DNA of 61,756 nucleotides, from assembly GCA_001938485.1 (NCBI GenBank), contig MQRK01232830.1, forward strand, positions 1 through 61,756, written 5' to 3'. Positions 1-61,756 of the stretch are shown one piece after another. Origin of the DNA: Girardia tigrina (Eukaryota). Made by a program: the position numbers and the translations under genes. Positions within the stretch are counted from its first letter, which is position 1. The number at the start of each line of letters is the position of its first letter. The notes under the pieces were generated by a model. The model ran no database searches, had not been told where the DNA came from, and was given only the letters and a program-made list of their open reading frames with translations.

Positions 1-114
1 TCTAAAATATCAATTTTCCATCTGGGTGGGAGAAACACATTTCCAAATACTAAACTCAACATACAAAATTCAACAAACCAATTTCAACATACCAAATTTA
101 AAATATTCCTCACA
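1..114 (-). mobile_element. 5' part of a Ty3/gypsy LTR, cut by the window edge and inserted into a mariner relic
   Basis: Reverse complement begins TGTGAGGAATATTT like the LTR at 10153; nearly identical to 50571-50679; carries the family core TCTCCCACCCAGATGG. Confidence 0.85.
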
Positions 115-487
115 AACAGGTTTACTAATATCTTGTTTCACGACAATGCAAAATCACAAACTGCACTTAAGATAGTAATAAATTTCAGGAAGTTAAGTTG
201 AAACTTCTGCCTCATTCTACATACTAACCAAACCTAGCCCCAATCGACAACCATTTCATACTCAATTTGAACGACTTTTTGACAGGAAAAAATTATTTCT
301 GAAGATGCTTTAAAAATGGCTTTCCAGGAATTTATAAATTCTCTTTCAGCAAGTTTTAATTCAAATGTCGATTTTTATGTCGATAATACGGCAGCATACT
401 TTGATGAATTGCATAAATATTTGTTGTGGTAAATTATTAATAAACTTTGACTTTAGTTTTTCAAATTTCATACTCGTGGAATTAATA
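115..487 (+). mobile_element. mariner transposase C-terminal relic with degenerate right TIR
   Basis: Translates LFHDNAKSQTA...LLPHSTY*PNLAPIDNHF, matching mariner HDNARPH...PHPPYSPDLAPSDYHLF; has stops and frameshifts. Confidence 0.8.
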
Positions 488-2149
488 TGAAAATTGAATA
501 AACAAACACTCTGTAAAATGTGATTGCGATACGAAACTAAAGAAATTGAATCTCAGTGAAAATATTTAAAAGGAAAGCAAAAATAAAAAAATATTAGTTT
601 CATTTTTTAATTTATAATAACTTTTAATATTTAATAACTTTAAAGTTGGGTTCTAGACTGGAGCTTCCTGTCAATTTTATAATATAACTAAAAACAGAGT
701 GATATTCTGTATACTTGTATTCAATTTATTTTGTTAAATAATCAATTTCTTAAAAAGTGTTTTAAAATTATTAATGGTCAAAAACATTAAATATATTATT
801 ATATTATTATACTTTTAGTAAAAAACAAGAGATCACATAATATTTGGTAAAACTACACTATTTTTCATGTTTCTGTATCTTAAAAGAAGTATTAATTTCC
901 TAAAATTCTTTTTCTGTGCAAACATTTCAAAAAGTAAAACATTTACGCTTTTCATCTTTCACATTTAACTTTTTTATCTGAAACAATCCGTTATATTATC
1001 GAAAATTTATTTATATAAAAATTTCCTATTTTTTAATAAATTTTTGATAAACGATTTTTTTAATAAAAAAATTTATAATAAAATATTCATTTTTTCAAAA
1101 TAGTTTTATACTAAACCTTCAAAAATAATTCCAGTTACGTGTTTTACGAGGAACTTAATTTTCGAAAGGAACTTAATGATCAAAAATTGAGATGCGGGTT
1201 ATTCACGGGTGCGGGTTAGCCGCAGTAAATTAAGGAAATTAATATTTAATTTTTATTTATTGAAAGACATATGTTATAAATCCTGATTTTTAAAAGAATT
1301 GAATGTAATGTCATAATAAAATTTGTAAAAATAGAATGAAAATAACTTGGGATTTTTTAAATATATTGTAATTGAAAATAATAATAAATTTTATAATATT
1401 TCGATAATTATTTTCTTTTTTTAAATAATTACAATTTTATTTTTGACAGTGCAATTTATATTTTTTTTCATAAATTATTCGAAAAAAATAAGAAATTTTA
1501 GAAAAATTTTAAGTTTTACTTCTGAAAGAAATCTGTTGAAAATTAAAATAATTCCATTTTAATTGATTCACTTATTGGGAAAGAGGTTGCAAAAAGAATT
1601 GGTATACACTTAATGAAATTCTCGTGATTTATAAATATTTATTTTATAAATGATGCATAAATATAAAAAAATTAACACTAAAAATATTCAATTTTTAATT
1701 ATTATTTGGCAAATTATTTGTATTAGTGAATAGCTTATTTTCATTTGATGGTGAAAAAACTTCAAACCATTTTTGCATTCTTATTAATCCTACAATTTTT
1801 TAACCCTACAAAATATAGCCCATAAAAGATATTGCAATTATGCTGGTGGGTTACTAATTGTTCCATAGATATTGTTAACAGACTTCCAATACTCAGAGAT
1901 TGTAACTTGGTAAAAAATTATTGAGATAAAATGTGCCTGATTCATATATATACCCCATAGCCTTGAAGAATTAAAAATATATTTTTTGAAAAATAAATTA
2001 TTAAAATTTTTAAAAATTAATTGAAAAATTAGTATTTTGGCAAAATAAATCTTTTTAAGGTATTCGGTTATTTCTATCCAATCAGAATTTTGACTAATAT
2101 TCCATGTTTGATACAAACTATATTTGTAATTTTAGAAATCTGTTTGATC

Positions 2150-2187
2150 CATCTGATGATGTTCTGTTAAGAACAAAACATTTCGTG
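2150..2187 (+). ncRNA. decayed minimal hammerhead ribozyme (Penelope-type)
   Basis: CAT-CTGATGA-T-GTTC(tgttaa)GAAC-AAAA(for GAAA)-CATT-TC-GTG; one core substitution; followed by AATGGC as in the other copies. Confidence 0.5.
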
Positions 2188-3761
2188 AATTGTGAAATAA
2201 TTAATGGCTAAATTATTAGATAAAACTTTAAATTACACTATTTTTATATAATAATAATAATAATAGTAATTTGGCAATCATTTAAGGACTTGAAAACATC
2301 TCGAGAATTTAATGATCAAGAATCGATGGATATTGATAGATATAATTCTGACCAGAAATTGCCCGAAATTTCAGACTCAGTCTTTGAAACAATAGATATA
2401 AATTTATCGGAGCTTAATGAAAATATAACTCGAGTCACTCGACAAACAGAATGCTCAACAATCTTAGAGCTAGCTTTATCACAAATATTTCTCAATTTAT
2501 CAATATTAATTTCCAAGAAAAATCAAATTATTAGTCAATCTATAACGGATCCTGGATGCCTCCATTCCGTGTTTTATACATGTATTGCTTGTGTTTATTA
2601 TATTATTAAAAATATCGAAAAAAAATTAATTAATTAAATATGAAAAAAAGAGAATTAATTGAAACTAAATTAAAAAGTAACAGTGTGACTAAAATCGCCT
2701 CGAAATATATCGTTTCTCCGGAATTACGGAAAATCGATGGGAATTGGACTAAATTTATTGTCAACTCGAATAATGTCATATCGAATTGTAAAGTCTCAAT
2801 AAAGATTATTTTGCGTTTAAAGCAACAGTGATTTTACAAATCAAAATGGCCGTCGTCGATCAAGAGTGATTTCAGAATTTGTTTATTTTTTTGGTCGTTT
2901 CAGAAATTTTAAGAGATTTTTTAAAGTAAATTTGAAGTGATTTTTTAGTGTGATTTTTGAAAGAAGATTTTAGAATGGCGAAGTGAAGTTGGTTGTGAAA
3001 TGTAGGACAAGTCATTTTGAAAATGTATTCGTTGAATTGATTTGAATTTAATTTTTTTGGAAAAGCGTTTTTTGAAGTGTGAATAAATTGCGACAGTGTC
3101 TTGGAAGAAAAATTGGTTAAAAAATGTGATAGACAAATTTAGTGAAAGTTTAATTTCTTGATATCCTTTGATTAAGTTTCGTAGCAACATTTGATTAAAA
3201 AAATATTGTGAAAACATCTGATTGAAAAGATTCATGATATTGTGATTCATCGAAAAACAAAAAAAACAAAAAAATAGGCTTGTTGCCAAAATAAATAAAT
3301 AAAGTTTTTTTTCATTATTTAAAATAAAATACAACGACGTAATAAAAATAAAAAAAAGATAAATTTCACGCAAAAAAGATCTGTTCGAATATTAAATACA
3401 AGAAAATACTTCATATGATTCGTTAGTTCATAAATAGAAAAAATAAATGTTGACATATATATCGGACGATATTTAAAAATCTGGATCTGCCACTGTAAAC
3501 TCTTTAAAATTGCTTTTGCTGGAGGGTTGACTGCCAGCATCCGGGCCAATGAGGATGCGGCCCCCATTTGTTGCTCTTGGTGTCATTAGCAAGCCGAGTT
3601 CGTGCCTAGTCAATGAGGAAACGGAAAGTAGAGACATGGCGCCAACCGTACTGCAACTCGCAATATTTTTGCCGAATCCAACCAAATATGTATCATTTTT
3701 TGACGCATTAAACAGCACTTTCATTTTATTTTTCTAGTATGGGAAAAATGTATGTTCCCCA

Positions 3762-6180
3762 TCACCACCCGGGGGAAGGGGTAGCCCGTTGCCATGGCAA
3801 CGGGTTCGGGTACCATAGCAACGGTTCCGATTGGTCCCCAGTACCTTGGGAACGCTTCTGATTGATTCCTGGATCCTTAGCAACGGTTTCGGTTCCCATG
3901 GCAACGATACAGTGACTCAAGGCGGTTTTAACCATGGTAACGGTTACCATATCCATAGCAACCGTGACCATATCACTAGGGACCGAAGAAAAAAGTGCTA
4001 ATCGATTGCTGCACGGTGCCAAGATGTGCTAATCGATATTTTAAAAGTGCTAATGGATAGTGAACATTGTGCCGCACATTTCTAATGTGCTAGCACAGTG
4101 CTTTTTAAGTTGCACATGTGCAAAAGTGCAAAAATCAATATATATAATTTTTTAAAAGTGCTAGTGTCAAAAATTGATATCATGTGTTTGATGCAAATTT
4201 TGATTCTCTATCTGAATGTGCAATTAGAATTTTTATATATTGATTACATTTTCCTATAATTAGCATAATGTGCAAATTTACACAAAGTGCACATTGATTT
4301 TAAAGGTACAAGGAAGCAGAATATCAAAAAAGTGCTGACGCACTTGAATAGTAACCCATATACATACATTCAGATTACATGTCAACATTTTCGAAAAAGT
4401 GCTGATAAATCGATTTTTTTCGAACATTTCTGAAATTATCAAAAAAGTGCTCAAAAATTGATTTTTTCATATATATATGAAACCCCTATGATATATGTAT
4501 GTTTTCTACCATTATACAATACCTCATGAATTGCCCAATGTACCTCATCATTACCGTAACCAAGATACATAACTTTTTATTTTACATGTAAAAACGACTT
4601 GTAAACACTCATATTGTACTTCAAACATGCATATACATTATACATAACATGTAAATGATCTGCTAAAGTATCTGAGCTTAGACATTAACCATCAAAACTA
4701 CCACGGTTGCCGTAACCATGATACATAATATTTTAATATTATATATATAGAAACAGTCGAAAACACCTTAGAAACCATCACTGTTATCTTAAAAACCATG
4801 AGAAACACCTTAAAAATCATGGAAAACATGTAAAACCGTCAAAATTACACATAAAAATCAATACTGCACTAAGCCTAGACAGGCTACACATGTGCTGCTT
4901 AGGCTGCACATGTGTTAATCAATATTACACATGTGCTAATCAATAATACATATTTGTAGCCTAGGCAGCCTACCTATGCTTAGTGCAAGTGTGCAAAATC
5001 AATAAGTTCATAATTGTACAAAGTGCAATATATTCATGTTTTAATATATAGTAAAAAGTGGGGTCGAACTCTCATAGGGTGTACATGTCCAAGGAAGCAA
5101 AATATTGAAAATCTATCTGAACACATGGATAGTAACCCATAAGTAAATAGATGGAATATGATCTTAGATTCTCGAAAAATCATTACATAGTGGTTTATTG
5201 AGATGTTGTGTTTTATAGTGTAAAGTGAGGGAGAATCCCCATAGGGTATAAAGGGTGAAGAAAGCAAAATATCAAAAATCTCTCTGAACTCATGAATAAG
5301 TAACTCATATATGAATAGTCAGATTCAATATCAACATTTTTGAAAAAATCGATGCTTAGTGCGCCTAGTGCTTTTTCGAACATATGCACATTATGTGTGC
5401 AAATATTATAAAAAAGAAATGTATTATATTATGATATTATGCTATGTTATCAACCAATATCGTATCAACCATTCAAAACATGGCCGTAGCCAAGGAGATA
5501 TCGTCATGCATCCATCATGTCAACGTATTGCATTCATCATGTCAACGTATTGCATTCATCATGTCAACGTATTGCATTCATTATATCAATACACAGCTGA
5601 ACATGTAAAAAATACAGGAAATGTGGAAATTGTCAGAAATTCGTTGTTTTTAATTGTTGATGCAAGTTGTATTGTTGTGTTAATAAATCTTGTAATAATT
5701 TAGTCTTGATTTTATATAAAATAGGTTAATACATTTGTTAAAATGGATATAGAAACACAAATGAAATATGTATTAGAGATAGTAAAGCTGAATTTAGAAA
5801 TGAATGGAGAAATGTACTTGTTAAAGTGTTGTACGTTAATAAATGTTTTACATATTACTTTGATTAACCTTTAATTGAATTAAAACGTAACAAGATTATA
5901 TAGAACAAACATTTACCTCAACAACCATCAAAATACCTTAACAACCATACTATCAACTATCACATTTACTATATATCAACCTTCAAATATACCTATCAAC
6001 TGCCAAATGTACCTCAACAACCATGAAACATCAAATATAACTTATCAACCATCAAATTTATCTAAACAACCATCAAAATTGACATATTAACCATCAAAGT
6101 ACCTTAAAAACCATACTATCAACCATCAAAATTATCATATACCTTATCAGACATATCATTAACCATAAATCCACTATAAA
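3762..6180. repeat. compound non-coding repeat element: X-box module, GTGC-rich tract, 3 copies of an about 110-170 bp unit, AACCATCAA-rich tail
   Basis: Palindrome CCCGTTGCCATGGCAACGGG at 3785-3804; unit AGGAAGCA.AATAT.AAAA...AGTAAC.CATA recurs near 4310, 5090 and 5258; an inverted homolog lies at 32620-33040. Confidence 0.65.
5513..5581 (+). repeat. 22-bp tandem repeat, 3 copies
   Basis: CATCATGTCAACGTATTGCATT three times in tandem. Confidence 0.95.
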
Positions 6181-6276
6181 TGGTGTTAATAGTGGAACAA
6201 TTTTCGTTCCATTCGTTTCGAAGGTGAATGCAGATACGACAGTCCCGAAAAATCAGTTAAACTGAAAGGGCACTGT

Positions 6277-8048
6277 TTGAGGAGTCGGAAGCAGTATGTG
6301 CCCTATGAGAATCAGACTGTAGCAGCTGCCGTTACACGAGAAGCGCCTGAAAGTGAGTGTCTCTTATCCCAATTTAGATGTGTGAATGATAGCAATAGAG
6401 ACAATATTATTAGTTTAGTGAAAGAATTCAGAGACGTATTTAGTTGGTCTAAATATGATATAGGCTTGGCGCGGAACGCTGAGCATAAAATAGAGCTTAA
6501 AGATAATGGGCCGATACAGGAGCAAACAAGGAGAATTCCGGTGGCGCTCCAAGAAAAAGTGGATGAGTTTGTTGAACAGTTGCTACAGAAAAATATTATT
6601 CAACCAAGTCTATCAGAGTGGAACGCTCCNNNNNNNNNNNNNNNNNNNNNNNNNNNNNNNNNNNNNNNNNNNNNNNNNNAAAATATTATTCAACCAAGTC
6701 TATCAGAGTGGAACGCTCCTATAGTGATTGTGTCAAAAAAGGACGGAGATATTCGACTTACAGTAGATTACCGGAGACTAAATCAAAAGACTAAAGTTTC
6801 ATCATTTCCAATTCCTGACGCACAACTTTTTGATACCTTGGTAGGAGCGAAACACTTTAGTACAATTGATTTGGCTGCAGGATATTATAACATAAGTCTT
6901 GCAGAGTGTGATAGAGAGAAAACAGCGTTTAGTACTAGAAAAGGACACTGGGAGTTTTTGAGGTNGCCAATGGGCTTAGCGGCAGCGCCGGCAACGTTCC
7001 AAAGAGTTATGAAAGCGATATTAAAGGAAGAAGACTGGAGGGAATGCTTGATATATTTGGATGATATTCTAGTTTTTGGGAAGACACAAGAGGAGCATTT
7101 AGTCGGACTGCGAAAAGTATTATACAAAATCAAAGAAGCCGGTCTAAAGATTGCACCAGCAAAGTGCCATTTTTTTGCAAGGGATGTAAAGTATCTGGGC
7201 CATAGAGTATCAGCTAATGGAATTTCAATGAACGAGGATAAAATCAAGTGCATTCAGGAGTGGCCACAGCCAGAGTCTCAAGATGAAATTAGAAAATTTC
7301 TTGGACTTTGCGGATACTATCGCAATTATATTAAAGAGTACGCCAAAATTGTTGCACCATTAGAAGACGCATGTAAAGACTGTTGGAACAAAGCTAGGAC
7401 TAGAAAATTACACCCGTCAGCCTGTCAATTGTCAGCCTGTTCGGGTGACGCATTTCTTCATTTGAAACAATGTTTAATGACTGCGCCAATTTTAGCAGTT
7501 CCGAATAGCTACGACCAATTCATATTGGATACGGATGCATGTGATAACACGATTGGATGCGCTCTTTCTCAAGTGCAAAGTGGTGATGAAAAAGTAATAG
7601 CCTACTCTTCGCATAAGTTGTCTACAGCAGAACAACATTATTGTGTGACACGAAAAGAGTTACTGAGTGTCTATAAATACACAAAAATGTTTAGACACTA
7701 TTTGGAAGAAGACTTAGTATAAGAACTGACCACAAAGCTCTATGCTGGATGATGAATAGGAAAACACTGAGTACAAGTCAATTTAGTGTCTATGATATGG
7801 ATATCCAATACCGGAAAGGAGAAGAATATAAGAATGCGGACGCTCTATCCCGAGCCCCAGAGCAATGCCAGCAATGTGCAATGAGCCACGAAAATCCGAA
7901 GGCAAAACGAAATGTTAAATATTACAATGAAAATAAAAATGATAAAAAAGCTGTTGTCTACTGCCGGCGGATAGCAATGGAAGAAGAAGAGGTCTGTCAG
8001 ACGGATGATAATAATCTGGCTTTGATAATTAAACTTATGAATGTTTGA
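6277..8048 (+). mobile_element. pol: Ty3/gypsy pol fragment (reverse transcriptase and RNase H), no LTRs seen
   Basis: Motifs SEWNAPIVIV, VDYRRLN, FSTIDLAAGY, PMGLAAAPATFQR, YLDDIL, FILDTDAC, RKELL, and NADALSR after a frameshift. Confidence 0.95.
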
Positions 8049-8237
8049 TTCTGAAGAGTCCAGAGCATTTTTGTTTTCCTTTTTATCTTTCTGATCTTTT
8101 TAAATAATTTTAATTTTTACATATTTAGTGTAACCTTATTTCAAAAGTTTTCATAACATTTTTAATTTCTACCTTTGCTAATGTTGGGTAATAGTCAATG
8201 TGCCATATAAATGACTTGTAATCTATAATTATTTTCA

Positions 8238-8272
8238 CAATTGATGATGTCGTAATGGCGAAATATGTTTTT
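8238..8272 (+). ncRNA. decayed minimal hammerhead ribozyme (Penelope-type)
   Basis: TTGATGA (C3 mutated)-T-GTCG(taa)TGGC-GAAA-TATG-TT, with a TATA-like ATATAAA about 35 bp upstream as in the intact copies. Confidence 0.4.
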
Positions 8273-9589
8273 TTATAATATTCTTTATTTTTTATGAATA
8301 AATTGTATAAATTATAAATAAATAAATTATATATATTCTGTTTTTGTCCTAATTATGTCATTCAATTTTTCGACTTATTTCAAATTATTTTATTAATTTA
8401 ATAAAACTTTAATTATAAATTTTTAGTAACAAAACAAGTGAGATTTTGGACACCTAAATAAAGAAAGAGAATAATTTTAAATTCCATTCAATTTGCCATT
8501 TTAAAAATAAAAATTTGAAATAGCTCTCACAATTATTTTTGTTTTTAATTAAAAGAATTAAATGAATAAAACAAATAATTCTTCTGTGTCTTTATTTGTG
8601 AAATGTCATGTACATTAATTATATTTTAAATAAAATATAAATTAAGTAATTGGAATTTCGAAAGTTAAAAGAAAATAATTAAAAATTAATTTTTAATCAA
8701 CTATTTGTTCACAAATCCTTTGTTAATTTATATTAGATAAACTTTAAATATTTATTTGTTTTTTTTTCATTTATTTTAAATTAATTTCAAATAAAAAGAA
8801 ATAATTAAACATTATTTTATTATAAATTATATAGAAAATGGTAATTAAATAACAAGTGCTATCCAAAAATAAAAAAAAATAATAAAATGCGTTCCAGGTT
8901 AACGGAAAAAAATGTTGTCTGATTTACGACATAACAAACAATTTTTTTTAATTTAAAAATTTTAAAAGTGAATGCAAGTTATTTTTAAAAGTTAAATAAT
9001 GTTTATCAATTTTTACGGATTAACCGTCTCATAAGGAAAAATAATTTTTCTGCGATTATATACTCAAGTGATGTTCATGTATTCATTTTTATAATAACTA
9101 AATCATAAAAGTAGTAAATCAAACAAAATCACTTTTTTAAAAACTTCTTTTTTTGTGTTAATTACACCGATTTTTAGAAAAAAGAGACCAGAAAGAAGAG
9201 ACCACATAAAAGTAAAAAAATTAAATAAAATTTAGAAAAATGAAACAAAATCAAATAAATTTTAGAAAATTTAAAAAATGGTTTGATGGTTTTCGACGGG
9301 ATGTTGTTAATCATAAACTAACATTAGCGAATGCTGAGTATTGAATTGTCGAGCGAAAGAAGAAAAAATATCAGCTTTTCCAAGAGCGTATGGCTACTTT
9401 GGTTCAAAATTGTTCAAATAAATCAGATAAACTTAAATATTTACGTACACTTGCAAATTTGTAATACTTACAAATATAAAACGTTTGTATTAAAAAATAA
9501 CAAATTTGTAATAATATATAAAACATATGTATAAAAATATTAAACATTTGTTTCAAAAATATAGTTTAATAAAAATTAAAAACTATTAA

Positions 9590-9870
9590 AAACTATTAGG
9601 AGAGGGTGGCCTGTGAAGCACTTTATATCAGATCTTTAGATCCTAAGATTAATGTGCAAACGGGTCTTTCGAAAACCCTATTAAGCGTGTTTAGATGACA
9701 TAATAATCATTGATGACATAATCACTGCTTGCCTATATAAGCAGATTTATAATTCATTTCTTTCTTGAGACCTGACGATGACGGTTATACCGTCGAAATT
9801 AATTGTCATAAAAAATAAATTTTACAAATGGCGTGTTTTTGTTTATAAACATAATTTGCCATTATTTTTT
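9590..9870 (+). mobile_element. Penelope-like element 3' end (GIY-YIG C-terminus plus pseudo-LTR)
   Basis: NY*ERVACEALYIRSLDPKINVQTGLSKTLLSVFR*, homologous to 22800-22907, followed by TATATAA and a hammerhead. Confidence 0.85.
9768..9807 (+). ncRNA. minimal type I hammerhead ribozyme
   Basis: GAC-CTGACGA-T-GACGG(ttata)CCGTC-GAAA-TTAA-TT-GTC: intact core, 5-bp stem II, palindromic stem III ATTAAT, stem I GAC/GTC. Confidence 0.88.
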
Positions 9871-10152
9871 AATTTTTTAATAAAAATGTTTTATATTTTA
9901 ATAAAATAAGACTGCGTATAATATCATAATTTGTAAGTTGTAATTCAAGTGATTTAATGATTCCTCTAGTTCTGAGTTATAGATCTGCATCAGCTCTCAT
10001 TTACCTATCTGGAGATTCTATGTTGATTAAAGACCGGAGTACTTTTATAATATTGGTCATTGTGTTGAAATGTTCTTCTGATTTAAGAGATTTGTACCAA
10101 TCAATCCTTATTTACTCACACAATATACCAACCACAATGCCGCAACCCTTAG

Positions 10153-10591
10153 TGTGAGGAATATTTGAATGTTTGATGTTTTGTGTTTGAATGTGTATGT
10201 TGATTTGGAAATGTGTCTCTCCTACCCAGATGGATGATTAATATTTTAATTCTTATTATTTAAAAATTATGTAATGTTCAAATTTATTTTTAATTTCATA
10301 TAATTTTAAAATTTTAAATAAGTTAATTAATTTTTATAATATTTAATAAATAAATCAAATCAATATTTTTTAAATAATTAATTATCATTTTAATTATTAT
10401 CCAATAAGTTTGTGTAAATTTTTTATTTAAATATTTAGTTCCCTATTTTCTAAAAAAATAATGAGAATTGAACCATTAATCAATTTCGCTTTGAATTCAA
10501 TTGTACAAAAGTTTTGACAAAGATTGTCTTGAGGATAATCAAAATTGTTGTTTAAATAAAAATATAAAAAATCAAATTGGTGTTCTTAATA
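10153..10591 (+). repeat. 5' LTR (TG...TA)
   Basis: Direct repeat of 13825-14262 with roughly 15-20 differences counted by eye. Confidence 0.95.
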
Positions 10592-11767
10592 TGGCGACAC
10601 ACGACCACGTGACTCCGAATATCAAAGGTCCAGAAACATTCGACGGATCTGAGACGAAAGTGGAANNNNNNNNNNNNNNNNNNNNNNNNNNNNNNNNNNN
10701 NNNNNNNNNNNNNNNNNNNNNNNNNNNNNNNNNNNNNNNNNNNNNNNNNNNNNNNNNNNNNNNNNNNNNNNNNNNNNNNNNNNNNNNNNNNNNNNNNNNN
10801 NAAAAATTAAGAGCAGCGTTCTCCAAGGAAAAAACCGTATTAGATATAATGAAAGAAATGTTAGATTTGAGAATTGGCTCCAGCGATCCCACAATAATAT
10901 TTAGAAAGGCAGACGAACTAATAGAGAAATTGGTAGAGAAAAAGCTAGGTAAGAAAGAACTATCGAATTTAGTGTACGCTAACTTGATAGATGATGATGA
11001 TGTACAAAAACAAATAGCCATTCAAGGTATCACGAAATCTGATGAGATTGAAGAAATACAAACAAGAATGTTCGAACACGAGAAAAAGAAAAGNNNNNNN
11101 NNNNNNNNNNNNNNNNNNNNNNNNNNNNNNNNNNNNNNNNNNNAATCTGATGAGATTGAAGAAATACAAACAAGAATGTTCGAACACGAGAAAAAGAAAA
11201 GAAATGCACCAGTGGCAGCATATAATACAAAAAGAGAAAATGAATGGAAAACAGTGGAAAATTAAAAGAGAACAAGACCACGGAATAGAGAAATTCCAAA
11301 AGATACAAGAAGAAATTTTAGAGTCAGGAAAATTACTTGTTGGGCATGTCATGAAGAAGGACATGTTAGAAGAGATTGTCCAAATGTGACATGTAATCAT
11401 TGCAATAAAAAAGGACACATAANNNNNNNNNNNNNNNNNNNNNNNNNNNNNNNNNNNNNNNNNNNNNNNNNNNNNNNNNNNNNNNNNNNNNNNNNNNNNN
11501 NNNNNNNNNNNNNNNNNNNNNNNNNNNNNNNNNNNNNNNNNNNNNNNNNNNTACACAAATAGGAAATATTCAGTAGCGGAATTGGACGAATTAGACGATG
11601 AATTGTATGAAGGAGATAACTCTTCAAGACGGGGTTATACCGACGAAACCAATAGAAAAGAAGATTCTAAAAGACAGAAATATCCCAGAGGTTACAGAAA
11701 GTTCAGAGATGATCAGGGAAAAGAGGATGCACGATCACAGGGAGAGGTGATCAGTGTGCTTCATTAG
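10591..11767 (+). pseudogene. gag: gag (frameshifted, gapped) with two CCHC-type zinc knuckles
   Basis: MATHDHVTPNIKGPETFDG start homologous to the gag at 42539; CWACHEEGHVRRDC and CNHCNKKGH at about 11338-11420. Confidence 0.85.
11716..11759 (+). promoter_or_regulatory. -1 ribosomal frameshift signal between gag and pol
   Basis: G GGA AAA in gag phase, 6-nt spacer, hairpin GCAC-GATCAC/GTGATC-GTGC; the -1 frame is open into the pol ORF at 11785. Confidence 0.75.
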
Positions 11768-11784
11768 AAAGTCAATGCAGATGT

Positions 11785-13799
11785 ATGTTTGATTGTACAT
11801 ATGAATGTGTGTGTGATTGTATTTTTGATTGTATGTATGAGAATATTCCTCTAGAAATGTGTGAATTAGATAGTTTGAATAAAGAAAATAATGAAAAATG
11901 TGATAACATGGATATTGAAAAAGAAAGAAAGAAAAGAAATATTGCAACAGATATATTAAAAATAGCAAAGTTTGACATAAATTATAAAAATTTGAAAGGA
12001 CGGCCAAGTGTAGAATTTCGTATAAAAGATAAAAATGTTCAGTGTCTTTTAGATATAGGAGCCCGAGTGAATGTCATTAAAGCGGATTTAATCAAAGGTA
12101 TGAAAAAATATTCAGATTAGAGAAACAAGAAAGCGTATTCACTGTGCAAATGACTCACAACTTGTAAACTATGGGACTGTACAATTAAAGGTGATAATAG
12201 AAATGGTACAGAAAACAATAGAGTTTTATGTTGTCAAAGAAATAGATCCGGAAATGATTGCTGGTTTAGATTTTTTGGATAAATTTGGAATTAAACTGAA
12301 GAAAGAAACATCAAATATCGATAACATATTGGCTAATAGAGATAGCCCTTCTGATGAAGATAGATTGAAAAGAATAAGAGAATTGTACAATACTACAAGT
12401 GAAAATGAGCTAATGGAACTTTTAACAAATTACAGATCAATATTCATGGCTGATAAATGGGATATTGGAAAAACTTCGTTAACCAAACACAAGATAGAAA
12501 CGAATGGAGAACCAGTACTGGTAAAACCGTATAGACAACCGAAACATTTTGAAGAGAAACTAGATGATATTATAAAACACTGAAGAAAACGATATTATCG
12601 AAAAGTGTAGTTCTCCTTGGAACTTTCCTTTAGTATGTGTTTGGAAAAAAGAAAAGCAAGATATTCGAGTATGTGTAGATTTTCGTCAGTTAAATAAAAT
12701 AANNNNNNNACCAGCGTTTCCAATGCCAAATGTAGACGATATGTTGAATACACTAAATGGGGCAAAATACTTTAGTACTATCGATTTGGGAAACGCTTAC
12801 CATCAAGTAGAATTAGAAGATGAATCAAAGATTAAACGGCATTCGCAACAAAGTACGGTCAATACTGTTTCAAGAGAATGCCTTTTGGAATTGCTGCGGC
12901 TCCAGCAACTTTTCAGGAGCTAATGGTGAAAGTTTTGGGAGATTTGAATTGGAAAGAAGCAGTCGTATATTTGGATGATATTTTGATTTTCGCAAAAGAT
13001 AAGGAAGAACATCTTCAAAGAGTAAATAACGTATTTGAGAAGATTAAACAATCAGGTTTGAGAATAAATCCGGAAAAATGTCAATTTTTAGTAGAAAAGA
13101 CTAAATTCTTAGGATATATAATAAAAAAGATGGTATTGAAACAGATAAATCAAAGATTGACATCCATGTATATTTGCAATAATTGACCAGTTTAGTAGAT
13201 ATATTAGCTTGAATGCAGCAGCTAGTCAAGATGAAAAAACAGTTAGAAAATTGTTATTGGAAAGATTGATATGGAAGTTCGGACCACCAAAAGAAATCCA
13301 CGTAGACAGAGGAAAAACATTTGAATCGGCTTTGTTCAAGGATATGGCGAAAAAATTTAAAATTGAGGTATTTTATTCGAGTCCATATCATCATAACACC
13401 AATGGAATCGTGGAAAGACAGTTTCTCACGATCAGAGATGCTTTGAATATTAGAATGAAGGATGGAGATCATAAAGATTGGACAGAAGTCGAGTTTATGT
13501 TAAATAGTACTGTACAAGCTACGACAGGCATGTCACCGGCCGAGATAGTATTTGCAAGAAAACTGAGACATTGGTGGAAAAATAGTTACGAAGATAACAA
13601 AAATTTGAAAACAGTTGAACAAAAAACAGAGACAAGAAGAATTTTTGAAATCGGAGACAAAGTATTAATTAAGAAGGAAAATGTCTCAAACGAAGATGAC
13701 CGTTACATGGGTCCCACAACAGTGGTGAAAAGAAATCATGAAAGAAGTTACGAGTTAAAACTTGAAGATGGAAGAAGTTTTATTAGAAATGTTGAATAG
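11785..13799 (+). pseudogene. pol: pol: protease, RT and integrase core; RNase H and the integrase N-terminus are deleted
   Basis: LLDIGARVN, FSTIDLGNAY, MPFGIAAAPATFQ, YLDDIL, then a jump near 13160 to FAIIDQFSRY, HVDRGKTFES, SPYHHNTNGIVER. Confidence 0.92.
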
Positions 13800-13824
13800 C
13801 TAAAGCCATTTAAATCGATGGGGA

Positions 13825-14262
13825 TGTGAGGAATATTTGAATGTTTGATGTTTTGTGTTTGAATGTGTATGTTGATTTGGAATAGTGTCTCTCCTACCCA
13901 GATGGATGATTAATATTTTAATTCTTATTATTTAAAAATTATGTAATGTTTAAATTTATTTTTAATTTTATATAATTTTAAAATTTTAAATAAGTTATTT
14001 AATTTTATAATATTTAATAAATAAATCAAATTAATATTTTTTAAATAATTAATTATCATTTTAATTATTATCCAATAAGTTTTGAGTGAATATTTTATTT
14101 AAATATTTAGTTCCCCATTTTCTAAAAAAATAATGAGAATTAAACCATTAATCAATTTCGCTTTGAATGCAAATGTACGAAAGTTTTGACAAGATTGTCT
14201 TGAGGATAATCAAAATTGTTGTTTAAATAAAAATATAAAAAATCAAATTGGTGTTCTTAATA
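13825..14262 (+). repeat. 3' LTR (TG...TA)
   Basis: Follows the PPT; ends GGTGTTCTTAATA, then TSD CTTAG. Confidence 0.95.
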
Positions 14263-15275
14263 CTTAGCATACGGCAATTTGAACAATGAGTGTCAGTACG
14301 AGAATTAATCAGTTTCAAAAATAATATTTTCAAGTGAAAATTTTTTATTGTTACGACCGATAAAAACTATATTTGGCTGGTTGAGATTGCCAGAAAATCG
14401 AATTCATTAACGAAAATAAATTTCTATGTGAGTCCATCCACTGTAAAGTAATTTATTGTGGCGAATGAGTGAAAATTAGGTTTAATAAAATTGATATTGT
14501 TTCGGGGATGACAGTGAAATGTAGAGTTTTGAAATTAAATCAATCTTTTGTAAAAAAATTAATCAAAAAAACTTTTTAAGATCCCAAAATGGGAAAAAAT
14601 AGAAAAATTCGGAGTTTTTTTTATTATTGATTTTCGACGAGACAAAAAATGCCAAAGCAGTCATCTCGGGGAGTGGGATCAGATGAAGAAAAGAAAAAGA
14701 GGACAGTTTTTTTCATTCATAGAGTTCCCCGATGCAGGAACAAATGATCGCGATGGCGCTGCAACGATCACACTGCGACCAAAAAATACTTTCCAGATAT
14801 TGAAGTTCGTGAAGTTCAAATTTAATAAGTCTGTAAATTATTCATTGTTATTAACCACTAACAATAAATAAGTTACCAGAAAATGTTGAAATAGAGGAAA
14901 GCCAAAAAATATCTTTTTACAAAGTATTTTAAGGTGATTTTTTGGTGTCTTTTGATGTAACTGATGATATTGTTTACCAAATTAATTGATATTGTAAAAA
15001 TTTGTTAGGATTATAATCATTTTATTATTGTCTTGAAAATTGAAATCATCTGTCTTTATTTAAATACTAATATATATAATTAAAATCATTTTAAAGAATA
15101 ATTTGAGATGTTATTTAAAAGCTAATTGTTAATTATTTTACTGGATTACTCCTCTTTTTCTTAAGACTTAATTTGTATCAGTTGTGTATGAAACACTGAA
15201 TAATGTCATGGGATTCTCATTGAAGATTATTAGTAAAGAAATTGATTGAGAGACTTGAATATTAATTTTCAGATT

Positions 15276-15776
15276 TATTAAGAACATTTAGATAAGTCTC
15301 GTTTGAATTTTTATTACTATCACATTTAGAGTCATTATGACTCTCAGAAGGTCTTTCATCGTTTGACATCGTTCTAATTGGTTTTGTTATTTCTATTTTT
15401 AATCATGATTATCCGAACAACTTTTCTCAGTCATTTTTGTAAAATATTTAACTTCTAAAAATTATTAATTAAAAATAATAATTTTTAACATTTCTCAATA
15501 AATACCAAAATAATAAAAATGTCATCAAATTATTAAAAATGCATTTAATTTAAATTTTACTAAAAATTATTAAACTTAATTTCAATTGTGAAATTAAAAA
15601 TATGAACTTATAAAATGATTATTTAAATTATGTTCGAATAGTCAATCCTTTACATTTAAATAAAAATACCAATTTCCATCTGGGTGGGAGAATCACCATT
15701 CTAAATTCAACATACTTAAATCAAGATACAGCATCCATACATTTACACATTCAAACAAATTAAAATATTCCTCACA
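15276..15776 (-). mobile_element. solo LTR of the same gypsy lineage
   Basis: Minus strand TGTGAGGAATA...GTTCTTAATA; perfect 5-bp TSD AGATT; family core motif present. Confidence 0.92.
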
Positions 15777-17576
15777 AGATTGATTGATTTTATTTATAAG
15801 GTCCACAAGTCATTTTATCCCGATAATTATTAAATCTATTACAAATAACTTATTTATAGAATTTAAATTATATTCAGTAATATTGCTTCAGTAATATTAC
15901 TTTATGATTACTTTGTAGAGAAAACTTGAACTCCTTCCAGTGAATGTTTGCAGGATTTCATACTTATTTTATATCAAATTTTTCTAAATTAATGATTTAA
16001 AAGTTTTCAAAACCTTTTGAATCAGGAACTGCTAAAATATACTTTGTAGGAAAGCTACAACTAATTATATTCGATGTTATGGTCATATTATCAGGATTTT
16101 ATGAACATTATCTAATTCGTTTTATATTTTATCTAAAATTTAATAAACTTATTTAAAAATTTCAAAATTGAAATTTCTTAAAAATTTTCAATTCAAAAAT
16201 TACAATTTTTTTGATCAAAATAGCTGTTATAATAAATATTTAATTTATGAGACATAAAATTATCTTTCGTTATAATAAATTTATTTTTAATATAATCAAA
16301 CATAAATTAAGACTCTTGGCTATAAAAAGATTTTATGAGAATATAAAATTTCTTATTTCGACATTAATTAAATTTTTTTGGTGGAAATATTAGAAATTCT
16401 TTTTAAGAATTTCAATAAATTTTACATGTAAAAAGAATCTTTAACGAAATTGTTTTGGATAATTTGTTTGTAATAAACTTAATATTGTTTGCCTATCTGA
16501 GATGACAAAATATATCAAACCAAATTCAAATAAAAAATATTAAAATTAATAAATATAAATTTTAAAATTTTACAATATAATATTAAATCTGGTATTTATT
16601 TTTTTATTTTCCTTGTATTTTAAAAATGAACTTTTATAGTATTCCCCATATCCGGATGAGTTATTTACTTCCGTTTTCGCGATGGTAGCAAACCTAAATC
16701 AGGATTTCGAGAGACTGTAGCAACAATAGAAAGGAATAAAGTTCAGCTATACATTATTCATTAAAAATCATCAAGGAACAATGTTTATAATTGTTGTAAC
16801 AATCAAAGCTAAAATAACTAAATTTTATTGCGAAATTCAAAACTTGTTCAAAGAAGATTTTGATTTCTCTGAGGAATATTCCTACGATTTGTTATTTGTA
16901 AAAGTTGTATTTTTATTTTATTTCACTTTATTTTTTACAACTTGATTTTTATTTATTATCAATTACAGGTTATTTAAGTTATAATTGAATAAATAATCTT
17001 ATTCTGCGGATCATAGCCTCATTTACAATCTGTGTTAAGCAAAAGATAAAAGTTGATCTGAAAAAATCAAAAAATTCCATATGAATACTGCCGTCTATAA
17101 TGATGAAAAGAAAGAGAAATTTATACTATTTATGCCACTCCTGTGCAATTTTTATACAAACTAGTAAATCAAAAAATTAAATTTTTTATATCCATTCTTT
17201 ATGCAGGCAGAACTCTACTTTGCCAACAAAGGTTTTAAAATTTAAAAGCTTTTACATTAAAAAAAAATTTAATTAAAAAAACAATAAAAATTAATATAAA
17301 CTACTTATAATTTATAAGTAGATATTTTTCAATTAATATTGTTCTGGGACTCCGAATTTTCCGTTTTTTTACTATTTTGGGACCTGAAAAAGTTTTTTGA
17401 TCAGATTTTTACATAATTATTTATTATCATTGAGAATTAGTAAGTGTGCAAAGTTTGAAGAAAATTAATTGAGTAAGTCCTTCAAAAATAAGTTTCTGAA
17501 TTCTTTTTACAAGTTTTTTTTACAAGCATACAAAGGATTAAATTAAAAAAGAACAAATCTTTCAAAAATACACATA

Positions 17577-17942
17577 CCGGGATTTTCCGAAAATAAGCAC
17601 ACCTGCGCTTATTTTATGTTCTGGTTTCCAAAAATAGGCGCATAATCTTATTTTTTGGGGCAAAGAAATTGATTTTTTGCTTCCATTTGAATTTATCAAA
17701 AAATTATTCAAAAAATTATTGTAGTGGTTTCAACCTCAATGAAAACCACAACAATTATTTTTTTGACCAAATATTTTTTTAATAAATTCAACTGTTACAG
17801 ATTTTTAGCTGTTTTTAGCACTTTTTATACTTGCTACACGTGAGGTAAAAGTGACAGTCTCCAAAAATAAGCACATGCGCCTATTTTTTGGGATAGAGTG
17901 ATTAGAGATAAAAAAAATGAGCTTATTTATGGAAAATCCCGG
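17577..17942. mobile_element. Tc1/mariner-superfamily (pogo/Tc2-like) MITE
   Basis: TIR CCGGGATTTTCC..AAATAAGC at both ends, TA flanks, internal inverted sub-repeats CCAAAAATAGGCGCA. Confidence 0.85.
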
Positions 17943-18254
17943 TACAATCCCTGAAACTGAAAATTCGATTATTAACATAACACCTGGTGTCAATAAAAGA
18001 TAAATTCATTATTTATTTACAATAGTGAACAAAAATGATAAAATTTAGTACAAATACTTATCACAATAATCAACGTGTGACATTAATCGCGATCGACAAT
18101 TAAATTTATAAGTAGATATTTTTCAATTAATATTGTTCTGGGACTCCGAATTTTCCGTTTTTTTACTATTAATGAAATGTTTATTATTCTCTTTCTTTTT
18201 TTGTGTTTCTCTTAAGAAAATGTTTCTACGGAAGCTATAACGTTTTGTAATTAG

Positions 18255-18696
18255 TGTGAGAAATATGTGGTGTGTTGATGTTTTTTGTAGTTCTTGATTT
18301 GGGATAAATGTTGATTTTGGGATAAATGTTGTGTGTTGATTTGGGATTGTGTCTCTCCTAATCATATGGATGATCAATATTTTAATTCGTATAATCTGAA
18401 AATAATTTTTCCAAATCTAGATTTAATATTCGAATTTTCAATTTATTATTATTCTAAATTTTAAATAATTAAATCAAATTAATGTTTTTAAATGATTATT
18501 AAAAGTAATTTTATTTTAACCAATAAAATTTCAATTAAATATTTTAAACAAAATAATTCTTTTTAAGTTAGTTCAGATTTTGGATGAGAATTACGAGGAC
18601 TTTGAATGATTAATTTAAATGAAAGCAATTGATTGTCATTTAGATGATCAAAATTGTGAATGAAATGTTCTACCAAATGTGTGAGTTCTTTTAACA
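18255..18696 (+). mobile_element. solo LTR (TG...CA variant)
   Basis: TGTGAGAAATA...GTTCTTTTAACA; TSD ATTAG/ATCAG with one mismatch; degenerate core GTGTCTCTCCTAATCATATGGATGA. Confidence 0.8.
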
Positions 18697-19272
18697 ATCA
18701 GGAACAAGTTAAACTAGAATTATGCGATCTCTTTCGATAAAAATGCACTCTCGTGAATATTCAAACAAACGTTCATTTTTCATTTTTAATTAGATATTTC
18801 AAATAAATTATAATATTTAATATGCAATACTTTTTTATGTAACAATTTACGTTTCACAGGAAATATAAAATTCTTAGTGGTCTTTAATCTCTGTAAAACT
18901 TTTAAGTTTCTTCGATATTTAAATATAATTTTTAATCCATCTATTTTTGTTCTATATTTTTAAATTACTTTGAAATTTCAATTCAAAATAACGGATAGAA
19001 AGTTTTGAAAAGTTTACTTTTATAAGTTTACCGTTTTATAAGAAAAAATTTCAAAGATTTTATTTTGAAATTATAATTTTAGAATTTAGGCTTTCTGATT
19101 TAATTTTGCAATAATTTGAGAAATTATAATTATACAACTATTATAATTAATTATACAACTTTTTCAACTAATTTCAATTTTGAGCAGACTGAAGTTTTAA
19201 TCTCAGACTGATATACAAATATTGTATAAGTTTTTATTGAATTATAATAATGGTTGTTTTAATCATTTAAAT

Positions 19273-19836
19273 CAGTGCTTTCCAACCTGGGGTACGGGGG
19301 TACCCGTTACCATGGTAACGGTCGCGATTACCATGACAACGGTCGCGGTTACCATAGCAATGGACTTGATCACCTTAGCAACGGTCGCGGTTACCATTGC
19401 AACGGTCGCGATTACCATAGCAATGGTCGCGGTTACCATGTCAAAGGTCGCAATTACCTTAGCAATGGTCGCGGTTACCATAGCAACCGTTCCGATTCAC
19501 TTTGAAACGCTTCTGAATGGTTCCTGGTACTCTAGCAATGGTTCCGGTTCACTTGGCAACGCTTCTGATTGGTTACCGGTTCTGGTTCACTTGGTGACGG
19601 TAACCAAGGTCATGGTTACCATAGCCCTAGGCAGCAACGGTAACCAAGGGACGTTTTTCATTACACAAGTCTGTTGCAAGGGGGCATGCAGCTGTTTCCA
19701 AAATATCATTTTCGAATACAAACCAAAAAATTGAATAGGTGTCACATAAAAATGAATCAACAATTTGTTTTTTAAAGGGGGGCGTACCAATGTTTTTTTA
19801 AAAGGGGCACCAATACAAAAAGGTTGGAAACCACTG
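19273..19836. mobile_element. hAT (Charlie-like) MITE carrying a 21-bp X-box minisatellite
   Basis: TIR CAGTG(C/G)TTTCCAACCT, 8-bp TSD ATTTAAAT, nine 21-bp units at 19306-19494. Confidence 0.92.
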
Positions 19837-20222
19837 ATTTAAATATTTATAAATATAAAAATATTTATTACTATTCTTAATTAAATGTTAGATGAAAATG
19901 CATCTCAATTCAAATTTTGACCAAAGTAATTTTTAATGAAGCGATATTTTATACCTTTTTGAATGTATCATTTACTTTGCTGAAAACTGAATTTGTTGCT
20001 TATTGGTACAGAAATGCAAATCCGACGAAATATCCTTTAAAAAGGAACAGTTTTAAAGGAACTGTAACCTTAGTTGATCATGCAAAAATTGCAGAGATCA
20101 ACACTGTTGAATCCGAGAAAAATGGAGTTCAGACTTTGACTCTGAGATGTTTTAAATTCGATTTGAAATTCACAAATTAGAATAAATTAATTTGTTGCGA
20201 TCGAGAATCAATTATAAGACAA

Positions 20223-22079
20223 TAACATGCAATCCACAAATATAACATGCAGCAAACACAAAGAAAAAAGACGTTTAACAATATAACACATTTATTTGAG
20301 ACTAATCAAAACATTACATGAACCCGGAGATGATCTTCAATCCCCTTGCAGACCTACAGAACATTGAAAGTACCACACGAAAGCTAGAAATATAACATAA
20401 AGAAAATAGACAAAGTTGAATAAAAATCTATCCGATAACGGAAATTGAATAAGCACCCCTCTACAGTTAGAACATCATAAGGCACATTCGTGAAGGTGAT
20501 CCACCGGAAGATTACATCGTCTTGGAAGAATTTACAAACCTTAAAAGAATAAAAGTTAATTAAAAACGAACCCAAAAATGATAAAGTTCCTAACTGAGCT
20601 TCCCAGTAGATATAGGAGGTCATCCGATCCTCTCGAAGAGCTCTCATTGAGCTAAGTCCATGGGTGAGACCCGTGAGATGATAGCATATTCCCGAGCCAA
20701 GATATAACCCCTGAAAGATTTAGAAATTAATTAAAAATATAAAGAAAATTAATTAAGACTTACATGATTCATACCCCCACAGAGAAAATAAAATCACGCG
20801 ATGAATAAGCATTATTCATCAGTGACAAGCCGGCATTGTTTAGTGACGTATTACCTAAAAATAGTAACGACGACAAATTAGAATGAGAAATTAACAAATG
20901 AAAATGTAAAGTTACCAGCCCTGGCCAATCAGAAGAGGCCACGAAGAAAATGCATCACGACGAGACAAATAATACTGTTATAAATACAACAGTTACTCGG
21001 CAGTAAGACAGAAATATTGACAGAAGTTTAAAAACAAGTTTTGAAGTTTCAAGTTAAGAAGTTTTTCGAAGCGAAGTTGAAGCAACATTTACAAGATTTT
21101 CAATATTTTGAGAATCGAAACATCCTTAATCGGAAATATTTGCATCAGAAGTTAACGGAACAATTTGCAAGAGAAAACGATCAGCAATTTTCCTCCAACG
21201 AGTCTCAACATTGAATGTAAATTTTGTTATTGTAATTTTCGTATATCTTAATATATGTATAGTATGAGAATTGCTTTTTTATCTATATAGTAAATAAATA
21301 AAATATTTTTAATCGAGACTAAGTTTTAGGTAAGATAGCAAGCCAATCATTGTCGTTGATCGTTGTTCCAGCCGACCATGCCCCGACAAATTGACAAAGA
21401 GTGTGTTGAACCCATGATCCCAGAGAGGAGGACGAGATTGCGCCCCTCCCGGCACGTGAACAGTCTTCATAAAGACTAATTATTGTTAGGAACGAGAGAT
21501 AATAAATAATAAATTAAACCGCCCAACGCTTATGTTTGACTAAAGATGCGAAATGAGATGAACTGAGTAGCAATGAAAAATGAATGATTGTGATACTGAT
21601 AGCTAGACAAGAGATAACCGACGCGAAATAAATTGATAATTCGAGAGAGTAAATATAAATCTGTTGTTCATATAAAAATATAAAAATGATCTTTCATAAA
21701 GGTGTGGAGACAAACTAACCGCGATAGGTATATTAATACTTATTAATGACTTTAGATATACCACAACACAACATTGCCACAAGTCCAATGACATAAAACA
21801 CAGTGCCTCAAGTTCACATGCAGACACAACAGTGCCGCAAGTCTCGAACATTACATAGCGACGCTCCAAATTATGATCATCGACACATTTTATACCAGCA
21901 TGAGCGACACATTCACTAGAAAGAATATGTGCTTCCACAAACATTAAATCAACCCCGATCGATACTGACCTAGGCGGGGGGCCCATAGACCGTCCTGTCT
22001 TTAACCGAACCCGCAGGCCCTCCGAGTTTGGCACTGCTAGGCAGATGTCAAATAAGGAGAGGTGTCCGACCCGTGTACA
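20223..22079. mobile_element. long solo-LTR-like insertion containing a spliced antisense transcription unit
   Basis: GC-enriched block flanked by GACAA (20218-20222 and 22080-22084), ending TGTACA; CCAAT at 20925, TATAAATA at 20979 and AATAAA near 21293 on the plus strand. Confidence 0.55.
20314..20772 (-). CDS. putative spliced 93-aa protein of unknown function (coding exons 20772-20764, 20710-20591, 20539-20457, 20383-20314)
   Basis: GC-rich exons alternate with 51-73 bp pyrimidine-rich introns ending in AG; donors GTAAGT and GTAACT are canonical and two are degenerate; splicing keeps the frame to TAA, followed by AATAAA at 20291-20296. Confidence 0.45.
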
Positions 22080-22559
22080 GACAAACATATTAAAAGAATA
22101 AATAAATTAATTCATAAAATGACATTGGGTTGTGGTTGACCCTTAATAACCACTGTGTTCCAACTCGAGATGGGTCGTGACAAGTTGCAATGTTAATCTA
22201 ATGATAATTATTTTTGCATATCGCGAAATATAATTATGTTACTATTTGGTAGTAGTTTTCACATTTTTATCTAATAATTTATAGTCATAAATAAATATCG
22301 TCCTAAACGATTATTTTTTCAGAAAAATTGGAATAAAATGAGATATTACGTGATAGTCTTTGTCCTATGTAATTTATAATTGTCTAATGTCTATTAAAAA
22401 AATCCTAAGCAAGAAAAAACATAGATTGTTCTGAGTTTCAATTATAATGTGAAAAAAATCTGTTTTATTCAGACATTATTAATTTTGAGACAAAAATCAC
22501 GAAGCTATTCGTTTTAATTAAGTATATTTTTATAACACTAAGAATAGGGGTTTTTCAAA

Positions 22560-23065
22560 ATTCAAAGTATATTCAGCAATAAATCTCGTACTCCTTTGAG
22601 TTTATGTTCCAATCTGGTTTATCAATTTTCGTGTAATGGGTGCAACGCTACATACATTGGAGAGACGTCTCGTCATCTCTGTAAACGGATTCAGGAGCAT
22701 GGATGATTGGGTAATGGGAGTAATATTGCTGGACATATGAAGGGTTGTAAATCGGAGGTAAAAACAACTAATTTTAAAATATTGTGCAGTAATTTTAAAA
22801 ATTATTGGGAAAGAGTTACTTGTGAGGCATTATTGATTAAATCACTTAATCCGTCCATTAATGTACAAACAAGTCTCTCTTCCAATTTGTTGAAAATATT
22901 TAATTAGTTATTACACAAGATGTTTGAATAATCATCAATTTACTATATATAAGACAGCGAAATTGTTGTTAATTCAGCCTGAAGATGGTGGAAAATCCAC
23001 CGAAATATATTGCGATAATAAAATTTGATTTTAATGGCGTTCTTAATTATAAAATTTTGCCATTA
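22560..23065 (+). mobile_element. Penelope-like element 3' end: GIY-YIG endonuclease plus pseudo-LTR
   Basis: NLVYQFSCNGCNATYIGETSRHLCKRIQEH...NFKILCSNFKNYWERVTCEALLIKSLNPSINVQ, then TATA and a hammerhead. Confidence 0.92.
22975..23015 (+). ncRNA. minimal type I hammerhead ribozyme
   Basis: GC-CTGAAGA-T-GGTGGA(aaa)TCCACC-GAAA-TATA-TT-GC; palindromic stem III ATATAT. Confidence 0.85.
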
Positions 23066-23084
23066 TTTTTTAAATTTCTTATTA

Positions 23085-23265
23085 ATAATTTTAGAAGTTA
23101 AATATTTTAAAAAATCACTTGAGAAAAATTGTTCGAATAATCATGATTAAAAGTAGAAATAAGAAAACCAATTAGAACGATGGCAAAGGATGAAAGACTT
23201 TCTGAGAGTTGTAATGACTCTAAATGTAATTGTAATAAAAATTCAAATGAGTTTATATATAACGT
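23085..23265 (+). mobile_element. 3' half of a gypsy LTR
   Basis: Reverse-complement homolog of about 15290-15470. Confidence 0.8.
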
Positions 23266-24717
23266 TTAGGGTAATCAAGTTTAAATGCTTCAGGTACGGA
23301 TTCAAACGCAACAATACTAATAAATATATTAAACGATTAGTAAGATGAGTCCAGTGATGAACATACGGGCCGCAACGCTGCTAGCTTCTATTTACCAGAC
23401 TATTATTCAGTAAATACGGCATCCCAGAAACGTCGGAAACATAATGTGTAATACTTCAAACTTTCTAGGATAAATAATAAATAAGTCTTAAATTAGTTTG
23501 TTATTAAAAAAATGATTTTAATAAAATATGAAAAACAAATTAATAATATAAAATCACACAATATAAAATTTATAATTACATCAAAATTGGAAAAAAAAAC
23601 ATAAAACTTTGGTAGACTGATTAGAGTAAGCAACAGGAAATGAAAGGATATGAAATTTTAATATTTAATTCTAATGATTATTAAACTGAAATTTACAATT
23701 TGGTTTATAATTTATAATTAAAATTTATGATTAAAATTCCCTATTAATTTATTTTGATCTAATTTCATTTAATTATATCTTCCAGTTGAAAAAAACACAT
23801 AATATTATCCCATAAATGAAAGATTTTATCTTTCTTTTTTTTCACGAAATAAATGTCCTTAGATGCTATTTTATGCAAGAAAGACAAGAAAAAATACGAA
23901 AAAAACCCTAAACGTATAAAGTATCTGTAAGAAAGTGGTATTTTGCTATGTGGTATGTCTACAACACTATGCGTTAATAATACGTAAAAATTATTTATTA
24001 ATTATTCCTACATTTATTATTTGTAGTATTATTGTTAGCGAAACAACCATGAGTTTTATTTTTAATATTTGACATTATTTTATGCCTCTAAATCTATTTT
24101 TATTAAAACTTTAAACAATCAGATTTATTTATTAAAATTTCAAAAATTATAATTTTTTCTATTGATAAAATTATATTTAAAATTTTTTTATAATGTATTC
24201 AAAATGTGCATAATGCCACTTTTAAATAATCAGAATATTCAAAACATCAATCGGCCATCACCGTCGGAGAGATTACATTATTTAACAACATTCAACATTC
24301 ACTGTACATGACAAATTCTCACATCCCTCTTTACCCTTCTATATTTCTAATCAAAATTCGACCATGATGGAACTCAAACTCCTAAATTATTAATTGCCTA
24401 TGATTATTTAATGTTGACGAACCAATAATTAGATATTCCTATTTTATTACTTTTTTTCTATTTTTTTTCAATTTGATAGATTAATTTTGTCTCTTCTGCT
24501 ATGTACTGCTTACATTCATGTTTATATTAAATTTCCTTTTGGAATCTCCATCAATGTCTCAGTGAGTGTCAAATATTATTTCCACTAAAGAAATACTTAT
24601 TTTATCTTTGTTCGTTTTACATGAATATTACTGTATTGTCTTATTTCCCGATACCAATAAACATATACTCATTATATTTATATTGTTTATTTATTATTTA
24701 GTAGTATTATATTTATA

Positions 24718-25727
24718 CAGTAAAACCTCTCTATTAGGAGTCATTTGGGACCGAGAAAACTACATCTCTATAAGAAAAGTTGCTTATAGAGAGGGAATGA
24801 ATATAAATTAAATTAATGAATAAAAGAAAAAATAATACTTTGAATCTGTTGTAATTTTTAATTTAACAAATAAATACAAAATAGACTAATTAAAAATAAA
24901 TTCTTTAAAAAATTCGTTTATTAATCTCATTGTTTAACATATTTTCCACTTTAAAAAGTTCAGTAGCTATTTCAGGATTGATCTCGTAAAATTTGTTTTT
25001 TAAAGCAACAAGTTTCACTTTAAGCTGTTTTAATTGATCGGCTTCATCGCAACTATTTTTATTTATGCTTTCGTTTTCTGTGATTAATGGCTCATCAATA
25101 AGTTCTTTTTTATAGTGTCATTAAATTATCTTTCGAATCAAACTCGATAAACACGCTTTATAGTTTATAAGTTGCCTCTGGTGCAGTAGAATAAATTGCT
25201 GAAATAATTCTTACAAGATTTTTAATTTATCTCAAATATAAATATGATAAATATAATTAAATATAATTATCTGTTTCGTTTTCAAATGAATTCGTTCTTG
25301 TTGGTTCATTTTCTTGAATTTCATAACTAAAAAGCTTTTGGAAACAATTAACGATAGTTGCAGATGATACATGGTTCCAAGCCAATACGATATGTTCAAG
25401 AGCATTGAACACATTAAAATTTGCTAGTTTTACTTTCATTTCTTCACATGACAAAATAAAGATTGTATTTTAAAAACTCTCCGTGTATTTTTGTTTATAG
25501 TTATAAAAAATTCGTTGATCTAAAGGTTGAATCAACGATGTTGTATTCGGTGGAAGAAAGAAAAATTTGGTATTTGAAAGTTCCTCAATCATATGAGAAC
25601 TGCAATTATCAAGGATTACAAGAATTTTTCGGTTTTTTTCCAAAATAAGTTATTTTTTAAAAAAAATACTGTTCCTTAAAGAGAATTACATCTTATAAAG
25701 AGGGAACTTTATAGAGAGGTTTTACTG
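24718..25727 (-). mobile_element. Tigger/pogo internally deleted element
   Basis: TIR CAGTAAAACCTCTCTAT, TA flanks; relic NVFNALEHIVLAWNHVSSATIVNCFQK typical of the pogo DDE_1 C-terminus. Confidence 0.9.
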
Positions 25728-25839
25728 TATTGGTAATAAAATTTTACCTTATTATTATTGTTAGGGGTTCTTTTTGGTGAACTGTAAAGTTTTGATATTT
25801 TTTAAATTAAAAATCATATTTATATTTGAGATAAATTAA

Positions 25840-26320
25840 AAATAATGTTCTACTAATTAAAATGAAATAACTTTTTATAAAAAATTTAAGTTTATAGATA
25901 ATATTTTTACAAATTAAAATGAAAAAAGGTTTCATAAAAAAATATAGTTTAACTTTTTATAAAAATTATAGTTCACAGATAGTATTGTACTAATTAAAAT
26001 GAAATAAGTTTTTATAAAACATTATAGTGTAATGACAATATTTTACTAATTAAATTGGAACAACTTTTTTATAAAGATTAGGTTTTAAAAAATCACAATT
26101 AAAATAACAGCTTCGGAGTTAAAAAATATTGTAAAGAAGATTTTGATTTATCTTGTAACACTATTTAAAATAAAAATCATAATGCTTATTGAATATAATT
26201 GTCAACGGAAAAATTTATTAAAATAAATAATTTATTGAATATTTTAAAATCAAGTTCTAAAATAAAAATCATAATGTTTTATTGAAGTTAATTGTCGACG
26301 GAAGTCTTGTTAAAAAAATA
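25840..26320 (+). repeat. degenerate AT-rich tandem repeats (about 60 bp x4, then about 95 bp x2)
   Basis: Recurrent TACTAATTAAAATGAAATAACTTTTTATAAAA and TAAAATAAAAATCATAATG..TATTGAA. Confidence 0.7.
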
Positions 26321-26624
26321 ATTTATAATTGAATGATTTAAAATTAAAGAAAAAATTATTTAAGAATTGAATTTTTACAGGACATTTCCATTAAAATATT
26401 TTTAAAGATCTAAATTTATATTTCAATTAATAAACATTGTAAAAATTAATAAAACAAAAACAAAAAATGATTTATGCAANNNNNNNNNNNNNNNNNNNNN
26501 NNNNNNNNNNNNNNNNNNNNNNNNNNNNNNNNNNNNNNNNNNNNNNNNNNNNNNNNNNNNNNNNNNNNNNNNNNNNNNNNNNNNNNNNNNNNNNNNNNNN
26601 NNNNNNNNNNNNNNNNNNNNNNNN

Positions 26625-26772
26625 TCGTGAGACAGATTAGTTTTACTCTACTATATAAACCGTCATTACAATAGTAATTCTGTTCAGTACGAGAGGAACC
26701 ACAGATTCGGATCACTGGTAAATGTGCTTGATCGAAAGGTCAGTGGCACGAAGCTACCATCCGAGAGATTAT
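26625..26772 (+). pseudogene. dispersed 28S rRNA fragment (3' region including the sarcin-ricin loop)
   Basis: TCGTGAGACAG.TTAGTTTTAC.CTACT, CAGTACGAGAGGAACC and CGAAGCTACCATC match the eukaryotic LSU rRNA; substitutions at conserved sites; abuts an N gap. Confidence 0.92.
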
Positions 26773-28059
26773 ATACACATCGATACATACACATCGATAT
26801 TATTATTTATATTTAGAATTTTAAAATTTGGTTTATGTAACTGAAATATTGTTCCTCATAAATTTGTTTGAATAATGAAATTTGTATTAGAAATAAAGTT
26901 TGCGAATAATGACTTTGGATTTTAATCACGAACCCAATAATTATTATATTTATATTATTGCTATATATTTTACTTATTATTTAATATTATCCTATTTATA
27001 TTAATAAATATTATATTAATTAATTAATAAAAATTGCATATAGCAAAACTATTGATCTAGATAATTCTATAGGCAATCAAAATTATATTTTAAATTGAAA
27101 AACTTATTTTATATCGCTATTTACCGTAGAACGACAACGCTTTTATTTCATTGCAATCAACTCCTCATATTCGGCAACTTGTGGACGGAATCTTCTTTCT
27201 TTTAACTCAATAAGATAAAGAAGTAAACCCTTTTCTCGGGCAAAATTATTCATATTAAATTGACTATTCTATTTACATTTTGTTGCCTCACTTCTCTTAA
27301 TCCAGTATTTAACTAATTCCTCAGAATAAGACAAATAATCTAATTAGGAATCAAGAAAAAAATCATAAAGAAATCTATTTTTGTCAGAAATGGAGCATCA
27401 ATCTATACGTTCGGTATAAATTATTTTTATCCCTACGAGACATTGTAAGATTAATTTGTTTGACCATATCTTCTCTCACTTACTCTGTTGTGATCTTAAA
27501 TAAGTCTTTTTCTTTATTTGGTTGTTAAGTTTTATTTATTTCAATTATATCTTCAAAGTTATATAATATTTGGGTAATTTAGTTTTAACTTTTATGAATA
27601 GTAAAGGTTAAGCGATTTTGGCAATTTCGAGAATGTACAACGGTCCTCTTTAGGGCCATAAATCGTGATTGTTTCAATCCTTATTGCCGAAAGCCGCTTC
27701 CGGATGAAAGCGAGAATCCAACCGGCTGTTGTGTTGGAAAGCGAATACCGACAACGAAAGCCATGTCATGTGATGATAGAGAGATTCAAAGCATATATCT
27801 TCAAAGTTATATAATATTTGGGCACTTAAGTTTTAATTTTTATAAATAATAAGGGTATAAAAAGCGCTTTTGGCAATTTATTTTCATGCTGATAAATCTT
27901 TTCCTTATTTTTATATTATATAAAAGTAAAACCTAAATTGCCCAAATATGATATAACTTTAAAGATAACATTCATTATTAATTCTAGTTATGACAAAACG
28001 TTTGTTTAATATTCTTTAGTTTAATCTTTCAAAAATCAAAATATTTATATAAGTGCTGC

Positions 28060-28960
28060 AGTTTAAAGATCAGACGACACGAGTATGACCGATAATAGAC
28101 AACAAGTTATTGAACAAACACATTCATATATATCCGAGTTGCAGTAATGTTATTTATCAGTCGAGACTGCAGGAGTTGAGAAAATTAGATCTTAACTGTG
28201 CTGCAATAGATTTTAAGAAGTCATATTTGAAAGAGAAGGTAGTCCAAAATCTATGGAGGTATCCACTTGATACTATCAAGCACTCATGTTGAAGTATCCA
28301 GAAAATCTGATAACAAGATCGGGTTCAGTCTGTCCTCCTTTGTTTCTCCATATCTCTCTAGATAATTCTATTGAAATATCCTTCAATGGTGGTTGAATAG
28401 GTTTCGAAACCATCATTGAAATACGACATTCACGCAACTTAACTAATCATCGATAAAATTGAAATTGCAAACTTTAAATCGTACGACGTAACGAAAGTTT
28501 TCGATCGGTTTCATCAGAATTTACATGTGTTATCGATGGATGATCAAAATGGTTACTTTAATGTAATACCGGACTTAAAAGTCGTCGTTTTGCTTTAAGC
28601 GGCTGTTGATTGTCAGAGATATTCAGTTCAAAGGATAAAAAAACTTCCATCTAAAAAAAATAATATTAAATATTATCTTGGGATTGTTGGCAAGAATAAC
28701 CTCAGTATTTATTACATATCCATTCTTGCAAGAGCTAGAATGATGATCATGAGGAAGATTAAAATAGTCATCCTCCTTCATCCACTCTACCAACGCATTA
28801 GTGCCGCAGCCGCGTAAGTTCTTGCGTTCTGTTAATAATAACCTAGATATGCAAGAATATCCATAACCTCAGAATCTACACTTTATATGAACATCTAGTT
28901 TGATAAACGCTTGATATAATCAGAGAAATGAAGGATCAGGAAAAACTGGAAGTGGAACTT
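28060..28960 (+). mobile_element. highly decayed non-LTR retrotransposon RT (R4/NeSL-like motifs)
   Basis: Relics AIDFKKSY, LDTIKHS, HVLSMDD, YYLGI and QRNEGSG in the expected order. Confidence 0.55.
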
Positions 28961-29399
28961 CAATTTGTGAAATTCTAGTATAATTTGTTAAATAGATTGA
29001 CCAGGGTTTTGAAGCAGTGGCTGAAAAAAAGTGTCAGTAAATGCAATTGAAGTAAATCTGAAACTGTTTGTTGATAAAATCAAGTAAATACATGATATAT
29101 GTCACTTTGGGATCAAAAGAACAAATAAAATAGTAAAAGAAAAATATTAAACAGATCAATCATGTTCGATCAAGGTAAGAAATGAATGAATCAGCGTGAC
29201 GCGTGTTCAAAGATAAGTTCAGCACCATGACAACATGGAAAATTATGGACTGAAAAACTTTAGTATCAACTCTATGGTGATTTGAATTATTTCAATTATA
29301 TTGTATATATAACGATAGTAATAAAATACTGAATTCGGAGAAAGTTGAATAATGAATCTTATGATGAACTGAGTTTGCATATAGATGATATATTTTCAG

Positions 29400-30020
29400 A
29401 ATTTTAGCAATCTAAAGGTTTATTTCCTGAAAATGGAGTAGCCTAGAAAAAGACAAAAAGTTAATGGAAAATTGAAGAAGATTTTGTTCATCAGCCAATC
29501 GACATCAAGGAAACGGAATGTTGAGAAAAAACCACCGAACCATAAAGACAATAGCAGCGAGATTTTAAAGGAAAATCAGTGAATGTGTGTTTTCGAATAA
29601 CAGAGAAATTCGAGACCGTATGAATTGATTTTCCATGTAAAATCTTGATTATCCATGATACGAGATGAGAGCCAAGTTAAGTTTAAATTCATTTTGAAAT
29701 ATAACTAGAATGATGATTATGACGAGAACAGGGTTACAATGTACATATCCCAATCACGATAGCTACGAAAATAAAAGAATCTACTACAGTTGCTTCTGTT
29801 GATTACACCACAGACAGCGATGTCAAAGTAACTCACGAAATAGAACTGATTACACTTCGCAGAGCAATGATGATAAGGAAGAAGCACTAGTTTCAGAGAT
29901 TGTACAAATTTCAATTAAATTATCGATGTGGCTACAGAAGTCACCTGACCATGTAGATGACTGAATGATTTGATCTTCAAATCATGGGGGGGGGTAGTGT
30001 AAAGAATTATTTCGTCTTAT
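29400..30020 (+). mobile_element. gypsy integrase 3' relic with PPT and LTR start
   Basis: RHQGNGML...RTIKT-like relic, then ATCATGGGGGGGGG followed by TGTAAAGAAT at 29998. Confidence 0.5.
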
Positions 30021-30789
30021 ATTTGTTAAAAAAACAAATATTGTAGACATAAATAATTGACTTGTAAAAATCGTGTTATCAATTTGTAACATAAATAAGT
30101 TAGCTAACCTTTTTTTATCAAACTCATGTTTTTAGATTTTAAGAAAATCCAAATCATTTTCGAGTTGTCAATGTTTTGGTTTTCTACAGCATATCTAACA
30201 AAAGAAATATGATTGAAATAAAAACGTTTCATTAACACAAAATTTTAACAATTTATCCATAAAAATAAAATTCCAAATGTCACAAAGAAATAAATTTTTA
30301 CTCGAAAATAAAAATAAAAAAAAGTCATTATGAAAAGACAATCTTAAAATATTAAAAAAAATCCTAATTTAAATTAGTTTACTGAAAATAAACAGTAATA
30401 TATAATATAAAATGAAAAATTGTTTGAAAGTAATTTTTAAGAAAACATTTTAGTCACGGAAATTGAGCAGAAAAAAATTTTATTCAACAAATTACATCGG
30501 AAAAGTATTTTTATCGCATTTTCTAAGAAAAAAATATATTCTGTTTATGAAACAATTTCGATTAACATATTCTATTTGTTGTTAGGTGAAGTTTATCCAC
30601 ATCCGTAACTAAGCAACGACTTAAATTAAATTTGAGCGCGAATATATGGTATTCAAATTGCATAAGACGGAAAATACTTTCATACTTTTAATCAATTATT
30701 GCATTATGTATTGAACAAACATTTTCTTCCTCATTAGACAAATATACTTAATTTAATCAATACTCACTTTATTTCCAATACATTTTCTG

Positions 30790-31563
30790 TAGCTCTATTC
30801 GGTAACCACTATTCTGGCCCAACATTACTCAGAGTTAGCTTAACGGTTCGCATCCATGAACAGACCACATTACCATTACCCGATACCATTATACACACAT
30901 GGACTAAGGAAAATATTATAAATAAAATAATTAAATTTTATTGAGCAACTTCAAATATTTTATACTGCAAACATTTTAAGATGAATCCTGAATACCCTGC
31001 GTAACCCTCTCATTGACATAAGATTACAACTGTTGTAACGAGGTCGCCAAACTTTCAACTCGATGTCCTTCATTATTCTACGTAAGCTTGTGCGTGGTAT
31101 ATGCAACTGCAAAATTGCACGAACTGCAGATGTTGATGGCGCATTCTGATAGAAAGTTCTAACATTTTCTTTATTTTCATCGGTATTCATATTGTTAGGG
31201 CGCCCACTTCTTTTCTTGTCGGTTACAGAGCCGGTCTCGTGAAACTTTTTAGCCAAAACATGCATTGATTGTCGTGATGGAGGAGCGTCATTAGGATACT
31301 CTTTTGCAAATGCTGCAGCTACAGCTCTTGAATTTCAATCATGCTTTATCCACTGCTTTACTATAAAAATTCGTTGCTGAAGTGTTAATTATCGTGCCTT
31401 GCCAATATTGCCAACAACAATGAACAAAATGAAATAATTTTAAAACTTTTTAAATAAATAATTATTAAAACAAACAATTTTATCTGGTTTTTGTTTATAA
31501 ATCATTTAGAATTTTGTGTTTATTATTATTAAAACTGGGTAAAGCGACTTATGGTCACCCCTG
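30790..31563 (-). mobile_element. Tc1/mariner-superfamily element, left end and N-terminal HTH region
   Basis: TA-CAGGGGTGACC terminus at 31563; QRIFIVKQW...KKFHETGSVTDKKRSGRP...SLRRIMKDIELK. Confidence 0.85.
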
Positions 31564-32260
31564 TATATAGATTTAACAGTATGCTATAGAGCTATTTTGA
31601 GAATATGTGTAAATCTTGTAATGGCAAATATTTTACTTTTGATAAACAATTTGGAGAAAAAGCATTTATTTTTAAAAGGTGCTTAATCACTAAAGCTTTT
31701 CAACCATGCTGAATCCGAATATGGTGATAGTTTTGAAAAACTATGTATTCATTATTGCTTTAAAAAGACCTAAAACAGGCATCTTCTAACTTGTCTATAA
31801 TACTCAATTTTACTAGAAACATTGGAATTTTCTAGAAAACTCAAATTTAACTAAACAAAAAACTCTAGAATTTTGTACTGATTAATGATATAGTTTTGAA
31901 TGATAAAAATATTATTTAGTTCTACATTAACATTTTTGCATTTACAGTACACTCGAATAAGTAATAGTAACAATGTGTGAGCATTGAGTGGCACCCTCTA
32001 TTCCTAACCACAACCACCACTGACGTATAAAAAATAAACTAGAAGTCCTCGACAAAAATGAAGTTCAGATTCTGGATCAGAGCATTTAAATTAGCTAGCA
32101 AAGAGCGATTTCAATCAGGAAACAAAACTTATGTTCATCAGTGTATACGAAGCGATTTATCTAAACAAGTTAAAGTTTTTTAAAAAATCTGGAAATTATT
32201 TATGGTATCACAGTGAGAAAACCATTTAAATGACGTGTAATTATGTTTAAATATTCATTT

Positions 32261-32296
32261 TAACTGACGATGACAGTAAAGGTGAAACTAGTTTTA
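32261..32296 (+). ncRNA. minimal hammerhead ribozyme with damaged stem II, in a Penelope relic
   Basis: TAA-CTGACGA-T-GAC..GT-GAAA-CTAG-TT-TTA; palindrome ACTAGT; upstream YEAIYLNKLK endonuclease relic. Confidence 0.65.
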
Positions 32297-32437
32297 CGAA
32301 ATAAAATTATTGATAAATGGGGTTTTAGTTTTGTTTTATCAACGTTGTCATTGAGCCTTATTTAAAACGATATATATATATATATATNNNNNNNNNNNNN
32401 NNNNNNNNNNNNNNNNNNNNNNNNNNNNNNNNNNNNN

Positions 32438-32472
<35 letters not shown>

Positions 32473-32619
32473 TTATTTAATATTTTTGTAAAATATTTTT
32501 TTCATTTAATTAAAGATTTTAAGAATTTAAAAGGCTTTAATATTTTTTTCAATTTTATTATTTATCACTATTTATTTTTACTCAGAAAGACAACAGATAC
32601 TGAAGAAAAAATTTGTATA

Positions 32620-33040
32620 CATAATGTGCATATGTTCGAAAAAGCAATATGTATTCATTTTTTCAAAAATCTAGGATCATATTCTGACTATTCATATATG
32701 AGTTACTATACATGTGTTCAGACAGATTTTCGATATTTTGCTTGCTTCGCTATCTATACCCTATGGGCATTCGGCCCCACTGTGGGCATTCTACCCCACT
32801 TTACACTATATTATATTAAAATTTTATATATAAATTTTATGATATTTGATGGAAGTTCACTGATTTGGAATTTTTATTTCAATTTTAAACTCGTAGATCA
32901 TGGTTTAAATATTCTTAGAGGATGTTTGAAGGACATCATGTACTCAAACAAACAAATAGATCTAAACACAATAGATCTATACATTGCACAAATTATGCAT
33001 ACTGTACAAAGGAAGTAAGAACATCTCTGAACGCATTTCT
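32620..33040 (-). repeat. inverted dispersed copy of the repeat at about 5050-5395
   Basis: Reverse complement matches GCTTTTTCGAACATATGCACATTATGT, GTAACTCATATATGAATAGTCAGA and TATAGTGTAAAGTG. Confidence 0.85.
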
Positions 33041-33339
33041 GAACTTACTTTACCTTTATAAATAATGAGATAATAATTAAACTAATAGTTTAACAAAAGT
33101 TTTATTAAAGCAACAACGGAAAGAGTAAAAGAAGTATGTGGTTCGATCACAGGCAGTAGGAAAGAGAGTCAATTCGATTAGAGAGTTTTTATTAGTAAAT
33201 TTTATTTCAATTACTGAAGTACATTTAATAAAGTTTTATAAACTTAGTTTAAACATGCTAAGTGATTCGTCAAATCATATTAGAGTATTTTGACTTAACA
33301 CATAATGATGTAATGATCCTCTAACATTCTAAATGAAAA

Positions 33340-33708
33340 GCCGTGATTACATTGCAGTCTTTCAGTAACATTTAATTCCATTTCTGGTTATTTCCAATTT
33401 ATCAACAAGACAATGCCGCTATTCATGTTAATGAGGAGTCCAAGGCATGCTTTGAAAAGCAAGCAATTGAACTTTTGCCCTGGCCAACTGTTTATCCTGA
33501 CTGTAATCCGATGGAAAACATATAGGGTGGACTATCGTGGCGAGTGTATGCAGGAAACAAACAATATGAATCTGTAATTTCTCTCAAACATGCCATTGTT
33601 GAAGCAAGGAATGGAATCGACTCCTCTATCCTCAAAAATCATGTCAAGAGCATGAAGAAAAGGATGATTGAACTTTTGAAGAATGGTGGACGTAAAATTG
33701 ACTATTAA
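33340..33708 (+). mobile_element. Tc1/Tc3-like transposase C-terminal relic
   Basis: IYQQDNAAIH...LLPWPTVYPDCNPMENI*G...RVYAG...SMKKRMIELLKNGGRKIDY*. Confidence 0.9.
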
Positions 33709-34849
33709 CAGTAGCCTACTGGTCATTTATTCAGAGTTTTGTTAAATTTCTATTTCAACAATATTTCATCAACATAACGCCCAGGACCTCAACTATAATT
33801 ACCTTCAAACCCAGTACCAGAACACGATTTACCAAAAACTTGCTGACATTCAACCCCTCCCCCTTAGAAATAACAAACCTTACAAACTTAACCTTCTTTG
33901 AACACATAACTTACCACCCCTCTCTATCAACTCCAACAACCCATTGAAAAATATTCCAACCATCATCAGGAACACTACTCATCCTATTCATTAATAAACT
34001 CCTCCTAGTTGGCGGATGTTTCCCACCAACATTTAAATAATCCCTAGAACCAATTACACCCCTATTTCTAAACCCACAAGAATCAGCATCAGAACTCATA
34101 CCCCTAAAATCATTTCTTGCAACAATCTGCCCAGAGGCACCATTGAACAAATCGCCTTAAAAGAAGAACCAACAAACTTCCAAACCTTCTTAACCAAACA
34201 CCTAATGAAACACATAAAAACCAAAGAACACATTTGAACCAATAGTAAATAATTACCAGCAAACACACCATATTTCACACAGTGATGTACAACAACTGCA
34301 AAAACCACCAAAAACAGAAAAATAATTAACTACGTAAACTTAAACCCTTTAAACAAAACAATAAAAAAAATAACAAAACTAAAATTAAACATTCATCAAG
34401 TCTCAAAAAAGAATCCCACACAAACACCCCACTCTCAATAAACAATCAACTCGAATAGGAAAAACAATGAAAAAAATACCACAACTAAACACAAAAATAT
34501 TCATACCTAAATATAATAAAAACAAACCAACACCCCCAAACTTACCATCCACCTCCCACAAAAACATAACAAAAATAAATAATTTCTCATATGAATAAAG
34601 AGAAAAAATTTTAAAACACAAAATACGAACTAACTAAACTCAACAATGCCACCAAGACACATCACAGAAACAAACACCCAAAACAATGTAAATAAAAAAT
34701 TTGACACACCATCATTTTTAAATATTTAACTTTAACAAAACAACTTTAACAATCCCCATATAAACTTCACCCCCCCCCCAAAAAAACAAAACCAATTAAT
34801 AACACATTCAACCATTAAAAACACTTACAAAACAATTCTCACTAAAAGC

Positions 34850-34912
34850 ACATTAAATTAACTCTTAATACCTTCTAACTGCAAACTAGAAATTCTCCCA
34901 CTAACTCTAATA
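34850..34912 (-). tRNA. trnA: mitochondrial tRNA-Ala(UGC) within the NUMT
   Basis: Acceptor TATTAGA/TTTAATG, anticodon arm TCTAG-TTTGCAG-TTAGA, short T arm TTAA-GAG-TTAA. Confidence 0.55.
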
Positions 34913-34991
34913 AACTATGAAGTTTTAAAAACCAAACAAAAACCTAAAAAAAATTAATAATTTTTTTTGAAACTTTCTACATTTCCCCCTT

Positions 34992-35242
34992 TTACACCAA
35001 ACCTTCTACACACACCGGCATCATCGAATGGCCTACACCACAAATCTCCACACATCTACCATAATACTTCCCAGGAACATGTAAAAATAAAAAAACCTTG
35101 ATTATAACGACCCGGAACACAATCCATCTTCATAGCCAATTCTGGAATACAATACCTATGCACCACATCTCTCGACGAAAACAAAAAACGAAACACTTGC
35201 CCAACCAAAATTAGTAATGGAACATCTACCTCCAAATGCCGA
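34992..35242 (-). pseudogene. cox2: cytochrome c oxidase subunit II, C-terminal CuA domain
   Basis: RHLEVDVPLL...DVVH(AGG)YCIPELAMKMDCVPGRYNQ...PGKYYG(AGA)CVEICGVGHSMMPVCVE; one extra T in a T7 run (35089-35095). Confidence 0.95.
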
Positions 35243-35261
35243 TTGATAGCTCATGCCGAAA

Positions 35262-37030
35262 TGATAGCTCATGATACTGGTATGCAGTCGTGCTGCTACG
35301 TTGCAGATCTGGATTGCTCGTTTGGATTGGGCTTAGAATAGCTTCAAAGTCACAACATATGATAATGGGCACTTTCTGCATCTTTTCATATTCTTTAAAT
35401 TCATTATAATCTTCCTTGGGAAATTCCGCTCTGATGCAATGATTGTTGTCGCAAAAGGCCTTGTGCTCATCTAAATTGATTATAACTTCAGCACCATTGA
35501 AATAGGTAAAGCATCGTTTACAAATCTCAATCCTTTCCTTATGTTTCGGTATTTGAGATCTTAATAGGCGCTCAAAGTTCTTGATCCAGATGAAGTGCCT
35601 CATCAAATCCCTAGCAGGAGCAAATCCCTATGATCTTCCAATTCTTCCTTATATACAAGTAAGGTATAAAATTTTTCATTCACAAATTCAAAGATGTTGA
35701 TTGATACATTGTTGATGCTTCCAAATTTAGGGACATCATCCAAGTTAGGTAGGAATCTAATACTGTTGAAGTCATATTTGTGCCGCAGATTCGATATTCG
35801 TGATGCATTTTTTTATCTTCAACGAATTTTGATAGTATCGCATACTTGAAGCACATATTGTCATTATTTTTTACATTGATGCATGCCTTTTTATTAGCTA
35901 TCCATTCAGGAAGCGGTATATAGGAGCTGCCTCTCATCAATGAGTATTTATTAACATAGATAACCAATTAGTTAACCGTAGCAATAGTCCATCCACTCTT
36001 CTTCTCCTTGCTCTCATCGGCTTCCTTTATTATTTTGGTATTTTCTTCATTGAGTCACTCTAAAATATCATCGGATTCTAATATTGGCCTATTTTTGGTC
36101 TTGAAGGTTCTTTTTGACAGTTCATCATCAACATAGGTGAATGTTGCCTACAATTTAAGGTTGACTTTGATAGCCTTGAAATCAACCATGTTGTCTTGTA
36201 GAATCACCATGGTTTCCTTCTTGGAATATTCCAGAAACTCATCTGACTGCCTAGACCAGCCTTGATAACATATTGGCGTATCTTCTTATTCAATGAAGCT
36301 CTATGAATTGGTCTCTGTCTTGAACTTTTTGATGGAGCAATTGATGCCTTGACTGCATGGGCTATCTGGACTGACTGGTTAGCCTGGACTGTAACATTTG
36401 CACGTTTTAATGGAACATTTTTCAGAATTGGAACATTAAAAATATGTGTCTCCATTGGAACATTTGTAGCATATACATGTTTTAAGGGAACTTTTGTCGT
36501 ATTTGAAAACTTTTTCTCAATTGGAGCATTTTCCTCATTTGGAACATTTTTCTGAATTTGAACATTTGGTGCAGTGAGTACTTGATTGGATGATGACTGG
36601 AATATTGTCTTCTTGGACTTCACTGAAAATTAACAAAAATGGTCTTTGTGACATTTATAAAATTGATGATAGTCGCCACTACTTGCATTTTGACATACTG
36701 GACAAATGTAATTCTCACATCTATTGAATATATGACCATAGTACCGTTGCATTGTATCATGACAATTTTGTAGATTGTGAACATTTGCCATGCAACATCT
36801 GTATAATTTACATTGTGGAATCTTTGTATGAATTTTCTCTTGAATTATCTTTGACATATGTTTAAATAAATTATTTTTCGATTTGGTGAAAGGAACCAGA
36901 TGTTGTTTATGGTCATTGTAAAATTATTCAAAACTAGTTCTGTGTACTGCCTCACATCTTATACATATAAAATATTCTTGTGAAGAGAAATTTTACTTGT
37001 ATTATTGGGATAAATTTGAAATCTAAAAAA
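35262..37030 (-). mobile_element. Polinton/Maverick relic: N-terminal region and Exo I of protein-primed DNA polymerase B, plus an upstream Cys/His-rich ORF
   Basis: KVNLKL...FKTKN, SGWT, RGSSYIPLPEWIANKKACINVKNNDNMCFKYAILS, HFIWIKNFERLLRSQ, ICKRCF, IICCDFEAIL. Confidence 0.85.
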
Positions 37031-37139
37031 AATTAATTTATATACGGAGCGAAAAAAAAACTCACCATTTTCTTAACATGATTTTGAAATAATGACAGAT
37101 GTCTGATTAGAAATGTAAAATAATATTTTGTGTCGTAGC

Positions 37140-38190
37140 AAGTTCGTACAGCAAATATCCCAGTCGTTTGCCATGAATATGCCTTGATATTGGTGAATTA
37201 TTTCCTCTAGTGCTTTATCGTTTCGCGTATCGATCATTTTCAATGCTTCCTTTCCTCGTTCTTCGTGTATGATTCCTTTCCCAAATTTTGCATGGATTTC
37301 GTATATGTTGATTTTACTCGTATCCAGTTGTTTATCTTCTTTCCATAGTAGCTCTATTCCGAATTATTTTTAATGTCATGCCCCCAATCATATCTGGTCT
37401 TAAATTTTTTTACTATTATAAGCTATTTTACTATTATTTTCTATTTACTATAATTTTCTCTGATTTCTCCGCAATTTTTATCAGTGTCTCTATTTCTCCT
37501 CTAACATCCATTTGTAATTCATTTGCTGCTATCAATTTCTGATTTGTTTTTTCCATTCGTGTGCTCTTTAATTTCTTAATTATTTCTTCTGTCATCACGT
37601 TTAAGGCTGCTCCTGTATCTAATAGGCATTCAATTTCTGTGTCCTCAATCATGACTCTCATACTTGGTCGACCCTCTAATCTGTTGTATACAATTTGTAC
37701 ATTTTCATAATTAGTTATTATCAACAATTCTCTTTCATTATACGAGTCCTTTTTATGAACTTTACCACTTTGTGACTTGTTTTTGGTTCCTGATAGAAGT
37801 TCGGCTCACTAATGAATTCTGACTTATTTTTATTAATTTTATATTTCATGTTATTTATATTTAATTTATTATTTATTTTATTCATATTATTAAAATTATT
37901 ACTACTATATATGTAATTTATATGATCTGGTCTGTGCTTAAGAAAACTTACTCTAGTACCAAGATCGGTTCCTCGTCGTCAAGGGCAGGATTCGTTTTTT
38001 TATATATATTCTTGCTTTTCTCTGTATTTTTCCTTCTCCATCATCACAATCTGTCTTCCTCTTTCGAATCCTCTTCTGTAGTCGTCTGATTTCCGGTTTC
38101 CTGAGCTTTTCGTTTCAGCATCTGAGAATTGTCGGCTATCTCTTTGGGTTCTCCTTTGATAATCCGTTCTTCCTTGATATCGTTTTTGAA
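37140..38190 (-). mobile_element. gypsy gag-end and protease relic
   Basis: LEGRPSM...CLLDTGAALNVM; candidate slippery site A AAA AAC near 37995-38001 on the minus strand. Confidence 0.85.
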
Positions 38191-39559
38191 ATTTTTAAAG
38201 AACATTTTATTTGATGCATTAATGATTTTTTAAAGCTATTTTGATAAGCTCAGTTCAATATCTAAATAATTCTTATAAATGAACCAGTTTCAATACATTG
38301 TAGTAGAAAAAAGAAGTATTCAAAGAAACATTTATTGTTAGAAATTGATAATAACTAAAAAATATTATTTATTTAATTTCAAACATACATTTTAAATTAA
38401 ATTATTAGTATATTTAAAAAACTATTTTCACATTTTATTCTTTATGATAATAAATAATTTGCTTATTTTATTATTGCTAGATGTGAAGGGCACATCACTC
38501 GGGTGATAATAAAATCAGTCATTGACGCCAAAATTTTATTTCAACACGAATCACGATATTTATTTCTCTTTTTTCACCTACTTCCAGAATTTAAACAATG
38601 TATATTTTTATCTAATATACAGTTCAAACAAACTTATTTGAGTAACTGTTTTATAAATTGTTATCGATCTTAAACCGGAAATAAAATTATAATATTAATA
38701 TTGAATTTTAATTTAATTTTGTGAATTTTCGTTCCACAAAATTCTTTAAACTTATTTTATAACTTTCTAATTTCAAATGACCTTTAAAATCCGAAAAGAC
38801 AAAAAATAATATTTCAAATAATCTGTATGTTGAATATTTTTTCCAAATGGCCCTTCAGTTCCTAAATATTTTAAAACCTTTGAAATTAAGATAAAAAGAA
38901 ATAGTGGTTTATTAGAGAGGAAGTTTTTGAAGAAAATTGATAACATTTAATTTTACTAGGGAATAATTTTTAATTTTTACTTTCAATATAAATTTCAATC
39001 TAGATTTTGTCTGAAGTAAATAATGACTATTATTGCTTTATAAAAATTAATATAAAGTAAATGCTTAAGTATAAAATTAATGCTTCAGACTAGGTTAAAT
39101 TTAAAATATAATAAGAATATTTCATTTTGTTATTTTATTAATATATATTTCATTTTACCGATTTAACAGCATCCTCTTTTTTACAAAAATAGTCTCCTGT
39201 CTCCCTGATAAAAACAAAGACATTTATATAATTCATTTACCTTTTATTACCTTTGAGGAATTTCAAGAGAAACATTTTAAAAGAATAATAGATTAATCTG
39301 TTTCTATATCCCTCATTTGATACTCAGTCTTCTCGAAAAATGTATATTTCATTTTTTTAATTTATATGTATTTAAAATTTATTATTAAAATTATCTGCAT
39401 ATTTAAAATTTATCTGCATTTGCATGATGCAAATGTTTTCTATACTCTAATTGCATATCTTAACTATTCAAAAAGTTTAACCACGTTTGAAACTGTGATT
39501 TTATAGGTTTCTTCGTTGTCAACATGAATATTATTTCTTTGTAATCCGTTCTAAAAGTA

Positions 39560-41321
39560 AACTGTACCACATATGTAGTACTAAAAGTGTTGTGGGAAAA
39601 AATAAAATTGCTAACAACTACTTCCTTGGTATGCATTATCCAATTTCATGTTTACTCATAGCATGTAATCCATAAGCAAATACTTTTTTTCATATCCTTT
39701 GACATCTAACTAAGGAAAAACTGCACCAATCGTATTGTGACTTTCATCTGTATCTAAAATGAAATCTTTATTGAAATCAGAATATGTTTAGCACCGGTGT
39801 TTTTGTTAGAGGTTTCTTTAATTAACGAAATGATTTTTCACATTCATCGTTTTAAAAGAGTTTTATCTTGTTGTTTCCAAAAATAGTTTCTAGTTCCCTT
39901 GTCAGACTAAAGTAAGGTTTTATAAATTTTCTTTAATAATTACAAAGACCCAAAAAACGTCTAAATTGTTTAATACATTTCTGTCTTTCAAATGTTTTGA
40001 TTGGTTCTAACTTGCCTGGGTCGGTTCTAACTCCTCCTTCATCAATTATGTGACCTAAAAATTTTTTTTCCATTGTAAGAAATGACACTTCTCTGCATTT
40101 ATTTTAAGACCTGCACATTTAATTTTATCAAAAAAAATATTTAATTTTAAAAAATGTTCGTCCAGAATTTTTGAGAAAACAAGAATGTCATCTAAATAGA
40201 CCAACGCTACTTTCCAAAGCATTTCACCTAAAACAATATTCTTTAATCTTTGAATAGCTGCCAGAGCTGCAGCTATTTCGAATGGCAGGCGGTTAAAACA
40301 GCATATTTTGTAGCAAACGCCGTTTTCAGTTTTGTTTTTCATCTAACTCAAATTGGTAAAAGGTATTTCCCAAGTCGATTGTGATAAAAACACGAGTTCC
40401 ATTAAGAGAATCAAATATTTCTTCAATGTTAGGCATAGAGTATGCTGGTCTTTCTGTTAATTTATTTAACTGTCTAAAATCAAAATACAGTCTTTTTCTT
40501 GTTTGTCTTTTTTCCACACACGAACCATCGGTGTGTTTCACGGTGAATCGCATCGTTTGATAATTTTGTTATCCTCCAGATTTTTTATCATATCTTAAAT
40601 TTTATCTTCTAAATTTTCTGGTTGTCTTCTCGGTTTCATTAAAATCAAATTGTCTTTTTTATAATTTTATGTTTTAAAAGTTTTGTACAACCAACGTCCC
40701 ATTTATGTGCCATAAATACATTTTTATGTTTCGTTACTATTTCATATAAAGGAGAGTCAAATTTAACTTTCAACAAATAAAGAATATTTTCACCTTAATA
40801 TTAGGCATCGGCAGTCTAAATTTTGCACTAATACTGTATCTTTCACAACAATCGTTATAATCAAAACTATTTTCTTTATTATTTAGTTTTCCTTATCTAA
40901 TTTTAACTGAATTTTAAAAGCATTTAAAAATTCCATACTGCATAAAATATATGGAGTAACTTTTTCAGCAATATAAAATTTTATTATCTAATACATTTCA
41001 CCTATTTCTATTTTTAGAAAAACAATTCTTAATGTTTAAGGTACTTTCATTAGCACAAATAATATTTTCATTGCTATATGTTTTCGGATGTATTCCTAAT
41101 TTATTAGTTTCCTCTATTCCTATGACATTTAGTCGTGCACCCGTATCCGGTTTACATGAAAAATACTGATCATTACATTTAACTATTATTCGGAGTCGTC
41201 CATCAAGATTGTAATATTTAATTTTAAAATTACATAATCTTGTTTTTCCGCAGTTATCTTTTATTATTACAATACACCCATATTTTTTAACTTTTAACAT
41301 TTGAAATACATGCTTTAACAA
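39560..41321 (-). mobile_element. pol: gypsy pol relic (protease, RT, RNase H)
   Basis: LDGRL...DTGARLNVI, FDFRQLNK, FITIDLGNTFYQ, VYLDDILVFSK, FILDTDES; many frameshifts. Confidence 0.92.
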
Positions 41322-41369
41322 TATTTTTCAAAAGAGAAATAAATGTAGTGAATATAAGCAAAATAAAGT

Positions 41370-42010
41370 ATTCGTGAATAGGTTATCTAAATTGTACCAT
41401 AAGGGTACTAAGACTAAAATTAAAAATTATTAATGTCATTACGATCAAAAAACTAATAACGAAAACGGCCGATTGCGTAACACGTGGGGTTGTTTCATAT
41501 GAATACAAATTCATAAAATCTAGTTTAAATTACAGAGGTTTGGCAAATACCACTCTGAACATTTCATAAGACTCCACGATATTGGAATCCACTTTCTCAT
41601 AAATGGGAATTAAAACCTTTGAAATAAAGGCCTTCACCATAATTCTTTTGAGATTGGGATCTATGCCTAAAACTACAAAATATCTTCCGCATTCTTTGAT
41701 TATGCATTGGTCAGAGTTATTGTGGAAATTTCATCAACTTTGAGTTCTGTAGCGACTCTTCGTCAGGTTATTAGGCTAAAAAAGCTAACTTCAATTATCC
41801 TCCATTCTCTACTAGTCTCACAGAATCGATGATCCCTCTAAATTTGAAACTTACTATAAATTAACGATTACTTTTATTATATAATAGTGGTCAATGCGAT
41901 AAAAACATGATTATTATTTTCAGTACTAATCAATTTATTAAAACGTTACATGAATCTGAATATTGGATATGTGATGGTACATTCAAAGCATCCCCAACAT
42001 TGTTTCTCTT
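41370..42010 (+). mobile_element. Mutator/MULE transposase relic
   Basis: IIIFST...EYWICDGTFKASPTLF near 41910-42005, the W-x-x-DGTF motif of the MULE domain; upstream limit approximate. Confidence 0.7.
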
Positions 42011-42088
42011 TTTAACAAGTAAATTACATTCAAATTTTACAAGGCAGAGATTTAGATTACAGAAAAATTCAAAATAATCATTGGTAAG

Positions 42089-45000
42089 TGTGATGGATAA
42101 TTTGGAATGTTGTAAGTTTGTTGTTTGTATGCTGTTTACATTTGTGACTCTCCTACTCAGATGGGATTGATATGTTTATTGATTGATTATTTGAATCTAA
42201 TGAAATTAATTTAATGATATTAATTTTAAGTACTAATTAAGTAAAGTTTGATAATTATGAATTTTAATAATATTTTCAGTAAACAATTTTAACTTATTAA
42301 ATTTAATATATTTTAAAAATTAATGTTTATTTAAAAAAATATTTAATGTCTTTTTATCCAATAAAATTATGAGAAATTAAAATTTAATATTAAAATTTCC
42401 CATTCATTGTTCTTTTTAGATTTGAATACATTAACAAAAAACTATATCAATCAAAGAAAGATGACCTCTGAAAATTGTTGTGAAGGATATGTTTGTGTTG
42501 TCAATAAATGTTTGCATTCAAATTGTGATGTTGTTAATATGGCGACCACGGCTCATGTGATAACGAACATTATGGGATGTGAAAAATTCAATGGAACAGA
42601 ATCGGATTTGGAAGATTTCATTGATAATTTTGAACGCTATTCCGACATTATAAGTATAGCAGAAGAGAGGAAAATAGTGACTGTGTTTATGACACCGTCG
42701 GCAATAAAGAAATATTCAGAGATGGACGGTAAAAATTACAGAGAAAAATTGAAGGCTGCATTTACTAAAGAAAAATCCATTCTGGATACAATGAAGGAGT
42801 TGGTAAACTTACGGTGGGGATCCTTCAACAGAGAAGAAACATTCAAAAAAGCAAAAGAACTTATGAATATACTAACAAAAGTAAAATTGTCTAAAAAAGA
42901 ACTATTCAACCTTGCCTGTTCACAGTTATGAATTCAAAAAAGAATTAAGAATGAGAGGAACAACTGAAACCAAAGATATAAAAAGCGTAGTTACCAATAT
43001 GTACGAACTTCGTAAAATGGAAAGTTAGGAAACAGTGGCAGCATATACGACGATAAATAAACAAGATAATTGGAAAACCGTAACTAGACGCAAAGCTGTA
43101 CACAACGAAAGAACCCCAAATAGACATTACGAACACAACAATAGGAACCAAGGAAATAATGGATTCAAACTGAAAAACAATTATTACAGAACTGTAAAAT
43201 GTTATGCATGTCAAGAAGAAAGCCATATAAGAAGAGATTGCCAAAATGTGAAGTGTACACATTGCAACAGAAATGGCCATTATAGAACTCAATGTTATCT
43301 CAACAAGAATAGATTTAAGGAAAGAGAACAGTACAGTAGAAACAGCGATTGGAAAAAAATAATGCAGGATACCATAATAGACCTCAAAATCATCAAAACC
43401 CAGTTGCGGAAATTGATGAAAGCAATGACGACAGCGAATACGAAGAGACTAGATCAAATCAAGGAAAGTTAACTAAAAGGGTCTTCCCAGATAAGAGACG
43501 CTTATTTTTATTTGACTGTCAATTTGTTATCTTAATGATATTGGGTTTAATTGTGATCCAAATACCAATATTCTCATAATAAAGTAAAGACAGTCTCGTA
43601 AGAAAAGATTAAATAAAAAAAGAAGATCAAAAAATGAATAAAATGATCAAAAAAAATAAATAAAAAAAGATGCCAAATGGTACAAAATTAAATGATATAG
43701 AAAAAGAAAGATCAAAAAGAATGTTACTAAAATGGCATTTAAAGGATCTAACCACAACGTAAAATGTGGTTTTAAAAATGAAATATTTTCTGTTTTTGAT
43801 GGCGGTTTTATAATTGCTTTGTGTACGTAGGGGTTGCAAATTTGGATAAAATTTTGAAACCGATTTTTCGGTTTCCAGTTTCGTGAAAAACCGGAAACCG
43901 ATTTCTAACCGCTTTTTAAAAATTAATATATATTACCATTGTATAATTTTTTTACCCAAATTTTGGAAACAATACTTAAAACAAAATCAATTCAGCTTTA
44001 TGTCTAATGAATAATTCAGTCAAAAAGGATAGATAACAAAATAAAAATACTATTTTAACAATTAAAAAAATACAAATACCACAAAAACTTTATTTATTTT
44101 TCGATTCTAGAAAAAGCGATCTCATTAAACGTAACATGTTTATTGTGTCGTCACCTAGATATATATTTCCTTCCGCCGAAAACGTTCTTTCAGCTTACAC
44201 GCTTGTCGGTGGAATAGATAGAAGAAAATTATACACTCTCTCAAGTTCTGGGCCTCTAACCCCATCCAATTCGAACTGGGTCAACTCCCGGCGAACTTTA
44301 GTGTTTAGAATAGGAGCATTTTGGTCTTCTTTCTGTGGTTGAACCGTTAATTGATGGTCAATAGCTTTTTGTAACAAATGTTTCATCACATCCACCGTTG
44401 GTGGTTCACAGATTTCTTCTACAGATTGGAATAGTAATTGTTCATCTTCCCCTTCCATAATATCGCCATATCCTGACGAGATTTCTTCATGATTCGATTT
44501 ATTAGTCATTCTATTAAGAATTTGAACAATAAGTTTTAGAATCGATACTTTTGAAAGTTCGGAGAAAATATCAGCATGTGAATTATTTTCGGAATTGACA
44601 ACGTGGTATTTGTTATGAAGATACTGAAGTAAGCTAGATAAATCTGTTCGCCTTTCTTTAAATTGATATAATAGCTCCATTTTCATATCAAATGCCAGCT
44701 GGCCCCTACTTTTTTCCAAATGTGGAAGTATAAATTTGAAAGTCTCATCTATAGTCAAAAGGTTTGCATCTTGCCGACAAAGTCACTTGATTCCAAATTT
44801 TATAGGTAAAAGAACAGCAATAGTTTCTGATAGAAGTTTAAATTCAGCATCTGAAAAAGAATATGATGATTTCATATCGATTAACGATTTTTGAACGCAT
44901 GTTCGTAATTCATAAAAACGCTCGAACATAAAAGTAAACTGTTCTATCGCGTCTTAGTGTCCAAGACTTTTTTTTTCTTTTCCGAATTCTGATACAATAT

Positions 45001-46700
45001 ATTTTGAGAGAATATCTTCGTTTTTCACTAGTGAATTTCTAAAGGTTTTACAACTTTTCGTATCTTATGTATAAGAGGTAATAATCCTTTATGAGTAACT
45101 TCTTGATGATTATATTTATCATTCAAAACGCTAAAATTAATTTGGTCAGGATTTATTGCATTTATCAACAAGTCGCCATCATCGATGTCGAAATCGGAAT
45201 CGTTATATGTATCTTTCATATCCTTATTTTTTGTCTGTTCAAATTCAATGGAAATATTGGAGCTAGAAGATTTTTCTTTACAATATAACACGTTTAAAAT
45301 AGCCAAGTGGATTGTGTGTCTTGGATTGACAGACTAATATCAAACATCATTACCTTTTCTTCTAAGATCAATCCTAGATTCTAAAATTGTTGTTTAGTAT
45401 GAATGTTGATGTTTAAATAACGACGATTTGATATTGATATCCACTCATTGAAAGTCAAGCTAAAACCAAAAGCTCGCTTTTTCATGTCTGAGAGGTTTTT
45501 TTTAATTACATCGCAAATATTTTTACCATAATTTAACACCGTTTTCCGAATTGTATTTGACGATTGTGGTATATCTCGAAATCCTTTCGATTCAAGTAGC
45601 GATCTTAGATCAGATGATGTACAGAATAAAGAAAAGGCCATACCGTCTTTCGAGGTCATGCGTGATATAACCGCTGCCAAAGAATCGTCACTTTTCTTAT
45701 GAAAATATCCTGTAATTTGCTTTTTAGATAAAGAAATTTTGGTTGGTGACGTGGATAAATTTGTGGACGTTTTACTGCTTCCACTACAATCTTTAAATCC
45801 TCGTTTCAGAGCAGTAATTTTGTGTACTGTTTGCAAAGGTGAATGAAGTGCACCAGTTGATCCACAATTTCATTACTTTTGAATATGTTTTGCATTTCGC
45901 CACATGACCATTTTTCTCTCGAAGAAAATATACTCAAAGTGATTTGTCATTTTCAATAACTTTCTTGTATTCCTCAAATTTGTAATCCATACTTCTAAAA
46001 AACAATTATTAAAAATGAATTTAAAGGTCACACATTAATAATTTTCTTTACTTTTCCTTGATACTGAATTATAATTTATTTAATAAAAATGTGTTTAAAA
46101 TAAATATTTAAACAATTTTAAATAAAATAATGTATTTTATTGGAATTTTTAATAAAATTACGAAAACCGGGTTTTCGAGGTTTCAAAACAATGAAAAAAA
46201 CTGTTTTTTTCAAAACCGGAAAACCCGGTTTGCAATCCCTATGTGTACGTGATTTTTTTAAAAGAATTGTTTTAATGAAATGATTAATGCAAAAGATTTT
46301 TGGTGGAAAGTTAAATTTGTTTTAAATGGATGAAGGTATTATAAAATTGTTGGCGCAAATTTAAATACTTGAAAAATAAATTGATATTTGTCGCTGTTGT
46401 GTCTTTGAAAAATGTTTGGATTAGTAACATGCAAATTTGATGTAAAAATAAAAACATTGAAATCGTTATCGGTGGATTGCTATATAAATAATTTATATCA
46501 CGTACATCGGAATTTTTGTTTAAAAATGAAGAGGATAAAGATACAGAGGCGCTGTTTTCATTGACATAGGCAATAATTGTGTTGTGTATTACCTAGAGGC
46601 ACTAATCGATAATAAGACAATAATCGGAATATATAGAGAAGTAGAGGATGCAGAGAATGTACGAAGCAACGAAAGAAAAGGATCGTAAGGCTGTATGATA
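42089..46700 (+). mobile_element. gag: 5' portion of a second gypsy family (LTR 42089-42539, PBS, gag), interrupted by a hAT element
   Basis: LTR TGTGATGG...GTTGTTAATA, PBS TGGCGACCACG, gag MATTAHVITNIMGCEKFNG, knuckles CYACQEESHIRRDC and CTHCNRNGHYRTQC; 3' limit uncertain. Confidence 0.85.
43828..46241 (-). mobile_element. full-length but inactivated hAT transposon
   Basis: TIR TAGGG(A)TTGCAAA, perfect 8-bp TSD TGTGTACG, AAACCG subterminal repeats; FSLTFNEW, HLAI, DTKTR*NS, SIPPTSV*AERTFS. Confidence 0.96.
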
Positions 46701-47125
46701 GAAATGAATTGAAGTATGACGAATGCGTTTAAATGCAAAAATAAAGATCAAATTTGCGATGGAATTAATATTGGATGTTGAACAAAGTGAGATAAAAGAC
46801 GTGAATCAATTTAAGTTGGCTCTACCACTTATTCTTAGGCTGAGATACGCTCCATCAGAGTACGTCGGAGACGAGATTGATGAGCGGCAGGCGAATGCCG
46901 GTAAGATTGGTTTTTACGTCCCCCATCCTCCAGGAAACACCAAGCACTCAACCCCGTGACCCCGCTACCCCGCTGAGCCAGCTCTCACACCAGTAAATGT
47001 CGGTGTTAAATTAATTCTATACTTTCTGGAGCGGAGAATTGGTGATTTGACTGAACATTTTTGCTAGTTTCCGAAAAATATAATTAAATTAAAAGTAAAT
47101 GATTAAATAAATCAAATAAATAAAC

Positions 47126-47163
<38 letters not shown>

Positions 47164-50135
47164 NNNNNNNNNNNNNNNNNNNNNNNNNNNNNNNNNNNNN
47201 NNNNNNNNNNNNNATATATATATATATATATATATATAATAAATAAATTAAATAACTAAACAAAATCTGTTCCAGCATTAAGAAAATTTCGAAATTTTAA
47301 TCGATCAATATTGTCGATGTTGGTCGTGTGTGTCATTCGTTGGAGCAGTATAACTGAATTGTGAGCCTCAATTTTATTGAATGATTGGAACTTTCTCCTC
47401 TCTAAAGGGGTTTGAAGAGTGGTTGAAAAGAATGTCAATTTGAAAAGTTTCGTGAAATTGAAGTTGTTAAAAGTGAAAATTGTTGGACTTGAATAAAAAC
47501 TCGCCTGTCTTTATTTTGTTGGTTTGAAAATTGCGATAAATTGTGCCATAGAAAGTGATAAATATATGTTTCATCATTTAATTGATAGACGAATTTGTTG
47601 TATCGTCTTAACTGAAAAGGAACTTTCAAAAAAATGGCATCCAGTATCAATGACGATGATTTTAAAAAAGATACTGAGAATATAAAAGATTCTGATGACC
47701 AAAATAATTTCGTAAAAATCGATTTAACAATTTCCAGCGATACTAAGACTGTATGTGTTAGTGAAGACTCTTGTGAATTTGAATTGCGTAAACGAGATGG
47801 AATTCCGCTCATTGTTTTGTTCATTAAAATGAAAAGCACCTTTCAACCGACATGTAAAATGAGAAACAATTCTCTTCCTAAAATATCGTGGAGACACGGC
47901 TTCCTGTCCACTTTCTATATAAGTTTCGAATTTAAAAAATGTTTTTTGTGATGTTTTAATGATTTAATGATTACAATTATAATTTTTTTGACTTTCAGTT
48001 TAACAATCAAATTACTTTTCACAATGGAAAGAAAAATAAGTTTTATTTCATTATGCAATTTAAACACTTTTTAAAGTAAAAAATATTTATCCATTAGAAA
48101 ATAAAAAAACCCAAAAGTTGTCACAGTTTAATGGAAAACGTAATGCTGGCTGAGTTTTGGATTTATGATTTGTTGTAAAATTAATAAGAGTTTTCAAAAG
48201 CAAAATTAAATTATGTTATTTTCTGAGCTGTCAGTTTACATTTAAATATATAAAATAAAGTGACTTTTATCTTTTGACTGATTTTTTTTAATATATTGTA
48301 ACAATATTAAAATATATTTAAATATAAGTCATTTGAAATTTTACAAAAGTACATTTATGTTTACAAAAGAGGAGCACATTTTATATCCGTGAAACTGCCT
48401 ACTTGGACAAAAAGACTCAGGACAAAAGTCGTGGTCGACCTGAGAACGTCGCCTCCGGAAGAATTATCAGAAAAAAGTATTAAAGTAACTCAAACTCTGT
48501 AAAACTGTTATCCATTAAGATAAGATCTACACTGAATCGAGCAGCAAATAATCATATATTACTTGAAATATATACAATAACAACAAATATAATCATATGG
48601 AAAGTAAAAAGAAGTCAATTAAACAAATGTTCAACATAATGAACATTCTTTTCGACTAAAAAGATTTAAAACATCTCAAAAATATAAATGTAAATGATCA
48701 TACTGATCTTCTAACCAGAATCTTATATTTTTTTATACTAAAATTGGCAATTTTTAATTTATTAATATTGAAAGCCAATATTGAAAAGTACACGAGAATT
48801 CATACATTTTTTTCTAAAAAATATAAATTCGTGATTTAATGAAAAATATATTTTTACACTTTTGCGGACACACATTTTCGAAAAATACCTAAAGTCGCAA
48901 ATGCAAACATGCAAAAATGATCTCTATTTTTTATTTACTGTGATTTTTTCTTGTGATTTTCAGGGACACAAATAATAATGAAATGTATTTTAATAGATCG
49001 GGATAATACCAACACAATGTAAAATGTCTTCTTCTGCAGACATGACCCAACAAAAATCACAAAATAACTGCATATACAGATTCTTCAAGATTCTACAATT
49101 CGTTTTCGAAATTCATATATTTCCATATCAAAATTAATTTTAATATAATATTGTAATAAACTTTTTAAAATCCCTCATGGTATAATAATTTATCCGGTTC
49201 AATAAAGAAATGACTCCGTTTGCCATATGAGATCCATATTCTACCTTCATTAGGGAGAATAACACTTTGTCGTATTTTTTTTCCAAACTTTCTTTGTTTT
49301 GTCATCATGTTGTTGCCATTTTTCACCTTTGGATTTGTCATCAGAGCTAAAATTGCAGTGTTTAACTTACCTTTTTGAGATGATTTATGATTCATTTTGA
49401 ACTGTGTGTAATTTTCACATTTACTACTTAAAGAATTTGCATCAGTATCATGGACTCATTTTCTGTATTACATATTTATGTCCAAACTGCTTAAATAATT
49501 TAATTATGTAATCGATTTTTCTGTTTAAAATATAGATGTTTTTGCTTTATGATCCGCCCGTAGAGTACATCTTTACCATAAAGTGTTTGAAATGTATAAA
49601 TATTGTTTCAATAGACACAAAACTGTAGAATATTTGATGGATAATTTATTCTTCAAAAGAGATGTTGACTTTGAAACTACTTCATTTGTGAGATTCATAT
49701 TGAATTTATATTAGACTCACAAGAAAGAAGAAAGTTTATAGAACTTTACATAAGCATAAAATTTAAATACTATCGTCATACCAGAAATGAAAACATACTT
49801 TGTCGAACCTCAAGATTTCAGTCATATTGCTTGCTCCATATAATGTATTTTGCAAACAGATAACAAAAGAACCATCAATACACCTATAAAGGTTACAAAA
49901 AAGACTATCGACCAAACGATTGTTGAAATGTTTTGTTGCTGCTTGCAGTGCTTGCTATTAAAGTACATTATAATTCTGAGGTATTACTGCATATAGACGG
50001 TTAGTGTCCATACAGAAGAAAAATAAGATCTACAGATTTTTAATGATAAATAAGACGCTCATAACTCAACCACAAAGCCAAAAAAATCATTTCTTTAAAA
50101 TTTAGTTCCTTTGTCAAAGAATAAATAATTGTGAA

Positions 50136-50679
50136 TATTAAGAACACCAATATTGGTTTTCAAACTTTTATTTTCATCACAATTTGAATTGTCATTTGGA
50201 CAACTCTCATCCAAGCTTTCGGAATTTTACATCTCGCTAAATTGATAAATTTTTGTTAATTTCTCGTTAATAAACAATTATTAGAACAAATTTTCATTTT
50301 AAATGATTTTCAGATTTTATTTTTAAAGTTCTAATTTTATAATTATGGTAATAATTTTATCTAAATATTAATTTAATTTTAAAAATGATTTTATTTAGAG
50401 AAAAAACATTAATTTAATCAATTTAAAAATTGGTTAAAAGTTATTTACTTTATTTAAATTTTTTAATATTAAAATTTGAAACGATTTAATATTTTTAAAA
50501 TTTTTAAATAACTTATGCTGTACTTTAAAATGCAAATTTTACTCGAATAATTATTTATCGTGAACATCCAAATATCAATTTTCCATCTGGGTGGGAGAAA
50601 CACATTTCCAAATACTAAACTCAACATACAAAATTCAACAAACCAATTTCAACATATCAAATTTAAAATATTCCTCACA
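50136..50679 (-). mobile_element. solo LTR
   Basis: Minus strand TGTGAGGAATA...GGTGTTCTTAATA; TSD GTGAA/GTGAT; family core motif present. Confidence 0.9.
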
Positions 50680-51304
50680 GTGATAAAACAATGTAAAAAA
50701 TTAATTTAATTTATAATTGTACATTTTACAAATAACATTTTAAATATTTTAAATCATTTGTATATTTTGCAATCAATCTTCTCAATTTTTCAAAAAAAAT
50801 ATGAAAAAAAACAAAAAAAATTAAAATTTATAATCAAATATATTATTTGATGAAAGTTGTTTAACTTTAATTACTTCAGTATTTTTATACTATTTTAGAA
50901 GCAATTATTTTATTAATTCACAATTATATTATTATCTTTACATTAAAACCAAAATAATACTTTTAGTAATAATAAGGATAATGTATTTTAAAAATAATTA
51001 TTCCTAGCGAAATCAAAATAATTATTTAGCTCTGAGATGTTTTAATAAAACAAAGTTTTTTATCCCCTAAAAAATGTTTCGATTTTATTGTAATACTCAA
51101 AACAACAACACAATTAAAAAATATATAAATAAAATTTTACAGATTGTGTCTTAATAATTTAATTTTATTATTAATATTTTGACTTTTATTATTCTTTTTA
51201 CAAGGTTATTCATAAATATATACAATTTGATTAAATTAAATGTACAAATTTTATAAAAAATTAAAAATTCAAATTTGCAATAGTTGCCATAAGGAGTCTC
51301 AATG

Positions 51305-51470
51305 CACAAGGAGTTCTCATTATGGATAATGTATCCAGTCACAACTCAGCCATCGTCCAAGGGTTTACCTTGAGAAATGGATTTAGAATTGACTATTTGC
51401 AACCCTTTTGTCTTCAACTTAATCTAATAGAGGAATTCTTCAGCAGTGTAAAATTGAGGTTTAAAGTGGA
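51305..51470 (+). mobile_element. IS630/Tc1-type transposase fragment
   Basis: GVLIMDNVSSHN...YLQPFCLQLNLIEEFFSSVK, compare MDNASIH...YLPPYSPQLNPIEEFFS. Confidence 0.75.
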
Positions 51471-51504
51471 AAGAGATAGTGTTCGGTTTCGTTAAATTTA
51501 GAAA

Positions 51505-51660
51505 TAAAAGTTAAAGGAAAATTTAAAGTTATTTCAAATTAAAGTTAAAAGAAAATTTAAAGTTAATTTTAAATTAAAGTTAAAAGAAAATTTAAAGTTA
51601 TTTCAAATTAAAGTTAAAAGAAAATTTAAAGTTAATTTTAAATTAAAGTTAAAAGAAAAA
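51505..51660 (+). repeat. 34-35 bp tandem repeat, about 4.5 copies
   Basis: AAAGTTAAAAGAAAATTTAAAGTTA(A)TTT(C/T)AAATT in alternating variants. Confidence 0.9.
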
Positions 51661-54538
51661 AATAACCTCAAAATTTTACTTTAATTAACGAGAGAAAAAA
51701 AATTGTATATATATTTATATGATCGTATATATATATATANNNNNNNNNNNNNNNNNNNNNNNNNNNNNNNNNNNNNNNNNNNNNNNNNNNNNNNNNNNNN
51801 NNNNNNNNNNNNNNNNNNNNNNNNNNNNNNNNNNNNNNNNNNNNNNNNNNNNNNNNNNNNNNNNNNNNNNNNNNNNNNNNNNNNNNNNNNNNNNNNNNNN
51901 NNNNNNNNNNNNNNNNNNNNNNNNNNNNNNNNNNNNNNNNNNNNNNNNNNNNNNNNNNNNNNNNNNNNNNNNNNNNNNNNNNNNNNNNNNNNNNNNNNNN
52001 NNNNNNNNNNNNNNNNNNNNNNNNNNNNNNNNNNNNNNNNNNNNNNNNNNNNNNNNNNNNNNNNNNNNNNNNNNNNNNNNNNNNNNNNNNNNNNNNNNNN
52101 NNNNNNNNNNNNNNNNNNNNNNNNNNNNNNNNNNNNNNNNNNNNNNNNNNNNNNNNNNNNNNNNNNNNNNNNNNNNNNNNNNNNNNNNNNNNNNNNNNNN
52201 NNNNNNNNNNNNNNNNNNNNNNNNNNNNNNNNNNNNNNNNNNNNNNNNNNNNNNNNNNNNNNNNNNNNNNNNNNNNNNNNNNNNNNNNNNNNNNNNNNNN
52301 NNNNNNNNNNNNNNNNNNNNNNNNNNNNNNNNNNNNNNNNNNNNNNNNNNNNNNNNNNNNNNNNNNNNNNNNNNNNNNNNNNNNNNNNNNNNNNNNNNNN
52401 NNNNNNNNNNNNNNNNNNNNNNNNNNNNNNNNNNNNNNNNNNNNNNNNNNNNNNNNNNNNNNNNNNNNNNNNNNNNNNNNNNNNNNNNNNNNNNNNNNNN
52501 NNNNNNNNNNNNNNNNNNNNNNNNNNNNNNNNNNNNNNNNNNNNNNNNNNNNNNNNNNNNNNNNNNNNNNNNNAAAATAATAAAATTGAATACTTCGCTA
52601 ACCAAGATAAGATTAATACAAATAGTAAAAATAGAAATGATGATTATAATAAAATAAATAACCACATTCACAAAACCGAACCCACTCCCCTCCCCTCGAT
52701 ACCCCGCGGGGGGACGGGATGTGTCAAATGCTTCCACTGCGCTGCTACCCCAACAGATAGAATGGCAAATATTGTTGATTTGAAAGCAGAACTTACTTGG
52801 GTTTCAGAAAATTGTCGAAATAATTTGCATTTAAGGTGTTTTTATCGAAACATCAGACGGTTTTTAGAGATGGCATATAATAGATTATGATTTTAATTAA
52901 AAACACATTTTTAACTATTTTTACGTTATTTTTCATTTATTCTAATAATATTATTCCTTCATATTAAATATAAATTGTATATATTATTGAATCAAATTAT
53001 ATATGTTTATGAATAACCACGTGTTTAGGTTCATGCGTATCTTTTGATGGAAATTCAGATAAAGACATTTTTAAAACTTATTTAATACAACGAGATAACA
53101 TAATATTTAAACAAGTTTTGTTTAATTAAATTTCTGAAGAACACTTTTTTATTTTTCTTGCACAAACCAATAATATCAAAATAAACTGTAAATATAAATA
53201 TGTTTTAATTAAATCTAAATTTCATTACTTTTAAAATCTTTAATTTAATTTAACTTAATATTTAATTTTTTATTTTAAATATTGTAATAATTTGTAAAAA
53301 AGTTATTTCATTAAATTTTAATTTGAAAATTTTCCCAAAATTCTTACATCCTGTAACATCAAAACTTTTGTAATATTATTTTATTGATGTTAAAATTTCT
53401 ATTATTATTATTATCTATTTATAATATACTTATAAAAATAAAACAAATTACTTTAAAAATAAAACGTATATTTCTAAAAAATAAAAAGTAAATCAATTTA
53501 GAAAATATTATATCATTATTATTAAATAAACCTCACGAAGACTAACTCGGCCATTTTGTGAAATATAAAAACTCAATTTCAAAATATTATAATAATTATC
53601 ATAATTATCACTATTAATTATTAATTTTTTAAAGCTATATAGATATTAAAAAGGCTAGAAAATAATATGATTTATTTTCGAACTTTCCTTATGTTTATAA
53701 ATAAAAATATCAAGTAATTTATAATGATAGTTGTTAGATATTTTGGAACATCTTCCACGATATCAGTATTAGAAGCCGACATAACTTTTTCAAATTTTAT
53801 TCTCTACAAAGAAAATGACTAATACATTTTATTTAAAATAGAAATAGATATAAAACGGCATTTAATCGTACATATATTATAAAAATATTATAATATAAGA
53901 CAAATATTGGAATAAAAAACAAAATAACAGGTAAAAAATAAAATGTATTTGAAAATATTACAATACTACATCTCGTAATTAATTAATGTTTTATTTCTAA
54001 ATAAATGTCTTTTTTAGCATATTTTCACTGTTTATTGAATAAAATCTAAAACTAATTTTATTAGATTTTTAATTCTTATTTAGTGTTCTATCGCCACTAC
54101 CTGAACCATGTGTATTACGTATGATGTATTATATTATCCTAATTGTCATAATTATTTATTATTGCTATTATATATTATAATTATTATGTTAATTATTATT
54201 ATATATTATTATATTACCACTATCATTATTATTACCAACTTTAGTTTTAATTATAATTGAATTTTATATTATTTGTAGCAATATCAATTCGTCGATACTA
54301 CTATAGGTAATCAGAATTAAATTTAAAATTGAATGAATAAAATTATGAGAACTCACATTCGACAATTTTGGTTAAATAAAGAAAAAAATGAGAAATCACA
54401 TGTCAAGTTTATTCATTTTTTTTCATCGACAAATCATTTGATTTTTCGTCAAGAAAACGTAAAAAAACCAATTCCCGAGTTCGCATACTTTTTGTTGGAG
54501 AATTATTTTGTTCATCAATAACGTGACATGGCACATTA

Positions 54539-54904
54539 CATGGTGTGTCATAAGTCCCTACGAGTTCAATGTGACTAAAATATGGGAATCTATGTTATTA
54601 TTTTAATTTGAATAATTAATTATGTACTTGTAAATTAATAGATTAATAATAAATTGTAATTTAGTTATTTAGTGTAAACCCTAAACCTTGGTTTATATGG
54701 ATAATTTCGTCTTGATTTCATCAAATCATTAATTCAAATTTGCTCTTGCAGAATGACTGATAGCAGTCCTTACTATTTGGAATATCGTTTAATGGCTGCA
54801 TTTTGATACCACAAATATGTATTGTGACTAACGGAAGAATATGAAGAGAAAATTAAGGAAGTTGCCTAAGTTGTTCTACCCGTAAGGACTTATGACACAC
54901 CCTG
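54539..54904. mobile_element. Tc1/mariner MITE
   Basis: TIR CA(G/T)GGTGTGTCATAAGTCC(C/T)TACG with TA flanks. Confidence 0.92.
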
Positions 54905-55029
54905 TACTAACTGTTATTCATAACCTCAATTTTTAACCGACTGTATTTTCCAACTTCAGATCCATACACTCAATATATCCAATCCAAAAAGCAGAGAAAA
55001 CACAGATACAATTATCTATCAATCTATCT

Positions 55030-55769
55030 CAGATTTTTCTATCATTCAAATCAATTTCTTTCTGTGTAGTTCAGAAATTTAACCAATGTATTTGTAAGTT
55101 TCTTAACAACATTATTTGTTTATGCCTTTCATCAATTTTTATATGAGGACTCCTATTGATCTTTTCGATCCTAAAGTTGCACCGAGAACGGGACGGTGGT
55201 AGTAGAGGGGCGCAGTGATGAGAATTCGGAAATAAAGTGCTGGACCTGTATTGCTCCATTACGATTATTTCGGTCTTTTTTCATCTCAAATATGAACCAT
55301 GATTGTCCATTGAAAGATTTAGAATTGTCTTGTTAATTCTCGAGTTTTTTATCATAAAGACAAAATTCGAATAATTTTTATCTGTGGCTTTTATTGGAGG
55401 TTTCTTGTTTGAATGGGATACACTTCTAATTTCAATTTACGAAAATCCGATTTTGGGTGTCAATTTGTAGTTACAGTCCAGATATTTGCTCTGACAAGCA
55501 AACAAGGTGAGCAATATACATGTTTTTGTAGGACAGAAAATGTCTTCGTTAAGAATATCTTATCGAACCTGCAGATAGAACAGACATTGTGTTGTCTCCT
55601 GGATTAGCTTTTCTCCAACGTCATCAGGATAGTATTTGACACAAAATTGGAATTTGAGAGGAAACGTTTTGGCGATATCTTGAGACTTGATCATCTGGTT
55701 TAATTAAGGCAACGAGACGGTACCTTTTGTGTCAACATGATGAAGTCCGAAACATCATATTTCACGTCA
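55030..55769 (-). pseudogene. ezrin/radixin/moesin (ERM)-family pseudogene with large internal deletions
   Basis: REI*CFGLHHVDTKG...[40 protein letters not shown]...QSKY, joined to LTPKIGFS*IEIRSVS...RINKTILNLSMDNH; a weak C-terminal relic TTQKEID. Confidence 0.9.
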
Positions 55770-55777
55770 TGTCATTT

Positions 55778-56340
55778 TTAGACCTCCCACGGGTCATCAA
55801 GGGGAGTGAAGGAGTGGATTCGATAGCGTTGTTGTCTAATTTATTATTATTATTGTTTTTATCTCTATTATTGTTTAATACATCATTATTTTTATTTTTA
55901 TCAATATTTTTATTTTTATTATTTTTCTTTTTATTAATATTTTTATTATTATTTTTTTATTATTTATATTAACACAAGTACATACGTTTATTAATCGTCC
56001 GAAAGCGCCGACAGACTTGGAAATAACTGAATACTTGGTCTTTCTTTCGCAATTATTGGAATCACTTGAGGAGCCACCGATGAAATAATCTGGTTGAAAC
56101 AATTTCCCAAGATTCGAATTCAGAGTTTGATCGGGAGTGGTACTATTCAATTCAACCATGACGCTGATCGGCACACACTCTCCATGAACTCCCGAAGTAA
56201 TGTAAACGTCAATTCTCTGTAATTACAAATCACTGTCGCTTTCGTGAACGCCAGTGGTCAGTTTGACACCGTGTTTGTTGGTGATTATTTTCCAAAACTT
56301 CGTTTCTAGAACTTTGAAATATTCGCATTAATGCATACCA
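55778..56340 (-). pseudogene. divergent beta-tubulin pseudogene fragments
   Basis: KFWKIITNKHGV...DSDL*LQRIDVY...CVPISVMVELNSTTPD...LGKLFQPDYFIGGSSSDSNN, compare KFWEVISDEHGI, DSDLQLERINVY and FRPDNFVFGQSGAGNN; later pieces CRRF-GRL and RIHSF-PLMTRG. Confidence 0.8.
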
Positions 56341-56589
56341 TTTATCATGAATGTCTTCACAAAATTTTATATACAATCTTCGATCGAGAATTATTACATG
56401 ATTATCTCCAAATGTCTTTACAAAATAGTCCACATTAAAAATATAGTCGAATGGCATGAATAATTTTCTTTTGATAATAATTAAAATCAATCTCTCTATT
56501 ATCAAGATTTTTATTATTATAATGTATCACAATTAACTAATTACCGTCAAGTATTCAAACAAACTCATTTTTTCGAACAATGTCAATTT

Positions 56590-56593
<4 letters not shown>

Positions 56594-56632
<39 letters not shown>
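56594..56632. repeat. (AT)n microsatellite; others at about 32370-32470, 47134-47238 and 61714-61748
   Basis: Direct reading; two of them span N gaps. Confidence 0.95.
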
Positions 56633-56634
<2 letters not shown>

Positions 56635-59600
56635 CCATATCATATAAATATATATATATATATAATTTTAACATTAAATTAAATTTACCTTTTTTTTAAT
56701 TTATAAAAAAATATTTAAGAAATTATTTTTAACAAATCAATTTAAAAACGAAACCGAACAATATTTAATGTTCGAATAACCTGATCAAACAATTGTTTGT
56801 CGGCCGTATTCGATGTGAAGAGAAATTTAAGTTTTGAATCGACAGTCGATAATTTAATTGCAATTTGTTTAGACATTTTGAATAATTGAAAAATCATTGA
56901 ATCCAAGATGTGATCAAAATTTCTTTTTTATCGGAAAACATCGTCATATTCAACAAAAAAATCGGAGAGAATCGACACAAAATTGTTCTCAACAAATCAA
57001 ACTAATGGTATTACAATATAATCGAATTCAATCGATATCACTCTTTCAAAATCGTCCAATCAGGTTGCAAAAAAAATCCTGACTCGATGAGTCACTTTAG
57101 ACAATCAAGCAAACCGAAAATCAATTATACAAACTGCGTTTAAACTTGAAATGAAATAATTTTTTAACCTTTTTTATTATATCTTTTATTTAATAATTTG
57201 ATTATATTTAACAACAAACAAACGAATAAATTGTAACAAATTGTTATTCTGACGGGTTAATGTCTTCGATTGATTCGAGATAGCGACAAGGAGAGGTATG
57301 GAATTCAATATACATAATGATAGAGATAATATATAATATATAACAATAATATTCGAATCCCAAACACTTATCTAAACGATTTTCGTTTGTTAATCTCTCT
57401 GTATTCTATCACTTATTTTGTTTAACAATTAAAATAACATATTTTTAAATTCAAATTTATTTTTATTCATACTAAACCTTTAAAGTTATTTGTGTGAGGA
57501 AATACAGAGAACATTAATAAAATTCAATTAACTTTCTTATTACACTTAATATTTTCTTTACTATTTATTTCTTTCTTAGAGAATAAATTCTTATAATTTT
57601 ACACTCATTTTTTCTCTTTTTGATTTTTTTATCTGTAGCATCCGGAGGTACTTTAATCCGATTTAAGACATCCATTTCTGATTAAAGCAAATAAACATTA
57701 ATTTGTATATTAAAAAAACAATCAACGGAATTTTTAACCAATAATTTAAAATATTCCTTCTTTTTGTAAGAAGATAATAAAATAAAAAAAATGAACTGAA
57801 CGAGAAGAATTTTTCCAGTAGGTTAAGTAACAACTTATACAATCTTTTTTTATCCTTTTTTTAAAAAGAGAATGACATAAGTGTAAATATTATTTTAAAA
57901 AACACAACGGATGCTAAGCAACATAGAAAGTCTTTTCTCTCTAAGACTTTATTCTTAATTAAACACTCAAATGAATTAATATAAAATAAATTTAAGTTTT
58001 AAAGAAATACGTTTCATTCAACGTACACGATTATCCTTTTAAAAACACATTAACAATTGACAATAATTAAGAACAATTAATTAGAGTCTGGATTGCTTTG
58101 CTAAAACAAATTTATCAACTTGATTGACGAAAACATTTGCGAATACAAAAGTTCAAATATAAATCCTCTATAGCCACAATAAAGGATTATCTTCATAACT
58201 TTTATTTACATTTTTAAGTTGCCTCATTATATATTAAATTATTTATTTATATTAAATTTAAGAATATGAAAGAACAATGAAACGACTTTTATGAATGTAA
58301 AAATAATTATCCATTATATTTATTGAAAGACTCAATATTCTTTATAATGGGCACGATACCCGCAACAGTGTTTCCAGACCCAGTGTTCGAATGTTCCTAG
58401 TTTGCAGCTCTAATCGAAGATCGTGATCGAATACTTTTGGTCTCGAATCATTTTTTGAGTTGTAACAATTGTATATTATTTTTGGGAGAACGAGATTGAT
58501 TCAGTGATCTCTTTATCGGAAACACGAACGTGGACCGCCAAATTCAAATTTCTTTCATTTCATTATCATTATTCTTCTTCCATGATTTATTTTAATAAGA
58601 GAAATTCAGAAGTTTTTTAATATTTTATTTTTATTGTCGCTTTTAGATTAAAAGTATTTTAAAAAATATCCCTCATAATTTATTGAAAATAAAACAAAAT
58701 ACGTAATAGTTATTGTTGCAGAAGCCATGACGAAGTTCATGATGAGAATCATTAGAAACATTTTTTTAATTATGCAAGACAAATCTTTCAATTCATTCAA
58801 AACATTATCTTGAATTTTATTTAGATTATTAAGAGAATCCAGAGAAATATCTTGTTGTTCATTGACATCAATGGAATTCTTTAATTCTCTTTGCCTGGTA
58901 CATTTTTAATATTTTAAGGCAGATTATTGAAAATTATTCAATCGATTAAGAAGACTTTTTTGAGGAAAATTTTAATTTGATTTAAATTCTGTTCAATACA
59001 TTTTCTTACACATTTTTAACACTTTAACTGCAAATTTTCAAATTTTTAATTGACATTGAAACATTTTTTTACACATTCTTTCCAAATTTCTCATTTAATT
59101 GAACATTAAACTTGAAATTGAACTGACAAATTGAAATTGAAAAATTGCATTAAAACCTTGATAAATTGAAAAAAATTGTGAAAAATTCACATTCGACCTT
59201 TTACAACACAAAATTGTAATTGGCAGTTTATTTTTTACAAATTGTTTTCTTAACAAAAAACTAAACACACATACAATCAAACCTCGTTTTCCCGCCACCT
59301 TTGGTGCAGGGAGAAAAATAGGCGGAAAACGAGGGTGGCGGTAAATTAAGGGAATTAGAATGAATGCTCGCATTAAAGCACACACAGCATTGTGCTGTAT
59401 TCAACTACTACACTAAACTACGGTCTCATAGTATTCATTGATTGCGACTTCGTTGATGAGGCTCATTGTAACTTTGTAGATACCAGTGTGGTTACAGTAG
59501 TTTGAGGTTACTGTTGAAGTGACAGAATTCCATGCCATAGAAATGAAGCGTATAGCATTACGCCACGTAATTTCTGGCTGCGACGATCCATTATTCAGTT

Positions 59601-60899
59601 GACTGACTATTTATGTAACTTGTAGCTTACGATACTGCGACTTGAATGAATAGATAATTCTAGAGTCCATCAGTTGTAGACGAATTGTGGTGTATTAGGG
59701 CAGAAAGTGGACCTGGATATTACTCATGTTGGCCGGTGACAGATTCCCTGGAGCTTTGTCCAGAGGAAGTAGTATTTTCCGATTGTCTCTCTTCATTTGT
59801 CTATCCAGAGTCAGCATCCATTGTTGAAAGAGAGCCCCCGTCAACTATGCTTTCTTGATGAAGTAATAGTTAACGTAGAGATTTTGTTTGAAGTTCTGTA
59901 ATAAACGCGGTTTCTTTGAATGACCAAGCACAAGTGGTTTCAGCTTGTAACTTCCAGATGCACTTGCACATAGAGCGACGGTCACTCGCTCTTTCGCTTT
60001 TTCACTCCTTTCTTTTCTTCAGTCTCGTGCACTAATGATCGATGACGTAGCATGCGAAAGAATAATTCTGTCTCGTCCATATTGCAGACATCTTCTTTGG
60101 GGAAATTCTTGCATGCTTCTTGAACTTGAAGAAGTCCGTTCGTCACTGTTCCTTCATCAACGCTAACTGATTCACCGCATAGCTTGGAACAGTGAATGTT
60201 TCGTCTCTGTTTGAAGCAAGCTACTCAGCCATTTGAAAACTTAAAACCATTGGATTCGGTGATCTGTAAAAAAGGACAATTTACATCTGTAATGAGATCT
60301 ACAGCAATCCATCCATGGCCATTACTGTATCAACCTGAGCATTGAAATCAGCTGCTTTCTTCTTCAATTTTTCATCTGTTACCACAATGTTTGTTCTCAT
60401 GTCTACAAACTACTGAAAGAGCAGATCTTCAGTCTTAAGAATCATTTCATCTCTTTCATACTTGCTCTTCAATTCATCGCTAGAAACATTGTTCCATTTG
60501 GTCTTCTCAGAAAGAATATCAAATATTGTCTTCAGAGATTTAAGCACACTCGTTTGCGCTGCACACCAAGTTGTTCCTCGGTCATTGTGATCAGAAAAAA
60601 ATGACTAAAGTATTGTACAGTAATCTGAGATACTGTAAATGTTACCTCGAGAATGTTGTGTGCATGTTTGTGAGCGATGGCATATCTAACATAACGCCTA
60701 CACAAATGATAAAAACATATACAAAGTATCATTCTCATTACCAATTTACAAGCAGGAATTTTTGACAAACAAGCTTTATATTCATTGACAATTCTAGAGG
60801 TTTGTCTGTACTGTACTATTAATAGGCGGGAAAGTGAGGTTTGGGTGACTCATTGTTTTGTGTGAACTGTATCAGATTGCCGAAACCAAGGGTGGCGGG

Positions 60900-61392
60900 T
60901 ATTAAGAACATTAATTGGGTTTTCTTTACATTTATTAATATCACAATTTGAATTGCCACTAGAACAATTGTCCGTAAAACTTGCATAACTCGTCATCCTT
61001 CTTGATTGATAATCTTTAACATTATTCTTTAATGGATTATTATGTCATAATCCATTGATGACATAATCGCTGCTTGCCTATATAAGCAGATTTAATATTC
61101 TTTAACGTCTTATTATTCAAACAAATTTAAATTAAAATTTAATTATTACAAAAATAATTTATACTTTAATTTTGAAATAATTTTTATTTATTTAAAGAAA
61201 ATATTATTAAAATATTATTTATGAAATATTAGTTTAATTTTAAAGTAATTATTTAAATTTTAATAATTGATTAAACAACCCTACGTTTTTAAATATTTAA
61301 AATATCAATCTTCCATCTGGGTAGGAGAAACACAATCATAAAACAACTTACCAAACAACACACAATAAACACCATTCAAAAATATTCTCACA
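60900..61392 (-). mobile_element. solo LTR nested in the Tigger element
   Basis: Minus strand TGTGAGAATA...GTTCTTAATA; TSD GCGGG/GCTGG; core TCTCCTACCCAGATGG. Confidence 0.88.
61031..61100 (+). mobile_element. Penelope pseudo-LTR fragment with an inverted 5' piece, nested in the solo LTR
   Basis: CATTGATGACATAATC.CTGCTTGCCTATATAAGCAGATTTA matches 9708-9749; preceded by an inverted copy AATGGATTATTATGTCA. Confidence 0.75.
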
Positions 61393-61630
61393 GCTGGAAT
61401 TCATACACTTTTACCATTACAAACTAAATGTACAGCGTGATTTACTGGCGGGAATGGATGGTGGTAGGAAAATGAGGGGTGGGAAAAGGAAGTTTGATTA
61501 TTATTATAACGAGTATTATTATAACTTGATAAATAATAATATTCATTTTTTCGTTACCTTTTAGAGTAAATGTATCTATTAAAATTGTATTATTCAAACA
61601 ATTCAATATTCATATACTAAACATCCAAAA

Positions 61631-61674
61631 ATTGCTGATGATGATTTATGTAAACATGTCGAAACATGTCCAAT
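61631..61674 (+). ncRNA. minimal type I hammerhead ribozyme
   Basis: ATTG-CTGATGA-T-bulged stem II-GAAA-CATG-TC-CAAT; palindrome ACATGT, GUC cleavage triplet, 4-bp stem I. Confidence 0.8.
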
Positions 61675-61711
61675 AATTATAAAAAAAGCTTTAATCAAAT
61701 TATATTTTCGA

Positions 61712-61751
<40 letters not shown>

Positions 61752-61756
61752 AAATT

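Follow-up and report, generated by a model that had tools for sequence, protein, structure and literature searches.

The closest described analogue of the structure reported here is the antisense introns of TART, a Drosophila telomeric non-LTR element that carries short antisense introns, many of them 53 to 67 nt long, in its terminal direct repeats and for which splicing has been shown by ESTs (PMC1636488). According to the same account, intron size and spacing are similar between subfamilies whose UTRs have diverged, and the spliced RNA lacks a long ORF (PMC1636488). The planarian unit described below is similar in these respects, but its splicing is only hinted at, and, unlike the TART introns, it lies wholly within the U3 region of an LTR, possesses a poly(A) signal of its own and has been dispersed in the form of solo LTRs. 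Antisense transcripts of the vertebrate deltaretroviruses BLV and HTLV-1 offer a second parallel and extend into the internal region of the provirus. BLV AS1 and AS2 and HTLV-1 HBZ are proviral antisense RNAs that are alternatively spliced and polyadenylated and whose coding potential is ambiguous (PMC4855707); the planarian unit, in contrast, has two to five mini-introns, is built of tandem modules, and ends inside U3. Dugesiid planarians host giant gypsy elements, Burro and GYPSM1 (PMC6431247), and LTR elements are main targets of planarian piRNAs (PMC8532177). In our literature search, no LTR was reported to contain in its U3 a complete antisense unit with several introns, and introns were described neither within LTRs in general nor in Burro LTRs in particular; the original description of Burro and its supplements, which may bear on the point, fell outside the scope of that search.

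A 1,990-bp block in the window (the whole stretch of DNA analyzed, 61,756 nt of Girardia tigrina contig MQRK01232830.1) proved to be a genuine solo LTR belonging to a giant Burro-like gypsy family (Table 1). Its TG...CA ends are common to dispersed copies in a comparison of the genome with itself, which yielded at least 42 matches to the block (40 scored of 3,679 candidates), including, besides the window's own, four near-full copies that are 80 to 85% alike. The original prediction of a multicopy solo LTR is thereby upheld, with related LTRs adjoining a PBS and a PPT, but its ends at 20223 and 22079 are not, as copies extend past both and share ends at 20193 and 22182. The 5-bp repeat GACAA, which had been taken for the TSD, is present on the left in 9 of the 11 other copies that reach this position and is therefore internal to the LTR. 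The true TSD is 4 bp long, perfect in six of seven solo copies that have both ends and 5 bp long in none, and it differs from copy to copy; these TSDs and the copy boundaries together rule out the predicted limits. The window copy is old and decayed: its own TSD matches at three of four letters, the donor of intron 4 is absent, and exon B is one base short. One subfamily (L015, L017, L020, and L021) has a common stretch of ∼37 nt preceding the LTR start, resembling a duplicated terminus, and an additional module of ∼130 nt in U3.

Table 1. Features of the solo LTR and its antisense array (positions in the window)
Feature	Position	Strand	Basis or remark
Left 4-bp TSD	20189..20192	.	Three of four letters equal to 22183-22186
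Solo LTR, 1,990 bp, TG...CA, imperfect terminal inverted repeat	20193..22182	+	Ends common to copies; orientation from PBS/PPT of relatives
Antisense poly(A) signal AATAAA (20296-20291) and downstream GT/T-rich tract	20250..20296	-	Motif also here in divergent subfamilies; use inferred
Exon D, last antisense exon	20291..20383	-	Length and frame vary among subfamilies
Intron 4, 48 nt	20384..20431	-	Donor canonical in 19/21, absent in window copy
Exon C, 108 nt in 21/21 copies	20432..20539	-	Ancient duplicate of exon B
Intron 3, 55 nt	20540..20594	-	Donor GT 21/21
Exon B, 116 nt here, 117 nt in 17/21 copies	20595..20710	-	Copy alignment
Short inverted repeat site, GGTC-N4-GACC type	20618..20630	-	78-79 nt behind acceptor in most modules; imperfect here; weak
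Intron 2, 53 nt, GTAAGT...CAG	20711..20763	-	Donor 18/21, acceptor 20/21
Exon A, 91 nt, family-wide motif	20764..20854	-	512 motif matches vs 0 control
Intron 1, 61 nt	20855..20915	-	Acceptor 21/21; donor 7/21, window's subfamily only
Likely promoter: CCAAT (20925), TATAAATA (20979), inverted repeat 20974-20993	20925..20993	+	Candidate from sequence
Likely sense poly(A) signal, GT-rich tract (end of R), short U5 after	22097..22140	+	Inferred from sequence
Right 4-bp TSD	22183..22186	.	Comparison with left TSD

Evidence from relatives bears out the predicted sense orientation of the plus strand. The right end of the LTR followed by TGG gave 378 matches in the genome against 3 in the control, the same PBS adjoined this end in 20 of the 30 loci read (one of these a variant), and the PBS of related LTRs is complementary to host tRNA-Pro(TGG). 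At the opposite side, a short purine tract (PPT) followed by the left end of the LTR occurs in 88 places, compared with none in the control, and upstream of the PPT lies an internal end common to the relatives. With the PBS at the right end and the PPT at the left end, the plus strand is therefore the sense strand and the exon array lies in U3. The minus strand was rejected as LTR sense, the opposite end giving 130 TGG matches (7 in the control) with no common spacer among the matches listed; patterns of purine and pyrimidine tracts were uninformative on LTR orientation. The LTR-like layout predicted for the plus strand holds for the CCAAT and TATAAATA motifs and for a terminal CA, but the last lies at 22182. 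A palindrome of at least nine pairs accompanies the TATA region in 23 of 42 copies, compared with 2 of 333 control spots, and has eight pairs in the window copy.

Several observations concern the sense strand and LTR turnover. Two recurrent features lie on the plus strand at 21217-21330 and 21378-21479: a sense intron-like segment ∼240 nt past the TATA, present in 9 of 11 LTRs examined, and a sense ORF of 33 aa between an acceptor-like CAG and AATAAA, present in three of four copies belonging to the subfamily of the window copy. Among 30 loci (L231-L260), 29 have a near-identical internal 3′ end ahead of the PPT, whereas the U3 that follows varies widely, which suggests that U3 may be rapidly turned over or swapped. 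Relatives (L201-L217) hold a second PBS-like motif, TGGGGGC, ∼50 nt within the LTR 3′ end; the window copy, at 22140-22182, is without ∼27 nt there. The 3′ LTR segment gave a conserved fold signal.

Judged on the layout described for Burro, the parent is a giant Burro-like gypsy element. The two LTRs of contig C227859 match at 99.7% over 606 nt and at 97.1% over 748 nt; the ∼24 kb that separates them contains N gaps and disrupted reading frames. Pfam domains on this contig run in the order ubiquitin-like, Monjiviricetes fusion glycoprotein, protease, dUTPase, RT, RNase H, and integrase; the fusion glycoprotein (PF24664, E value 1e-25) lies between gag and protease, and both the dUTPase, between PR and RT (E value 0.003), and the ubiquitin match (E value 4e-5) fall under the curated cutoff. 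A weak CCHC knuckle was seen in another copy of the element. The likeness to Burro extends to the ∼29-kb size of the relatives and their LTRs, to a CCHC knuckle and a ubiquitin-like domain in a long polyprotein region, to a fusion glycoprotein of mononegavirus type that sits between gag and protease, to a dUTPase between PR and RT, and to accessory ORFs upstream (PMC6431247). Thus, the predicted Burro-like parent agrees with the domain layout of relatives, but the spliced accessory gene attributed to Burro does not appear in section 7 of PMC6431247, which likewise describes no LTR introns, antisense unit, or operon-like cassette. The frames scanned, which are part of all frames, gave no Pfam match to MATH, BIR, BCL2, or ankyrin; the Burro review used HHpred (PMC6431247).

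The LTRs of related elements are 2.0 to 3.8 kb long and share with the window chiefly the last 240 nt of the LTR and the intron segments. LTR pairs around gag-pol, which the original prediction had led us to look for, occur in relatives (C227859) but were not found for the window's own subfamily, nor was a PBS- or PPT-linked copy of that subfamily found in the fragmented assembly; the PPT-linked LTR nearest to the window is 66% alike over 545 nt.

At the level of sequence, U3 does contain the antisense array of exons and introns. GC-rich blocks (GC content, 0.37 to 0.51) alternate on the minus strand with T-rich segments of 48 to 61 nt (0.16 to 0.25), as had been predicted, and the antisense AATAAA expected near the left end was found at 20296-20291. 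Acceptor AG dinucleotides at 20856, 20712, 20541, and 20385 are kept in 21, 20, 17, and 17 of 21 near copies, the four copies that miss the AG at 20541 having one a column over, and donor GT dinucleotides at 20763, 20594, and 20431 are kept in 18, 21, and 19 of them. The window has all four acceptors proposed originally and two of the proposed donors, at 20915 and 20763, although GT at 20915 is confined to 7 of 21 copies (the window's subfamily). The remaining two proposed donors are not those of the family: GT occurs at 20590 in none and at 20456 in 7 of the 21 copies, the family donors being 20594 (21/21) and 20431 (19/21), of which the second is absent from the window copy. Six of the seven family splice sites are canonical in 17 to 20 of 20 copies and the seventh in 16 (mean, 18.6; L006, whose 3′ part is replaced, is left out of these counts), so the splice sites are better kept than other GT and AG positions, for which the medians are 16 (GT) and 13.5 (AG).

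Between two subfamilies, introns are 88 to 92% alike and exons B to D 59 to 70%, although within subfamilies, too, the AT-rich introns mutate more slowly than the GC-rich exons. Distant subfamilies retain one to five intron-like segments together with the same poly(A) motif. The 22 PPT-linked LTRs contain 57 antisense and 4 sense intron-like segments, a ratio that is partly compositional because the plus strand of U3 is rich in A and the intron finder depends on T-rich segments. The exon A motif has 512 exact matches in the genome and none in the control. Exons B and C align with each other at a P value of ≤0.007 in four of five copies tested, and the array therefore grew by duplication of intron-plus-exon modules. 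Five host chaperonin introns, delimited by eye, are 45 to 56 nt long and AT-rich, with equally loose donors.

The array finds a hint of splicing, and only a hint, in one contig (depth, 2) from three small sequencing runs guessed to be RNA. This contig stems from a divergent relative and matches 20763-20807 with eight differences; it follows exon A and departs from the window exactly at the intron 2 donor, 20763, and its onward letters are not intron-like. No exon-exon joint was listed for it in these three runs. From these features we infer, with about even confidence, that the U3 array may yield a spliced, polyadenylated, noncoding antisense RNA that ends inside the LTR; both the splicing and the function of such an RNA belong to this inference.

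The original prediction had instead been that U3 holds an accessory gene coding for a protein. U3 does indeed carry an intron-bearing unit in antisense, complete with a poly(A) signal, but the comparisons show neither a reading frame conserved among subfamilies nor purifying selection at the codon level. The proposed splice coordinates give exactly the quoted ORF of 93 aa; to do so, however, they need two donors foreign to the family (20590 and 20456) and an exon B that falls one base short of the length seen in 17 of 21 copies, and canonical sites leave a longest ORF of 50 aa in the window copy, so that the 93-aa protein was rejected. A wider form of the coding hypothesis, in which a fast-evolving accessory gene with corrected splice sites was lost in many sublineages and is supplied in trans, fits the internal exon lengths (mostly 108, 117, or 120 nt, with 38 of 63 divisible by three), the freedom of exon C from indels in 21 of 21 copies, and frame 0 of exon B, open in 19 of 20 near copies. 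Of 75 modules, 56 could be anchored, and in 54 of these the motif lies 78 to 79 nt from the acceptor; this offset and the spliced ORFs that are longer than those of shuffles at a P value of ≤0.05 in 7 of 39 copies point the same way.

Codon-level comparisons nevertheless make such a gene unlikely. Transition-weighted pN/pS was 0.90, 0.80, and 1.0 for exons B, C, and D and 1.16 for distant exon B (shuffle P values of 0.27 to 0.96), with controls of 0.76 for a sense ORF (P value of 0.025, itself weak) and 1.0 for U5. Among 21 module representatives of 55% mean identity, pN/pS was 1.10, stops interrupt 13, and variation was flat across codon positions (0.459, 0.445, and 0.439), with no third-position excess. 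Plain NG86 ratios of 0.5 to 0.64 were considered as a sign of selection and discarded, since they vanished after transition weighting and column shuffles. Frame 0 of exon C contains a stop in 13 of 20 copies, and the frame that is open in near exon B is a different one from the homologous frame that is open in the other modules. The longest spliced ORF starts in three different frames (22, 13, and 4 of 39 copies), and exon A is 91 or 92 nt long, so that the frame differs between subfamilies; no frame is kept among them. Stops and 1-nt length changes are common to several copies and were therefore inherited from active lineages; CpG decay was dismissed as the cause of the shared stops, being only mild (0.20 versus 0.15). 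Finally, the window's 111-aa open frame had no match in Pfam, Atlas, or the protein database.

A second alternative retains a spliced noncoding RNA and lets it act in trans, as a regulator or copy number brake that would pair with the U3 end of genomic RNA or bind a protein through the repeated hairpin, in the manner of BLV AS1. Splicing and polyadenylation would stabilize such an RNA, and the fixed spacing just described positions a repeated inverted repeat in which, on the antisense strand, G-U cells outnumber A-C cells by 28 to 4 of 210 (42 modules, placed by offset), counts that are not independent because the copies are related. Yet a 4-pair helix also arose in 43 of 200 column shuffles, a control that leaves out three off-register rows, and the inverted-repeat signal is weak; no conserved fold was found across whole exons (alifold P values of 0.05 to 0.7; mean z score, −0.45), and Rfam gave no match for the antisense cassette. 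We regard a trans-acting role as distinctly doubtful. Still less probable is that the array serves at the DNA level as an enhancer or a nucleosome-positioning repeat, with GC-rich blocks carrying a palindromic factor site, A-rich spacers, and splice-like signals that go unused: U3 normally carries enhancer repeats, and we take the GGTC-N4-GACC palindrome to resemble a pair of nuclear receptor half-sites, but a GT end, a T-tract with an AG end, and a TTAAT-type motif recur in two to five segments of each LTR across barely alignable subfamilies and are followed by a poly(A) signal, the break in the contig guessed to be RNA coincides with a donor, and A-to-G changes within the palindrome disrupt the half-site in DNA while keeping the RNA pair.

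If U3 does give rise to a spliced, polyadenylated, noncoding antisense RNA that ends inside the LTR, its production could be envisaged as follows. The LTR promoter, with its palindromic TATA region, would fire both ways; the backward transcript would be spliced like host mRNA, host introns also being ∼50 nt long and AT-rich, and cut at the AATAAA ∼100 nt from the 5′ end of the LTR. At the 3′ LTR, this cut would keep antisense RNA out of the body of the element, where double-stranded RNA or piRNA silencing could arise. The introns would survive reverse transcription because they face away from the genomic RNA, and through their survival each solo LTR would inherit the antisense cassette.

A broader proposal, which we put forward tentatively as a possibility more doubtful than the antisense RNA itself, is that these giant elements imitate the architecture of host genes. 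Every LTR would then carry in U3 a multi-intron, antisense, noncoding minigene, its architecture kept and its sequence turned over by module duplication, that steers divergent transcription away from piRNA silencing, and the interior would hold an operon-like row of ∼7 ORFs, every one of which has a separate acceptor and poly(A)-like signal. If so, solo LTRs would amount to thousands of spliced transcription units already in place. Were the splicing real, the family would allow one to see in nature whether a retroelement is shielded from small-RNA silencing by introns and early polyadenylation, and some multiexon “orphan genes” or long noncoding RNAs in such genomes would be solo LTRs.

The internal row consists of ∼7 separate sense ORFs of 105 to 187 aa between the PBS and gag of related elements (L226:2987-6670; also C227859, C212405, C223255, and others). 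An AG stands 0 to 4 nt before the ATG at 48 of 56 ORF starts, compared with 66 of 224 in the control, a poly(A)-like motif follows within 45 nt of the stop in 48 of 56 (a loose motif, counted with no control), and the ORF spacers are AT-rich and ∼100 nt long. Six ORFs scanned gave no Pfam family at the cutoff, and one relative, 92% alike, is present in the protein database. From its sequence features, the cassette looks like an operon that may be resolved by trans-splicing or by alternative splicing and polyadenylation.

Other repeats were noted in passing. The chaperonin family PF00118 has dozens of matches (G000) on many contigs, restricted to residues 1 to 82, which suggests a host gene fragment captured in a repeat. 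Further remains of mobile elements lie in the window at 6193-8048, 10153-14192, 30960-31334, 37434-43472, and 44195-45869; we take them to be gypsy pol, a gypsy element, mariner-like and hAT-like transposase fragments, and more gag/protease pieces. One gypsy element among them has an LTR pair that is 97% alike and 3,672 nt apart. A family of 21-nt tandem repeats, rich in CCATGGCAAC-like units, is present twice in the window, at 19299-19570 and at 3789-3972.
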